51,013 nt of DNA. Origin: Minisyncoccota bacterium (GTDB taxonomy: Bacteria > Patescibacteriota > Minisyncoccia > UBA6257 > 02-FULL-45-10c). The position numbers were made by a program, and so were the translations under genes. The notes beneath the pieces were generated by a model that worked only from the letters and a program-made list of their open reading frames with translations, was not told the DNA's origin and ran no database searches. How positions within the stretch are numbered: position 1 is the stretch's first letter; each line of letters starts with the position of its first letter. The stretch lies in NCBI GenBank assembly GCA_036517155.1, contig DATDXY010000014.1:1-51013 (forward strand), in the 5' to 3' direction. Below, in pieces: positions 1 to 51,013 of the stretch.

Positions 1-1
1 C

Positions 2-181
2 CTCAAGAAGATGAATGAATTATTGGGATTCACCCAATCCACGCCCACCGCCCTTCCGACCGTGCCTGCCACTTCTTCTCCTGAAGAACAACAACGCCGG
101 CAACTCAACCAACAGATTGAGGAAGCGGAGAGGGGGTTGAATCAATTGTTAAAAATATTGAAAGGATCGCCGAAGAAATAA
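2..181 (+). CDS. 3' end of an unidentified protein (partial, starts outside the window)
   Basis: Frame 2 is open from the window edge to TAA at 179-181 (...QQRRQLNQQIEEAERGLNQLLKILKGSPKK*). It is absent from the ORF track because it has no start in the window. The stop lies 3 nt before the recO ATG. Confidence 0.4.
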   Translation, partial: LKKMNELLGFTQSTPTALPTVPATSSPEEQQRRQLNQQIEEAERGLNQLLKILKGSPKK

Positions 182-184
182 AAT

Positions 185-703
185 ATGTCTGTAGAATTTG
201 TAACTGACGCAATCGTATTAGATATTCTTCCTGTTCAAGAAGCCGATGCGCGAGTCGTATTATATACCAAAGATTTTGGTAAAATCACCGCAAAAACAAC
301 CAGCATTCGAAAAATAACTTCTAAATCTGCTGGTCATCTTCAGCCCGGATCGTTAGCGATAGTGAGAATTTTTGATAAAAATGGCCCGCAGTTGATTGAT
401 GCAATCAGTAAAAAGCGTCGGCCATTGTCCAGTAAATTAGTATCTTTTTTTTCTTTACTGAATTCTCTGCTTGGCGAAAACGATCAAGATTTAACGCTAT
501 GGACCATGCTGATGGATATTGTGCAGGATAAGGCAGAGCCGGACAATCTTATTGCGTTAAAATATCTCGGCTTTGATCCAAAATTTGCCCGATGCAATCA
601 TTGCGGAAATTTACCAATCGCGGTATTTTCAACTACAGACACTCAATTTTATTGCACAGCTTGCGCTCGCAATACAACTCAATTTTTTTATGTTTACGCT
701 TAA
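185..703 (+). CDS. recO: DNA repair protein RecO (short form)
   Basis: 172 aa. N-terminal OB-fold-like region (AIVLDILPVQEADARVVLYTKDFGKI) plus a C-terminal CxxC...CxxC zinc module (CNHCGN...YCTACA), typical of RecO. Confidence 0.7.
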   Translation: MSVEFVTDAIVLDILPVQEADARVVLYTKDFGKITAKTTSIRKITSKSAGHLQPGSLAIVRIFDKNGPQLIDAISKKRRPLSSKLVSFFSLLNSLLGENDQDLTLWTMLMDIVQDKAEPDNLIALKYLGFDPKFARCNHCGNLPIAVFSTTDTQFYCTACARNTTQFFYVYA

Positions 704-2402
704 ACGCATTTTCTTTATAGGCATTGCTGTTGTGGTGATGGGGAGTATTGGTTATATCTATACTTCGCGGAATCGAGATGTACGCCTTGTTATCCAAGCT
801 CCATCGGAAGCGTACCTTGGTATTCCATTTGAATTGCCGATAGAAATTGGCAATCAATCGCGATCGGTATTAAATGACGTTACGGTTGCCATTAGCTTGC
901 CGCCAGGAGCGGTTTTCGCTGGCAGTAACGAAACTAAGACTTTAGAACAACGGCAATTGGGAAATGTTGGCGAGGGAAGTTTAGTAATAGAAAAAATTCA
1001 GCTAGTATTTCTTCAGGGCAAGGATACGAACCAGATAATTAAAGTGGCGGTTAGTTATTCACCCCAATCATTGGGTGCGCGATTTGAAACTATAAAAGAA
1101 GTTTCTGTGCCAATTAAAAATTCTGGGATTGTGTTGAAAATGGCTGGTTTAGACACAATATCCAGTGGCTCGGATTTGAATATAGAAGTAACGTATAAAA
1201 ATGAATCTGATATAGATTTTCGTAATTTGGAACTGACGATAACATATCCGGCATTGTTTGAATTCCAAGAAGCCACCTTAAAACCGGATAAAAAATCCAA
1301 CAATTATTGGCAACTTGGCGATTTGCGTTCCGGATCGGAGGGAAAGTTTATAATAAAAGGAATGATGGTGGGACCGGATAATGCAACTGGCGAATTCGTT
1401 GCCATGTTGAAAACGCAAATTGCAAATCAATCCTACGCGTTGGAACCGGAGCGAGTGCCGGTAACTATCGCTCCATCGCCATTGTTATTGAATATCAAAC
1501 TCAACGATCAATCGGAATATATTGCGGTTCCCGGAGAGGATCTTGTGTACACAATTACTTATTTAAACAATACCAATGTCGCGCTGCGAAATGTAACTTT
1601 ACGAACACAATTAAGCGGCGCGCTTTTTAACTTGCAGACGATTGAAACTAACGGTTTAGCGCGGCCCGATAACGGAACGATTGTTTGGGATAATCAAATT
1701 TTACCGGAATTAAATTTAATAGATGCTAAAAGCGCCGGAGCAGTGCAATTTAAAGTAAAAACTTTAACGGAATATCCGATTCGGCGTTTTAGCGACAAAA
1801 ATTTTACTCTAAAAGTAAAAGCGGAAATTGAATCACCGACAGTGCCGGAACTGATGGGGATAAATCGTACCTATAGTTTACAAATCCTAGAAACCCGAGT
1901 GGCTGGTTCTCTAATGATAGACACAAAAGGTTTTTTTAGGGATGCCACTTCCGGTATTTTAAATAACGGTTCGTTGCCGCTTCGCGTTGGACGGCCAACT
2001 CAAATGACTATCCATTGGTTATTGCGGAATTATGCTAATGATCTCAATGGGGTGGAAGTCCAAACGACTTTACTGGAAGGGGTTCGTTTTACTGGCCAGA
2101 GCCAAAGTAATTTTGGGTCGGTTCCAACTTATGACGAAGGAAGCCATCGGATGGTGTGGAATTTATCCAGTATTGCCGCTAATAAAGGAGTCATTGATCA
2201 GCCCCTGGAAGCAGTATTCCAAATCGAGGTAATACCCATGAACGCAATGATTAGTAATTATATGCCGCTCCTTTCGGAAACGATTGTGAAAGCCACGGAC
2301 ATTTTTTCTGGAAAGGAAATCGTGGCTCGCGATGCAATATTAACCAGCGCATTACCCGATGATGCGACGTTACGGTCTCAGGATGGAGTTGTCCAACCCT
2401 AG
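690..2402 (+). CDS. Membrane-anchored surface protein with DUF11/CARDB-like repeat domains
   Basis: The track ORF 573..2402 is trimmed to the in-frame ATG at 690 (MFTLKRIFFIGIAVVVMGSIG = N-terminal TM). Repeated beta-sandwich-like units are present (LNIEVTYKNESDIDFRNLELTITYP; DLVYTITYLNNTNVALRNVTLRTQL). It overlaps the recO stop by 14 nt. Confidence 0.65.
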   Translation: MFTLKRIFFIGIAVVVMGSIGYIYTSRNRDVRLVIQAPSEAYLGIPFELPIEIGNQSRSVLNDVTVAISLPPGAVFAGSNETKTLEQRQLGNVGEGSLVIEKIQLVFLQGKDTNQIIKVAVSYSPQSLGARFETIKEVSVPIKNSGIVLKMAGLDTISSGSDLNIEVTYKNESDIDFRNLELTITYPALFEFQEATLKPDKKSNNYWQLGDLRSGSEGKFIIKGMMVGPDNATGEFVAMLKTQIANQSYALEPERVPVTIAPSPLLLNIKLNDQSEYIAVPGEDLVYTITYLNNTNVALRNVTLRTQLSGALFNLQTIETNGLARPDNGTIVWDNQILPELNLIDAKSAGAVQFKVKTLTEYPIRRFSDKNFTLKVKAEIESPTVPELMGINRTYSLQILETRVAGSLMIDTKGFFRDATSGILNNGSLPLRVGRPTQMTIHWLLRNYANDLNGVEVQTTLLEGVRFTGQSQSNFGSVPTYDEGSHRMVWNLSSIAANKGVIDQPLEAVFQIEVIPMNAMISNYMPLLSETIVKATDIFSGKEIVARDAILTSALPDDATLRSQDGVVQP

Positions 2403-2442
2403 TTGATTCAACGGAATGAGTTCGGTATAGTTGGTACATATT

Positions 2443-3780
2443 ATGAAGAACAAAGAAGTTAATCAAAATCGCATGGAAGTCATTGTGAGTCTCGCAAAAA
2501 GGCGGGGCTTTGTTTTTCCGGGTTCCGAAATATATGGTGGCCTTGCCAATTCCTGGGACTTTGGTCCGTTAGGAGTATTGATGAAGCAAAATATTAAACA
2601 ACGCTGGTGGAAACGATTTGTGGAACAACGGCCAGATATGGTGGGCATAGAAACCGCGCTAATGATGAATCCGAAAGTCTGGCAGGCAAGCGGCCACTTG
2701 GAAAATTTCAACGATCCGCTAGTGGAATGCAAGAAATGTCATTCTCGTTTTCGTTTGGATCAATTACCAGACGGGAAAAAAGCTTGCTTGGCCTGTGGCG
2801 GACCTATTACAGAACCAAAACAATTCAATTTAATGTTCAAAACATTTTTTGGCCCATCCGAAGATCAGGCTAGTACGGTTTATTTTCGTCCGGAAACCGC
2901 TCAAGGAATGTTCGTAAATTTTAAAAATATTATTGACACTACTCGACGGCGGCTCCCTTTTGGAATGGCCCAAGTCGGTAAAGCGTTTCGGAACGAAATC
3001 ACCCCGGGAAATTTTATTTTCCGTACCCGGGAATTTGAGCAAATGGAAATAGAGTATTTTATTAAGCCAGATGCTTGGGAATCATCTTTTGAGCATTGGC
3101 TTGTAGAGATGCGTTTATGGCTTAAAGATTTGGGCGTTGCGGAAGAGCGAATCTATGAGCACGAAATTCCGGAAGGTGAGCGCGCGCATTATTCTCGACG
3201 GACCGTGGATATTGAATACGAGTATCCATTTGGCAGAAGCGAACTGTATGGGTTGGCGTATCGGACCGACTTTGATTTAAAAAATCACATGGAAAAAAGT
3301 GGGCAAGATTTGCGGTACAGTGATTCGGAAACCGGCGAAAAATTTTTACCGCACGTAATTGAACCGACGTTCGGTGTGGAGCGGTCCTTTTTGGTGGCGT
3401 TGCTGGAAGCTTATCGGGAGGAATCGGCGCCGACTGCCGATGGAGAATCAGACACCCGCGTCGTTTTGAAATTTCCAAAATGGCTCGCGCCGATTAAAGT
3501 CGCGGTTTTGCCGCTTTCCAAAAAAGCCAATCTTTCCGAAAAAGCCCAGGAAATATTCCGCATGATTTTATCGGACTATTCCTGCGAATATGATGAAACT
3601 CAAAGTATCGGCAAGCGTTATCGCCGGCAAGATGAAATTGGCACCCCATATTGCGTAACCGTTGACTTTGATACGTTGGAAGATCAGCAAATCACCGTTC
3701 GGGATAGGGACACGATGAAGCAAGAAAGGATTGCGATTACCGAGTTAAAAAATTATTTGCAAGAACGACTTAATTCTTAA
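2443..3780 (+). CDS. glyQS: Glycine--tRNA ligase (class II, dimeric GlyQS type)
   Basis: Hallmark N-terminus SLAKRRGFVFPGSEIYGGLANSWDFGPLG; class II core and C-terminal anticodon-binding domain. The start is set at the first ATG (2443); the track start 2431 is a TTG. Confidence 0.92.
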   Translation: MKNKEVNQNRMEVIVSLAKRRGFVFPGSEIYGGLANSWDFGPLGVLMKQNIKQRWWKRFVEQRPDMVGIETALMMNPKVWQASGHLENFNDPLVECKKCHSRFRLDQLPDGKKACLACGGPITEPKQFNLMFKTFFGPSEDQASTVYFRPETAQGMFVNFKNIIDTTRRRLPFGMAQVGKAFRNEITPGNFIFRTREFEQMEIEYFIKPDAWESSFEHWLVEMRLWLKDLGVAEERIYEHEIPEGERAHYSRRTVDIEYEYPFGRSELYGLAYRTDFDLKNHMEKSGQDLRYSDSETGEKFLPHVIEPTFGVERSFLVALLEAYREESAPTADGESDTRVVLKFPKWLAPIKVAVLPLSKKANLSEKAQEIFRMILSDYSCEYDETQSIGKRYRRQDEIGTPYCVTVDFDTLEDQQITVRDRDTMKQERIAITELKNYLQERLNS

Positions 3781-3782
3781 TT

Positions 3783-5051
3783 ATGAAACAGTGGCAGAAA
3801 TACGTATTATCGAATGGTCTTCGAGTGTTGTTAGTGCCCCAAAAAGGCATTACCACCGCAACGGTATTGGTATTGGTGGAAGCAGGATCAAAATATGAAG
3901 TAAAAAAATTAAATGGTATCTCCCATTTTCTAGAGCACTTGTGTTTTAAAGGAACAAAAAAACGGCCAACTTCTTTTGATGTGGTTTCAGAATTAGAAAC
4001 TTTAGGTTCTTCGCATAATGCGTTTACCGGTCACGAAGTAACCGGATATCATTCTAAAGTAGCCGCTCCAAAAATCTCAGCGGCATTGGAAATTATTTCC
4101 GATTTATATTTGAATCCGGTATTTGATAGCGCCGAATTAGAAAAAGAAAAAGGGGTAGTGATTGAGGAATTGAATATGTTTGAAGATATGCCGATGCGCC
4201 TAGTGCCAGAATACTTTACTGAATTATTGTACGCTGATCAGCCCGCTGGTTGGCGAGTGGGCGGCACAAAAACCACTATTCCATCGTTTACTCGCGAAGA
4301 CGTAATTCGTTATCGTTCCGCTCATTATGTGGCGGAAGGAACCGTAGTGGTAGTGGCGGGCAATGTTAAGCCTCAGCAAATATTAAAAGAAATTAAGCAA
4401 TTATTTAAAACTATACCGATTACTAAAAAGACAGATAAATTGCCGGTTCAAGAATCGCAAAAAGACCCCCAAGTGCGATTGATCAAAAAAGATTCTGATC
4501 AAACTCATATTGCGCTTGGTTTCCGGGCATTTTCTATGTTTGATGAACGGAGATATGCATTGAGTATTTTAATGGATGTGCTTGGTGGGGGAATGAGCTC
4601 TCGCTTGTTTCAAAAAGTTCGTTCGGCGATGGGAGTCGCGTATTATATTGAAGCAGATGCTTCTTTACTGACCGACCACGGATTTTGGACCGTTTCTGCT
4701 GGAATTGATAATCATAAACTGATTCCGGCGCTGGAGGCGATTATGCAAGAATTCCGTAAGTTAAAGTTAGCTTCTATTACCCGGTCAGAATTAGAGCGAG
4801 CAAAAAAACATTTATCCGGTCAATTATTGACTGGCTTAGAAACATCTGAAGCGCTAGCTAGTTTTTACGGCCAACAAGAGATTTTTAAAGAAAAAATATT
4901 AGCCTCGGAAACAATCATAAAGCATTTAAAAGCGGTGACTTTGGATCAGGTTACTCAAGTAGCCAAAGACACGATTCGAAACGAAGGACTGAATTTAGCC
5001 ATGATTGGACCGCTGACCGATCTCCCAAAGGATTTCCAGTTTAAGGTATAG
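3783..5051 (+). CDS. M16 (pitrilysin/insulinase) family zinc peptidase
   Basis: Inverted zinc motif HxxEH (HFLEHLCFKGT) near the N-terminus. 422 aa with the two-domain M16 layout. Confidence 0.88.
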   Translation: MKQWQKYVLSNGLRVLLVPQKGITTATVLVLVEAGSKYEVKKLNGISHFLEHLCFKGTKKRPTSFDVVSELETLGSSHNAFTGHEVTGYHSKVAAPKISAALEIISDLYLNPVFDSAELEKEKGVVIEELNMFEDMPMRLVPEYFTELLYADQPAGWRVGGTKTTIPSFTREDVIRYRSAHYVAEGTVVVVAGNVKPQQILKEIKQLFKTIPITKKTDKLPVQESQKDPQVRLIKKDSDQTHIALGFRAFSMFDERRYALSILMDVLGGGMSSRLFQKVRSAMGVAYYIEADASLLTDHGFWTVSAGIDNHKLIPALEAIMQEFRKLKLASITRSELERAKKHLSGQLLTGLETSEALASFYGQQEIFKEKILASETIIKHLKAVTLDQVTQVAKDTIRNEGLNLAMIGPLTDLPKDFQFKV

Positions 5052-5107
5052 TAACTAAAGTCTTGAAAAGCCCGTTATACCTTATATAAACCAAAATATC
5101 GCGCGTA

Positions 5108-6133
5108 ATGGAAAAAAGCAGTGTTAATACATTAGAAATTACTTGGGGAAGCCTCTGGCGAGTAGTGGTTTTGCTGTGCGTGGTCAGTTTCTTGTTTTTT
5201 GTTCGAGACATATTAGTTGGAGTGATTTTGGCAATTGTCATTTCTTCAGCCTTAGACCCGATAGTCAGTTTTTTTGAACGTAAGCGCATCCCTAGGATTT
5301 TAGGGACATTGGGGATTTTTATCGTAGTGATTACTAGTTTGGCGCTTCTATTATATACTGTAGTGCCAATTGCTCTGACGGAATTAAATATTTTAATTAC
5401 TCATATTACGAGCGCGGATACGCCCCTATTCGGTTTAAAAGAAGCTTCGGAAATAATCAAAGCTTTTAATGAAAGCATTGGCCGATTGGCGAATCTTTTG
5501 ATTAGCGGCAGCACTTCGCTGTTGGAAACTGTCTCTAAGTTTCTTGGCGGATTGATGCTAATGGGTTCTATTTTCGTGCTTTCTTTTTATCTAACGGTAG
5601 ATCGGGACGGCGTAGAAAATTTTCTGCGCGCGATTTTGCCACCAGGTTATGAAGATATAGTGCTCAACGTATATGAACGCACGCGTCGAAAAATCGGGCG
5701 TTGGCTCCAAGGACAGATATTTTTAAGTTTGAGTATTGGCGTGAGCGTTTTTCTGGGTTTATGGATTTTGGGAATTCGGTACAGTTTGATACTTGGTATT
5801 TTAGCGGGTTTGTTGGAAATTATTCCGTTTGTCGGTCCGATTTTAAGTGGCGCCACGGCATTTTTAATAGCAATTTCCCAATCGGTAACGTCCGGTATTT
5901 GGGTACTGATTCTTTTTCTGGTGATTCAACAAGTAGAAGGAACTTTGCTGGTACCGGTATTTATGAAGCTCACCACCGATTTGCATCCAGCGATGATTTT
6001 GATTTCTTTGCTGATTGGTAGCAAACTTTTAGGATTCATTGGCATTATTCTTGCGGTACCAGCCGCCGTGCTGGCGCAGGAAGTCATTAATCATTGGTCT
6101 ACTTTCAAGTTGAAAAAGAAGGGGATGTTTTGA
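5108..6133 (+). CDS. AI-2E family transporter (PerM/UPF0118-like permease)
   Basis: 341 aa polytopic membrane protein. The C-terminal half (LGLLEIIPFVGPILSGA...VIQQVEGTLLVP) resembles the AI-2E/PerM family. Confidence 0.8.
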   Translation: MEKSSVNTLEITWGSLWRVVVLLCVVSFLFFVRDILVGVILAIVISSALDPIVSFFERKRIPRILGTLGIFIVVITSLALLLYTVVPIALTELNILITHITSADTPLFGLKEASEIIKAFNESIGRLANLLISGSTSLLETVSKFLGGLMLMGSIFVLSFYLTVDRDGVENFLRAILPPGYEDIVLNVYERTRRKIGRWLQGQIFLSLSIGVSVFLGLWILGIRYSLILGILAGLLEIIPFVGPILSGATAFLIAISQSVTSGIWVLILFLVIQQVEGTLLVPVFMKLTTDLHPAMILISLLIGSKLLGFIGIILAVPAAVLAQEVINHWSTFKLKKKGMF

Positions 6134-6165
6134 TTTTTTGACCGAAAAACCGCTAGTATAGAGAG

Positions 6166-7590
6166 ATGACAAAGTGGTACATCACCAATTCCATACCGTA
6201 TCTTAACGCCGCCCCCCATATCGGCCATGTTTTGGAATTTGTCCAAACGGATACGCTGGCCCGTTGGCATCGCCAAAAAGGAGAGGAGGTTTTTTATTTA
6301 AGTGGCACGGACGAGCATGGGATTAAAATTAGCCGAGCGGCGCAAGCGGCGGAAATGCCAACTCAACAATTTGTTGATCAAATTTCCGAGCAATTTCAAG
6401 CGTTGCAACCGGCGCTGAATTTATCCTACGATGCTTTTATTCGAACCAGCGATCAAAAAAAGCATTGGCCAGTGGCGCAGGCATTGTGGGAACGGATTCT
6501 GACGGCGGGGGATGTCTACAAGAAAACCTATACCGGTTTATATTGTGTTGGCCACGAAGCGTTTGTTACTGGAAAAGATTTGGTGCGGGGCGAATGCCCG
6601 GTCCATAAAAAAAAGCCAGAAGAAGTTTCGGAAGAGAACTGGTTTTTCCGCTTATCCAAATATCAGCAACAGCTGGAAAAGATTATCGGCAGTGATGAAT
6701 TAAAAATTATTCCGGAAACCAGAAAAAATGAAATCTTGTCGTTTATTCTGGAGGGATTGGAAGATGTCAGCGTTTCCCGGCCGAGAAAGGATTTAGATTG
6801 GGGAATTCCGTTTCCAGGAGATAAAACGCAGACCGTATACGTTTGGGCGGAGGCCCTAATTGCGTATATCAGTGGTTATGGCGGAATCAAACAATGGGAA
6901 ACGCATCCAGCCGATACGCAAGTAATTGGAAAGGATATTTTACGTTTTCACGCGACCATTTGGCCAGCAATGCTCTTGTCGGCAAAATTGCCGTTGCCGA
7001 AGCAGATTTTTGTGCACGGCTTTGTCACCGTCAACGGAGAAAAAATTTCTAAATCTTTGGGTAATACCATTGATCCGTTTGAATTGGTAAAAAAATACGG
7101 CACGGATGCGGTGCGGTATTATTTATTGCGGGAAATCCCAGCCGGCGAAGACGGGGATTTTAGCGAAGAAAAATTTAAAGAACGCTATAACGGCGATTTG
7201 GCGAATGGCATTGGTAACTTAGTAGCGCGCGTCGCAACGCTTGCTGAAAAACTTGGTTTAAACCAGCACGACAGCATTGAATTTAATAGAAGTTACTTTG
7301 CCAATTACGCAGAGTGGTTTGATGATTGTAAGTTTGATAAGTTGCTATATGGCATTTTTAGCGCAATACACAAATTAGATGCGCAAATATCTAGCGAGGA
7401 GCTTTGGGCCGAAAAAGATCGATTTGTGCAAAAAAAGAAAATTGTTGAATATAGTGTTCAAATTCTTCATATCGCTGATATGCTCAAACCTTTTTTGCCA
7501 AATGCGGCGGAGCAAATAGAGAAGCAATTTAAATTAGATAACAATATTCTTATAATTAAAAAAGGCCAGAATTTGTTTCCGAGACTATAA
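6166..7590 (+). CDS. metG: Methionine--tRNA ligase (short form, no C-terminal tRNA-binding extension)
   Basis: HIGH motif (APHIGHVLE) and KMSKS motif (KISKSLGN). N-terminus YITNSIPYLNAAPHIGH is typical of MetRS. Confidence 0.92.
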   Translation: MTKWYITNSIPYLNAAPHIGHVLEFVQTDTLARWHRQKGEEVFYLSGTDEHGIKISRAAQAAEMPTQQFVDQISEQFQALQPALNLSYDAFIRTSDQKKHWPVAQALWERILTAGDVYKKTYTGLYCVGHEAFVTGKDLVRGECPVHKKKPEEVSEENWFFRLSKYQQQLEKIIGSDELKIIPETRKNEILSFILEGLEDVSVSRPRKDLDWGIPFPGDKTQTVYVWAEALIAYISGYGGIKQWETHPADTQVIGKDILRFHATIWPAMLLSAKLPLPKQIFVHGFVTVNGEKISKSLGNTIDPFELVKKYGTDAVRYYLLREIPAGEDGDFSEEKFKERYNGDLANGIGNLVARVATLAEKLGLNQHDSIEFNRSYFANYAEWFDDCKFDKLLYGIFSAIHKLDAQISSEELWAEKDRFVQKKKIVEYSVQILHIADMLKPFLPNAAEQIEKQFKLDNNILIIKKGQNLFPRL

Positions 7591-7598
7591 CACGGTAT

Positions 7599-8423
7599 AT
7601 GGATTTATTTGACGCCCATTCCCATGTGCAATTTCCCGCCTATGATGATAATCGGGAGCTAGTAATTAGCCGGGCTCAGAAAGCCGGAGTAAAAATGATT
7701 GCGGTGGGCACGCAGTACGCCACTTCGGTTGCGGCAATTAATCTCGCCCAAAAATATCCAAAAGCAATCTGGGCGGCAGTCGGATTTCATCCGAACCATT
7801 TGAGTTCTGCTTGGCATCATGATCTCAAAGAACAGCCGGAAGCTGTTCCGGAAGTATTTGATCAGGGAAAATTCCTTACATTAGCGCGTAATCCCAAATG
7901 CGCGGCGATTGGCGAATGCGGATTGGACTACTATCGATTAGATGGAGAATTAGCAGATGTTAAAACGAAGCAAAAAGAAGTTTTTCTATCCCAAGTAGAA
8001 ATTGCGGAAACCGTTAAAAAACCATTAATGATTCATTGCCGTCCATCCAAAGGAACGGATGACGCTTACCGGGATATTACGAGTTTATTATCCAAAAAAG
8101 TTCCCGCCATTATGCATTTTTACGTTGGCAGTCCGGAAATGACCGATATATTGGTGGCGGCTGGCTGTTATTTCACTTTTGGCGGAGTGATTACGTTTTC
8201 TCGAGATTATGACGAATCTATTAGTCGGATTCCATTAAATCGGTTACTAATAGAAACCGATTGCCCGTACGTTGCGCCGCTTTCCCAGCGGGGAAAACGC
8301 AATGAACCGGCGTTTATTAGTGAGACATATCGGCAGATGGCGAAAATCAAAAATTTGGATTATGATAGTTTGGTACAACAGATCTATCAGAACGCAACGT
8401 ATGTATTCGGCACAGAAAATTGA
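7599..8423 (+). CDS. tatD: TatD family metal-dependent hydrolase/DNase
   Basis: TatD signatures DAHSHVQF, ECGLDYY, MIHCR, IETDCPYVAP. Confidence 0.9.
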   Translation: MDLFDAHSHVQFPAYDDNRELVISRAQKAGVKMIAVGTQYATSVAAINLAQKYPKAIWAAVGFHPNHLSSAWHHDLKEQPEAVPEVFDQGKFLTLARNPKCAAIGECGLDYYRLDGELADVKTKQKEVFLSQVEIAETVKKPLMIHCRPSKGTDDAYRDITSLLSKKVPAIMHFYVGSPEMTDILVAAGCYFTFGGVITFSRDYDESISRIPLNRLLIETDCPYVAPLSQRGKRNEPAFISETYRQMAKIKNLDYDSLVQQIYQNATYVFGTEN

Positions 8424-10710
8424 GAAAAAGTGGCAGAAAATCTGGGCGCGCAATGCGTTTAAGTTATGGCACGCTTTGGGCCAATCAAAGCAGAAAAAAT
8501 TTTATGTATTAGACATGTTTCCGTATCCTTCGGGAGACGGGCTGCATATTGGTCATGTGGTGGGTTATACCGCATCGGACATTATTGCCCGTTATCATCG
8601 GATGATAGGAGATAACGTGCTCCATCCGATGGGTTGGGACGCTTTCGGTTTGCCGGCGGAAAACTACGCGATTAAGAAAAAAATTCACCCGGAAATTGTT
8701 GTTAAGAATAACGTAAAGAACTTTCGGCGCCAATTACAATCCGTAGGATTCAGTTATGATTGGCAACGAGAAATTTCTACGACTGATCCGGAATATTATA
8801 AATGGACGCAATGGATTTTTTTGCAATTATTTAAAAAAGGTTTAGCCTATGAGGCAGAAATTCCGGTCAATTGGTGCCCATCGGACAAAACCGTGCTCGC
8901 GAACGAAGAGGTAATTGATGGGCATTGCGAACGTTGCCAAAGCGCAGTAGAGCGGAAACAGCTGAAGCAGTGGATTTTGAAAATTACCGCATACGCTGAT
9001 CGGCTTTTGGCTGATTTAGAAGGTTTGGATTGGCCGGAGAAAGTAAAAGAAATGCAAAAAAACTGGATTGGCAAATCCGAAGGAGCTTTGATCAAATTCC
9101 CAATATCCGATGCCCAATCTAAGATTGAAGTATTTACCACTCGACCAGATACGTTAGATGGCGCCACTTATGTAGTGCTTGCTCCGGAACATTCGTTGAT
9201 CAATCAGTTGCAATCTCGCATTAAAAATTGGAGCGATGTTCAACAATACACACAACAGGCGAAAAATAAAAGCGAACGGGAACGGCAAGAAAATAAAGAA
9301 AAAACCGGCGTTGAATTGAAGGGTATAACGGCTATTAATCCATTCAATAAAGAGAAAATTCCGGTTTGGGTTTCGGATTATGTGTTAATTCATTATGGCG
9401 CCGGGGCGATTATGGCGGTTCCTCAGCACGATGAACGGGATCGGGAATTCGCCAAAAAATTCCAATTGCCGATTCTAGATCGGCCGCTGATTCCAAACGA
9501 TACGGTCATAACTAAAGTAAACGGGCAGAAGAAGATTAATTATAAATTACGCGACTGGATTTTTTCCCGCCAGCGCTATTGGGGCGAACCTATTCCGATT
9601 ATCAAATGCGTTCAATGCGGCAACGTAGCGGTTCCGGAAAAAGACTTGCCAGTAACTTTACCGAAAGTAAAAAATTATGAGCCGACGGGCAATGCCGAAT
9701 CGCCACTAGCGGCGATTAGTAAATGGGTGAATGTGAAGTGCCCGCAATGCCATGGCCCGGCGCAACGGGAAACCAATACTATGCCGCAATGGGCGGGATC
9801 TTGCTGGTATTATCTCCGTTATCTGGATCCGAAAAACAAAAAAGCTTTTGTAAATCCGCAGGTTGAAAAAAATTGGCTGCCGGTGGACACCTATATCGGT
9901 GGAGTGGAACACGCAGTATTGCATCTTCTCTATGCTCGTTTTTGGCACAAGGTACTTTTTGATATCGGCGCAGTTTCCACCAAAGAACCATTCCAAAAGC
10001 TAGTCAATCAGGGTTTGATCCTCGGCCCGGATGGCCAGAAGATGTCCAAGTCGCGGGGGAATGTGATTAACCCGGATGAATTGGTGCAAAAATTCGGCGC
10101 CGATTCTTTACGCTTATACGAAATGTTTATGGGTCCGCTGGAGGAAGCAAAACCGTGGGATCCGAAAGGGATTATCGGCCTAGAAAGGTTTTTGAAACGA
10201 ATTTATACATATCACGAAAAAGTTCTTGCTCAGCCTAAAAAAACTGTATCGACTGCTGGTGCAGATAAAATACTTCATAAAACCATCAAAAAAGTCACCG
10301 ATGATATTCAGCAATTTCGTTTCAATACCGCTATCAGCGCGCTCATGATTGGCTTGAATGAAATAGAAAAAACAACGATTGCGCAATCTCAATGGGAGCA
10401 GTTTATAAAATTAATTTTTCCGTTCGCGCCGCATCTGGCTCAGGAACTCTGGAGCCAATTGGGGAAGAAAGGATTACTGGATTATGCAGCGTGGCCGGTT
10501 TATGACTCAAAATTAATTCAGGAAACAGAAATTGATCTGATTATTCAAATCAATGGCAAAGTGCGCGGTAAAATCCGAGTGGCGAAAGAAATAACCCAGG
10601 CCGAAGCGGAGCGGATTGTGTTGCAAGATGATAGAATAAAAACAATGCTTAGTGAAAAGCCGAAAAAAGTTATTTTTGTTTCCGGGAGATTAATTAACTT
10701 CGTCATTTGA
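8401..10710 (+). CDS. leuS: Leucine--tRNA ligase
   Basis: The canonical LeuRS N-terminus MYSAQKIEKKWQKIW begins at ATG 8401; the track ORF extends spuriously to 8272. HIGH (LHIGHVVGY), KMSKS (KMSKSRGN) and an editing-domain segment TTRPDTLDGATYVVLAPEH are present. It overlaps tatD by 23 nt. Confidence 0.93.
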   Translation: MYSAQKIEKKWQKIWARNAFKLWHALGQSKQKKFYVLDMFPYPSGDGLHIGHVVGYTASDIIARYHRMIGDNVLHPMGWDAFGLPAENYAIKKKIHPEIVVKNNVKNFRRQLQSVGFSYDWQREISTTDPEYYKWTQWIFLQLFKKGLAYEAEIPVNWCPSDKTVLANEEVIDGHCERCQSAVERKQLKQWILKITAYADRLLADLEGLDWPEKVKEMQKNWIGKSEGALIKFPISDAQSKIEVFTTRPDTLDGATYVVLAPEHSLINQLQSRIKNWSDVQQYTQQAKNKSERERQENKEKTGVELKGITAINPFNKEKIPVWVSDYVLIHYGAGAIMAVPQHDERDREFAKKFQLPILDRPLIPNDTVITKVNGQKKINYKLRDWIFSRQRYWGEPIPIIKCVQCGNVAVPEKDLPVTLPKVKNYEPTGNAESPLAAISKWVNVKCPQCHGPAQRETNTMPQWAGSCWYYLRYLDPKNKKAFVNPQVEKNWLPVDTYIGGVEHAVLHLLYARFWHKVLFDIGAVSTKEPFQKLVNQGLILGPDGQKMSKSRGNVINPDELVQKFGADSLRLYEMFMGPLEEAKPWDPKGIIGLERFLKRIYTYHEKVLAQPKKTVSTAGADKILHKTIKKVTDDIQQFRFNTAISALMIGLNEIEKTTIAQSQWEQFIKLIFPFAPHLAQELWSQLGKKGLLDYAAWPVYDSKLIQETEIDLIIQINGKVRGKIRVAKEITQAEAERIVLQDDRIKTMLSEKPKKVIFVSGRLINFVI

Positions 10711-10713
10711 AGA

Positions 10714-11538
10714 ATGGAAAAAGTAATTGGAATTTTTATTTTAATATTTGCCTTCGCTGGTGGCATATATGTAGTTAATCATGGTATTCAGTCCTTGAAA
10801 TTTGATTTACCAATTACCGCGAAACCATATAAAACTAGTGATTATTTTGATTTACCACGAAGCGATAGCGATATAGGTCTCAATTCATTCTCTCGGTCGG
10901 AAAGTCGTCCCCGGGTGCGAATAAGTGCTGCGAGAATAATGACCGGTCCCAACCCTTATACTGAGATTATGTTAATTGCTGATATGATTTCTGGAGAGTC
11001 CGTGAGAGTTACCGGGTGGACACTACGAAATAATCGGGGTGAATCGTTTATGCTTCCCCAAGCTCAAGAGGTATATGAGACTGGGGGTTTCACTCGGGAT
11101 ATAATACTCAAATCTGGCGAACGGGTAATATTGTATAGCACACCAAACATTGCCGGAGGTTTTCGTTTAAATAAATGCATGGGATACCTGGCAAATATTT
11201 ACAGCATGACACCACCGCTGCCAACTTCGTGTCCAAGATTGGGAGGAGCAGAAATTGGCCATCTCAGCATTCCCTGCCAGAATTATATTACTTCGCTGAG
11301 TTCGTGCTCCGTCAGCCAAACAATTCCCGGATTTTCTTATAATGACTCTTCTTGCCAGAACTTTTTAACTAAGCTAAATTACTCCGGTTGTGTTGATTTG
11401 CATCGGCGGGAGTCCGATTTTTTATCGCAAGAATGGCGAATCTGGGGAGGAAGCGCGCTCAATCTCTGGCGAATGGATCATGATGTGGTGAGGCTTTATG
11501 ATGGCAACGGCCAGTTTATTACGGAATATCAGTACTAA
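10714..11538 (+). CDS. Membrane-anchored protein with a lamin-tail-domain-like module and a Cys-rich C-terminal region
   Basis: N-terminal TM (VIGIFILIFAFAGGIYVV). The segment RISAARIMTGPNPYTEIMLIADMISGESVRVTGWTLRNNRGESFMLP resembles the LTD pattern. The C-terminal half contains 6 Cys. Confidence 0.55.
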   Translation: MEKVIGIFILIFAFAGGIYVVNHGIQSLKFDLPITAKPYKTSDYFDLPRSDSDIGLNSFSRSESRPRVRISAARIMTGPNPYTEIMLIADMISGESVRVTGWTLRNNRGESFMLPQAQEVYETGGFTRDIILKSGERVILYSTPNIAGGFRLNKCMGYLANIYSMTPPLPTSCPRLGGAEIGHLSIPCQNYITSLSSCSVSQTIPGFSYNDSSCQNFLTKLNYSGCVDLHRRESDFLSQEWRIWGGSALNLWRMDHDVVRLYDGNGQFITEYQY

Positions 11539-13412
11539 AGCAAGCTTTTTTTCTTTTCTTCTTTTGGCTTAAGCCAAAAATAAATCCACGAACCGATACC
11601 GGTTACAATCAGCAAAAAAAGCAGCCAGAGAGGCAAATCACCCAATAAAGCCAAAAGATTGCTTCCGGTAATGGTAAAACTGGTTTCTAATCGGGCGATT
11701 TCTTGATTTTCCGCGGTGGTCAAATAAGGAAGATTGGCAATGATGCTGACCGGACCCTCAATATCAGGAGCAGATATAACTTTAGCTTGAATTGAAATGG
11801 TTCGTTCAATATTCCCGCTGATTGTTTCAAGGCTATAACGGATTACTTGGTTATTATTATCAAAGACATCTGGGATGATAGTTGAATTTTGATATTCTAA
11901 TTCTGGCGGCAAAGCAATGTAGAGCATTGCATTATGAACAGAGCTCTGGAAATTATTTCTATAGGTCAACTCGTATGTCATCAGGTCTCCTACGGCTATT
12001 GTCTCCGGGTTAGTTTTGGCTGCCAAAGTTATTTGAACTGCTCGGGAAGCCGCTCGGACCACTGGCGGCGCATAGGATATGGAGGGGGCAATTGGCGCAT
12101 TAGTGGTAACAAAGTGAAGCAAGGCGCCATAGCTTACTCCATAGGTATTGCGAGCGGCTGCTCGAAAATAATAGGTGGTATTGGATTTCAAAGTAGACAG
12201 GGTAGAATAAAATTCTCGGAAACTGGTTCCGGTAGAAAACCGTTGAGTTGGAGTAGAATTGGTTAACGTGGTGGTTTCGCCAAATTCAAACCAGACATCA
12301 ATTGGGCCAAAATCACTAGTGACCGTGCCATTCAAGGACGCAAAGTTACTGGTGACTAAAGACGCCGGTACGGTAGTAACAATTGGAGATTGATAAACAA
12401 AAGAAGGCGGTTGGTAATAAGTAGACGGTGAGTAATAAGTTGGTGGCGGAGAATAGTATGAATAATAACTTGGCGCCGGTGAAGAGTAATAAACAGGCGC
12501 TGATGGCGCAGGAGCAGAAGATTGGGAAGGCGTGGCGAATGTCATCAACGAACCATAATTAGTTCCACTACTATTGGAAGCGGCAATACGGAAATAATAA
12601 AAGGTATTTGGTTGAAGATTAGAAACAAATTCATTGGTAGTAAAGGCGGTGTTGCCATATAAAATTCGGTTACTGGTTCGATTAGTAACACTAGAATCTG
12701 TCCCATATTCAAACCAGACCGTTGCTCCCGGTTGCAAACTATTTGGATTGACTGAGCCATCGAGTAGGGCAGATGTTGGTGAAACTGAAGATGGCACCAA
12801 TGTGTTGACGGTAGGAGCAAGATTATTAGTTGGTTGCGATGGTGGATTGTTCGTGGGCGGGTTGGGTGATCCAACACTATTCACTTGGGCGCGAAAAGTG
12901 ATATATCCCTGTGCTTCCCACCCAGATGCGATATCGCCAATTAAAACACCATTTGAAGTAACAAGAGAATTCGCATTACTAAGGGACTGTTGGCTTGTGT
13001 TTCGATTGGGATACCACTTTACGGAATCCGGCAAAAAAGTAAGCGTCGCATTACCATTAGTTGTGACGGTAGTATTGCCGCGCGCGAGACTGCTATTTAT
13101 TGCCCAGGCATCCGCAGAAATATTATGATAGGTGCCGCTAGAACCCGGCAAAGAAGCTCGAACTTTTGTTTGAGTAGCGGTTTCATTAGAGGTGTTGTGA
13201 TAATAGATGAGGAAGCTGACTACATCGCCCGGATTTGCGCTAACCGTACTAGACCAGCAGCCGGTGCAGGTTGGATTGTCGCTGAAGTTGGTGACTTGTA
13301 AAGTTGGGTAATCTTGCGGATCGGTATTGAAATAAGCAGCGGCAAAAACCGTATTGCCCAATACGGTTCCGAAAAGGAAAAATGTTCCTAAAATAATAAA
13401 TAATTTTTTCAT
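11535..13412 (-). CDS. Large secreted surface protein (DUF11-like and FN3-like domains, Pro/Tyr/Ser-rich linker, C-terminal TM anchor)
   Basis: The start is trimmed to the ATG giving the signal peptide MKKLFIILGTFFLFGTVLGNTVFA. The linker reads YYSSPAPSYYSYYSPPPTYYSPSTYYQPP. A unit is repeated (VWFEYGTDSS...YYFRIAASNSSGTNYG and VWFEFGETTT...YYFRAAARNTYGVSYG). The C-terminal anchor is LWLLFLLIVTGIGSWIYFWLKPKEEKKK. Confidence 0.75.
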   Translation of the reverse strand: MKKLFIILGTFFLFGTVLGNTVFAAAYFNTDPQDYPTLQVTNFSDNPTCTGCWSSTVSANPGDVVSFLIYYHNTSNETATQTKVRASLPGSSGTYHNISADAWAINSSLARGNTTVTTNGNATLTFLPDSVKWYPNRNTSQQSLSNANSLVTSNGVLIGDIASGWEAQGYITFRAQVNSVGSPNPPTNNPPSQPTNNLAPTVNTLVPSSVSPTSALLDGSVNPNSLQPGATVWFEYGTDSSVTNRTSNRILYGNTAFTTNEFVSNLQPNTFYYFRIAASNSSGTNYGSLMTFATPSQSSAPAPSAPVYYSSPAPSYYSYYSPPPTYYSPSTYYQPPSFVYQSPIVTTVPASLVTSNFASLNGTVTSDFGPIDVWFEFGETTTLTNSTPTQRFSTGTSFREFYSTLSTLKSNTTYYFRAAARNTYGVSYGALLHFVTTNAPIAPSISYAPPVVRAASRAVQITLAAKTNPETIAVGDLMTYELTYRNNFQSSVHNAMLYIALPPELEYQNSTIIPDVFDNNNQVIRYSLETISGNIERTISIQAKVISAPDIEGPVSIIANLPYLTTAENQEIARLETSFTITGSNLLALLGDLPLWLLFLLIVTGIGSWIYFWLKPKEEKKKSLL

Positions 13413-13494
13413 ATAAATGCTACGTTCAAGATTCGAATGTATCCAATCCTGAAAGCAGCCCCGAACCAAAAGTTTTATTTTGGTTCGGGGGTCA

Positions 13495-14271
13495 TTAGAA
13501 CCGATATTGAAATCGAATTCCTATTCGAGAATCAATGCCGATTCCGGTTTGAATTTCAAGGTGAGAAGAACTAACTACTTGTGGTTGAGCATTGAGTTCC
13601 AATGCAAACCGCGGCGCCGGGGGTGGAAGTGGTCCAGGACCGCTGGGTGGATTTTTTGTTGAGTTTAATCGTTGGGCTTCTTGATGCTGATCTCGAATAT
13701 TTTTTTGGTGTTGACCAATTAGATATCCGGTGGCTGCGCTCACTAATCCGACAACAATGTTTTTTATCAAGCGGCATTTTCGCTCTTTCGGATCTTTGGA
13801 GAATTGATAGGCGTAGGTGGCCAGCAAGCCGCCGCCGATTATTCCGGCCCAATCTTTTTCATCTCCGAATCCGTAACCCGCTAATCCGGAACCCAGGGCC
13901 AGCGTGAAAGAATTCAAAAGATTTAATTCACACGTTTCTTCCCGAGTTTCGAAGACAAGATTGCGCTTTAGCGGATTGCCACAGCGTAAGATTCGGTTGC
14001 AGACAAGTTTATCTCCCGACTGTCTACACACTAATTCTTCGCCGGGAGGAAGAAAGCAGGTGCTTTCCCTGCGATCTTTATCGTAGCAAGTCACCAATGC
14101 GGTTTCTTGCAATGCGAACTTAATTTCTCCCGGCTGAAGTTTATCTTTATAATCCGAATCGAAAGGATTGGTCATGATATTGCACATTGGCCACTCTTTC
14201 GATTGCTTCGCGAAGAGGCAGACGGAAGAGAGGAGGCAGTAGAAAAGCATACTCAGGAATTTCACTTTCAT
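13495..14271 (-). CDS. Secreted hypothetical protein (Cys-rich domain, glycine-zipper segment, Pro-rich linker, C-terminus ...IGIRFQYRF)
   Basis: Signal-like N-terminus MKVKFLSMLFYCLLSSVCLFA. SD GAGGTGA lies upstream of the ATG. The terminal residues are alternating hydrophobic and end in Phe. Confidence 0.6.
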   Translation of the reverse strand: MKVKFLSMLFYCLLSSVCLFAKQSKEWPMCNIMTNPFDSDYKDKLQPGEIKFALQETALVTCYDKDRRESTCFLPPGEELVCRQSGDKLVCNRILRCGNPLKRNLVFETREETCELNLLNSFTLALGSGLAGYGFGDEKDWAGIIGGGLLATYAYQFSKDPKERKCRLIKNIVVGLVSAATGYLIGQHQKNIRDQHQEAQRLNSTKNPPSGPGPLPPPAPRFALELNAQPQVVSSSHLEIQTGIGIDSRIGIRFQYRF

Positions 14272-14306
14272 TTCTTCACCTCAAAATGAGATTTTTAACG
14301 TTAAAC

Positions 14307-14320
14307 GAGCTGGCAATATT
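14307..14320. repeat. Direct repeat copy 1 (GAGCTGGCAATATT) in the promoter region of the 13495-14271 gene
   Basis: Perfect 14-nt match to 14347-14360, 40 nt centre-to-centre, in an intergenic region. Confidence 0.6.
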
Positions 14321-14346
14321 TTAAAACAAAACACAACACTTGTAAA

Positions 14347-14360
14347 GAGCTGGCAATATT
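14347..14360. repeat. Direct repeat copy 2 (GAGCTGGCAATATT)
   Basis: Perfect 14-nt match to 14307-14320. Confidence 0.6.
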
Positions 14361-14373
14361 CTGTTCTTAGTGG

Positions 14374-15417
14374 TTATTTTCTCTCAGAGAGTATAGCTTT
14401 GACTTCCAATTCTTTACTACCGCGAAGTACTTTCATCGTTAGGGTGTCGCCAACATTCAGTTCTTCCAGAAAATCTTGAATTGTGCGTTGAGTAGTTAGC
14501 TTTTTTGCATTGCATTCCAAAATAATGTCTTTTTCCTTGATGCCGCACTTGGCCGCCGGAGAATCGGGAACAATCGCTTGATGCTGCGGCCCGCGGTTAA
14601 CAATCAATGCACCATAACTTACCGGCAACTTCATTTTTTCTTGAAGATTTTCGTCAATACTGACAAAGCGAAGTCCGAGCAATGGCCGGCGGACTCGTCC
14701 GAATTTTTTTACGTCCTGCAAATCCCGTTTTGCGGCGTTAATCGGCAAAGCGAAGCCGATATTCTGGGCGCCGAAAACAATTGCCGCGTTAATACCAATG
14801 ACTTCTCCTTGGAGATTAATCAGCGGACCGCCGGAATTACCTGGGTTAATCGCGGCATCGGTTTGAATCAAACCGCGCAATTCTTGAGCGGGGGACTTTG
14901 CGTCGGTTTTTGCGTTAATGGAGCGGAGCATACCGGACACGATTCCGGCGGAAACAGTATTTTGGAAAAGGCCGAGAGAGTTGCCGATCGCCAGCACATT
15001 TTGGCCAAGATCGATTTTGCTGGAGTCGCCGAGTTTCGCAATTGGCAATTTCTTGCCTTCAATTTTCAAAATAGCGATATCTTCTAATGGATCTCTGGCA
15101 AGAATTTCTGCCGCGTATTTTCTTCCGTCTGAAGTGACGACGGTATATTGGGCGTTTGGTTCCGAAATAACATGCTTGTTAGTAAGAATCACTCCATCTG
15201 GGCTGGTGATAAAACCAGAGCCGCCGCCAATTTGCACCATTCCATGCGCGTCTATTTTATCTTCTGGGATTTTTATTTCCGGGGCGCCAAACGGGAAAAG
15301 TGGCATCAATTCCGTTGGCAGTTCTTTTTCTATCTCTTCCAGACTTTTGGAAATCACAATCGAAACGACCGAGGGCATTACTTTTTTGATAATTTTAGTA
15401 GTATCAGACATATCCAA
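14374..15417 (-). CDS. htrA: HtrA/DegP family serine protease with one PDZ domain
   Basis: Catalytic triad contexts TNKHVI, DIAILKI and GNSGGPLIN. The C-terminal region is PDZ-like. Confidence 0.9.
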   Translation of the reverse strand: MDMSDTTKIIKKVMPSVVSIVISKSLEEIEKELPTELMPLFPFGAPEIKIPEDKIDAHGMVQIGGGSGFITSPDGVILTNKHVISEPNAQYTVVTSDGRKYAAEILARDPLEDIAILKIEGKKLPIAKLGDSSKIDLGQNVLAIGNSLGLFQNTVSAGIVSGMLRSINAKTDAKSPAQELRGLIQTDAAINPGNSGGPLINLQGEVIGINAAIVFGAQNIGFALPINAAKRDLQDVKKFGRVRRPLLGLRFVSIDENLQEKMKLPVSYGALIVNRGPQHQAIVPDSPAAKCGIKEKDIILECNAKKLTTQRTIQDFLEELNVGDTLTMKVLRGSKELEVKAILSERK

Positions 15418-15421
15418 TAGT

Positions 15422-18031
15422 TTACATTAATTTTTTTCGAATGACGAATTTACCAAATTCAATTGCCAGGATATTAATGATACCAATGCCAAATACGCCA
15501 AGAAGCCACAATGGCGGCAGGGGTATGGTTCCTAACAATATTTGCAGCGGCGGGAAATAAAGAGCTGCAAGAGTAAGAAAAATGCCAGCCATTGATCCGA
15601 AGGTAAGATATTTATTTATAAATGGATTGTAAGAAAAAATACTTTTTTCCAAACTACGAATAGCAAAAATCAAAAAGAGCGTGTAAGTGCTAAAGGTAGC
15701 GAAAATAAAAGTTCGAACCAGCGGGGGATCAAAACCGTAGCGAAGCAATACGTAATAAATTCCAAATAACATTAAACTGGTTGGCAGGCCAATGGCGAAA
15801 ATCAAAAAACGCATTGGTCGATTTAAGAGTCCCAACGATAAGCGTTGGGGGCGTTCATTCAAGTGGTCAATGCCATTTTCAAATGCCAGAGAAATTGCCG
15901 GTAAGCTATCGGTGAAAAGATTAACCCAAAGAATTTGAATTGCGGTTAATGGCAAAGCAATGTCCATCATCAGAGAGCCGCCAATGAGAATGAGTTCATC
16001 CATTACTGAAGAAAGAAGATAGACAATCACTTTCCGGATATTCGCCATAGTGCGTCGGCCTTCCTCAATCGCTGCGACGATGGTTTCATAATTATCATCC
16101 AACAAGACCAATTCCGCGACATCTTTCGCCACATCGGTTCCGGATCCCATGGCAATGCCGATATCCGCCTGTTTTAAGCTGGGGGCGTCGTTAATCCCGT
16201 CACCGGTCATTGCCACTGTTTCGCCCAAAGCGCGATAGGCCTTGGCGATTTTTACTTTTCCTTCCGGACTGACCCGAGAGACAATGCTGATATGTGGCAG
16301 CCGGGCAAGCAAAGTTTCTTCCGAGATTAAATCCAAATCCGGGCCATTGATAAGATTAGCTTGATCATGCGGTAGGCCTAATTCTTTGGCGATGGAAACA
16401 GCAGTGCCTTGATGGTCGCCGGTGACAATAACAGTTTTAATGCCCGCTCGGCTAATTCTTTGAATTGCGTCGCGGACTCCGGAGCGAACTGGATCTCTGA
16501 ACGCGAGAATGCCCGTAAAAAATAAACTAGGCAACATGTCATGGGAAGAAAGGGTATGAGTGGAATCGCCGCTGATATCGCGAATTGCGATGCCCAGCAC
16601 TCTAGATCCTTGAACCGCAAGGTCATTGATAATTTTCAAAATACGCTGGTGTTCGCCATCAGTTGCGTGGTGAGAACGTTTTAATAGAATTTCCGGAGCG
16701 CCAAAAGCAGTCAGGAGTTTGCGATTACCAATTTGGATAATGGATGCGGAATATTTAGCCGCGGAATTAAACGGCAAGAATTCTAACACAGAAATTTCTT
16801 TTTTCAATTTTTCTGGATGCAATCCCAATTCTCCGGCGGCGCGGGTTACGGAGACTTCCAGAGGCCGGCCAATAATCCGCCATTGGGCGATGGCATCTTT
16901 AGGATTTTCAATAACCGCATCAGAATTCAACAAAGCAATTTTGATAAGAAATTCTTTGTTGTAAACGGATGGTTCCAGAAAGGTTTCCGTGTGGGATAAA
17001 AACATCTTCGCTTCTGTAAGCGTCCCGGTTTTGTCGGTCAAAATAACCGTGGTGCTGCCCAGTGTTTCCGCAGCAATGAGTTTTCGGATAATGCCATTTT
17101 TTTTCGCCAAGCGTTGTACCCCGATTGCCAAAATTACGGTCATGGCTACCGGCAGGCCTTCCGGAATCGCCGCAACAATAATGGCGACGGAAGTCAGGAA
17201 CATATGTAGTAGGGAATATCCCGTATTCACGCCAATCACAAACACAACAATCGTAAAACCAAGCAAAATGGCCGATGCCCGTATACTGAAAGCAATAATC
17301 GCTTTTTGGAGAGGAGTTTCTTCGCCTTCGTGATGGTCTTGAACTGACTTAGCAATGTGACCTAGTTCGGTTTCGGATCCGGTGGCGCAGACCACCGCAT
17401 CGGCAAATCCCTGGACGACTAATGTGCCGCTGAAGGCCATAGATTTTTGATCGCCCAATACGGCGACGGCTCCGGCGGGATGGGTAGTTTTTTTAATCGG
17501 CAGAGATTCTCCAGTCAGGATGGATTCGTCCACCAATAGATTGTTTAAATAGAATAACCGAACATCGGCAGGGATTCGATCGCCTTGAGAAAGGTGAATG
17601 ACATCTCCAGGAACGAGTTCTGCGGTATCAATTTCGTATTCGTTATCTTCCCGAATAATCCGCACCCGTTCTTTAATATAGGTTTTCAAGTGGGAGAGCG
17701 CATTCTCGGCTTTATTTTCTTGATAAAATCCCAACAAGCTGTTCAACAATGCGGCAGCAAAAATAACCGCCGCGTCTTTGTAATCTTTTACTAAAATAGT
17801 AATTCCACCGGCAATCAACAGCAGAAAAATCAATGGGCTTTTTAATTGTTCAAGAAATAAAATCAGTTTTGTTGCCCGTTTTTTCCCAGGAATAACATTC
17901 TGCCCAAATAATTCTTGGCGGCGTTCTGCTTCAGATTGCGTAAGGCCTTTAGGAGTCGTTTCTAAAACCTCCAAAGTTTCGTTAATGGTTAACGCCCAAA
18001 AAGATTTTTTAATTGATTCCAAAGCAATCAT
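15422..18031 (-). CDS. Cation-transporting P-type ATPase (type II, Ca2+/Mg2+-like)
   Basis: TGES (LTGESLP), phosphorylation site DKTGTLT and hinge TGDGINDAPSLKQADIGIAMG. 869 aa with 10 predicted TM-like segments. Confidence 0.92.
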   Translation of the reverse strand: MIALESIKKSFWALTINETLEVLETTPKGLTQSEAERRQELFGQNVIPGKKRATKLILFLEQLKSPLIFLLLIAGGITILVKDYKDAAVIFAAALLNSLLGFYQENKAENALSHLKTYIKERVRIIREDNEYEIDTAELVPGDVIHLSQGDRIPADVRLFYLNNLLVDESILTGESLPIKKTTHPAGAVAVLGDQKSMAFSGTLVVQGFADAVVCATGSETELGHIAKSVQDHHEGEETPLQKAIIAFSIRASAILLGFTIVVFVIGVNTGYSLLHMFLTSVAIIVAAIPEGLPVAMTVILAIGVQRLAKKNGIIRKLIAAETLGSTTVILTDKTGTLTEAKMFLSHTETFLEPSVYNKEFLIKIALLNSDAVIENPKDAIAQWRIIGRPLEVSVTRAAGELGLHPEKLKKEISVLEFLPFNSAAKYSASIIQIGNRKLLTAFGAPEILLKRSHHATDGEHQRILKIINDLAVQGSRVLGIAIRDISGDSTHTLSSHDMLPSLFFTGILAFRDPVRSGVRDAIQRISRAGIKTVIVTGDHQGTAVSIAKELGLPHDQANLINGPDLDLISEETLLARLPHISIVSRVSPEGKVKIAKAYRALGETVAMTGDGINDAPSLKQADIGIAMGSGTDVAKDVAELVLLDDNYETIVAAIEEGRRTMANIRKVIVYLLSSVMDELILIGGSLMMDIALPLTAIQILWVNLFTDSLPAISLAFENGIDHLNERPQRLSLGLLNRPMRFLIFAIGLPTSLMLFGIYYVLLRYGFDPPLVRTFIFATFSTYTLFLIFAIRSLEKSIFSYNPFINKYLTFGSMAGIFLTLAALYFPPLQILLGTIPLPPLWLLGVFGIGIINILAIEFGKFVIRKKLM

Positions 18032-18062
18032 CTCATTTAGTATAAAGCTATTCAGTGCAAAG

Positions 18063-18083
18063 AAAAAACCCGCTTGGAGCGAG
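18063..18083 (-). terminator. Intrinsic terminator after the tRNA Arg-Ala-Ser operon
   Basis: On the minus strand: CUCGCU-CCA-AGCGGG hairpin followed by UUUUUUCUUU. Confidence 0.5.
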
Positions 18084-18094
18084 TTTCATTTTAC

Positions 18095-18184
18095 TGGCGG
18101 AAGGTGGAGGATTCGAACCTCCGAGAGGATTGCTCCTCTAGCGCATTTCAAGTGCGCCGCACTAGACCGCTATGCGAACCTTCC
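18095..18184 (-). tRNA. tRNA-Ser (anticodon UGA), CCA encoded
   Basis: The reverse complement folds as a cloverleaf: acceptor GGAAGGT/ACCTTCC, anticodon arm GCGCA-CTTGAAA-TGCGC, long variable arm, T arm GGAGG-TTCGAAT-CCTCC. Confidence 0.92.
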
Positions 18185-18187
18185 TTG

Positions 18188-18258
18188 TGGACCTACGGGG
18201 AATCGAACCCCGCCCTCATCCATGCCATGGATGCGTAATGCCACTTTACTATAGGCCC
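18188..18258 (-). tRNA. tRNA-Ala (anticodon GGC)
   Basis: Acceptor GGGCCTA/TAGGTCC carries the G3:U70 Ala identity pair. Anticodon arm CATCC-ATGGCAT-GGATG; T arm CGGGG-TTCGATT-CCCCG. No encoded CCA. Confidence 0.88.
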
Positions 18259-18310
18259 ATATGAGCTAATAGTTTATAGCGTATAGCAATTTTTATTTTT
18301 TTGGAAGTTG

Positions 18311-18382
18311 TGTCCCCAAAAGGAATTGAACCTCTATCGTTCCCTTAGGACGGGACTGCTCTATCCGTTGAGCTATGGGGAC
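18311..18382 (-). tRNA. tRNA-Arg (anticodon CCU)
   Basis: Acceptor GTCCCCA/TGGGGAC; D arm GCTC/GAGC; anticodon loop GTCCTAA; T arm AGAGG-TTCAATT-CCTTT. The anticodon-stem register is slightly uncertain (one mismatch). Confidence 0.75.
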
Positions 18383-18401
18383 TGTTCGGATACTTTAGTT
18401 T

Positions 18402-18410
18402 ATTATCGCA
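18402..18410 (-). promoter_or_regulatory. Extended -10 promoter element (TGcGATAAT) for the minus-strand tRNA operon
   Basis: On the minus strand TGCGATAAT lies 19 nt upstream of the tRNA-Arg 5' end. Confidence 0.45.
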
Positions 18411-18467
18411 GATTTTCCAAACGGCAGACAGTTCTCCACAGTTGAATATACTTGCAGGGAAATAATT

Positions 18468-18476
18468 TGCTATAAT
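18468..18476 (+). promoter_or_regulatory. Extended -10 promoter element (TGcTATAAT) driving the structured leader and zinc-ribbon/SWIB operon
   Basis: TGCTATAAT. It is divergent from the tRNA promoter and about 25 nt upstream of the first helix of the structured element. Confidence 0.5.
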
Positions 18477-18499
18477 CAATCTTAGTTTTGTACCTAGAG

Positions 18500-18737
18500 A
18501 TTGTGCTTATAAGAGGGTTGTTTTTATGAGAGCGTTTTTGTGTGAGGCTTAAACGATCTTATTGAAACACTGACCAGTAGACGCACATTGCCGGAAGGTT
18601 ATCGGACTTGGGCTTGAATTTATTTTTATATTTATATTCACCCTCCTAACCCACGCAACGCGGACACTGGTGAGTCGGTTATTTTTGACTATTCCGAATT
18701 CGGAGTCAAAAGTTGCCAACCCTCTTATAAGCGTGAT
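18500..18737 (+). ncRNA. Candidate structured RNA (four-way junction, class unknown); possibly the 5' leader of the downstream operon
   Basis: A 21-bp closing helix pairs 18500-18520 with 18717-18737. It encloses hairpin 18526-18562, a long irregular arm 18569-18675 and hairpin 18683-18711. G-U pairs are valid only for the + strand. No credible ORF is present. Confidence 0.5.
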
Positions 18738-18787
18738 ATACTGCCCCAAAAGGCCGAATATACCTAATTTATTAAACTTTTAATATT

Positions 18788-18952
18788 ATGGCAGGCGTAG
18801 AAGCATATTGCGTAAAATGCAAGGCAAAACGGGAAATGAAAGATGCGAAAGAAGTAAGCATGCAAGGCAAGGGTGGTAAAACCCGAAGAGCAATGACTGG
18901 CACATGCCCAAATTGCGGCACTAAAATGTTCCGTATTATGGGAGCTAAGTAA
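18788..18952 (+). CDS. Small zinc-ribbon protein (DUF5679-like), 54 aa, not in the ORF track
   Basis: MAGVEAYCVKCKAKREMKDAKEVSMQGKGGKTRRAMTGTCPNCGTKMFRIMGAK has the CxxC...CxxC layout and resembles DUF5679 small proteins. It is below the 60-aa track cut-off. Confidence 0.65.
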   Translation: MAGVEAYCVKCKAKREMKDAKEVSMQGKGGKTRRAMTGTCPNCGTKMFRIMGAK

Positions 18953-18982
18953 AAATTAAAATCGATACAACAAATTCTATAT

Positions 18983-19237
18983 ATGGCAAAATCTAATTCT
19001 GCTTTCATGAAACCGATGAATGTCAGTTCGGAGTTGGCGGTGGTAATAGGCAAGGGCCCGATGCCGCGCGCGGAAGTAGTGAAGAAAATCTGGGTGTACA
19101 TCAAACAGCATAATCTTCAGGATCCAAAGAATAAACGGAACATTAATGCCGATGAGGCGTTAAAAAAAGTTTTTGGCGGAAAAGCTACCGTTAATATGTT
19201 TGAAATGACAAAACTCGTTTCAAACCACCTTTCTTAA
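18983..19237 (+). CDS. SWIB/MDM2 domain protein
   Basis: 84 aa. RAEVVKKIWVYIKQHNLQDPKNKRNINADEALKKVFG matches the SWIB domain pattern. Confidence 0.85.
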   Translation: MAKSNSAFMKPMNVSSELAVVIGKGPMPRAEVVKKIWVYIKQHNLQDPKNKRNINADEALKKVFGGKATVNMFEMTKLVSNHLS

Positions 19238-19262
19238 ATTCTGTTTTACAATCTCAAGATAT

Positions 19263-19298
19263 AAAATCCGTCCGCCAGTTGGCGGACGGATTTTGTGT
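19263..19298 (+). terminator. Intrinsic terminator after the SWIB gene
   Basis: AAAATCCGTCCGCC-AGTT-GGCGGACGGATTTT, a 14-bp stem followed by a T-rich tail. Confidence 0.8.
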
Positions 19299-19313
19299 TA
19301 AAGTGTCAGAAAA

Positions 19314-19403
19314 GGAGGGTTCGCATAGTGGTCTAGTGCGCCGCACTCGAAATGCGGTTGGGGAGAAATCCTCTCGAAGGTTCGAATCCTTCACCCTCCG
19401 CCA
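19314..19403 (+). tRNA. tRNA-Ser (anticodon CGA), CCA encoded
   Basis: Acceptor GGAGGGT/ACCCTCC; anticodon arm CCGCA-CTCGAAA-TGCGG; long variable arm; T arm GAAGG-TTCGAAT-CCTTC. Confidence 0.92.
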
Positions 19404-19421
19404 TGATATAATTATCGTATT

Positions 19422-19808
19422 ATGTTTGAGCAATTTAATGCTCGCGCTCAGCAATTAGCGCCAGTGATTGTGCGAGTGGGAGTAGCGTTAGTTTTTCTTT
19501 GGTTCGGCGGATCTCAATTGAATAACGCAACGGATTGGATCGGTTGGCTGCCGAGTTGGGTTTTGAAATTACCAATCGCGCCAACTAATTTTATATATGC
19601 CAACGGAGCGATGGAGGTGTTGTTTGGAGCGATGTTGTTAGTTGGATTATATGTGCGATTTGCCGCATTCGTATTGGCATTACATATGGCGGGGATTGTG
19701 ATATCCGTGGGTTATAACGAAATCGGCGTTCGAGATTTTGGAATTTTATGCGCGACAATTGCCGTCTGGTTATATGGTCCAGATGTGTATAGTTTATATA
19801 AAAAATAA
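19422..19808 (+). CDS. DoxX family membrane protein
   Basis: 128 aa with 4 TM segments. The opening VIVRVGVALVFLWFGGSQL is typical of DoxX. Confidence 0.75.
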   Translation: MFEQFNARAQQLAPVIVRVGVALVFLWFGGSQLNNATDWIGWLPSWVLKLPIAPTNFIYANGAMEVLFGAMLLVGLYVRFAAFVLALHMAGIVISVGYNEIGVRDFGILCATIAVWLYGPDVYSLYKK

Positions 19809-19837
19809 AGCCCCGCATTACTAATATGCGGGGCTTT
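19807..19837. terminator. Bidirectional intrinsic terminator between convergent genes
   Basis: AAAGCCCCGCAT-TACTAAT-ATGCGGGGCTTT, flanked by A-run and T-run. Confidence 0.8.
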
Positions 19838-19848
19838 GGAATTGAGAG

Positions 19849-20160
19849 TTACCGGGCAAGTTGAGCGATCATTGAATGAATTTTTCGATCGAGCACCGCT
19901 TGTTCCGGCTGTTCGGCTTCGCATAATTCATTCAGGGCTTTAATCATTTCGTTGGTATCGCCTCGTTTTTGGGCAGTTTGGATTTTTTGTATATAGCTTG
20001 CTGAATAACCAGTGACTTTGGAACGTTGCAAGATGATGTCTTTTGCCAGGTCTTTGACTGCTGTTTCTACGATGCCATATGCTTTTTCCTCTGGAAGCGC
20101 ATATTTCATTTTTGTTTCAGCAACCAGGTAAGTAACTGGATACAAATCATGAATGCTCAT
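19849..20160 (-). CDS. Hypothetical helical protein, 103 aa
   Basis: A strong SD (AGGAGG, plus-strand CCTCCT 20166-20171) lies 5 nt upstream of the ATG. No motif recognised. Confidence 0.6.
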   Translation of the reverse strand: MSIHDLYPVTYLVAETKMKYALPEEKAYGIVETAVKDLAKDIILQRSKVTGYSASYIQKIQTAQKRGDTNEMIKALNELCEAEQPEQAVLDRKIHSMIAQLAR

Positions 20161-20225
20161 TGTACCTCCTTAGTCTTTATAAGTATTGTAAGGTGCTCGG
20201 ATGCTGTGGGATAGTATGTAAAGAA

Positions 20226-20254
20226 TTGCAATTTTTGTCAAAAATGGTTTAAAT
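20226..20254 (+). promoter_or_regulatory. Candidate sigma70-type promoter for tRNA-Ala(UGC)
   Basis: TTGCAA (20226-20231), 17 nt spacer, TTAAAT (20249-20254). The tRNA starts at 20275. Confidence 0.35.
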
Positions 20255-20274
20255 AAGAAACAACCTAAAATTAT

Positions 20275-20348
20275 GGGCCTATAGCTTAGTGGTAGAGCAC
20301 CCGGTTTGCATCCGGGAGAGAGGAGTTCGATTCTCCTTAGGTCCACCA
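20275..20348 (+). tRNA. tRNA-Ala (anticodon UGC), CCA encoded
   Basis: Acceptor GGGCCTA/TAGGTCC with G3:U70; anticodon arm CCCGG-TTTGCAT-CCGGG; T arm AGGAG-TTCGATT-CTCCT. Confidence 0.93.
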
Positions 20349-20355
20349 AAAACTA

Positions 20356-20386
20356 ATACCGCAGATTTTATCTGCGGTATTTTGTT
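20356..20386. terminator. Intrinsic terminator hairpin, usable from both strands
   Basis: ATACCGCAGAT-TTT-ATCTGCGGTAT followed by TTTGTT. On the minus strand it follows the 82-aa gene. Confidence 0.7.
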
Positions 20387-20393
20387 AGAAGTC

Positions 20394-20642
20394 CTAGATG
20401 GTCATTGATTTCAGAAGTGTTTCTGGCGATATTTCTTGCGCTCGGCGAAGTTTCGGATCATCCAAGGCGATTCTCCTTTTCTGACTAGTTGTTTGGATTT
20501 TATTTTTCTCCAGTGGAAAATGCAATAAGATTTCATTTGAAGTAAATGAATCTTTTTTGAGTACTTCCACTTGTGGATTTTTTAAGTTGCAATCTTTGAA
20601 TCGCACAACCCTGAATTCACCGATAATCTTTATTATCTCCAT
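20394..20642 (-). CDS. Hypothetical protein, 82 aa
   Basis: SD AGGAG lies upstream of the ATG and the ORF is followed by the terminator. No motif recognised. Confidence 0.5.
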   Translation of the reverse strand: MEIIKIIGEFRVVRFKDCNLKNPQVEVLKKDSFTSNEILLHFPLEKNKIQTTSQKRRIALDDPKLRRAQEISPETLLKSMTI

Positions 20643-20732
20643 GTACAGCTCCTTTCAAAAAAGTTTCCTATTTTCATTTTAGAGAATAATTTCTAAATAA
20701 GAAAGAAAAAAATGTGCATAAAAAAATTTATT

Positions 20733-21449
20733 CTAATTTGCTTTTGCAATAACCAGCGCAATAATTTTTTTCGCGCCAGCAAATTTCAATGTACGTACCG
20801 CTTCATTCATGGTAGCGCCAGACGTGAAAACATCATCAACAACAATTATTTTTTTATTTTGAATAATCGTTAGATTACTGACTTGAAAACAATCGGCCAC
20901 ATTGGTTATTTTTTTGTCGGAATCTTTCAACGTAGTTTGAGTATGGGTTGGTTTAACGCGAATTAGCGTGTCAGAAAATATCGGCAGAAATAATTTTTCC
21001 GACACATATTGAGCGACTAATTCGCTTTGATTAAAACCGCGTTCCCGTTGGCGGTTGGTATATAACGGGATTGGGATGAGTACATAATCGGATAAGTCAT
21101 ATTGTATGCCATTTAAGTATTGGGCAAGTAAATTGCCCAATACTGAAGCCAGCGAACGCCATTTTTGATATTTGAAATGCCAAATCAATGCGCGTATGAC
21201 TGGATTTTGATAATCTGTTGCCGCCGCCAAAAAATAATTTGCGTTGGAATGACAAGTATGTTGTGAATTCGGCAAACGGCGAACGCAGACCGGACAAAAG
21301 AAAGCAGAGTGAAGATGAATGGAGGCAAAACAATTATTGCATAGATGATGTGGCGTGGATTGATTACCAAGATCTTTGCCACAATGAATACAGACCGGCG
21401 GGAAGAGAATGGCGAGTAAAAAATGTTTTGCCTTTAGAAGGAAGCTCAT
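20733..21449 (-). CDS. comFC: ComF family protein (ComFC-type phosphoribosyltransferase-like competence protein)
   Basis: N-terminal Cys4 zinc finger (CIHCGK...CNNC / CPVC). PRT motif KKIIVVDDVFTSGATMNE and ERGFNQSELVA are present. Confidence 0.85.
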   Translation of the reverse strand: MSFLLKAKHFLLAILFPPVCIHCGKDLGNQSTPHHLCNNCFASIHLHSAFFCPVCVRRLPNSQHTCHSNANYFLAAATDYQNPVIRALIWHFKYQKWRSLASVLGNLLAQYLNGIQYDLSDYVLIPIPLYTNRQRERGFNQSELVAQYVSEKLFLPIFSDTLIRVKPTHTQTTLKDSDKKITNVADCFQVSNLTIIQNKKIIVVDDVFTSGATMNEAVRTLKFAGAKKIIALVIAKAN

Positions 21450-21452
21450 CTC

Positions 21453-21461
21453 TGGTATAAT
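21453..21461 (+). promoter_or_regulatory. Extended -10 element (TGgTATAAT) 12 nt upstream of the pilM ATG
   Basis: TGGTATAAT sits in the 24-nt comFC/pilM divergent gap. No SD is present, which implies a very short leader. Confidence 0.45.
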
Positions 21462-21473
21462 TTAATAATACCT

Positions 21474-22547
21474 ATGTTGAGTTTATTTAGAAAATTTCTT
21501 CCGAACAAGTCATATCTTGGCGTGGACATCGGCACGACTTCCGTAAAGGTAGTGGAATTGGCAAAAAATAATAACCGGCCGACTTTAACGACTTATGGTT
21601 TGTTGGAAAGTTATGGGCATTTGGAACGGTTAAACAATGCGATTCAAACTAGCGGCTTTCAAATGATTGAACAAGAAACTGCCAACCTTTTGAAAATGGC
21701 CGTGAAGCACGCCGATACCAGCACGAAATCAGCGATTGCGTCTTTGCCGTCTTTTTCCGCGTTTACTTCGCTTTTAGAAATGCCAATGATGTCCAGCGAA
21801 GATACTACGCAAGCAATGACGTTTCAAGTAAAACAATATGTGCCGTTGCCGATCACTCAAGTAACGATTGATTGGTTAAAAGTAGGCGAACGGCAAGATG
21901 AGCAGGGGAATAAAAAACAGCAAGTGTTGCTGATTTCTGTGCCGAATGACGTCATAAAAAAATATCAGTCCATTTTTAAAATAGCTGGTTTAGAATTAAT
22001 CGCGTTGGAAGTGGAAGGATTAAGTTCAGCGAGAAGTTTAACTGCCAATGTGAATGAGCTATCCTTGATTATTGATATCGGTTCCCGTTCGACTGGCATA
22101 GCCATTGCTCAAAATGGCTTTTTAAAATTTATAGGACAAACTGATTTTGCCGGCGGTTCGCTGACACAAACCATTGCTAGCGGGCTGAATATCCGCGTTC
22201 GGCGCGCGGAAGATTTGAAGAAATTACGCGGCTTAATTGGCACGGGCGGAGAGTACGAGTTATCCACACTCATGCTGCCAATTTTGGATGTTATAATTAG
22301 TGAAGCGAAACGAGTCAAGGACAACTTTGAACGGTCCTATGGCGATACCGTAAAACGGGTAATTCTTTCTGGCGGAGGAGCGAATTTAGCCGGTATTGAA
22401 AAGTATGTATCCGGAGAAATGAATTTGCCGGTCACCAAAGCGAATCCGTTTTCTTTAGTTACCTACCCGCCAGAAATTGAATCGCTAGTAAAAGATTTGG
22501 GTCCAGAATTTTCCGTAGCGATTGGACTCGCCATCCGAAATTTATAG
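21474..22547 (+). CDS. pilM: Type IV pilus assembly protein PilM (actin-like ATPase fold)
   Basis: N-terminus SYLGVDIGTTSVKVVEL; 357 aa; first gene of the pilMNO-type array. Confidence 0.87.
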   Translation: MLSLFRKFLPNKSYLGVDIGTTSVKVVELAKNNNRPTLTTYGLLESYGHLERLNNAIQTSGFQMIEQETANLLKMAVKHADTSTKSAIASLPSFSAFTSLLEMPMMSSEDTTQAMTFQVKQYVPLPITQVTIDWLKVGERQDEQGNKKQQVLLISVPNDVIKKYQSIFKIAGLELIALEVEGLSSARSLTANVNELSLIIDIGSRSTGIAIAQNGFLKFIGQTDFAGGSLTQTIASGLNIRVRRAEDLKKLRGLIGTGGEYELSTLMLPILDVIISEAKRVKDNFERSYGDTVKRVILSGGGANLAGIEKYVSGEMNLPVTKANPFSLVTYPPEIESLVKDLGPEFSVAIGLAIRNL

Positions 22548-22569
22548 AACCTATTTTAATAATATATTC

Positions 22570-23124
22570 ATGCCCACACTTACTCCTTCGGGGTACTCAC
22601 AAGATTTAGCTCAGCAGTTTAAGCCGGAAAAATTGCCCGTCGGCTGGCCATGGCGGCTTTTTACTTTTTCCGGATTTTTATTTTTAGCGGCAATCTTGGT
22701 ATTTACTGGTTTGGCGTTTGGGTACGATCCGTTTTTAAATAGCCAGATTAAAAACGTGGAACAGCAACAGAACGCCATCGCGCAAAAAATTACCCCAGAA
22801 CAAGAAGCAAATCTTATTCGTTCATATTCGCAAGTGGCAAATGTGCAAGAGCTTTTGCAAAGACACGTAACGTCATCGCCAGTGTTCACTTGGTTAGAAT
22901 CCATTACTCATCCGCGCGTATATTTCCAAACCGCGGATATGAAAGTGCCGGAGCGGCAATTGGTGTTGGATGGTGCGGCAGATTCATTTCAAGTACTAAG
23001 CGAACAATTGACGGCGATTGACCGCGATTCGGCTGTATCGCGGTATATGTTAAATCAATCACAATTTTCCGAAGGAGCGGTGCAGTTTAAAATCACTATT
23101 ACTTTTAAAGAATCAATTTTTTAA
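22570..23124 (+). CDS. pilN: PilN-like bitopic inner-membrane pilus alignment protein
   Basis: Trimmed to ATG 22570. It has a single TM (WRLFTFSGFLFLAAILVFTGLAF) followed by a periplasmic-type domain, and lies directly after pilM. Confidence 0.55.
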   Translation: MPTLTPSGYSQDLAQQFKPEKLPVGWPWRLFTFSGFLFLAAILVFTGLAFGYDPFLNSQIKNVEQQQNAIAQKITPEQEANLIRSYSQVANVQELLQRHVTSSPVFTWLESITHPRVYFQTADMKVPERQLVLDGAADSFQVLSEQLTAIDRDSAVSRYMLNQSQFSEGAVQFKITITFKESIF

Positions 23125-23693
23125 TGAAAGGTTCCACTAAAAGGGCATTGAGTTTATTGTTGACTGGCGCGCTGATTATCGGCGCTTTTGTGGTGTATGC
23201 GTCCTTGATCCGTCCCGAATATGCCGCGATTCAAGAAAAACGGGCCATACTGAAAGAAAAAACTGATATGTACAATCGCCAGTCTGCGGCAATTACTCAA
23301 TTAGAGCAATTAGAACAATCCCGACAGCGCCAACAGCAACAACAAGCCCAATTAGCTTCAGCATTACCGTCTCGCGAAAACGTTGCCGAGGTGGTTGGCC
23401 AACTGCAGGCTATTGCGCAAGCCACCGGAGTTACGATTCAGGGCGTGGGATTAGAATATCTGCCAATTCGCCAAAACGCGGATGAGGCGGGGATTATTAA
23501 AGGCATTGGCGGATTGCGATTGAATGTAAAACTATTCAGCCCTTACGAATCTTTCAAGAAATTTTTAGAATCACTGGAAACGAATATTCGCATTATGGAT
23601 TTAACCAATGCCCACACTGAACATGCCGGCCGACCGGAGCAAAACTTATTTATCCATACCTTAACCGTCGATACGTACTATCAAGCGCAATAA
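23124..23693 (+). CDS. pilO: PilO-like bitopic pilus alignment protein
   Basis: Single TM followed by a coiled-coil (Q-rich: QLEQLEQSRQRQQQQQAQ) and an alpha/beta domain. Its start overlaps the pilN stop (TAATG). Confidence 0.55.
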   Translation: MKGSTKRALSLLLTGALIIGAFVVYASLIRPEYAAIQEKRAILKEKTDMYNRQSAAITQLEQLEQSRQRQQQQQAQLASALPSRENVAEVVGQLQAIAQATGVTIQGVGLEYLPIRQNADEAGIIKGIGGLRLNVKLFSPYESFKKFLESLETNIRIMDLTNAHTEHAGRPEQNLFIHTLTVDTYYQAQ

Positions 23694-23709
23694 ATAATCT
23701 ACATATAAT

Positions 23710-23997
23710 ATGGCAATTGTCTTACAAGAAGAAAAAAGTCCGATAAATTGGACTATGACGGTGGGAATCATATTAACCCTAGCGGTGCTAATTGGCGGCG
23801 CGTATGTTTTGTTTTTTGCGCCGGTTCCGCAAATTGAATCCATTCTTCCGAAAAGCCAGCAAGTAACCGAAGAACTCGCTAAAGTATCTTTAGATCCGGC
23901 GGTAGTGCTTGGCAAAGAAGAATTTAAACGGCTGCGCCAGTATTCCGGCGTGCCGGTTACCGGCCAACTGGGTCGCAATAATCCGTTTGTAAAATAA
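23710..23997 (+). CDS. Small bitopic membrane protein of the pilus operon (95 aa)
   Basis: Single TM (WTMTVGIILTLAVLIGGAYVLFFA). Its stop overlaps the pilB ATG. Confidence 0.55.
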   Translation: MAIVLQEEKSPINWTMTVGIILTLAVLIGGAYVLFFAPVPQIESILPKSQQVTEELAKVSLDPAVVLGKEEFKRLRQYSGVPVTGQLGRNNPFVK

Positions 23998-25733
23998 TGG
24001 ATGATAAAACTTTACTGGATATTCTAGTGAGCCAGAATCTTTTGGCTCGCGATACAGCTGACAAGCTATTAAAAGAAGCCGCGATGGTTCGAAAAAGCGC
24101 CGAAACGCTTTTATATGAACGCCGGATTATCGGCGAGCTTGAGGTGGCAAAAATTAAAAGCCAATTGCTTAAAATTCCTTTTAAACGCGTGGAAATTGAA
24201 GCAATTGATGCCAGTTTATTGCAGGCAATACCGGAAGAAATCGCCCGCACCTATAAATTGATACCCATGTCTCGAACGAAAGACATGCTGGTTATTGGTA
24301 TGCTGCGCCCGGATGATCCGAAAGCGCAAGACGCGCTTCGTTTCATCGCTAAACAACAGCGCATTAATTTAGGAGTTTATTTGATTACTCCGGGCGACTT
24401 GGAATTAACCTTGCGGAAATATTCTCCATTTAAAGACGAGGTAGAAGCAGCGGTAAAATCTTTACGAATTAAGCCCAATGCTAATTCTGGAAACGAACGC
24501 TTGATTCAACTGGAAGAGGGGGTTTCGGTTTCCGAAGAAGCGCCGGTCATTAAAATTGTTGCTTCCACTTTGCGGGAAGCGGTGAACATCGGTGCCTCGG
24601 ATATTCACATTGAACCACAAAGGACGAAATTGCGAATTCGTTTTCGAATTGACGGCGACTTGCAAGAAGTGCAGGAAATGCCGGTGGAATTGCACCAGCC
24701 GATTGTCTCCCGCGTGAAAGTGATGGCGGATTTAAAGATTGATGAAAATCGCGTGCCGCAAGACGGCCGGTTTCGCAGTGTGGTCTTCGGGAAAGACATT
24801 GATTTTCGCGTGGCGACCTTTCCTACCCCTGTCGGTGAAAAAGTGGCTATTCGCGTATTAGATCCGACCACGGGCTTGAAGAGTCTGGATGATTTGGGAT
24901 TGGTAGGCGTCAATTCGGAAATAGTAAAAGAAGGCATTGAAAAGCCGTATGGCATGGTGCTCATTACTGGCCCGACCGGCTCCGGAAAAACCACTACGCT
25001 GTACGCATTGATGCAAATTTTAAATAAACCGGATGTCAATATCGTCAGCTTGGAGGATCCGGTAGAATATTATATGGATGGTTTGAATCAATCGCAGGTG
25101 AAACCGGAAATCGGTTATGATTTTGCCGCTGGCCTTCGGCAGATTTTACGCCAAGATCCGGATATTATTATGGTTGGGGAAATTCGAGATACGGAAACTG
25201 CTGGCTTGGCGGTGCACGCCGCGTTGACCGGCCATATTGTGCTTTCTACGTTGCATACCAATAATTCCACTAGCGTTATCCCTCGGCTTTTGGATATGAA
25301 AGTAGACGGTTTTCTTTTACCGTCTTCCCTGAATTTAATGCTAGCTCAGCGATTATTGCCGAAGTTATGCGATAAATGCCGCAAGGCGGAAGCGCCGGCA
25401 GATTCGATTTTAGAAATTATTAAAAAGGAAATGGAAAAATTGCCAGCGAATATCAAAAATAAATTAAAAACCCGCGAAGCGTATAAAATTTATCACGCGC
25501 CCGGCTGTTCGGTGTGTAAGAATAAAGGCGTGGTAGGGCGAATCGCTATCTTTGAAGTTTTGAAAATGACTTCCCAACTGTCGGACATTATTAGCAATAG
25601 TCCGACCGAAGCAAAAATTTCTGAAGAAGCAAAGCGTCAGGGAATGATTACCATGCGCCAAGACGGAATTCTGAAAGCGTTGGAAGGTACTGTCAGTATT
25701 GAAGAAGTATTAAGAGAGACGTCGGAAATATGA
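23997..25733 (+). CDS. pilB: Type IV pilus assembly (extension) ATPase PilB/GspE family
   Basis: N-terminal GSPII_E_N-like domain; Walker A GPTGSGKTT; Asp/His boxes; tetracysteine CDKC...CSVC. Confidence 0.93.
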   Translation: MDDKTLLDILVSQNLLARDTADKLLKEAAMVRKSAETLLYERRIIGELEVAKIKSQLLKIPFKRVEIEAIDASLLQAIPEEIARTYKLIPMSRTKDMLVIGMLRPDDPKAQDALRFIAKQQRINLGVYLITPGDLELTLRKYSPFKDEVEAAVKSLRIKPNANSGNERLIQLEEGVSVSEEAPVIKIVASTLREAVNIGASDIHIEPQRTKLRIRFRIDGDLQEVQEMPVELHQPIVSRVKVMADLKIDENRVPQDGRFRSVVFGKDIDFRVATFPTPVGEKVAIRVLDPTTGLKSLDDLGLVGVNSEIVKEGIEKPYGMVLITGPTGSGKTTTLYALMQILNKPDVNIVSLEDPVEYYMDGLNQSQVKPEIGYDFAAGLRQILRQDPDIIMVGEIRDTETAGLAVHAALTGHIVLSTLHTNNSTSVIPRLLDMKVDGFLLPSSLNLMLAQRLLPKLCDKCRKAEAPADSILEIIKKEMEKLPANIKNKLKTREAYKIYHAPGCSVCKNKGVVGRIAIFEVLKMTSQLSDIISNSPTEAKISEEAKRQGMITMRQDGILKALEGTVSIEEVLRETSEI

Positions 25734-25758
25734 TAAGATATTATTATCAATATAAAGT

Positions 25759-26829
25759 ATGAATTATAAAGAAAAACTTTCGGAATTATTGTTAACTACT
25801 GCTCGGCAAAATGCTTCCGATTTGCACATTGCGGTTGGCAGAAAACCAACGCTTCGGATTGATGGCGTGTTAATTGGTTTGCAAAAAGAAGCAGTGTTGA
25901 CACCGGCGGATACCGAAGGATTGGTACTAGCGATGCTCACCGCGGAACAAAAAGAAATTTTTCTTCGCGACAAGCAATTGGATTTGGCTTATTCTTTTGA
26001 AGATAAAGCGCGATTTCGAGTGAACGTTTATTTTCAACGCGGCTATATGGCGGCGGCGCTGCGTTTGATTCCGGCAAAAATCAGCACGATTGAAGAGCTG
26101 GGTTTGCCGCCAATTCTCCATGAGTTTGCCCGTTTGTCCCAGGGATTTGTGCTGGTGGTGGGACCGGCCGGGCATGGAAAATCCACAACCCTCGCATCTA
26201 TGTTGGATGAAGTGAATCACCAACGCACCGACCACATCATTACTGTTGAAGACCCGATTGAATATTTATTTGTTCAGGATCGTTGCATTATTTCTCAACG
26301 GGAAGTGCGTTTGGATACCGCAAGTTTCAGCGATGCCTTGCGGACAGTCTTACGGCAAGATCCAGACGTGTTAATGGTGGGGGAAATGCGGGATGCAGAA
26401 TCTATCGCAACCGCAATGACCGCCGCGGAAACTGGCCACTTGGTTTTATCCACTTTGCATACCAATTCCGCGTCACAAACCATTGATCGCATCATTGATA
26501 GTTTTCCGCCGGGCCAACAGGGCCAGGTCACTTCTCAGCTTGCGGCAACGTTGGTGGGTATTGTGTCCGAGCGCCTAGTGCCGCGAATTGACGGCGGCCG
26601 CGTTCCGGCCTGCGAAATTATGCTTACCAATGCCGCGATTAGGAATTTAATTCGAGAAAGAAAGTCCTATCAAATTGATTTGGTGATTGAAACTAGCATG
26701 CAAGAGGGGATGATTACCCTAAATCGTTCCTTGTCGGATCTGGTCAGAAAAAAACAGATTTCTATGGAGAATGCCGAGTTGTATTCTCTTAATCCAGCCG
26801 AGCTTCGAATTTTATTAGAGCGAAATTAG
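25759..26829 (+). CDS. pilT: Type IV pilus retraction ATPase PilT
   Basis: Walker A GPAGHGKST; PilT signature AIRNLIRE; 356 aa. Confidence 0.92.
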   Translation: MNYKEKLSELLLTTARQNASDLHIAVGRKPTLRIDGVLIGLQKEAVLTPADTEGLVLAMLTAEQKEIFLRDKQLDLAYSFEDKARFRVNVYFQRGYMAAALRLIPAKISTIEELGLPPILHEFARLSQGFVLVVGPAGHGKSTTLASMLDEVNHQRTDHIITVEDPIEYLFVQDRCIISQREVRLDTASFSDALRTVLRQDPDVLMVGEMRDAESIATAMTAAETGHLVLSTLHTNSASQTIDRIIDSFPPGQQGQVTSQLAATLVGIVSERLVPRIDGGRVPACEIMLTNAAIRNLIRERKSYQIDLVIETSMQEGMITLNRSLSDLVRKKQISMENAELYSLNPAELRILLERN

Positions 26830-26839
26830 CAAGAATTGT

Positions 26840-28048
26840 ATGAAGTTCAAATACAGCGCTCGAACCCAATCCGGAGAATTACAAACTGGTTTTGTGGAAG
26901 GAGTGAATCGAGAAACTGCTTTCAATACTTTAACCGGCCACGACTTGTATATTTTAAGTTTGGAAAGCACGGAAATTGTTCACTGGTATGACCGGCTATT
27001 AAGTATTTTTAAAAGAGTAAAGCAGGGAGACCTAATGGTTTTTACTAGGCAGTTTGCGATTTTACTGGATGCGAAAATTTCTCTCGGCGATGCGTTGCGC
27101 AGTTTATATCGACAAACCCACAACGCTACATTAAAAGAAGCGATTTTTGAAATTTCTTCAGATATTGATTCCGGTTTGTCGCTTTCCCAATCCTTAGAAC
27201 GGCACAATCAAATTTTTTCCAGTTTTTATATTAGTATGATGCGTTCGGCGGAAGTCACCGGCCGAATGGAAGAAGTCGCTTCTTTTTTAGCGGATTTTTT
27301 AGAAAAAGAAAATACGTTGTTATCCAAAGTGCGCAGCGCCATGATCTATCCGGCAGTGGTGATCGGACTTTTTATGGTGGTGGTGGGCATTATGATTGGC
27401 TTTGTATTTCCGCAATTACAACCCGTCTTTGCTGAAGCCAATGTGAAACTGCCTCCAGTAACCGCAATCTTATTAGCTACCGGAACCTTTGTGTCCGAGT
27501 GGTGGTTCGTGCTTCTCATCGTGGCTATTATTATGGCGGTGATGATTTTAGATTATATTCGCACGCCAGAGGGGAAAATCGTATTTGATGAATTGGTTGT
27601 CAAAGTGCCGGTGATTGGGGATTTATTTAAAAAAATGTATGTAACGCGGTTTGCCGAATCTACCAGCGTACTGATTAAAGGCGGTATTCCAGTGGCGCAA
27701 GCGTTGGAAATTTCTGGGCATACAGTAGGCAGCGTTTCCTATCGCGATGCGATTCACGAAGTGGCCGAATCGGTGCGGCAGGGACAACTACTTTCTCAGG
27801 CATTAGAGGAACGGCCTTATTTTTTCCCGCCATTAGTAAGTCAAATGGTGGCGGTAGGTGAAACTACTGGTAAATTAGATGAATTATTAACTCGAGTATC
27901 GATGTTTTATAACCGAGAGGTAGACGGCATCATCAGTAATTTAGTGGAACTAATCCAACCACTATTAATGGTGGGCATTGGGGTAATGGTGGGTTTATTG
28001 TTCGCCGCGGTACTTCTCCCCATTTATAACTTGGTTCAGGTATTTTAA
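26840..28048 (+). CDS. pilC: Type IV pilus platform protein PilC/GspF
   Basis: 402 aa with a duplicated GspF-type domain, 3 TM segments and C-terminal LLPIYNL. Confidence 0.9.
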   Translation: MKFKYSARTQSGELQTGFVEGVNRETAFNTLTGHDLYILSLESTEIVHWYDRLLSIFKRVKQGDLMVFTRQFAILLDAKISLGDALRSLYRQTHNATLKEAIFEISSDIDSGLSLSQSLERHNQIFSSFYISMMRSAEVTGRMEEVASFLADFLEKENTLLSKVRSAMIYPAVVIGLFMVVVGIMIGFVFPQLQPVFAEANVKLPPVTAILLATGTFVSEWWFVLLIVAIIMAVMILDYIRTPEGKIVFDELVVKVPVIGDLFKKMYVTRFAESTSVLIKGGIPVAQALEISGHTVGSVSYRDAIHEVAESVRQGQLLSQALEERPYFFPPLVSQMVAVGETTGKLDELLTRVSMFYNREVDGIISNLVELIQPLLMVGIGVMVGLLFAAVLLPIYNLVQVF

Positions 28049-28050
28049 TG

Positions 28051-28059
28051 TGATATTAT
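28051..28059 (+). promoter_or_regulatory. Extended -10-like element (TGaTATTAT) 10 nt upstream of the pilin ATG
   Basis: TGATATTAT lies in the pilC-pilin gap with no SD. It may give the major pilin its own near-leaderless transcript. Confidence 0.35.
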
Positions 28060-28069
28060 AGAAAGTATT

Positions 28070-28513
28070 ATGAAGCACACTTCTACTAAAGGTTTTACTT
28101 TGATTGAAATTTTAATCGTAGTTTCTATTATTGGACTTCTTGCTTCGGTCATTTTGGTCGGGTTGGGCGGTTTTCGATCTCGGGGACGAGATACTCGCCG
28201 AGTGGCTGACTTAAAAGCAATTCAAAATGGATTGGAGTTATATTATTCCCGAAATAACCAATATCCATCAAACTTGAGCGATCTGCTTAGTGGTGGCATC
28301 GGCGTCAATAAATTGCCAAAAGACCCAAGTTCTAATTCAGATTACTACTATAGTTATACGGCTAGCCGGCAAAGTTATATTGTAGCGGCGCAATTAGAAG
28401 CGGATGCCAGCGATGTCATGTATAACGATAGCGCGGAAATCAGCACCAGCGGATATACCGGTTCAGTGCCAAGCTGCGCTCGCGCGCAAAAATACTATTG
28501 CGTTTCTTTTTAA
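28070..28513 (+). CDS. pilA: Type IV major pilin (prepilin with class III signal peptide)
   Basis: MKHTSTKG|FTLIEILIVVSIIGLLASVIL has the G-1/F+1/E+5 prepilin motif. 147 aa with a C-terminal Cys pair. Confidence 0.87.
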   Translation: MKHTSTKGFTLIEILIVVSIIGLLASVILVGLGGFRSRGRDTRRVADLKAIQNGLELYYSRNNQYPSNLSDLLSGGIGVNKLPKDPSSNSDYYYSYTASRQSYIVAAQLEADASDVMYNDSAEISTSGYTGSVPSCARAQKYYCVSF

Positions 28514-28516
28514 TCC

Positions 28517-29383
28517 ATGATTAATTGGCTGCCGTTTCTTTTGTTTGTATCGGGTTTAGCGGTGGGCAGCTTTTTAAATGTTCTCACGCTTCGTTATGAT
28601 CCGGATGGCGCGGGGTTTGGCAAGGCATTCCACGGCCGTTCCCATTGCCCAAACTGTAAAAAAACACTTCGTTGGTATGAATTAATCCCGGTTTTGAGTT
28701 TTTTATTTCAACTCGGCCGTTGTCGCAGTTGCAAAACAAGTCTTTCTTGGCAATATCCATTAGTAGAATTAGCGAGCGGTTTTGTATTTTTAATCCCGTT
28801 GTATCTTTATAGTCCGATTAAGCCAACAATGTATTTTAGCATTGAAAGCGTAGTGTGGGTGTTGGCCTTTTTGTTGTTTATTGTCGTTTGGCTGATTGAT
28901 TTTCGACTGTATATTATTCCGGACGAGGTCAATATAGCTTTAGCTGGCTTAGGATTAGTTTTGATTGGCGCGCAGGGATATTACGGTCAATTCGGACAGT
29001 TTGACGGATCTTTCATTGGCGGAATTGCCAATATATTCGGATTGCGAGAGAGCGTATGGGTGAATCATATCGTTGCGGCGATTGCCGCGGTGATATTTTT
29101 GGGCTTGATTATTTTTATCAGCAAAGGACGGGCAATGGGAATGGGGGATTTGAAATTGCTTGGGGCGTTGGGGCTTTTGTTCGGTTGGCCGGACGTTTTA
29201 TTTATTGCCGCCTTTGCCTTTATTCTTGGGTCAATCATGAGCATCTATCTAATTTTTTTGCGGAAATTAAAAATGAAGGATGCTGTCCCTTTCGGACCAT
29301 TTTTAGTTCTGGCAGCGATGATTATATTTGTCTGGGGCAAGCCGATTTTGGAGAGTTATTTTCGGTTTTTTAACTTAGTATAG
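28517..29383 (+). CDS. pilD: Prepilin peptidase PilD (A24 family, with N-terminal zinc-finger methyltransferase-type region)
   Basis: CPNC...CRSC; catalytic Asp contexts IIPDEV and GMGDLKLLGALG; polytopic. Confidence 0.9.
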   Translation: MINWLPFLLFVSGLAVGSFLNVLTLRYDPDGAGFGKAFHGRSHCPNCKKTLRWYELIPVLSFLFQLGRCRSCKTSLSWQYPLVELASGFVFLIPLYLYSPIKPTMYFSIESVVWVLAFLLFIVVWLIDFRLYIIPDEVNIALAGLGLVLIGAQGYYGQFGQFDGSFIGGIANIFGLRESVWVNHIVAAIAAVIFLGLIIFISKGRAMGMGDLKLLGALGLLFGWPDVLFIAAFAFILGSIMSIYLIFLRKLKMKDAVPFGPFLVLAAMIIFVWGKPILESYFRFFNLV

Positions 29384-29395
29384 TAAAATAAAAGA

Positions 29396-29902
29396 GTGAA
29401 ACAGGCTGGGTTTACATTAGTTGAGGTGCTGGTAACGTTAAGCATTACGTTGATTTTAACCACGGTCATGATCACCTATAGCCGTTCCGGAGAGCAGCAA
29501 ATTTTGTTATTTAAAGAACAAGCGAAAATCATCAATGTGATTTCCCGCGCCAAGTCGCTGGCTTTACAGACATTTCAAAGCGGCGCTAATTTTTGCGGAT
29601 ACGGAGTGCATTTTAATGCTGATGGAACCTTTATATTATTTCGAGACGTAGCCAATGACTGCGCCGCATCCGATAATGTCTATTCTGGACCGGCAGAACA
29701 AGTGGAGTCATATAAACTTGATGCGCGGGTAAGATTTTCCCAAGTAGGATTTTTTGATATTATTTTTATTCCTCCGGATCCGCAAGTGCGTTTGAATCCA
29801 GACCAATTTGAAGCGGATATCCAAGTGCAAGCGGTTGGCGGTACAGTCGCGGTGGGCGTTCACGTGACCAATGCCGGCCAAGTAACCAGTGCAGTGCAAT
29901 AA
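29396..29902 (+). CDS. Minor pilin/pseudopilin (GspH/FimT-like), GTG start
   Basis: MKQAG|FTLVEVLVTLSITLIL prepilin motif with E+5. Confidence 0.75.
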   Translation: MKQAGFTLVEVLVTLSITLILTTVMITYSRSGEQQILLFKEQAKIINVISRAKSLALQTFQSGANFCGYGVHFNADGTFILFRDVANDCAASDNVYSGPAEQVESYKLDARVRFSQVGFFDIIFIPPDPQVRLNPDQFEADIQVQAVGGTVAVGVHVTNAGQVTSAVQ

Positions 29903-29905
29903 TTT

Positions 29906-30394
29906 ATGAAATTGTATCTAAAGGGACAGGTAATGGTAGAAGCGCTTGTCGCTATGACGATTATTGTAGTGGGTTTGCTGGGCATTTTTACGTTGCTTTC
30001 TCGTTCTCTAAATTTGAATCGAGTGGTAGCTAATCAATATATTGGGGCGAATCTTGCTGCGGAGGGAATGGAACTCTTCAAAAATCTTATTGATCGGAAT
30101 GTGATGCAGGGACTGCCATTTAATAGCGGCGCGTGTTTAACTATTGGCGATCATAGTTTAGATTATAACGATACGCATGCGTCGGGATGCGGCTATAAAG
30201 ATTCCTTTTTATTATTTGATCAAAACGGTCATTACGGTTATGACCAAGGTGAACCCACTACGTTTCGACGAACGATTACTATCAGCCAGCCCGATCCGGA
30301 TGAGATTCGAGTTACTTCTCGGGTAACGTGGGTGAATCGCGGTGATGAGCAATTTGAAATTTCATTAGAAGATCATTTCTTTAATTGGCGATAA
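29906..30394 (+). CDS. Minor pilin (PilV-like) with an atypical +1 residue
   Basis: MKLYLKG|QVMVEALVAMTIIVVGLLGIF has a Gly cleavage site, Gln at +1 and Glu at +5. Confidence 0.65.
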   Translation: MKLYLKGQVMVEALVAMTIIVVGLLGIFTLLSRSLNLNRVVANQYIGANLAAEGMELFKNLIDRNVMQGLPFNSGACLTIGDHSLDYNDTHASGCGYKDSFLLFDQNGHYGYDQGEPTTFRRTITISQPDPDEIRVTSRVTWVNRGDEQFEISLEDHFFNWR

Positions 30395-30396
30395 AT

Positions 30397-30900
30397 ATGA
30401 AAAGTTATTCAAAAGGATTTACGGTTGTGGAATTGCTGGTAGCAATGGCGGTATTCGCGTCGTTGCTGACGATTTCTTCCGGAGTGTTTATCCGATCCTT
30501 GCGAACACAACGGGTTATTGTCGCGTTAATTGCCGCCAACAGCAATGCGGGCTTGGCTATGGAACAGATAATGCGGGAAATTCGGACCGGCAGCGGTTTT
30601 GCCACTAACCAAAGTTCACTGACGTTTACGAATGCCAAGGGCCAGACGGTAACTTATCGTTGGAATAATGCGCCAACCGTGCTTGCGATTGAGCGCAGCA
30701 CTGATGGAATTAATTTTCAAAAAATTACCGCTAATAATGTGAAAGTTTATAATCTGCGGTTTGAGTTGTTTAACGGTTCGCCGGCGGATCCGTATCCAAT
30801 GCGGGTGACGCTGGTATTGCAAATCGGAGCCACTAATATTATTTCCGACAACCCGGTGGTCAATATTCAAACCACCGTAAGCGCGCGAACGCTAGAATAA
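30397..30900 (+). CDS. Minor pilin (PilW-like)
   Basis: Trimmed to ATG 30397. MKSYSKG|FTVVELLVAMAVFASLL prepilin motif. Confidence 0.75.
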   Translation: MKSYSKGFTVVELLVAMAVFASLLTISSGVFIRSLRTQRVIVALIAANSNAGLAMEQIMREIRTGSGFATNQSSLTFTNAKGQTVTYRWNNAPTVLAIERSTDGINFQKITANNVKVYNLRFELFNGSPADPYPMRVTLVLQIGATNIISDNPVVNIQTTVSARTLE

Positions 30901-30926
30901 ATAAAATGCCAGAACTCACTTCAACA

Positions 30927-31164
30927 TTACCTCTTCCTCGCGTTGCTGGTCATATATATTCAGATACAAGGCGCGACGAGGAGGTGAAGCTAATGCTTCA
31001 TCGACGAGGAGCAACGCAGAAGATGAATATAGAGACCGCAACCCGAAGGGATATTGCCAGAGTCGGCTTATCGCAGCGTCGTTCCTCCTCGGAGTATATT
31101 CATACACCTTCGTCGTCTCTCCTTGCGCTAAACCGATCTGGCAAATATCGCGAGAGAAGAGTAA
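30927..31164. other. GC-enriched, heavily base-paired element: candidate structured RNA, or alternatively a 60/89-aa Arg-rich ORF
   Basis: The outer helix 30927-30942/31149-31164 has 15 bp. Nested helices are 30974-30981/31108-31115 and 31005-31016/31080-31091. Hairpins lie at 30985-31000 and 31038-31057. Long ORFs are open on both strands (30906..31175 + and 30916..31218 -). Confidence 0.35.
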
Positions 31165-31171
31165 TATTGAA

Positions 31172-32518
31172 ATGAGTTTTAGTATGCAGTGGCCACTTGT
31201 TTCCGCGCTGTTGGGCATCTTTGCGTTTAATAGCCGATTGCCTTGGCTGGCCTTGGTAGCCTTAGCGCCGCTTTTTTTCTTTTTTATTGTTGAGGAAAAA
31301 ATCGGGAGGTTAATCGGAGGCGTGATTATTTTCCGACTAGTATTTTTATTGGGGACAGTTTATTTTATCGGCGACCCGCTTTTGTATTTGATTTCCACCG
31401 GATTATTTCTCGGTTTGCCGGTGACTATCTGGTTTCTAAAAAAATATACATCCAAAATTTTTATGCTGATTTCTTTGCCGTTGTGGTGGGTGATTTGGGA
31501 TTTAGCGCAGGCTCGCTGGACACCGTTGCCGACGGCAATTGTGATGTGGGGGAATGCGCTGGCGGAAACCAGTTTAGTCGGCCTAAGCCGTTTTGGTGGA
31601 ATTGTCGGACTGACTTTTTTTGCAATCACGATTAATGTTGGTTGGGTATGGCTTGGGCTAATGTGGCGCAACCAATTTCGGCGGTCCGTTATTATCACAA
31701 TGGCGAGTATGTTGATTGGTGGTTGGATTTTTTCTAGCAGTGTATTGTTGGCGAATAATAACCAATATCGCCAGCGAAAAAACCAGGCAACTTTAACTTT
31801 AGTTGCAACACCGGTAGTTTATACAGATCCAACCCAGATTCCTTTTATCATTTCCGAACTGCCGGCTGCTGATTTAACTGTTTTGCCGGAAAACTTGTAT
31901 GAAAGCGATCTAGAGAATTATTCAGAAGTATTTCGGTGGCACAAACAACAAGCAATAGAAAACCAGCGATCGATTCTTGGGGCATTTTTACGGAAAGAAA
32001 ATGAACGCGTGTATATGAGCGCTGCTTTATTCCAGCCGAACGGTTCCAGTGAAATATATAATAAAAAATATCTGACTATTACCAGTGAAACCTGGCCATT
32101 TGATTCTTGGCAGCCATTTTATTTTCAATACGGTCATAATTTGGATCAGCGTCGTGCAATTTTTGATCGCCGGTATGAGCATGCGGCGGGGGAACCAAAA
32201 TTACTGGAGCAGGGAAATCTAAAAATCGCCACTCCGATTTGCAGCGAATTACATTATCCCTACTATATAAAAATCTTAGATTCATTGGGTCCGAATATCG
32301 TTCTTCATAATTCCAATAATACTTGGATTACTTATCATCGGGATCAATATCTGCAATTAACTAATAAGCTTCGGCGAATTACTGCGGTGTGGCTGCAAAA
32401 GCCGGTGGCGGTAACGGGAATTTCCGATTACGCGGGAGTATTTTATCCAGATGGCAGCCGGCAATTAGTTTATCCACATAACGGTTACGTGACTTTCCAG
32501 ACAAATATCAGCTTTTAG
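31172..32518 (+). CDS. lnt: Apolipoprotein N-acyltransferase-like protein (polytopic N-terminus + CN-hydrolase domain)
   Basis: The N-terminal half is multi-TM. Lnt-like E-K-C triad contexts are DLTVLPENLY, YNKKYLT and ATPICSELHYP, followed by HNSNNTWI and VAVTGISDYAGVFYPDGS. Confidence 0.7.
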   Translation: MSFSMQWPLVSALLGIFAFNSRLPWLALVALAPLFFFFIVEEKIGRLIGGVIIFRLVFLLGTVYFIGDPLLYLISTGLFLGLPVTIWFLKKYTSKIFMLISLPLWWVIWDLAQARWTPLPTAIVMWGNALAETSLVGLSRFGGIVGLTFFAITINVGWVWLGLMWRNQFRRSVIITMASMLIGGWIFSSSVLLANNNQYRQRKNQATLTLVATPVVYTDPTQIPFIISELPAADLTVLPENLYESDLENYSEVFRWHKQQAIENQRSILGAFLRKENERVYMSAALFQPNGSSEIYNKKYLTITSETWPFDSWQPFYFQYGHNLDQRRAIFDRRYEHAAGEPKLLEQGNLKIATPICSELHYPYYIKILDSLGPNIVLHNSNNTWITYHRDQYLQLTNKLRRITAVWLQKPVAVTGISDYAGVFYPDGSRQLVYPHNGYVTFQTNISF

Positions 32519-32533
32519 TTGTATAATAAAGTT

Positions 32534-33610
32534 ATGTATAAAAAGCTTCTCAGTGGCATTTTAACCCTAGTGATATTAATAACTGCTCAGCCGGTGTTTG
32601 CTGGTGGCGCGGTGGATGTAGTGGCGCAAGTTTTTAATCCAATCGCGGAAGTGATGAATGTGGTGATTGACGTCGTGAATGCGACTGTCAATGTTGTGGT
32701 AGCGGCGGCGGAAATAGTCATTGTGGGAGTAACTTCTCCGCTGACAGTTTCCATGTGTATGGCAGGAGTGGATTTTGGGTGTGATGTCGTGAATACGCTG
32801 AACGAAGACATTAATTGCCGTTTTGATAATTTGTCGGAGTCTTTTCCGATTACTCCCGCCTGCGATAATTATAAATTTAATGATGGCAAGCAAATTGGAA
32901 TTCGCATCGGCGGACCACAGGATAATAATGGCGGTGGTGGCGGCGGAGGAGGTAACGGGGGAGGAAATTCGGTGGAGCCGCCCGTGACTGTTACTGACCC
33001 CAATGACCCACTTTCCCGGATTGTCGTGATTCCAACGGAAAACTGGACCGTCAGTGGCAGCAGCGGAGGCGGGGGTGGTGGAGGTAATATGTGCACATCG
33101 GTCACTTTGAGCAATATTGATTTTGATGGTTATGCTTATCGTGTTCTGCGCGCGGAACCGAATCAGGATTACCAAGAAATTGGCAGTTATCCGGGCAGTC
33201 AAGATTCTTTTACCGATACCAAGTTGAAACCGAGAACTGAATATCAATATAAATTCCGGGTTTCTTTGCCTTCTGGAGCGACGGATACTGGCGCGATACC
33301 CGTGTATACCAAATGCATTCCCCAGTGTGGTTTCGGAGTAAAAGAGAGAAGCATTCCAAAGTACGGAAATGGAACATTAGTTTGGCAATGCGCTAACAAT
33401 GATTCGGCGCAAGATAAGGGCCGCTGCGAACTGCAAAATTTGCGGACTGGAGACTCGCAATTAATTGATTCTAAAAGCGGTTTTTTCACGGTAACGAATT
33501 TAGAAACCACGACCGATTATGGTTTGGTATGTTCCAATATAGATGGAACCGTAACGCTTCAGCAAACGTTGAGAGTGTTTGAACCAGGGCGAACTGAAGT
33601 AAAGCCATAG
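32534..33610 (+). CDS. Secreted protein with two poly-Gly linkers, an FN3-like module and a Cys-containing C-terminal domain ending ...EVKP
   Basis: The start is set at ATG 32534 (MYKKLLSGILTLVILITAQPVFA signal peptide); the track start 32519 is a TTG. Linkers are GGGGGGGGNGGGN and GGGGGGG. The C-terminal domain is paralogous to that of 37882..38757. Confidence 0.65.
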   Translation: MYKKLLSGILTLVILITAQPVFAGGAVDVVAQVFNPIAEVMNVVIDVVNATVNVVVAAAEIVIVGVTSPLTVSMCMAGVDFGCDVVNTLNEDINCRFDNLSESFPITPACDNYKFNDGKQIGIRIGGPQDNNGGGGGGGGNGGGNSVEPPVTVTDPNDPLSRIVVIPTENWTVSGSSGGGGGGGNMCTSVTLSNIDFDGYAYRVLRAEPNQDYQEIGSYPGSQDSFTDTKLKPRTEYQYKFRVSLPSGATDTGAIPVYTKCIPQCGFGVKERSIPKYGNGTLVWQCANNDSAQDKGRCELQNLRTGDSQLIDSKSGFFTVTNLETTTDYGLVCSNIDGTVTLQQTLRVFEPGRTEVKP

Positions 33611-33620
33611 GCGAGCGCTC

Positions 33621-33649
33621 TTGCCAAAAATTAAATAATGTTGTATACT
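33621..33649 (+). promoter_or_regulatory. Sigma70-type promoter for the first beta-barrel-like gene
   Basis: TTGCCA (33621-33626), 17 nt spacer, TATACT (33644-33649). SD GGAGGT follows before ATG 33697. Confidence 0.55.
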
Positions 33650-33696
33650 ATACTCAAGATACAGTGATCTTTTATTTTTAGAGCGGAGGTGCAGAC

Positions 33697-34251
33697 ATGA
33701 AAAATATATGGTTAGTTGTCGCGTTCGTGGTATCTATCGCGAATGTTGTTGCGGCGGCTGACTATTCAGTCAGCGCCGGCGGTTTGAATTGGGGAAACAT
33801 TTCTGGTGTACATGGAGAATTCCGAGTGCGACCGAAGAAAAAGGTCGTGTGGGCAATTTCCGTGGATCACATGGTGTTCTCTGCCAAGCTGAAAGAAGAG
33901 TCTCTTCAAATTGTTAATCACGATGTTTCACTTACGGTGGGGCGTTGGGGTTTATGGAACAAGCAAAAGACGTTTGGGGGGCATATCTTTATTGGCGGCG
34001 GAGCAACATTTACGGAAGCTAGTCCAATAAAATATCGGTTGGTTTCCAAAACCACTCCTCATTTCAAACTGGGAATGGGATTTGACTGGTACTTGTGGCG
34101 ATCAGAATCAAAATCACTCGCGCTGACTATGGGCGTAGTTGGTATAGGCCCCGGTCCTCGTGTTGTGCTTTTGAGCGATTCTGTCGCAAAGGAACAAAAA
34201 TCCTACGGCGCCGCCAGCGCCCTGGAATTCGGACTGGCGTATTGGTTCTAA
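33697..34251 (+). CDS. Small outer-membrane-protein-like beta-barrel protein (OmpW/OmpX-size, 184 aa)
   Basis: Signal peptide MKNIWLVVAFVVSIANVVAA. About 8 amphipathic beta-strand-like segments. The C-terminal beta-signal-like motif is SALEFGLAYWF, ending in Phe. Confidence 0.6.
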   Translation: MKNIWLVVAFVVSIANVVAAADYSVSAGGLNWGNISGVHGEFRVRPKKKVVWAISVDHMVFSAKLKEESLQIVNHDVSLTVGRWGLWNKQKTFGGHIFIGGGATFTEASPIKYRLVSKTTPHFKLGMGFDWYLWRSESKSLALTMGVVGIGPGPRVVLLSDSVAKEQKSYGAASALEFGLAYWF

Positions 34252-34253
34252 AG

Positions 34254-34293
34254 AAGCCCCTAGGTATTACATATCTAGGGGCTTTGACTTTTT
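34254..34293 (+). terminator. Hairpin terminator after the beta-barrel-like gene (3' arm overlaps the next -35)
   Basis: AAGCCCCTAG-(11 nt)-CTAGGGGCTT followed by TGACTTTTT. Confidence 0.55.
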
Positions 34294-34312
34294 AGAATAT
34301 GTATTTTATAAT
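34284..34312 (+). promoter_or_regulatory. Near-consensus sigma70 promoter for the 27-aa micro-ORF
   Basis: TTGACT (34284-34289), exactly 17 nt spacer, TATAAT (34307-34312). Confidence 0.65.
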
Positions 34313-34358
34313 ATAAAAAAGTTGCACATCAAAATAATAAAAAGAGGAGGTGATTTGC

Positions 34359-34442
34359 ATGAGTTTTTGCAAAGGTCCTGGTGAGGATACTGCTGATACC
34401 GCTAACAGCAATGGCGGCAACGACAATGGTGTCCATCACTAA
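34359..34442 (+). CDS. 27-aa micro-ORF (MSFCKGPGEDTADTANSNGGNDNGVHH), not in the ORF track
   Basis: AGGAGG SD (34345-34350) lies 8 nt before the ATG. It has its own promoter upstream and a strong terminator 10 nt after the stop. The antisense 67-aa track ORF 34329..34532 has no such signals. Confidence 0.45.
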   Translation: MSFCKGPGEDTADTANSNGGNDNGVHH

Positions 34443-34451
34443 GTGGGCTGT

Positions 34452-34494
34452 AAGGGGCAATGATATCTGAATTACATCATTGCCCCTTCTTTTT
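34452..34494 (+). terminator. Strong intrinsic terminator/attenuator between the micro-ORF and the M16 peptidase gene
   Basis: AAGGGGCAATGAT-(11 nt)-ATCATTGCCCCTT, a 13-bp stem followed by CTTTTT. It ends 20 nt before the M16 ATG. Confidence 0.75.
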
Positions 34495-34513
34495 AATCTT
34501 AGTATCAATTTAA

Positions 34514-35764
34514 ATGAAATATAATCACTCAATTTTAAAAAACGGTTTAAAAGTTATTTCTATTCAAATTCCAGATGCTGAAATAGCTAATATTTCCATT
34601 TGGTTCAAAGCTGGTTACGGTTATGAATCGGATAATGAGTGCGGATATACTCACCTTTTTGAACACCTACTTTTTTGCGGAACTCAAAAACGCCCGGATA
34701 ATTATGCTGTGAATATAGAGAAAGATGAGATAGGCGCCTATTCCAATGCGTTTACTTTTAAAGATCAACTTTATTTTGTAATCCAAACTGGCAAAAATTA
34801 CATCGATCAAATGTTTGATCTGCTTTCAGATACTATTTTAAATTCCTCTCTTAAAGAAGAGGCGATTGAAAATGAAAAAAAGATTGTAATGAATGAATTA
34901 AGAAAGACTCAAGGGAACAGATTGGATTCGGCTGCGCGTCTTGAATTAGAACATTTTTTTAATGAACATCCACTAGCTAAGAATATTTTACTTTCAGCCG
35001 AAACTGTTCAAAGAGCGACGCGCGAGGAATTGAAGAATTTTTATAAAAGCTTTTGTATTCCCACTAGAGCAGCGGTAGTGGTAAGTGGGGATTTACCTCA
35101 CCATGCAGTAGTTGCTTTATGCGAGAAATATTTTGGTTCTTGGGATGTGGAAAAAGCACTTGAGTTTAAGACTGATATTAGTCAACCAATTACAAATTGG
35201 AAACAGTATTACTTCAAAAAAGATCCCGGTCCGGAAACTATACTATCGATCAGTTTTTATACTCCGGGTGTTAATGCAATAAAAGAAAATTTGGCATTAA
35301 GATTAATTGCTAATTATTTAGGATATGGATTTACGGGTTTGTTGTATAAAGAATTGAGAATTAAAAGAGGCTTAATATACAGCCTGGATTCTTATAATCA
35401 ACTTTTTGAGTATATTGGCCGTTTTAATATTTCAACTCAAACCAATAAACCACAAGAAGTATTTAATAGTATTAATAAAATAGTTAATGAATTACCTTCT
35501 AGCTTTGATAAAGAATCATTGGATACTTTGAAAAGACAATGCATCAATTCATTTTTAAGAAAAATATCAGATCCGTCAGAAGTAGTTAAATTTTTAGGAA
35601 GAGGTTTTACGATTAATGATTCCATTCAATCTCCGGATGAATATATTGAGAGTATTAAATCTGTTACATACGAAGAGGTAATAGATGTTATAAGACAGTA
35701 CCTTGTATCCTCTAATATGTTTGTTTTTGTGCAGGGTCCGGAAAATATTAAATTAGAATTATAA
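34514..35764 (+). CDS. M16 family zinc peptidase (second copy, AT-richer)
   Basis: HxxEH motif HLFEHLLFCGT; 416 aa with the two-domain M16 layout. Confidence 0.85.
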   Translation: MKYNHSILKNGLKVISIQIPDAEIANISIWFKAGYGYESDNECGYTHLFEHLLFCGTQKRPDNYAVNIEKDEIGAYSNAFTFKDQLYFVIQTGKNYIDQMFDLLSDTILNSSLKEEAIENEKKIVMNELRKTQGNRLDSAARLELEHFFNEHPLAKNILLSAETVQRATREELKNFYKSFCIPTRAAVVVSGDLPHHAVVALCEKYFGSWDVEKALEFKTDISQPITNWKQYYFKKDPGPETILSISFYTPGVNAIKENLALRLIANYLGYGFTGLLYKELRIKRGLIYSLDSYNQLFEYIGRFNISTQTNKPQEVFNSINKIVNELPSSFDKESLDTLKRQCINSFLRKISDPSEVVKFLGRGFTINDSIQSPDEYIESIKSVTYEEVIDVIRQYLVSSNMFVFVQGPENIKLEL

Positions 35765-35784
35765 GATAGGACTTATATCATACT

Positions 35785-35813
35785 TTGACTTTTTCAAATT
35801 AGTATGGTATAAT
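35785..35813 (+). promoter_or_regulatory. Near-consensus sigma70 promoter for the second beta-rich secreted protein
   Basis: TTGACT (35785-35790), 17 nt spacer, TATAAT (35808-35813). The 12-nt core CTTTGACTTTTT is shared with the micro-ORF promoter. Confidence 0.6.
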
Positions 35814-35884
35814 TAAAATAGCTAAAAAAGTTGAATAAGTTGGAGTTTACAACTTAATATAATCTAAAAAAAGGAGGTACTTTT

Positions 35885-36616
35885 ATGAAAAAGTACACGC
35901 AGTTGTTGGTGGCGGTGCTGATGGTTTTCGCGCTCTTTTCCCCTGTGTTTTTGCAGGCGGGAGTGGCGGACCGGATCTACACCGAAGGAGGAGTGCTGAT
36001 TCCGTCCGGCGGTTCGATCGACAACGGTCGCACCAATCAGGAGCTGAAGCAGTTTGGCTACAATACCTTCGATGGGAATAAAATCGGAGAAGTCCAGCAC
36101 CAGGGCCAAACGAGTTATACGGCGCTTGTGGGTTTCGAAGTATCAACTCGTAGCTGGTATACCCTCTCCACGGAATTCCAGATGTCTGCGGCAGGATTCC
36201 ATTGGGATGGAAAACCGTACAAGTTGTTTAATCAATTCACTGGTCAACATGTTGGTACTATCTTCGTTTCACAAGAAAAAGAAGTGAAATTCTATTCTTT
36301 TAATGTGAAAACTCGGTTTACCCCGAATAAGTACCTCCGGCCATTTGTGGAACTCTGCGGTGGACCGATGACGGTAAGAAGTTCTGACCGAACATTCCGA
36401 CCGGATACTCGCTTCGATGTCACTCAAATAACAGAGGAAACATCAGCAGCGGGGAAATTCGGCGGCGGACTTGGAATCCTGATTCTTCCCAGTAAAATTG
36501 GGGATTGTCTGGAAATCATCGCGTCCGGCGCTTACGTCCAGGGTCTTTCTGGAACTTTGGTGAAAGAAATGGCCTTTCCTTTCTTCAGTGGAGGATTGAA
36601 AGTTAAATTTTCTTAA
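35885..36616 (+). CDS. Secreted beta-rich protein, possible outer-membrane beta-barrel (243 aa)
   Basis: SD AAGGAGGT. Signal peptide MKKYTQLLVAVLMVFALFSPVFLQA. Alternating-hydrophobic strands; the C-terminus is FFSGGLKVKFS. Confidence 0.55.
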   Translation: MKKYTQLLVAVLMVFALFSPVFLQAGVADRIYTEGGVLIPSGGSIDNGRTNQELKQFGYNTFDGNKIGEVQHQGQTSYTALVGFEVSTRSWYTLSTEFQMSAAGFHWDGKPYKLFNQFTGQHVGTIFVSQEKEVKFYSFNVKTRFTPNKYLRPFVELCGGPMTVRSSDRTFRPDTRFDVTQITEETSAAGKFGGGLGILILPSKIGDCLEIIASGAYVQGLSGTLVKEMAFPFFSGGLKVKFS

Positions 36617-36635
36617 CTCCACTGAATAGCACTTT

Positions 36636-36670
36636 AAGCTGTCTTACTTACGTAAGGCAGCTTTTAGTTT
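36636..36670 (+). terminator. Intrinsic terminator
   Basis: AAGCTGTCTTAC-TTAC-GTAAGGCAGCTT (12 bp, one G-U valid on +) followed by TTAGTTT. Confidence 0.65.
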
Positions 36671-36720
36671 ATGCACACTTTCCTAAAAACTTTTTTATAT
36701 TTTCAGTTATAATAAATCCT

Positions 36721-37389
36721 ATGGATAAGGATATACAAATAAGATTTCAACGATTAATTGCCGGCGCGTTTTTTGTAGGAATTTTGATTTTAGTTTTTGG
36801 TCAGGATATTCGCAGTGGTCTAGCTGTGATTGCGCCTGGAGATACAGGCGGTAGTCCTACGGATACAGGACAACCTCCGCAAACTCAAACTCCCACCCAA
36901 ACCACCACCCCTCCGCCAGTCGAATATAAAGTACAAGTAATTCCGACAGAATTCAAACCCACCGCAATTCCACCGGGGAATAATGTGGCTGGGCCGTTGA
37001 ATACGAGTGCGGCGCCGCAAATTAAATCAGGGGATTTAACCATTCAAGGCGCTTTAAGCGCTGCAAGTAGTGTAGATGTAACTGGTAATTTAACCGTCAG
37101 CGGCGCGTTTAATTTACAAGGGCACAATATAAAAATTGCCAGCGTTCCGAGTACGCCGGTATATCAAACCAGTTACGGTAATTGGGTACAGGGATCATCT
37201 CAACCAGACGATTCATGCAATGGCGATTCTACTAATTCTTATACTTGCGTTCCAGGCGTTACTAAATCTTCTTGTCGAGATAAAATTTCTTATCAAGGCG
37301 GCGCTCATAATTCATTTACTTTTTTTCAACACAGAACCGTCAGTTGTTGGACGGAATACAATATGATTAATACTTTAATTGTTGAATAA
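36721..37389 (+). CDS. Membrane-anchored secreted protein with a Pro/Thr/Gln-rich linker (222 aa)
   Basis: N-terminal TM (LIAGAFFVGILILVF). Linker QPPQTQTPTQTTTPPP. The C-terminal domain is Cys-containing. TATAAT lies at 36708-36713, 7 nt before the ATG. Confidence 0.6.
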   Translation: MDKDIQIRFQRLIAGAFFVGILILVFGQDIRSGLAVIAPGDTGGSPTDTGQPPQTQTPTQTTTPPPVEYKVQVIPTEFKPTAIPPGNNVAGPLNTSAAPQIKSGDLTIQGALSAASSVDVTGNLTVSGAFNLQGHNIKIASVPSTPVYQTSYGNWVQGSSQPDDSCNGDSTNSYTCVPGVTKSSCRDKISYQGGAHNSFTFFQHRTVSCWTEYNMINTLIVE

Positions 37390-37390
37390 T

Positions 37391-37882
37391 ATGGAAAATA
37401 CGCCTCTTCCTAAAAAAATGTATGCGGTGCTTATCTTACCATTTATAATTTTTATGATTGCGCTGATTTTCCAGTGGAACCGCATTTCCCAGCTTACCCA
37501 AACAGTGGGCGCAGTATCTCAAACCGGACTCACCATTAGTGAAACTCAAAATTTATTTCCCAGCGGCCAGATTCCTTATTTAAAATCCGTCAATGGACTA
37601 GTAGAAGCAATCAATAAAAATCTATTGACCATCAAAGTAACTGTGCCAGATTTTTCCGTGCAGTGGCCAGATCCAAATAATCCACCGATGATTCAAAAAA
37701 TATATGCGGTGGCAATAACCCAAGATACGAAAGTATTGATGGCTAATCCCAAAGATATTAATCGAGTAACCCCAATCGCTTCGGATCAAATTAAAATCGG
37801 AAATATAATCCAAATCCAATCGGAAGAAAATATTTGGAATCAAATTACAATCAGCGCGAAAGAAATTCTTATTATAAATTAA
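37391..37882 (+). CDS. Bitopic membrane protein (163 aa), pilus-cluster accessory
   Basis: Trimmed to ATG 37391, 1 nt after the previous stop. TM MYAVLILPFIIFMIALIF. Confidence 0.55.
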   Translation: MENTPLPKKMYAVLILPFIIFMIALIFQWNRISQLTQTVGAVSQTGLTISETQNLFPSGQIPYLKSVNGLVEAINKNLLTIKVTVPDFSVQWPDPNNPPMIQKIYAVAITQDTKVLMANPKDINRVTPIASDQIKIGNIIQIQSEENIWNQITISAKEILIIN

Positions 37883-38757
37883 TGACCGTCTCGCAAAAAT
37901 ATTTTATTTTTGCAGGCTTCATTGTTCTCGGCATTATTGCATTAGTTCAATACTCAGTTTTTTCTTTGGCCGCGGGAACAAACGCGAATGTGGAAGGGTA
38001 TGCCTGGTCTTCCAATTATGGCTGGATTAGTTTTCACGGAGAAAATTATCGGGTCAATATTATTAATAATGAATTTGCCAATGGCAGTTATGCGTGGTCG
38101 CCGAATGTCGGTTGGATTGCGTTTGGATCCGAACAACTTGGCGGGTGTCCAACGGCGCCGTGTGTTGGAAAAATAACCCAAGTTGGGACCCAACGCTATG
38201 TCAGCGGTTGGGCAAAAGTTTTATCAACCAATAGTTGGGTAAGTTTGAGCGGAGAAAATACTAATGGCCAAGCGTACGGAGTGGTTATTCAATCTAATGG
38301 CGCGTTTACCGGATACGCTTGGGATGGCGTGGCTTTGGGCTGGGTAAGTTTTCAGGGCGTCACTTCCGGAGGAGGATCCTATGGAGTATATACTGACGCT
38401 ATTACATTGGATGACGTAAATATCAGTAACTTGGCGGATTTTACCACCCAACAGCTTGACGGAAACGGCGGCAAAGCCGGTGTCGGCGGAGGATCGTCTC
38501 AAGATTGCGCGTTTTATTCCGAGCCTTCCAGCGTTCCCGCATTAAGCAAAACCACTTTATATTGGTATTGCCAATCGGTAACTTCTTGCTCATTAGATGG
38601 AACAGCGGTGACAGTTCCAAGCGGTTCTATGAAAAAAACCATGGGTAAGACAAATCAAACTTATACGCTTTCCTGTCAAGGCGCGGGCGGATCCAAAAAT
38701 TACACCACGCAAGTAAAAGTTATTACGGCAGTGAGAAAAGAAGTCAAACCGCAATAG
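37882..38757 (+). CDS. Secreted protein with four G-x-AW-x4-GW(I/V)SF repeats and a C-terminal Cys-containing domain ending ...KEVKPQ
   Basis: Trimmed to ATG 37882 (TAATG overlap). TM/signal FIFAGFIVLGIIALV. The repeats are GYAWSSNYGWISF, SYAWSPNVGWIAF, GWAKVLSTNSWVSL and GYAWDGVALGWVSF. Confidence 0.65.
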   Translation: MTVSQKYFIFAGFIVLGIIALVQYSVFSLAAGTNANVEGYAWSSNYGWISFHGENYRVNIINNEFANGSYAWSPNVGWIAFGSEQLGGCPTAPCVGKITQVGTQRYVSGWAKVLSTNSWVSLSGENTNGQAYGVVIQSNGAFTGYAWDGVALGWVSFQGVTSGGGSYGVYTDAITLDDVNISNLADFTTQQLDGNGGKAGVGGGSSQDCAFYSEPSSVPALSKTTLYWYCQSVTSCSLDGTAVTVPSGSMKKTMGKTNQTYTLSCQGAGGSKNYTTQVKVITAVRKEVKPQ

Positions 38758-38775
38758 TTGGTATATAATTGAAGA

Positions 38776-39198
38776 ATGCGAAAAGTGACTCGGGGGCAAG
38801 CCCATTCGATGAACTCAGGGCAAGTCATGCTTTTGACGGTCTTGGCATTGTCCGGGACAATTCTAGGCGCAACAACTATTGCCGGGCTTTTGATGCTCTA
38901 CCAAATTCGGCAATCTACGGACGCCAGTAATTCCACTAAAGCGATTTACGCGGCGGATGCGGGGATTGAGTGGGAATTATACCGATTTTTTCAAGAACCC
39001 AATTATCCCAAACCGACTTTTGCCAATCAATCAGATTTTGATATTACCTGCAGTTCTACTCTGACAACCGAACCGGGCGGAGCCACCATCGAAACTGTAG
39101 TGATTAAATCTACCGGCAAGGCTGCCAACAATTCCCGCGCTTTTGAAATAACTTTTGCCCGAGAAGTGTTTGAGGCCACTTCATTTTGCACGCCATGA
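38776..39198 (+). CDS. PilX-like minor pilin
   Basis: N-terminal hydrophobic segment GQVMLLTVLALSGTILGATTIAGLL followed by AIYAADAGIEW, a PilX_N-like motif. TATAAT lies at 38764-38769, 6 nt before the ATG. Confidence 0.6.
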   Translation: MRKVTRGQAHSMNSGQVMLLTVLALSGTILGATTIAGLLMLYQIRQSTDASNSTKAIYAADAGIEWELYRFFQEPNYPKPTFANQSDFDITCSSTLTTEPGGATIETVVIKSTGKAANNSRAFEITFAREVFEATSFCTP

Positions 39199-41234
39199 TC
39201 AAATCCGAAGCTAAAAGTAGAATTGAAAAATTGAAAAAAGAGATTGAAAAATACCGTAATGCCTATCACGTATTGGATCAATCGCTGATTTCCGATGCGG
39301 CGCTGGACTCCTTGAAAAAGGAGCTTTTTGATTTGGAACAGGAATATCCGGATTTAATAACTTCCGATTCTCCTACACAACGGATTGGTGGAAAACCGTT
39401 GAAAGCCTTCAAGAAGGTCAAACACGAAACTCGGATGCTTTCTTTTAACGACGCTTTTTCCGAAGAGGATATGCAGGCTTGGTTGGATCGATTAGAAAAC
39501 TTTATTGGTAAAAAGCTAAAATCACAAAGTGACACGTTTTATTGCGAATTGAAAATTGACGGTTTGGCGATTGAGCTGCTCTACGAAGATGGAGTTTTTG
39601 TCCGGGGCTCCACTCGCGGCGATGGGGAAGTGGGAGAAGATATCACGCAAAATTTAAAAACCGTAGAAGCGATTCCTTTGCGTTTGGAACCGAAAGACTC
39701 CAGTGTGCGGATTCCCAAAAAATTGATTATTCGCGGAGAAGTTTTTATTACCAAGAAAGAATTTGATCGGATGAATAAAGCCCTGGCGCAAGCCGGCCAG
39801 AAAACTTATGCTAATCCCCGGAATTTGGCTGCCGGTTCCGTGCGGCAATTGGATCCGAAAATGACCGCCAGCCGGAAATTGGATTCTTTCCAATATGACA
39901 TCGTAACGGATATGGGATTAACCACTCACGAAGCGGAGCATGAACTTTTAAAGAAAATGGGTTTTAAAATTAATCCGCACAATCGAGCTGTAAGCGCGTT
40001 GGAAGAAATATTCCGTTTTCAGGAACACTGGTCCGAAGAGCGGGAAAAATTACCTTATGAGATAGATGGCATTGTTGTAATGGCGAATATTAATTCGGAT
40101 TTTGAATCCGGCGCCGTGATTGGCAAGGCGCCTCGCGCCGCCATTGCTTATAAATTTGCCGCGAAAGAAGCCACCACGATTGTAGAGGATATTAAAATTC
40201 AAGTTGGCCGCACTGGCGTATTGACGCCTCTGGCAGTGCTGAAACCAGCTCACGTGGGTGGGATTACGATTACTCATGCCACGCTGCATAATTTTGATGA
40301 AATTCAGCGGCTGGGAATTCGAGTGGGTGACACGGTGATCGTGAGCCGAGCCGGCGATGTAATTCCGAAAATAACCAAAGTATTGCCAGAACTTCGCCCG
40401 CGCGGAGCCAAAGAATTTCAGATGCCGACGGTTTGTCCGAATGATGGATCGAAAGTTGTAAAGGACGGGGTACTGTACCGTTGCGGCAATCCGCAATGCG
40501 GCGCGCGCCGGCGGGAACAGTTATATCATTTTGTGTCTAAGGCAGCGTTTGATATTGATGGCTTGGGACCAAAAATCATTGATCGCTTTTTAGATGAGGG
40601 TTTAATCACTAATGCGCCGGATATTTTTACTTTGGAAGAAGTGGACATCGCGGTATTGGAACGTTTCGGAGAAAAATCCGCGGCCAATTTAATTCAGGAA
40701 ATCCAAGCTAAAAAGAAAATATTTTTATCCCGATTTTTATATAGCTTGGGTATTTTACATGTTGGAGAAGAAACCGCGAGATTGTTGGCGAAAAAATTTC
40801 CCGAACATCAAGGTATTATTTCCGGGAAAGCAGTATTGCGGTTTTATCAAAAATTAAATCTAGAAACGCTACAACAAATTCCAGATATTGGTCCAAAAGT
40901 CGCGCAAAGCGTTTTTGATTGGTTCCACGAAACTGGCAATATTCGTCTATTGGAAAAATTTGATGCGATAGGCATGAAAATTGAAACGGAAAAATTCCGC
41001 GCCGACGGCAAGTTAAAAAATATTTCTTTTGTATTAACTGGTGGATTGGAATCTATGTCTCGCGCTCAAGCAAAAGAGAAAATCAGGAAGTTGGGCGGGG
41101 AGGTCCACGAATCGGTTTCCCAACAAATCTCTTACGTGGTGGCGGGTAGCGATCCGGGTTCTAAATTGGAGAAAGCGAAAAAACTGGGGGTGAAAACCTT
41201 GACGGAAGCGGCATTTTTGAAGATGCTACAATAA
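39195..41234 (+). CDS. ligA: NAD-dependent DNA ligase LigA
   Basis: Adenylation motif ELKIDGLAIEL; Cys4 zinc finger CPNDGS...CGNPQC; HhH region and C-terminal BRCT. The ATG at 39195 overlaps the upstream stop (ATGA). Confidence 0.93.
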   Translation: MIKSEAKSRIEKLKKEIEKYRNAYHVLDQSLISDAALDSLKKELFDLEQEYPDLITSDSPTQRIGGKPLKAFKKVKHETRMLSFNDAFSEEDMQAWLDRLENFIGKKLKSQSDTFYCELKIDGLAIELLYEDGVFVRGSTRGDGEVGEDITQNLKTVEAIPLRLEPKDSSVRIPKKLIIRGEVFITKKEFDRMNKALAQAGQKTYANPRNLAAGSVRQLDPKMTASRKLDSFQYDIVTDMGLTTHEAEHELLKKMGFKINPHNRAVSALEEIFRFQEHWSEEREKLPYEIDGIVVMANINSDFESGAVIGKAPRAAIAYKFAAKEATTIVEDIKIQVGRTGVLTPLAVLKPAHVGGITITHATLHNFDEIQRLGIRVGDTVIVSRAGDVIPKITKVLPELRPRGAKEFQMPTVCPNDGSKVVKDGVLYRCGNPQCGARRREQLYHFVSKAAFDIDGLGPKIIDRFLDEGLITNAPDIFTLEEVDIAVLERFGEKSAANLIQEIQAKKKIFLSRFLYSLGILHVGEETARLLAKKFPEHQGIISGKAVLRFYQKLNLETLQQIPDIGPKVAQSVFDWFHETGNIRLLEKFDAIGMKIETEKFRADGKLKNISFVLTGGLESMSRAQAKEKIRKLGGEVHESVSQQISYVVAGSDPGSKLEKAKKLGVKTLTEAAFLKMLQ

Positions 41235-41245
41235 TATATAGATAT

Positions 41246-41536
41246 ATGGCAGACATTCTCAATAAAAAATCCTTAGAGCATTTAGCCGAACTGGCGCGTT
41301 TGGAGTTAAAGTCGGGCGAAGAAACTAAGATGTTAAAAGACTTGGAAGAAATTCTGGAATATTTCAAGGAATTACAAAAAGTAGATGTCAGTAAGGTAGA
41401 GCCAATGACGGGCGGTACAAGTTTACGTAGCGTGGTTAGAGAAGATGTGGTGGATGCAAAACACAAAACTGGGCAAGGAGTCAGTGATTTTCCAGAATCG
41501 GATAAAAATTATTTGAAAGTTCCTCCGGTGTTTTAA
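41246..41536 (+). CDS. gatC: Asp/Glu-tRNA amidotransferase subunit C
   Basis: 96 aa. LAELARLEL...L.EILEYF..L..VDV pattern, immediately upstream of gatA. Confidence 0.87.
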   Translation: MADILNKKSLEHLAELARLELKSGEETKMLKDLEEILEYFKELQKVDVSKVEPMTGGTSLRSVVREDVVDAKHKTGQGVSDFPESDKNYLKVPPVF

Positions 41537-41540
41537 TCTT

Positions 41541-42986
41541 ATGGATGTTCGCAACCTCACAATTAAAAAAATACAGGAGGGTTTATTGAATAAAACTTTT
41601 TCCGCGTTAGAATTAACGGAAACTTTTTTGGATCGGATTGAAAAAGAAGATCCGAATATTGGCGCGTATTTAAGCGTGAATGCAAAATCCGCGGTGGCCC
41701 AGGCAGAGTCGGTGGATATCGCAATCGCGAAAGACGAACCATTGTCCGCCGTTGCCGGCATACCACTGGGTATAAAAGATAATCTTTTAATAGAAGGTTG
41801 GAAAACAACGGCGGCTTCCAAAATGCTTGCCCATTATCGATCAGCCTATGACGCGACCGTCATTAGAAAATTAAAAACCGCTGGAAGCATATTTTTAGGA
41901 AAAACCAATATGGATGAGTTTGCGATGGGCTCTTCCACGGAAAATTCCGCTTTCCAAAAAACTCGCAATCCCCACGATTTACAACGAGTGCCGGGCGGTT
42001 CTTCCGGCGGATCAGCGGCAGCCGTGGCGGCGGATTTGGCGGTGGCGGCGCTCGGTTCTGATACCGGCGGTTCTATTCGCCAGCCGGCATCATTTTGCGG
42101 AGTAGTAGGTTTAAAGCCGACTTATGGAGCGGTATCCCGATATGGATTAATTGCGATGGCTTCCAGTTTGGATCAGATCGGCCCCATCACCAAAACCGTG
42201 GAAGATGCGGCCATTCTTTTTAACGCTATTGCCGGACAAGATGCGGCGGACGCTACCAGCGCCGCAACCAATTATGGAGAAACCTTATTGCAACCAAAAT
42301 TAGAAACAGTTCGCGCGTTGACTATCGGCATTCCGGAAGAATATTTCGTCTCGAACTTGGATTCGGAAATTGGATTGGCATTGCAACAAGTGATTAAAGA
42401 TTTGGAAGGTCTGGGTATAAAAACTAAAAAAGTTAGTTTACCGAATACCAAACACGCGCTTTCCTGTTACTACATTATTATGCCAGCGGAAGTTAGTTCC
42501 AATTTGGAACGATTGGAGGGGATTCGTTACGCTGAAATTGATGGCGTGCATCGCGATAAAGAAAGTTTGGTGGAATTATATAAACAGAATCGCAGTCGCG
42601 GATTTGGTGCGGAAGCAAAACGGCGGATTATGCTCGGTACTTTTGTGCTTTCTTCCGGATATTACGATGCTTATTACGCTCGCGCGCAAAAAGTGCGATC
42701 ACTGATCAAACAAGATTTTGACGAAGCGTTTAAGGAAGTAGACGTACTTTTAACTCCGGTAGCGCCAACGCGCGCTTTTGCTATTGGAGAAAAAACTAAT
42801 GATCCATTGCAAATGTATCTTTCTGACATTTTTACGATTCCGGTTAATCTAGCTGGCGTTCCGGCAATTTCCATTCCGACGCGGCCAATCAAAGGCCTGC
42901 CGATTGGTTTTCAGTTGATTGGACGACATTGGCGAGAAGAGGATATTCTAGGTATAGGGCAGTATTACGAAAAAATTCATATATGA
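41541..42986 (+). CDS. gatA: Asp/Glu-tRNA amidotransferase subunit A
   Basis: Amidase signature GGSSGGSAAAVA...GSDTGGSIRQPA; 481 aa. Confidence 0.93.
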   Translation: MDVRNLTIKKIQEGLLNKTFSALELTETFLDRIEKEDPNIGAYLSVNAKSAVAQAESVDIAIAKDEPLSAVAGIPLGIKDNLLIEGWKTTAASKMLAHYRSAYDATVIRKLKTAGSIFLGKTNMDEFAMGSSTENSAFQKTRNPHDLQRVPGGSSGGSAAAVAADLAVAALGSDTGGSIRQPASFCGVVGLKPTYGAVSRYGLIAMASSLDQIGPITKTVEDAAILFNAIAGQDAADATSAATNYGETLLQPKLETVRALTIGIPEEYFVSNLDSEIGLALQQVIKDLEGLGIKTKKVSLPNTKHALSCYYIIMPAEVSSNLERLEGIRYAEIDGVHRDKESLVELYKQNRSRGFGAEAKRRIMLGTFVLSSGYYDAYYARAQKVRSLIKQDFDEAFKEVDVLLTPVAPTRAFAIGEKTNDPLQMYLSDIFTIPVNLAGVPAISIPTRPIKGLPIGFQLIGRHWREEDILGIGQYYEKIHI

Positions 42987-43516
42987 GCGCATTATTTTGG
43001 AATTATTTATTTGAGATAAGAAATTTCTTCGGTGATTGGATCGGCGCGCATATTATTGCGTTGCAGGTTGGTAGTTTGGTAGTTTCGGCAATTTTATTAT
43101 GGGCGACGATATATATTACCGTTAAGTCCCATTATTGGAGTATCAAAAGAGAACAGTTTTTGGATATGTTAAAAGTGGAAACGGTCTTTAAAGAGCGCTC
43201 TTTAAACGGCTGGAAACAGATTAAGGAACAAATTGCTTCATCGGATCCGGAGGAATGGAAAAAAGCCATTATGGCAGCGGACAAAATTCTAAATGAAATT
43301 TTCAAAATGTCCGGTTATCTTGGTCATCGGTTGGAAGATAAATTAGTTTTGATTACGCCGGCGCAATTAGCCAACGTGGAACAAGTAAAGCAAGCGCATC
43401 AAATCGCTCATAAGATTCACGACGATCCCAGTTATGATTTGACGTTTGAAGACGCATTGGCGGTATTGAGAATTTATAAGGAAGCCTTTCGAGATTTGCG
43501 GTTGATTGATGAATAA
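42983..43516 (+). CDS. Hypothetical membrane-anchored helical protein (177 aa)
   Basis: Trimmed to ATG 42983 (ATGA overlap with the gatA stop). TM IIALQVGSLVVSAILLWATIYI. Confidence 0.55.
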   Translation: MSALFWNYLFEIRNFFGDWIGAHIIALQVGSLVVSAILLWATIYITVKSHYWSIKREQFLDMLKVETVFKERSLNGWKQIKEQIASSDPEEWKKAIMAADKILNEIFKMSGYLGHRLEDKLVLITPAQLANVEQVKQAHQIAHKIHDDPSYDLTFEDALAVLRIYKEAFRDLRLIDE

Positions 43517-43547
43517 AAATCATATAGACTGGAGCAATCAATATAAT

Positions 43548-43621
43548 GCGGTGGTAGCTTAGCGGCCTAAAGCGCCTCCCTGTCACGGAGGAGATCGTGG
43601 GTTCAAATCCCATTCACCGCG
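43548..43621 (+). tRNA. tRNA-Asp (anticodon GUC)
   Basis: Acceptor GCGGTGG/TCACCGC; anticodon arm CCTCC-CTGTCAC-GGAGG; T arm GTGGG-TTCAAAT-CCCAT. Confidence 0.9.
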
Positions 43622-43643
43622 CCCAAGATGAGTCTCAAATCAT

Positions 43644-44978
43644 ATGAAAAATTACCAATCTTTTTTTCGCGGCAAGAAGGTGACCGTGATGGGGTTGGGT
43701 CTGCTTGGTCGCGGCGTGAATGACGCAAAATTTCTGGCGGAATGCGGAGCAGAACTAGTAGTAACCGATCTGAAAACTCGCGCGCAATTAAAAGATTCTT
43801 TGCAAAAATTGCGGGATTTTAAAAATATTTGTTATACGTTAGGGAAACATCGTCTAGAAGATTTCCGAAAAAAAGATTTTATTCTCAAAGCTGCCGGCGT
43901 GCCGTTAGATTCCCCATATATCATGGAAGCGAAAAAAAACGATATCCCGATTGAAATGGATGCATCTTTATTTGCAAAATTATCTTCGGCAAAAATTATT
44001 GGCATTACGGGAACGCGGGGGAAATCCACTACTACCCATCTTATTTTTAATATTTTAAAAGCCGCAAAAAAACGGGTATTTCTCGGCGGCAATATCCGCG
44101 GTATGGCAACGCTGCCTTTGTTGAAAAAAGTTAAAGAAGGGGATTGGGTGGTAATGGAATTAGATTCTTGGCAATTGCAAGGATTTGGAGATGCTAAAAT
44201 CAGCCCGCACATTGCCGTGTTTACAAATTTTTTGCTGGACCATCAAAATTATTATCACGGCAGCATGGACCGGTATTTTCAAGATAAGTCGTACATTTAC
44301 CAATTCCAAAAATCGGAAGATTTTTGTATTACTTCTCCGAAAGCAGCGCAATTAATTCGCGATAAACGATTTCCTCGCCGCGGCCGCCTTGTTGAAGTTG
44401 AGGAAACTCTGATACCGCCGGATTGGAATTTGAAGATTTTGGGCAATCATAATCGTAAAAATGTTGCTTATGCGATTACGGCTGTTCGGCTGATAAAAAT
44501 CCCGGAAAAAATTATTAAAAATACGGTAGAAAAATTCTCCGGAATTCCTGGGCGATTGGAATTGATCCGAACGGTGAATGGCGTGGCATATATAAATGAT
44601 ACGACTGCGACTACACCCGACGGCTTGCGCGCCGCCTTGCAGAGTTTTCCGGACATAAATCGCACAGTGCTGATTGCCGGCGGCGCGGATAAGCAATTAG
44701 AATATCAACCGTTTATTGAAGAAGTAAATAAAGTAAAAAAACTAATTTTATTAGCGGGTACGGCAACGGATAAAATGGTAAAATTATTGCCAAAAAGAAA
44801 TAAAATGATTGTTGTAAATTCCATGAAAGAGGCAGTTATTCAAGCGCAGCGCATCGCGGCAAAAGGGGATACAGTGTTGTTATCTCCGGGAGCGGCCAGT
44901 TTTGGATTGTTCAAGAACGAGTTTGATCGAGGAGAACAATTTATAAAAGAAGTGAAAAAAATAAAAAAAGCCGCCTAG
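43644..44978 (+). CDS. murD: UDP-N-acetylmuramoylalanine--D-glutamate ligase
   Basis: N-terminal Rossmann VTVMGLGLLGRG...VVTD; Mur ligase P-loop GITGTRGKSTT; 444 aa. Confidence 0.87.
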   Translation: MKNYQSFFRGKKVTVMGLGLLGRGVNDAKFLAECGAELVVTDLKTRAQLKDSLQKLRDFKNICYTLGKHRLEDFRKKDFILKAAGVPLDSPYIMEAKKNDIPIEMDASLFAKLSSAKIIGITGTRGKSTTTHLIFNILKAAKKRVFLGGNIRGMATLPLLKKVKEGDWVVMELDSWQLQGFGDAKISPHIAVFTNFLLDHQNYYHGSMDRYFQDKSYIYQFQKSEDFCITSPKAAQLIRDKRFPRRGRLVEVEETLIPPDWNLKILGNHNRKNVAYAITAVRLIKIPEKIIKNTVEKFSGIPGRLELIRTVNGVAYINDTTATTPDGLRAALQSFPDINRTVLIAGGADKQLEYQPFIEEVNKVKKLILLAGTATDKMVKLLPKRNKMIVVNSMKEAVIQAQRIAAKGDTVLLSPGAASFGLFKNEFDRGEQFIKEVKKIKKAA

Positions 44979-44993
44979 TTTTCACTAGACGGC
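44970..44993. terminator. Hairpin at the murD 3' end, best read as the terminator of the convergent minus-strand operon
   Basis: GCCGCCTAGT-TTTC-ACTAGACGGC. On the minus strand it is followed by TTTTTTTATTTTTT. Confidence 0.5.
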
Positions 44994-45008
44994 CTCTTTG
45001 GATTTGTG

Positions 45009-45179
45009 CTAATAGGACGCTTCTAAGCGATCCTTTAATGCTTTCTCCAGAGCGCTGTTCGCCGGAGTTGCATCGATCATTTCTGGCAGAAGTTCCGGCT
45101 TGATGCTGGACATATCCGGCAGCTGCCCATGTTTATTGAAGAATTTTTTGAGCTGGTGATACTTGTTGATTATTGCCAT
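45009..45179 (-). CDS. Small hypothetical protein (56 aa), not in the ORF track
   Basis: GGAGGT SD sits immediately after the NlpC/P60 stop, with the ATG at 45179 (MAIINKYHQLKKFFNKHGQLPDMSSIKPELLPEMIDATPANSALEKALKDRLEASY). It is followed by the terminator hairpin. Confidence 0.4.
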   Translation of the reverse strand: MAIINKYHQLKKFFNKHGQLPDMSSIKPELLPEMIDATPANSALEKALKDRLEASY

Positions 45180-45190
45180 GAGATACCTCC

Positions 45191-45607
45191 TTATTCAAAG
45201 ATTCGTTTAGCAAGTACTGGCGGCTTGGCAAACTTTTCAATTATTTCCAGATTTTCTTCAATCACGCCAGCATTTCCCTTGGCATGGATTGCTTGACCAT
45301 TGCCGGTGTAGATTACTACATGGCCGATATATTTTCCGGGAAGAAGTTTGTGGTCATAGTGACCCTTGTCTCCTTGATAAAAAATAAGATCACCGGGTTG
45401 AATATTATTCAAAGAAATTTCTTTTCCATTTTTTGCTGCCTGAAGAAAAGTGCTGCGTTCCAATGAGATGCCCAGGCGATTGGCAAGATATTGGGTGAAA
45501 GAGGAACAATCAAAGAATTCTCCGATTTTTTCCGCTGGCACCGCGTAGAGATATGGTACGCCGATATATTTCCGAGCTTCGGCGATGAATTGTTGTGATT
45601 TGGTCAT
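45191..45607 (-). CDS. NlpC/P60 (C40) family peptidoglycan hydrolase
   Basis: Catalytic Cys context FDCSSFTQYL and His context IGHVVIYTG; 138 aa. Confidence 0.87.
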   Translation of the reverse strand: MTKSQQFIAEARKYIGVPYLYAVPAEKIGEFFDCSSFTQYLANRLGISLERSTFLQAAKNGKEISLNNIQPGDLIFYQGDKGHYDHKLLPGKYIGHVVIYTGNGQAIHAKGNAGVIEENLEIIEKFAKPPVLAKRIFE

Positions 45608-45689
45608 AGACGCTCCTCAATTGTTAATATGTTAAATAGCTGATATGTCATTGTAGAATTTATTGAAAATAGTTGTCAATTTTAAATTG

Positions 45690-45761
45690 TGCCGGCGGGA
45701 AGGATCGAACTTCCGACCTCGGCCTTATGAAGACCTCGCTCTACCACTGAGCTACGCCGGC
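45690..45761 (-). tRNA. tRNA with anticodon CAU (elongator Met or lysidine-modified Ile2)
   Basis: Acceptor GCCGGCG/CGCCGGC (G1-C72 paired); anticodon loop TTCATAA; T arm GGAAG-TTCGATC-CTTCC. Confidence 0.85.
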
Positions 45762-45826
45762 AGAATAACTCATTTACTATACGCATTTCTGCTTGCTAAT
45801 TCAAGGGATTTAAGTTAAATATAGAG

Positions 45827-45900
45827 AGCGGGATAGAGCAGTCTGGTAGCTCGCATGGCTCATAACCATGAGGTCGTTGGTTCAAATCCAACTCCCGCAA
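45827..45900 (+). tRNA. Initiator-like tRNA-Met (anticodon CAU) with a 1:72 mismatch
   Basis: It aligns closely with bacterial tRNA-fMet (GAGCAGTCTGGTAGCTCG...CTCATAA...AGGTCGTTGGTTCAAATCC). A1 is opposite A72. The anticodon stem CATGG/CCATG has only two of the three usual G-C pairs. Confidence 0.8.
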
Positions 45901-45973
45901 CAATTTCTTATTCACACGAACCGTATATTATATTAAAAATAGGGGTGTTATAATAAAATAAAGTTTTTAACTA

Positions 45974-48900
45974 ATGAAACGCTTTGTCGCTTTTATTTTT
46001 ATTGGGTTGGTAACAATAGGCCTCTTTTATTTTGCACGCGAACGCGGCCACACTGCTACTGAAGTGATCGGCCTTGTGCGGCAAGATTGCACGGGTTTTT
46101 CTAATTGCTACACATCTCTTTCTGCTTGGGAAGCGGCGTATGGCGGGGTTTCTTTTGGCGCTTGTGCGCAAGGGGATTTAGTTTGCGCGGATAAAATCGC
46201 CACCGCTCAAATTGACGGAACTTGGACAACTCCAGATTCGACAGCGGTAAACGTGAATGGTTGGACTACTGATGTTAATCACTATATTAATTTTTACACC
46301 ACTTCCGTTGCCCGACACGCTGGTGTCTGGGATACGAATAAATATCAGTTAACAAGCGCGACGTACGCGGGATTTTTAATTAGCATCACCGGCGCTGGCC
46401 ACGTACGGATTGATGGGCTTCAATTATCGTTGCCACAAAATAATAATGGCGCGGCTGCCATTCTTGCAAATTATAGGAGCGTTGGTAGTGACATAAGAAT
46501 TTCTAATAATATTTTTCGAAAAGCAAGCGGCGCAAATGCCCAGCATGGAACCAAGTTAAATACTGATTCCAATTCTGGCCAAGGTGGGGATTTTCGAATA
46601 TGGAATAACATCGTTTACGATTTTACTGGAACGGGCAGCAGCGGTTTTTCCATGGGAATACGAGGAAATTTTTATGCGTACAATAATACGGTCGTTAATG
46701 GAACAACTGGTTTTGGCGGAGGGAATACCACAACGGTTCTAAAAAATAATATTGCCTCCGGCAATACTGCGGATTATTCCGGAACTTTTAGCGCAAGTTC
46801 TAATTACAATCTTGCCAGTAATGGCACTGCAACTGGCGGCGCAAATGATCGAATTAATCAGGTAGTGAGTTTCGCAAACTCAACGAGCAAAGATTTTCAC
46901 CTTTCTGCTGGTGATACGGCCGCAAAAGATTTTGGCGTTGATTTAAGCGCTGACGGCAGTTTGGCATTAACTACTGATATTGATGGGCAAACAAGGACCG
47001 GATCTTGGGATATCGGATCGGATGAGCAAGGCGCCAGCAGCGGAGGCGACACTCAAGCTCCATCCATTCCGTCTGGCTTGGCTGCTTCTGGTATTACTGC
47101 TTCTTCTCTAACTCTCAATTGGACCGCATCAACGGATAATGTGGGCGTACGAAACTATATTATTTATCGGAATGGATCTCCAATCGCCACCGTTGCTCAT
47201 CCCGCAACCACTTACCCCGATACTGGACTTTCTTCTAATACTTCTTATACCTACACTGTTGCCGCCGATGATGTTGCCGGGAATGTTTCTGCTCAATCAA
47301 CTTCTGTACTCGTCACAACTCAAGCGGGCAGCGACACGACTCCGCCAGTCCGTTCGAATGGCGCGCCATCAGGCAATCTTTCTGCTGGTACTACGCAGAC
47401 AACCATTTCTTTAGACACTAATGAAATTGCTACCTGTAAATATGGAACCGTTGCGGGTACTGCCTACGCTTCTTTGCCGAATACTTTTTCCACCACTAAC
47501 GCGATTGCTCATTCTCAACTGATTACCGGTTTAACCAATGGCACATCATATACATATTATGTGCGATGCCAGGATGCCGGCACGAATGTTAATCCGGATG
47601 ATTTTATTATTTCTTTTTCCGTCTCTATGCCTGGAGCTGGCGCGACTTACTACATTTCTCCAACTGGCAGCGACACGAATGCAGGTACCAGCGCCGCGCC
47701 GTGGAAAACTTTTTCCAAAGCATTTACTACAATGCAGGGCAGTGACATCTTGATTCTTAAAAATGGAACTTACACGCAAAGCACGACTGGTTTGATTAAT
47801 GATGACGCCGGGGGTTTTTCGGAAATTCCGCCAGCGGGGACCGTAGCTAATCCAACTATTGTCAAATCAGAAAATGATTTTCAAGCGACGTTGGATGGGC
47901 AAAATATAACTCAGCCATTATTAATTTATACGCGAGGCAATATGCAATTTGAAGGACTCCGTTTTAAAGATGGTCCTGGAGCAATAGCTCAACTGTATCG
48001 TAATGCTAAATATATTACGATTAAACGGTCTAGCTTTACTCAAAGTGTAGTGACTCAAGGGAATTACACTAATGTCGGCATTGGTGGTACGACTACGGAC
48101 AATAATAATAACGCTTATATTTTATTGGAAGATATTTGGATTAGTGGAGCCGGGAGATATATGTTTAATGTGTTTAATTCCAGCCATGTGACTGTTCGCC
48201 GGGCGGTGGTAAGGCGGTATGGAAACAATACTCCTAATCCCGGAAACCCTCAGTCTGGTTTTACAATCTATAACACCAATGATTCGGTATTTGAGAATAT
48301 TGTTGCCATTGATGGCAGCGAATATACGTCTGATACGGATCGCCGCGGCATATATATGGTTGGGAATAGCGGTATTTCTCCAAATACTACAACTAATAAT
48401 AATAAAATCTTGGGATGTGTTGCTTTGAATAATGATGTTGCTAGTCAATTTGCGATCGGCGGTTCATCTGGCGGAACCGGCAATCTTATTCAAAATTGCG
48501 TGTTTTGGGGTTCAAGTAATTTTGCAACCACTGGAACGATTACTTCCGTGAACGGTGCTGGCTTTACCGGCAATACCATTAGCAATGTAACGATGGGAGT
48601 TGGTAATTATGGTTGGGGGAATTTTAACAGTGCGAATACCACGATAAAGAATGTTATTTTCCAGGGTATCGGAACGGCTGGCGCGAATAATCAGGGTACA
48701 GTGAATTTAAGCTATGCCGGCCGTTTCAATACTCCTTCATTTGGGGCAACTTGTACGCTTGGTTGTATCACTACCAACCCAAGCTTGCTTTATTTAACTC
48801 GAATTGAAAGCACTTCGCCATACAAAGGGGCGGGTGAAGCAGGAGCGGATATTGGCGCAAACATATTGTATAAGTATGGAACGGACGGTTCTCGAGTTGG

Positions 48901-51013
48901 GGATGCAGGCGTCGAAACGTTGACTACAAATAATATTTGGCCTTGGCCTTATGAAGCGCAAATTAAATCTGATATTTGCGGAGTAGCCACGGCAAGCGGA
49001 CTTTGCGCTACTACTAAAACATTAACAGCGTATATTTGGGAATATTTAGGAAATACTTGTCCAGTTTCTGTGTGTGGTGGCAGTTCCGACACTCAAGCTC
49101 CATCTATCCCGTCTGGCTTGGCTGCTTCTGGTATTACTGCTTCTTCTCTAACTCTCAACTGGACCGCATCAACGGATAATGTGGGCGTAAATCACTATCG
49201 AGTCTTTCGAAACGGAACGCAAGTCAGCAATAATTCTACTCAAACTACTACCACTTTCAACGACATCGGATTATCTCCCAGTACCGCTTACACTTATACT
49301 GTTTCTGCGGTAGATGCTGCTGGGAATGTGTCTGCTCAATCAACCGGGCTCAATGTAGCAACCCAGTCCGGTGGAGGAGTAACTTATTATATTTCTCCTA
49401 CGGGAAATGATGCTAATGCTGGAACCAGCGCCGCGCCATGGAGAACTTTTGGAAAAGCATTTTCGACGATGACTGGGGGTCAAACTCTTGTGCTTAAAAA
49501 TGGAACTTATACCGCATCGGTTACGGGCTTAATCAGCACGGGCAGCGGCGCGCCATCGGGAGTGCCGCCAAGCGGTTCCGGAACTAACTACACAATTATT
49601 AAATCAGAAAATGATTTTCAAGCGACGTTGGATGGGCAAGGTACGCAAACTCCTCTTTTTTTAACCGATCGAGACCATATTCAATTTGAAGGATTACGGT
49701 TTGTAAATGGACCATCCAGCACAATTACTTTATGGGGTGCTGCGAAATATATTACGATTAAACGTTCGGGTGTGGTTCAGACGAATATGGCAAATGGAAA
49801 TGTTTCGAATGTTTCTATTGGCGGCAATGACCCGGATAGTTCCATGAATTCTTATATTTTACTGGAAGATTTCTGGGCAATTGGCACGGCGCGATATACG
49901 ATTCTGACATTTAATGCGAGCCACATTACAATGCGTCGGGTAGTAGCCCGGCGATTTGGCGCAACTGATCCGGGAGGTGGCGGATATAATCCGCAAGCTG
50001 CTATTACATTTTATAATACCAGTGATTCAGTTTTTGAAAATGTAATTGCGTTAGATAATGACCAATATTCTTCGCTTTCTGATCGGACTGGTATACAATT
50101 CGTTCCTAACAATATTTCCCAGAACGCAGTAAGCCAAGTTATTAATAATAAATTATTAGGTTGTATGTCGTTTGGGCACTACACCAATTCTCAATTTCTT
50201 TTGGCTGGTAACACGCTTGGAACAAATAATCTTATAGAAAATTGCGTTTTTTGGAATCATAAAACATTTCAAAATGTACAATATCCTCCTGCGGCTGCTG
50301 CGAATGCTGGAAATAATGTGAGTAATAATACCTATAAAAATGTGACGTTTGGCAGTTTTAGCAATATTACTGGTGCGTATGGTGTGGGAATTTTTAGTGG
50401 CGCATCTAATATCATTATTAAAAACTCTTTGTTTCAGGAATTAAATAGTACGGCGGTAAACAATCAGGGTTCTGGAAGTTTAAGTTTTTCCGGACTCTGG
50501 GGAACGCCGACTTGGGGATTAACTTGTACTGGTAATTGTTTAACTACTAATCCTGGATTGCTTTATATGACTAGGATTGAAAGCGGATCACCCTATAAGG
50601 GCGCCGGAGAATCGGGGGCAGATATTGGCGCGAATATTATAAATCGATATGGTGTCGATGGAACCAAGGTTGGTGATCCTGGGGTGGAAACACTTACAAC
50701 CAATGCGTTGTGGCCATGGCCTTATGAGAATCAAATTAAATCTGATATTTGCACAGCGACAGGTTTGACTACCGGATGGTGCGGAACAACTAAAACATTG
50801 ACGGCATATACCTGGGAATATTTAGGAAATACCTGCCCAACTTCTATTTGTAATGGTGGCGGCGGAGATACGACTGCCCCCTCCACCCCAACTGGTCTGA
50901 TCTCAACCTTCATCTCTTCCTCCCAAATCAATCTCTCCTGGACGGCCTCTACAGATAACGTAGGAGTCACTGGCTATAAGGTATACAGAGGAGGAGTAGA
51001 AATCGCTACTGCC
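45974..51013 (+). CDS. Giant modular surface protein (partial, at least 1680 aa): N-terminal TM, right-handed beta-helix domains (DUF1565/pectate-lyase-like) alternating with FN3 domains
   Basis: By manual translation the frame is open from ATG 45974 to the window end with no stop. It is absent from the track only because it lacks a stop. Recognised segments include MKRFVAFIFIGLVTIGLFYF (TM), YYISPTGSDTNAGTSAAPWKTF...LKNGTY (beta-helix N-cap, twice), FN3 units APSIPSGLAASGITASSLTLNWTASTDNVGV (twice) and a third, diverged unit at about 50867. Confidence 0.85.
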   Translation, partial: MKRFVAFIFIGLVTIGLFYFARERGHTATEVIGLVRQDCTGFSNCYTSLSAWEAAYGGVSFGACAQGDLVCADKIATAQIDGTWTTPDSTAVNVNGWTTDVNHYINFYTTSVARHAGVWDTNKYQLTSATYAGFLISITGAGHVRIDGLQLSLPQNNNGAAAILANYRSVGSDIRISNNIFRKASGANAQHGTKLNTDSNSGQGGDFRIWNNIVYDFTGTGSSGFSMGIRGNFYAYNNTVVNGTTGFGGGNTTTVLKNNIASGNTADYSGTFSASSNYNLASNGTATGGANDRINQVVSFANSTSKDFHLSAGDTAAKDFGVDLSADGSLALTTDIDGQTRTGSWDIGSDEQGASSGGDTQAPSIPSGLAASGITASSLTLNWTASTDNVGVRNYIIYRNGSPIATVAHPATTYPDTGLSSNTSYTYTVAADDVAGNVSAQSTSVLVTTQAGSDTTPPVRSNGAPSGNLSAGTTQTTISLDTNEIATCKYGTVAGTAYASLPNTFSTTNAIAHSQLITGLTNGTSYTYYVRCQDAGTNVNPDDFIISFSVSMPGAGATYYISPTGSDTNAGTSAAPWKTFSKAFTTMQGSDILILKNGTYTQSTTGLINDDAGGFSEIPPAGTVANPTIVKSENDFQATLDGQNITQPLLIYTRGNMQFEGLRFKDGPGAIAQLYRNAKYITIKRSSFTQSVVTQGNYTNVGIGGTTTDNNNNAYILLEDIWISGAGRYMFNVFNSSHVTVRRAVVRRYGNNTPNPGNPQSGFTIYNTNDSVFENIVAIDGSEYTSDTDRRGIYMVGNSGISPNTTTNNNKILGCVALNNDVASQFAIGGSSGGTGNLIQNCVFWGSSNFATTGTITSVNGAGFTGNTISNVTMGVGNYGWGNFNSANTTIKNVIFQGIGTAGANNQGTVNLSYAGRFNTPSFGATCTLGCITTNPSLLYLTRIESTSPYKGAGEAGADIGANILYKYGTDGSRVGDAGVETLTTNNIWPWPYEAQIKSDICGVATASGLCATTKTLTAYIWEYLGNTCPVSVCGGSSDTQAPSIPSGLAASGITASSLTLNWTASTDNVGVNHYRVFRNGTQVSNNSTQTTTTFNDIGLSPSTAYTYTVSAVDAAGNVSAQSTGLNVATQSGGGVTYYISPTGNDANAGTSAAPWRTFGKAFSTMTGGQTLVLKNGTYTASVTGLISTGSGAPSGVPPSGSGTNYTIIKSENDFQATLDGQGTQTPLFLTDRDHIQFEGLRFVNGPSSTITLWGAAKYITIKRSGVVQTNMANGNVSNVSIGGNDPDSSMNSYILLEDFWAIGTARYTILTFNASHITMRRVVARRFGATDPGGGGYNPQAAITFYNTSDSVFENVIALDNDQYSSLSDRTGIQFVPNNISQNAVSQVINNKLLGCMSFGHYTNSQFLLAGNTLGTNNLIENCVFWNHKTFQNVQYPPAAAANAGNNVSNNTYKNVTFGSFSNITGAYGVGIFSGASNIIIKNSLFQELNSTAVNNQGSGSLSFSGLWGTPTWGLTCTGNCLTTNPGLLYMTRIESGSPYKGAGESGADIGANIINRYGVDGTKVGDPGVETLTTNALWPWPYENQIKSDICTATGLTTGWCGTTKTLTAYTWEYLGNTCPTSICNGGGGDTTAPSTPTGLISTFISSSQINLSWTASTDNVGVTGYKVYRGGVEIATA
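47047..47149 (+). repeat. 103-nt near-identical intragenic repeat, copy 1 (FN3 N-terminus)
   Basis: 100/103 identical to 49087-49189, offset 2040 nt (in frame). Confidence 0.9.
47864..47902 (+). repeat. 39-nt identical intragenic repeat, copy 1 (KSENDFQATLDGQ)
   Basis: Identical to 49601-49639, offset 1737 nt (in frame). Confidence 0.9.
49087..49189 (+). repeat. 103-nt near-identical intragenic repeat, copy 2
   Basis: 100/103 identical to 47047-47149. Confidence 0.9.
49601..49639 (+). repeat. 39-nt identical intragenic repeat, copy 2
   Basis: Identical to 47864-47902. Confidence 0.9.

What the first reader, a model, noticed from the sequence alone, without database searches (positions are those of the whole stretch)
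18468..18787. About 238-nt four-way-junction RNA candidate behind an extended -10 promoter, leading a zinc-ribbon/SWIB operon
The 405-nt gap between the divergent tRNA operon and the first downstream gene has no credible ORF.

Seen directly:
- (i) TGcTATAAT lies at 18468-18476.
- (ii) 18500-18520 pairs with 18717-18737 over 21 bp. There are 16 contiguous Watson-Crick pairs (GCTTATAAGAGGGTTG / CAACCCTCTTATAAGC), extended by 5 pairs. Three of those five are G-U and exist only if the + strand is the RNA.
- (iii) Three arms lie inside this helix:
  - Hairpin 18526-18562 (TATGAGAGCGTTT / AAACGATCTTAT), with one G-U valid only on +.
  - A long irregular arm 18569-18675. Its successive helices are ACTGACCAGT..CGC/GCG..ACTGGTGAGT, TTGC/GCAA, GGTTA/TAACC, GG/CC, GGG/CCC and TGAAT/ATTCA, capped by a 16-nt AU loop.
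  - Hairpin 18683-18711 (TTTTGAC/GTCAAAA plus TCCG/CGGA, loop AATT).
- (iv) There is no terminator between the element and ATG 18788; the first terminator is at 19263-19298.

The element is therefore most simply the 5' leader of a DUF5679-like zinc-ribbon plus SWIB operon, which is a riboswitch-like or leader-like architecture. I could not match it by eye to RNase P, tmRNA, SRP, 6S or common riboswitch consensus sequences.
Basis: seen in the sequence. Interest (0 to 1): 0.7.

Follow-up and report, generated by a model that had tools for sequence, protein, structure and literature searches.

The report
Conserved four-armed RNA beside DUF5679
A conserved four-armed RNA with no match in Rfam lies just upstream of a zinc-ribbon/SWIB gene pair in a group of ultra-small groundwater bacteria (Parcubacteria); it is real and looks more like its own small-RNA gene than a riboswitch, but its function is unknown.

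Summary

I found the same element in nine diverged Parcubacteria lineages, always co-oriented just upstream of a DUF5679 gene. On a nine-sequence core alignment:
- 92.5% of pair cells are paired, against 38-50% when partners are slid.
- 18 pairs have changes on both sides.
- None of 500 shuffles reaches the observed pairing, compensatory-change counts or covariation score.
- On the eight-sequence alignment, 44 G-U cells against 6 A-C cells place the RNA on the + strand.

A 7-nt loop (UGUGAGG) is invariant and hairpin P4 is nearly invariant. The third arm varies from about 20 to 130 nt. Nothing in Rfam 15 matches.

The riboswitch-like leader reading is only partly supported:
- A second extended -10 promoter (P2, window 18713-18742) lies in or after the 3' strand of the closing helix in every lineage.
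- One relative has P2 and the gene but no element.
- In another, about 130 nt separate the element from P2.
- The closing helix is 21-23 bp, too long for a switching helix.

The best reading is a stand-alone structured small RNA made from its own promoter P1. A DnaA-box-like motif lies upstream of P1. No RNA-seq data were available, so transcript ends are unknown. I treat it as a candidate new RNA family.

The parts
18432..18440 (+). DnaA-box-like motif TTCTCCACA (consensus TTATCCACA), upstream of promoter P1
   Evidence: TCCACA(G/A) lies 29-33 nt upstream of the P1 -10 in all nine lineages. TTATCCACA is perfect in L004, L093, L095, L100 and L121, with one mismatch in the others. Binding by DnaA is an inference from the consensus only.
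18468..18476 (+). Promoter P1: extended -10, TGcTATAAT
   Evidence: Read. TATAAT or TATACT is conserved in all nine lineages at the same place. A conserved T(T)AG follows 4-6 nt downstream, which suggests a start near 18484. No transcript data exist.
18500..18519 (+). Closing helix (stem 1), 5' strand
   Evidence: MFE. In the core alignment 23 pairs are 90.8% paired across nine lineages, and 10 pairs have changes on both sides.
18520..18568 (+). Arm 2: irregular hairpin capped by the invariant loop UGUGAGG (18541-18547)
   Evidence: MFE. The loop is invariant in 9 of 9. Eight of the nine stem pairs next to the loop have compensatory changes. RNAalifold predicts the same hairpin independently.
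18569..18675 (+). Arm 3: variable arm (107 nt here) ending in an A/U-only loop
   Evidence: MFE. It is about 75% identical in L084/L097. In L004, L093, L095 and L121 it is replaced by a 7-bp hairpin with a GAAA-type tetraloop; 5 of its 7 pairs have a change on both sides. L096, L100 and L102 have long arms of different sequence.
18677..18717 (+). Arm 4: nearly invariant hairpin UUUUGACUauUCCGAAUUCGGAGUCAAAAG plus UUGCC
   Evidence: MFE. 100% and 97% of cells are paired. Changes are U-A to U-G, G-C to G-U, and one G-C to A-U (L096), all of which keep pairing only on the + strand. In the short forms UUUGCC pairs with GGaCAAA as the base of this arm.
18718..18737 (+). Closing helix (stem 1), 3' strand
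   Evidence: As for the 5' strand. GCGTGATATACT is invariant in seven lineages (six of them the P2-overlap lineages) while the 5' partner varies.
18713..18742 (+). Promoter P2 of DUF5679-SWIB: TTGCCA, 18 nt, TGaTATACT
   Evidence: Promoter scan: 10 of 12 matches with an upstream TG. There is an equivalent extended -10 in all nine lineages and in the element-less L105, where it reads TTGCCC-17-TGGTATACT.
18749..18756 (+). 5'-UTR motif AAAGGCCG (AAAGGUCG in relatives)
   Evidence: It lies 31-49 nt upstream of the DUF5679 ATG in lineages with and without the RNA. It belongs to the gene unit, not to the RNA.
18788..18952 (+). DUF5679 zinc-ribbon gene (54 aa)
   Evidence: Pfam PF18930, E = 5e-11.
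18983..19237 (+). SWIB/MDM2-domain gene (84 aa)
   Evidence: Pfam PF02201, E = 2e-32.
19267..19298 (+). Intrinsic terminator of the DUF5679-SWIB unit
   Evidence: Terminator scan: stem 19267-19286 followed by a T run.

Best explanation
The element is the gene for a structured small RNA found in a subset of Parcubacteria. It measures about 155-265 nt from helix end to helix end, and about 238 nt here.

**Shown**
- The + strand folds into a four-way junction that evolution maintains.
- A 21-23 bp helix joins the 5' and 3' ends.
- Arm 2 carries an invariant UGUGAGG loop.
- Arm 3 is freely variable.
- Arm 4 is almost invariant in sequence.

**Inferred**
- The RNA is transcribed from its own extended -10 promoter P1, starting near 18484. 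A DnaA-box-like site lies upstream of P1.
- The long terminal helix defines and protects the ends. It may do so through the U-rich tract that follows it in most lineages, or through RNase III-type trimming.
- The invariant loop and arm 4 are recognition surfaces for a partner, most plausibly a protein. The adjacent DUF5679 and SWIB proteins are the obvious candidates.
- DUF5679-SWIB has its own promoter P2. In most lineages P2 is written into the 3' strand of the terminal helix, so P1 transcription must cross P2. The two units may therefore be coupled by occlusion or read-through.
For: **Structure**
- Single-sequence folds give z = -7.2, -4.7 and -8.6 in the three lineages tested against shuffles. 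All nine lineages give the same architecture.
- On the nine-sequence core alignment, 92.5% of cells are paired against 38-50% in slid controls.
- 18 pairs have changes on both sides, against 3-9 in slid controls. None of 500 shuffles reaches the observed pairing, compensatory-change counts or covariation score.
- RNAalifold on an unspliced MAFFT alignment of four lineages predicts the same four helices. Twelve of those pairs are compensatory.

**Strand**
- On the eight-sequence alignment, 44 G-U cells against 6 A-C cells favour the + strand.

**Independent gene unit**
- P1 (-10 box, TTAG start region, upstream box) is conserved in 9 of 9 lineages.
- P2 is present in 9 of 9 and in the element-less L105.
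- In L121 the intact RNA scores 79.7 bits and sits about 130 nt upstream of P2. The spacer is A/T-rich and holds an AU hairpin followed by a T run.
- A run of at least 4 U follows the helix within about 12 nt in L004, L093, L095, L096 and L102.

**Purifying selection**
- A diverged strain in run X6 has 0 changes in the 102 RNA positions it covers, but 14 in the adjacent 162 nt of spacer and CDS. By my own arithmetic this has a chance probability of about 0.001.

**Not a known family**
- Rfam gives no match.
Against: - No transcript data exist at all. The promoters, the start site and the 3' end are inferred from sequence only.
- In the window and in L097 there is no U tract or terminator between the helix and the ATG. 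P1 transcripts may simply run into DUF5679-SWIB.
- In all nine lineages the RNA is co-oriented with, and directly upstream of, DUF5679. This is what a cis-acting leader looks like. However, every search that found it was anchored either on those genes or on a pattern that included P2, so an unlinked copy would have been missed.
- The AU hairpin in L121 fails the terminator scan's G-C criterion.
- No partner protein was tested.
Confidence: 0.45

Rival explanations
1. It is a cis-acting structured 5' leader of a long P1-driven mRNA isoform of DUF5679-SWIB. The 21-23 bp helix would be an RNase III-type processing site, or the invariant loop and arm 4 would bind the encoded DUF5679 or SWIB protein for autoregulation, as in ribosomal-protein leaders or the E. 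coli rnc and pnp leaders. P2 would supply basal expression.
For: - Linkage and co-orientation with DUF5679 are strict in 9 of 9 lineages, while the upstream neighbour can differ. L095 has no tRNA directly upstream.
- The window has no terminator between the element and the ATG.
- The helix length meets the roughly two-turn dsRNA requirement of RNase III (established knowledge). The length is conserved.
- Both downstream proteins look like nucleic-acid binders.
Against: - A conserved promoter lies between or overlapping the element and the gene in all lineages.
- The gene unit P2 + AAAGGUCG + DUF5679 exists without the element in L105 and in many other lineages.
- The 130-nt insertion in L121 left the RNA intact.
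- There is no conserved complementarity between the element and the UTR or start region (uninformative).
Confidence: 0.3
2. It is a metabolite-sensing riboswitch: the four-way junction is an aptamer that controls the downstream operon.
For: - It is a conserved multi-helix junction with invariant loop nucleotides, upstream of and co-oriented with genes.
- Four-way-junction aptamers are known, for example SAM-I and cobalamin (established knowledge).
Against: - No expression platform is present: no terminator/antiterminator alternative and no sequestration of the start region.
- The closing helix of 21-23 bp is too stable to switch.
- A promoter separates the element from the gene.
- The junction has almost no unpaired nucleotides to form a pocket.
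- The downstream genes are not metabolic. Rfam gives no match.
Confidence: 0.05
3. It is a DNA-level feature rather than an RNA. Candidates are nested palindromes acting as operator sites or a cruciform at the P2 promoter, or the relic of a miniature inverted-repeat mobile element inserted between tRNA-Arg and DUF5679.
For: - The minus strand also folds well (z = -6.7).
- Arm 4 contains the perfect palindrome TCCGAATTCGGA just upstream of the P2 -35.
- The element is absent from the same tRNA-Arg/DUF5679 junction in L105, as an insertion would be.
Against: - G-U cells outnumber A-C cells 44 to 6, so pairing is kept on the + strand only.
- The arms of the closing helix differ between lineages but stay complementary. 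That indicates selection on pairing, not on a transposase or operator sequence.
- The element is single-copy in the window and in every locus held.
- The distance from the palindrome to the P2 -10 varies: 33, 44, 66 and more than 150 nt.
Confidence: 0.05
4. It is a highly diverged member of a known housekeeping or effector RNA class: 6S-like RNA polymerase-binding RNA, Y-RNA-like, T-box-like tRNA-Arg sensor, or a self-cleaving ribozyme such as twister-sister or hairpin.
For: - The ends are paired in a long helix, as in 6S and Y RNAs.
- The arrangement of an sRNA gene directly upstream of a protein gene recalls ssrS-ygfA (established knowledge).
- The invariant loop contains AGG, the codon read by the neighbouring tRNA-Arg(CCU).
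- Four-way junctions occur in hairpin and twister-sister ribozymes (established knowledge).
Against: - No Rfam model scores even at E <= 10 on the window, or E <= 5 on six homologous loci.
- There is no central bubble or long internal stem; arm 3 can be only 7 bp.
- No Ro/Rsr-type gene and no aminoacyl-tRNA-related gene lies nearby.
- No T-box sequence or antiterminator is present.
Confidence: 0.07

Closest known systems
Orphan structured ncRNA motifs found by comparative genomics (for example raiA, OLE and HEARO-type motifs in Rfam)
   Same: It is a multi-helix fold conserved by covariation, with invariant loop nucleotides, a lineage-restricted distribution, a fixed gene neighbourhood and no known function.
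   Different: It has no sequence or structure match to any of the 4227 Rfam 15 models. It is restricted, as far as seen, to Parcubacteria and to the DUF5679-SWIB neighbourhood.
6S RNA (ssrS) and its ssrS-ygfA arrangement
   Same: It looks like a small RNA gene with its own promoter, directly upstream of and co-oriented with a protein gene. The 5' and 3' ends are closed by a long helix. In most lineages the helix contains promoter-like sequence.
   Different: It is a four-way junction rather than a rod with a central bubble. The internal arm can shrink to 7 bp. Rfam 6S models do not match.
RNase III-processed stems (rRNA precursor stems; rnc and pnp leaders of E. coli)
   Same: A near-perfect dsRNA helix of at least 20 bp brackets a functional RNA or sits in a 5' leader. 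The helix length is conserved.
   Different: Cleavage is untested. The interior is a conserved junction with sequence-invariant elements, not rRNA or a simple hairpin.
Four-way-junction riboswitch aptamers (SAM-I, cobalamin)
   Same: It is a four-helix junction located upstream of genes.
   Different: The P1 helix is 21-23 bp. There is no expression platform, a promoter intervenes, and no Rfam model matches.
Bacterial Y RNAs (YrlA) next to rsr
   Same: A long stem is formed by both ends, with a structured module attached. The gene lies next to genes for candidate protein partners.
   Different: No Ro/TROVE gene is nearby, no tRNA-like module is recognisable, and no Rfam model matches.

Membership tests
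Any Rfam 15 family (4227 models, including riboswitches, T-box, 6S, SRP, RNase P, tmRNA, Y RNA-like and self-cleaving ribozymes) | Covariance-model score at or above the family's gathering score | tested here: not met
   The window gives no match at gathering thresholds other than tRNAs. Region 18383-18830 gives nothing at E <= 10. Six homologous loci give nothing on the element at E <= 5 beyond one noise-level hit (mir-4766, E = 0.81, over the arm-2 hairpin of L099).
Riboswitch (generic) | Conserved aptamer fold upstream of the regulated gene | tested here: met
   The fold is conserved with covariation in nine lineages upstream of DUF5679.
Riboswitch (generic) | Expression platform: a mutually exclusive terminator/antiterminator, or sequestration of the ribosome-binding site, coupled to a short P1 | tested here: not met
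   There is no terminator between the element and the ATG in the window. P1 is 21-23 bp. Promoter P2 lies between the element and the gene. No conserved pairing to the UTR was found.
Riboswitch (generic) | Specific ligand binding | not testable with these tools
   This needs in-line probing or ITC.
T-box leader | Specifier loop, conserved T-box sequence and antiterminator, upstream of an aminoacyl-tRNA-related gene | tested here: not met
   The only resemblance is AGG in the invariant loop. RF00230 does not match. The downstream genes are DUF5679 and SWIB.
6S RNA | Rod-like fold with a large central bubble between a closing stem and a long internal stem | tested here: not met
   The consensus is a four-way junction with almost no unpaired junction nucleotides, and arm 3 can be 7 bp. 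RF00013-type models do not match.
MITE or other inverted-repeat mobile element | Multiple dispersed copies with conserved terminal inverted repeats | tested here: not met
   The 51-kb window holds one copy. Each held locus has one copy, in the orthologous position. The arms differ between lineages while staying complementary. Copy number in a complete genome could not be tested.
Retron msr-msd RNA | Reverse-transcriptase gene directly downstream of an RNA flanked by a1/a2 repeats | tested here: not met
   The downstream genes are DUF5679, SWIB and DoxX. No RT domain appears among the Pfam hits of the neighbouring genes scanned or called.
RNase III substrate | About two turns (20 bp or more) of nearly uninterrupted dsRNA | tested here: met
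   The helix has 20-23 pairs in all nine lineages, with 90.8% of cells paired.
RNase III substrate | Cleavage by RNase III | not testable with these tools
   This needs an in vitro cleavage assay or end mapping in vivo.
Sigma-70-type extended -10 promoters (P1 and P2) | TGnTATAAT-like box at the right place, conserved in relatives | tested here: met
   P1 (TGcTATAAT, 18468-18476) and P2 (TGaTATACT, 18734-18742) were read. Equivalents are present in 9 of 9 lineages. Promoter activity was not tested.
DnaA box | Match to TTATNCACA | tested here: met
   The match is perfect in 5 lineages and has one mismatch in 4, including the window's TTCTCCACA. The spacing from the P1 -10 is fixed at 29-33 nt. 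DnaA binding was not tested. There is no oriC signature here.
Intrinsic terminator formed by the closing helix | U tract directly after the helix | tested here: inconclusive
   A run of at least 4 U lies within about 12 nt in L004, L093, L095, L096 and L102, but not in the window, L097 or L100. The base of the helix is A/U-rich.

The most novel reading that the evidence does not exclude
It may be a new class of Patescibacteria-specific functional RNA. One version is the RNA subunit of a ribonucleoprotein with the neighbouring DUF5679 zinc-ribbon and/or SWIB proteins. Another is a DnaA-controlled small RNA whose terminal helix is physically interleaved with the promoter of those chromatin-type genes. 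The second version would link replication status to their expression through an RNA/promoter overlap not described before.
Probability: 0.2. Interest if true: 0.8.

Novelty: new variant of a known kind. Interest (0 to 1): 0.6.

Why it matters
- Candidate Phyla Radiation bacteria have tiny genomes, and I found no paper describing a lineage-specific non-coding RNA of this kind in them.
- This is a strongly covarying RNA of 155-265 nt, kept across lineages whose neighbouring ATPase is only about 58% identical. An RNA retained that long is likely to do something that matters.
- Its invariant loop and hairpin give direct handles for pull-downs.
- Its position next to two very widespread but uncharacterised proteins offers a way into their function. 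Those proteins are DUF5679 and the highly conserved bacterial SWIB.
- For annotation, it removes a spurious 73-aa ORF call in relatives.
- It also shows that two promoters, not one leader, organise this locus.

Tried and rejected
- **Rfam.** Searched at gathering thresholds and at permissive E-values, on the window and on six homologous loci. Nothing matched.
- **MITE or repeat.** The element is single-copy.
- **Replication origin**, prompted by the DnaA-box-like motif. GC skew stays positive across the window and there is no cluster of boxes. Rejected.
- **Protein-coding.** Stop-free frames over the element give short local matches in several frames on both strands, as conserved DNA would. 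No single frame spans the element, and the arms differ by 30-110-nt indels. This is a weak test, but it is consistent with non-coding sequence.
- **T-box, 6S, SRP, Y RNA, retron.** Their defining features are absent (see the membership table).
- **Pairing between the element and the DUF5679 UTR or start region.** RNAduplex gave only long, non-conserved duplexes. Uninformative.
- **RNA-seq evidence.** Three searches for RNA runs found none (window, L093, L095).
- **ATPase-anchored genome scan.** It mostly returned unrelated loci. Only L004 was useful.
- **Viral contigs.** No match to the arm-4 pattern.
- **SWIB loci without DUF5679** (P0004, P0018) **and DUF5679 loci in other contexts** (P0128, P0133, P0148, P0154). 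None has the element.
- **Literature searches.** Nothing describes this RNA.
Full report
**1. Observation**

- TGcTATAAT lies at 18468-18476.
- 18500-18520 is complementary to 18717-18737: 16 Watson-Crick pairs plus 5 more, 3 of them G-U.
The energy is -89.8 kcal/mol against -57.2 +/- 4.5 for shuffles, z = -7.2, and 0 of 200 shuffles fold as well.
- The minus strand also folds well (z = -6.7), so one sequence cannot decide the strand.
- The element is single-copy in the window.
- It has no Rfam 15 match at gathering thresholds or at E <= 10.
- The terminator scan finds nothing before ATG 18788, and finds the terminator at 19267-19286.
It reads TTGCCA, 18 nt, TATACT, with an upstream TG, at 18713-18742, inside the 3' strand of the closing helix.

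**2. Surroundings and origin**

- On the minus strand to the left lie tRNA-Ser, tRNA-Ala and tRNA-Arg(CCU), then a P-type ATPase.
- On the plus strand to the right lie DUF5679 (54 aa), SWIB (84 aa), a terminator, tRNA-Ser and DoxX.
- Identical DNA occurs in groundwater and soil metagenomes.
- The ATPase's nearest relatives are Parcubacteria/Patescibacteria MAGs at no more than 60% identity.

**3. Homologues**

BLAST of the element against fetched loci found a syntenic copy in L004. This is a GTDB MAG whose ATPase is 58% identical to the window's. Its gene order is tRNA-Arg, element, DUF5679, SWIB, tRNA-Ser.

Further copies came from three routes:
- contigs that encode close SWIB or DUF5679 homologues;
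- one DNA-pattern scan of metagenome contigs;
- a covariance-model search of the loci already held.

Nine distinct versions result: window, L097 (= L083/L084/L099), L004, L093, L095, L096, L100, L102 and L121. Every one lies directly upstream of, and co-oriented with, a DUF5679 gene.

The element is absent from several related loci:
- L105, which has tRNA-Arg, a promoter and DUF5679 only;
- DUF5679 genes in other contexts;
- SWIB genes without DUF5679.

**4. Structure is conserved by covariation**

Each lineage folds on its own into the same architecture.

RNAalifold was run on an unspliced MAFFT alignment of the four short forms. It predicts a 22-bp closing helix and three arms, with 12 pairs changed on both sides. 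Five of those lie among the 7 pairs of arm 3.

For all nine lineages I spliced the alignable core and named the structure. The core is the 5' strand of the closing helix, arm 2, arm 4 and the 3' strand, anchored on invariant motifs. The result is 126 columns, gap-free except for 2 nt. On this alignment:

| Measure | Observed | Slid controls |
|---|---|---|
| Cells paired | 92.5% | 38-50% |
| Pairs with changes on both sides | 18 | 3-9 |
| Covariation score | 0.38 | 0.06-0.11 |

None of 500 shuffles reaches the observed pairing, compensatory-change counts or covariation score. One of 500 reaches the observed number of further pair types.

Caveat: I built that alignment with the helices in mind. 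The RNAalifold result and the single-sequence folds are the independent checks.

Two further lines of evidence:
- On the eight-sequence alignment, 44 cells are G-U and only 6 are A-C. Pairing is therefore kept on the + strand (92%) and not on the minus strand (about 81%).
- A diverged strain in run X6 has no change in the 102 RNA positions it covers, but 14 changes in the adjacent 162 nt of spacer and CDS. By my own arithmetic this has a chance probability of about 0.001.

**5. Anatomy**

- The closing helix is 21-23 bp in every lineage.
- Arm 2 is an irregular hairpin with an invariant UGUGAGG loop (window 18541-18547).
- Arm 3 varies widely.
  - It is a 7-bp hairpin with a GAAA-like tetraloop in four lineages.
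  - It is a 100-130-nt irregular arm ending in a 16-25-nt A/U-only loop in five lineages, the window included.
- Arm 4 reads UUUUGACUnnUCCGAAUUCGGAGUYRAAAG plus UUUGCC and is almost invariant. Its few changes (U-A to U-G, G-C to G-U, one G-C to A-U) keep pairing.
- The junction has almost no unpaired nucleotides.
- L095 carries an extra hairpin between the closing helix and arm 2.

**6. Two promoters, not one leader**

Upstream, three islands are conserved in 9 of 9 lineages:
- a TTATCCACA-like box, which matches the DnaA-box consensus. It is perfect in five lineages and reads TTCTCCACA at window 18432-18440;
- the -10 box of P1, 29-33 nt further on;
- a T(T)AG 4-6 nt after that, which implies a start near 18484.

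Downstream, every lineage has a second extended -10 box, P2.
- In six lineages P2 lies within the 3' strand of the closing helix. There GCGTGATATACT is invariant, and only the 5' strand changes to keep pairing.
- In L100 and L102 it lies 8-40 nt beyond the helix. In L121 it lies about 130 nt beyond.
- L105, which lacks the RNA, has TTGCCC-17-TGGTATACT in the equivalent place.
- After P2 comes a 5'-UTR motif, AAAGGUCG, 31-49 nt before the ATG. It is shared by DUF5679 genes with and without the RNA.

So P2 + UTR + DUF5679(-SWIB) is a complete unit, and the RNA with P1 is a module placed in front of it.

**7. Interpretation**

It is well supported that this is a genuine, selected, + strand structured RNA. 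I put that at about 0.9.

*Stand-alone small RNA (0.45).* I favour an RNA whose ends are sealed by the long helix, and whose invariant loop and arm 4 are recognition surfaces for a partner. The reasons are:
- P1 and P2 are separately conserved.
- Element-less relatives keep the same gene unit.
- The RNA is intact in L121 despite separation from P2.
- A U-rich tract follows the helix in five lineages.

*Cis-acting leader (0.3).* The main rival is a leader of a long mRNA isoform, processed at the helix (RNase III-type) or bound by DUF5679 or SWIB. It is supported by the strict linkage and by the lack of any terminator in the window.

*Other readings (about 0.05 each).*
- A metabolite riboswitch is unlikely. 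The closing helix is 21-23 bp, there is no expression platform, a promoter intervenes, and the downstream genes are not metabolic.
- DNA-level or mobile-element readings are contradicted by the G-U asymmetry, the compensatory changes and the single copy.

No RNA-seq run holding these sequences could be found. Transcript ends remain the key unknown.

**8. Comparison with known families, and novelty**

No Rfam family matches the window or the homologues. Literature searches found nothing on this RNA.

It resembles 6S and Y RNAs only in having paired ends and a position next to protein genes. It resembles RNase III substrates in helix length. It resembles four-way-junction riboswitches in topology. 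The defining features of each were either tested and not met, or are untestable here (see the membership table).

I classify it as a new RNA family within the known kind 'lineage-specific structured bacterial ncRNA'. The one unusual feature is a terminal helix whose 3' strand doubles as the promoter of the next gene.

Interest is moderate to high (0.6). The covariation evidence is strong and the clade is poorly explored. Against that, the known distribution is narrow, there is no transcript evidence, and the function is unknown.

Noticed in passing
window 18749-18756; L105, L106/L111, L116/L118, L121, L100, L102 (31-49 nt upstream of the DUF5679 ATG): A short motif, AAAGGUCG(C) (AAAGGCCG in the window), is conserved in the 5' UTR of DUF5679 genes from very different lineages, with or without the structured RNA. 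It is too far from the ATG to be a Shine-Dalgarno site. It may be a regulatory or start-region signal of DUF5679 genes.
   Followed up: partly
window 18432-18440; same position in L004, L093, L095, L096, L097, L100, L102, L121: A DnaA-box-like motif (TTATCCACA, perfect in five lineages) sits at a fixed 29-33 nt upstream of the -10 box of the RNA's promoter. There is no GC-skew switch and no cluster of boxes, so this is not an origin. It may mean DnaA controls this promoter.
   Followed up: partly
L083 1923-2144, L084 1123-1344, L098 1116-1337: Public gene calls place a 73-aa hypothetical ORF with no Pfam hit over the RNA element in the close relative. This is very probably a spurious call.
   Followed up: partly
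window 18095-18186 and 19312-19403: tRNA-Ser(TGA) on the minus strand and tRNA-Ser(CGA) on the plus strand form a 92-nt inverted pair, 88% complementary. The pair brackets tRNA-Ala, tRNA-Arg, the RNA, DUF5679 and SWIB. The same gene set is syntenic in L004.
   Followed up: no
window 47047-50856: Several direct-repeat families (73-93% identity, spacing 1737-2043 nt) indicate diverged tandem paralogous genes at the right end of the window.
   Followed up: no
window 18983-19237: The 84-aa SWIB protein is exceptionally conserved. The 120 listed clusters are 82-100% identical to it, out of 7959 scoring E <= 1e-20. Named sources span several Parcubacteria lineages (Yanofsky-, Giovannoni-, Zambryski- and Liptonbacteria), although the adjacent ATPase is only about 58% identical in the nearest MAGs.
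   Followed up: no
window 18619-18634; equivalent loops in L097, L096, L100, L102: All five long forms of arm 3 end in a 16-25-nt loop made only of A and U, although the arm sequences are otherwise dissimilar. The short forms have a GAAA-type tetraloop instead.
   Followed up: no
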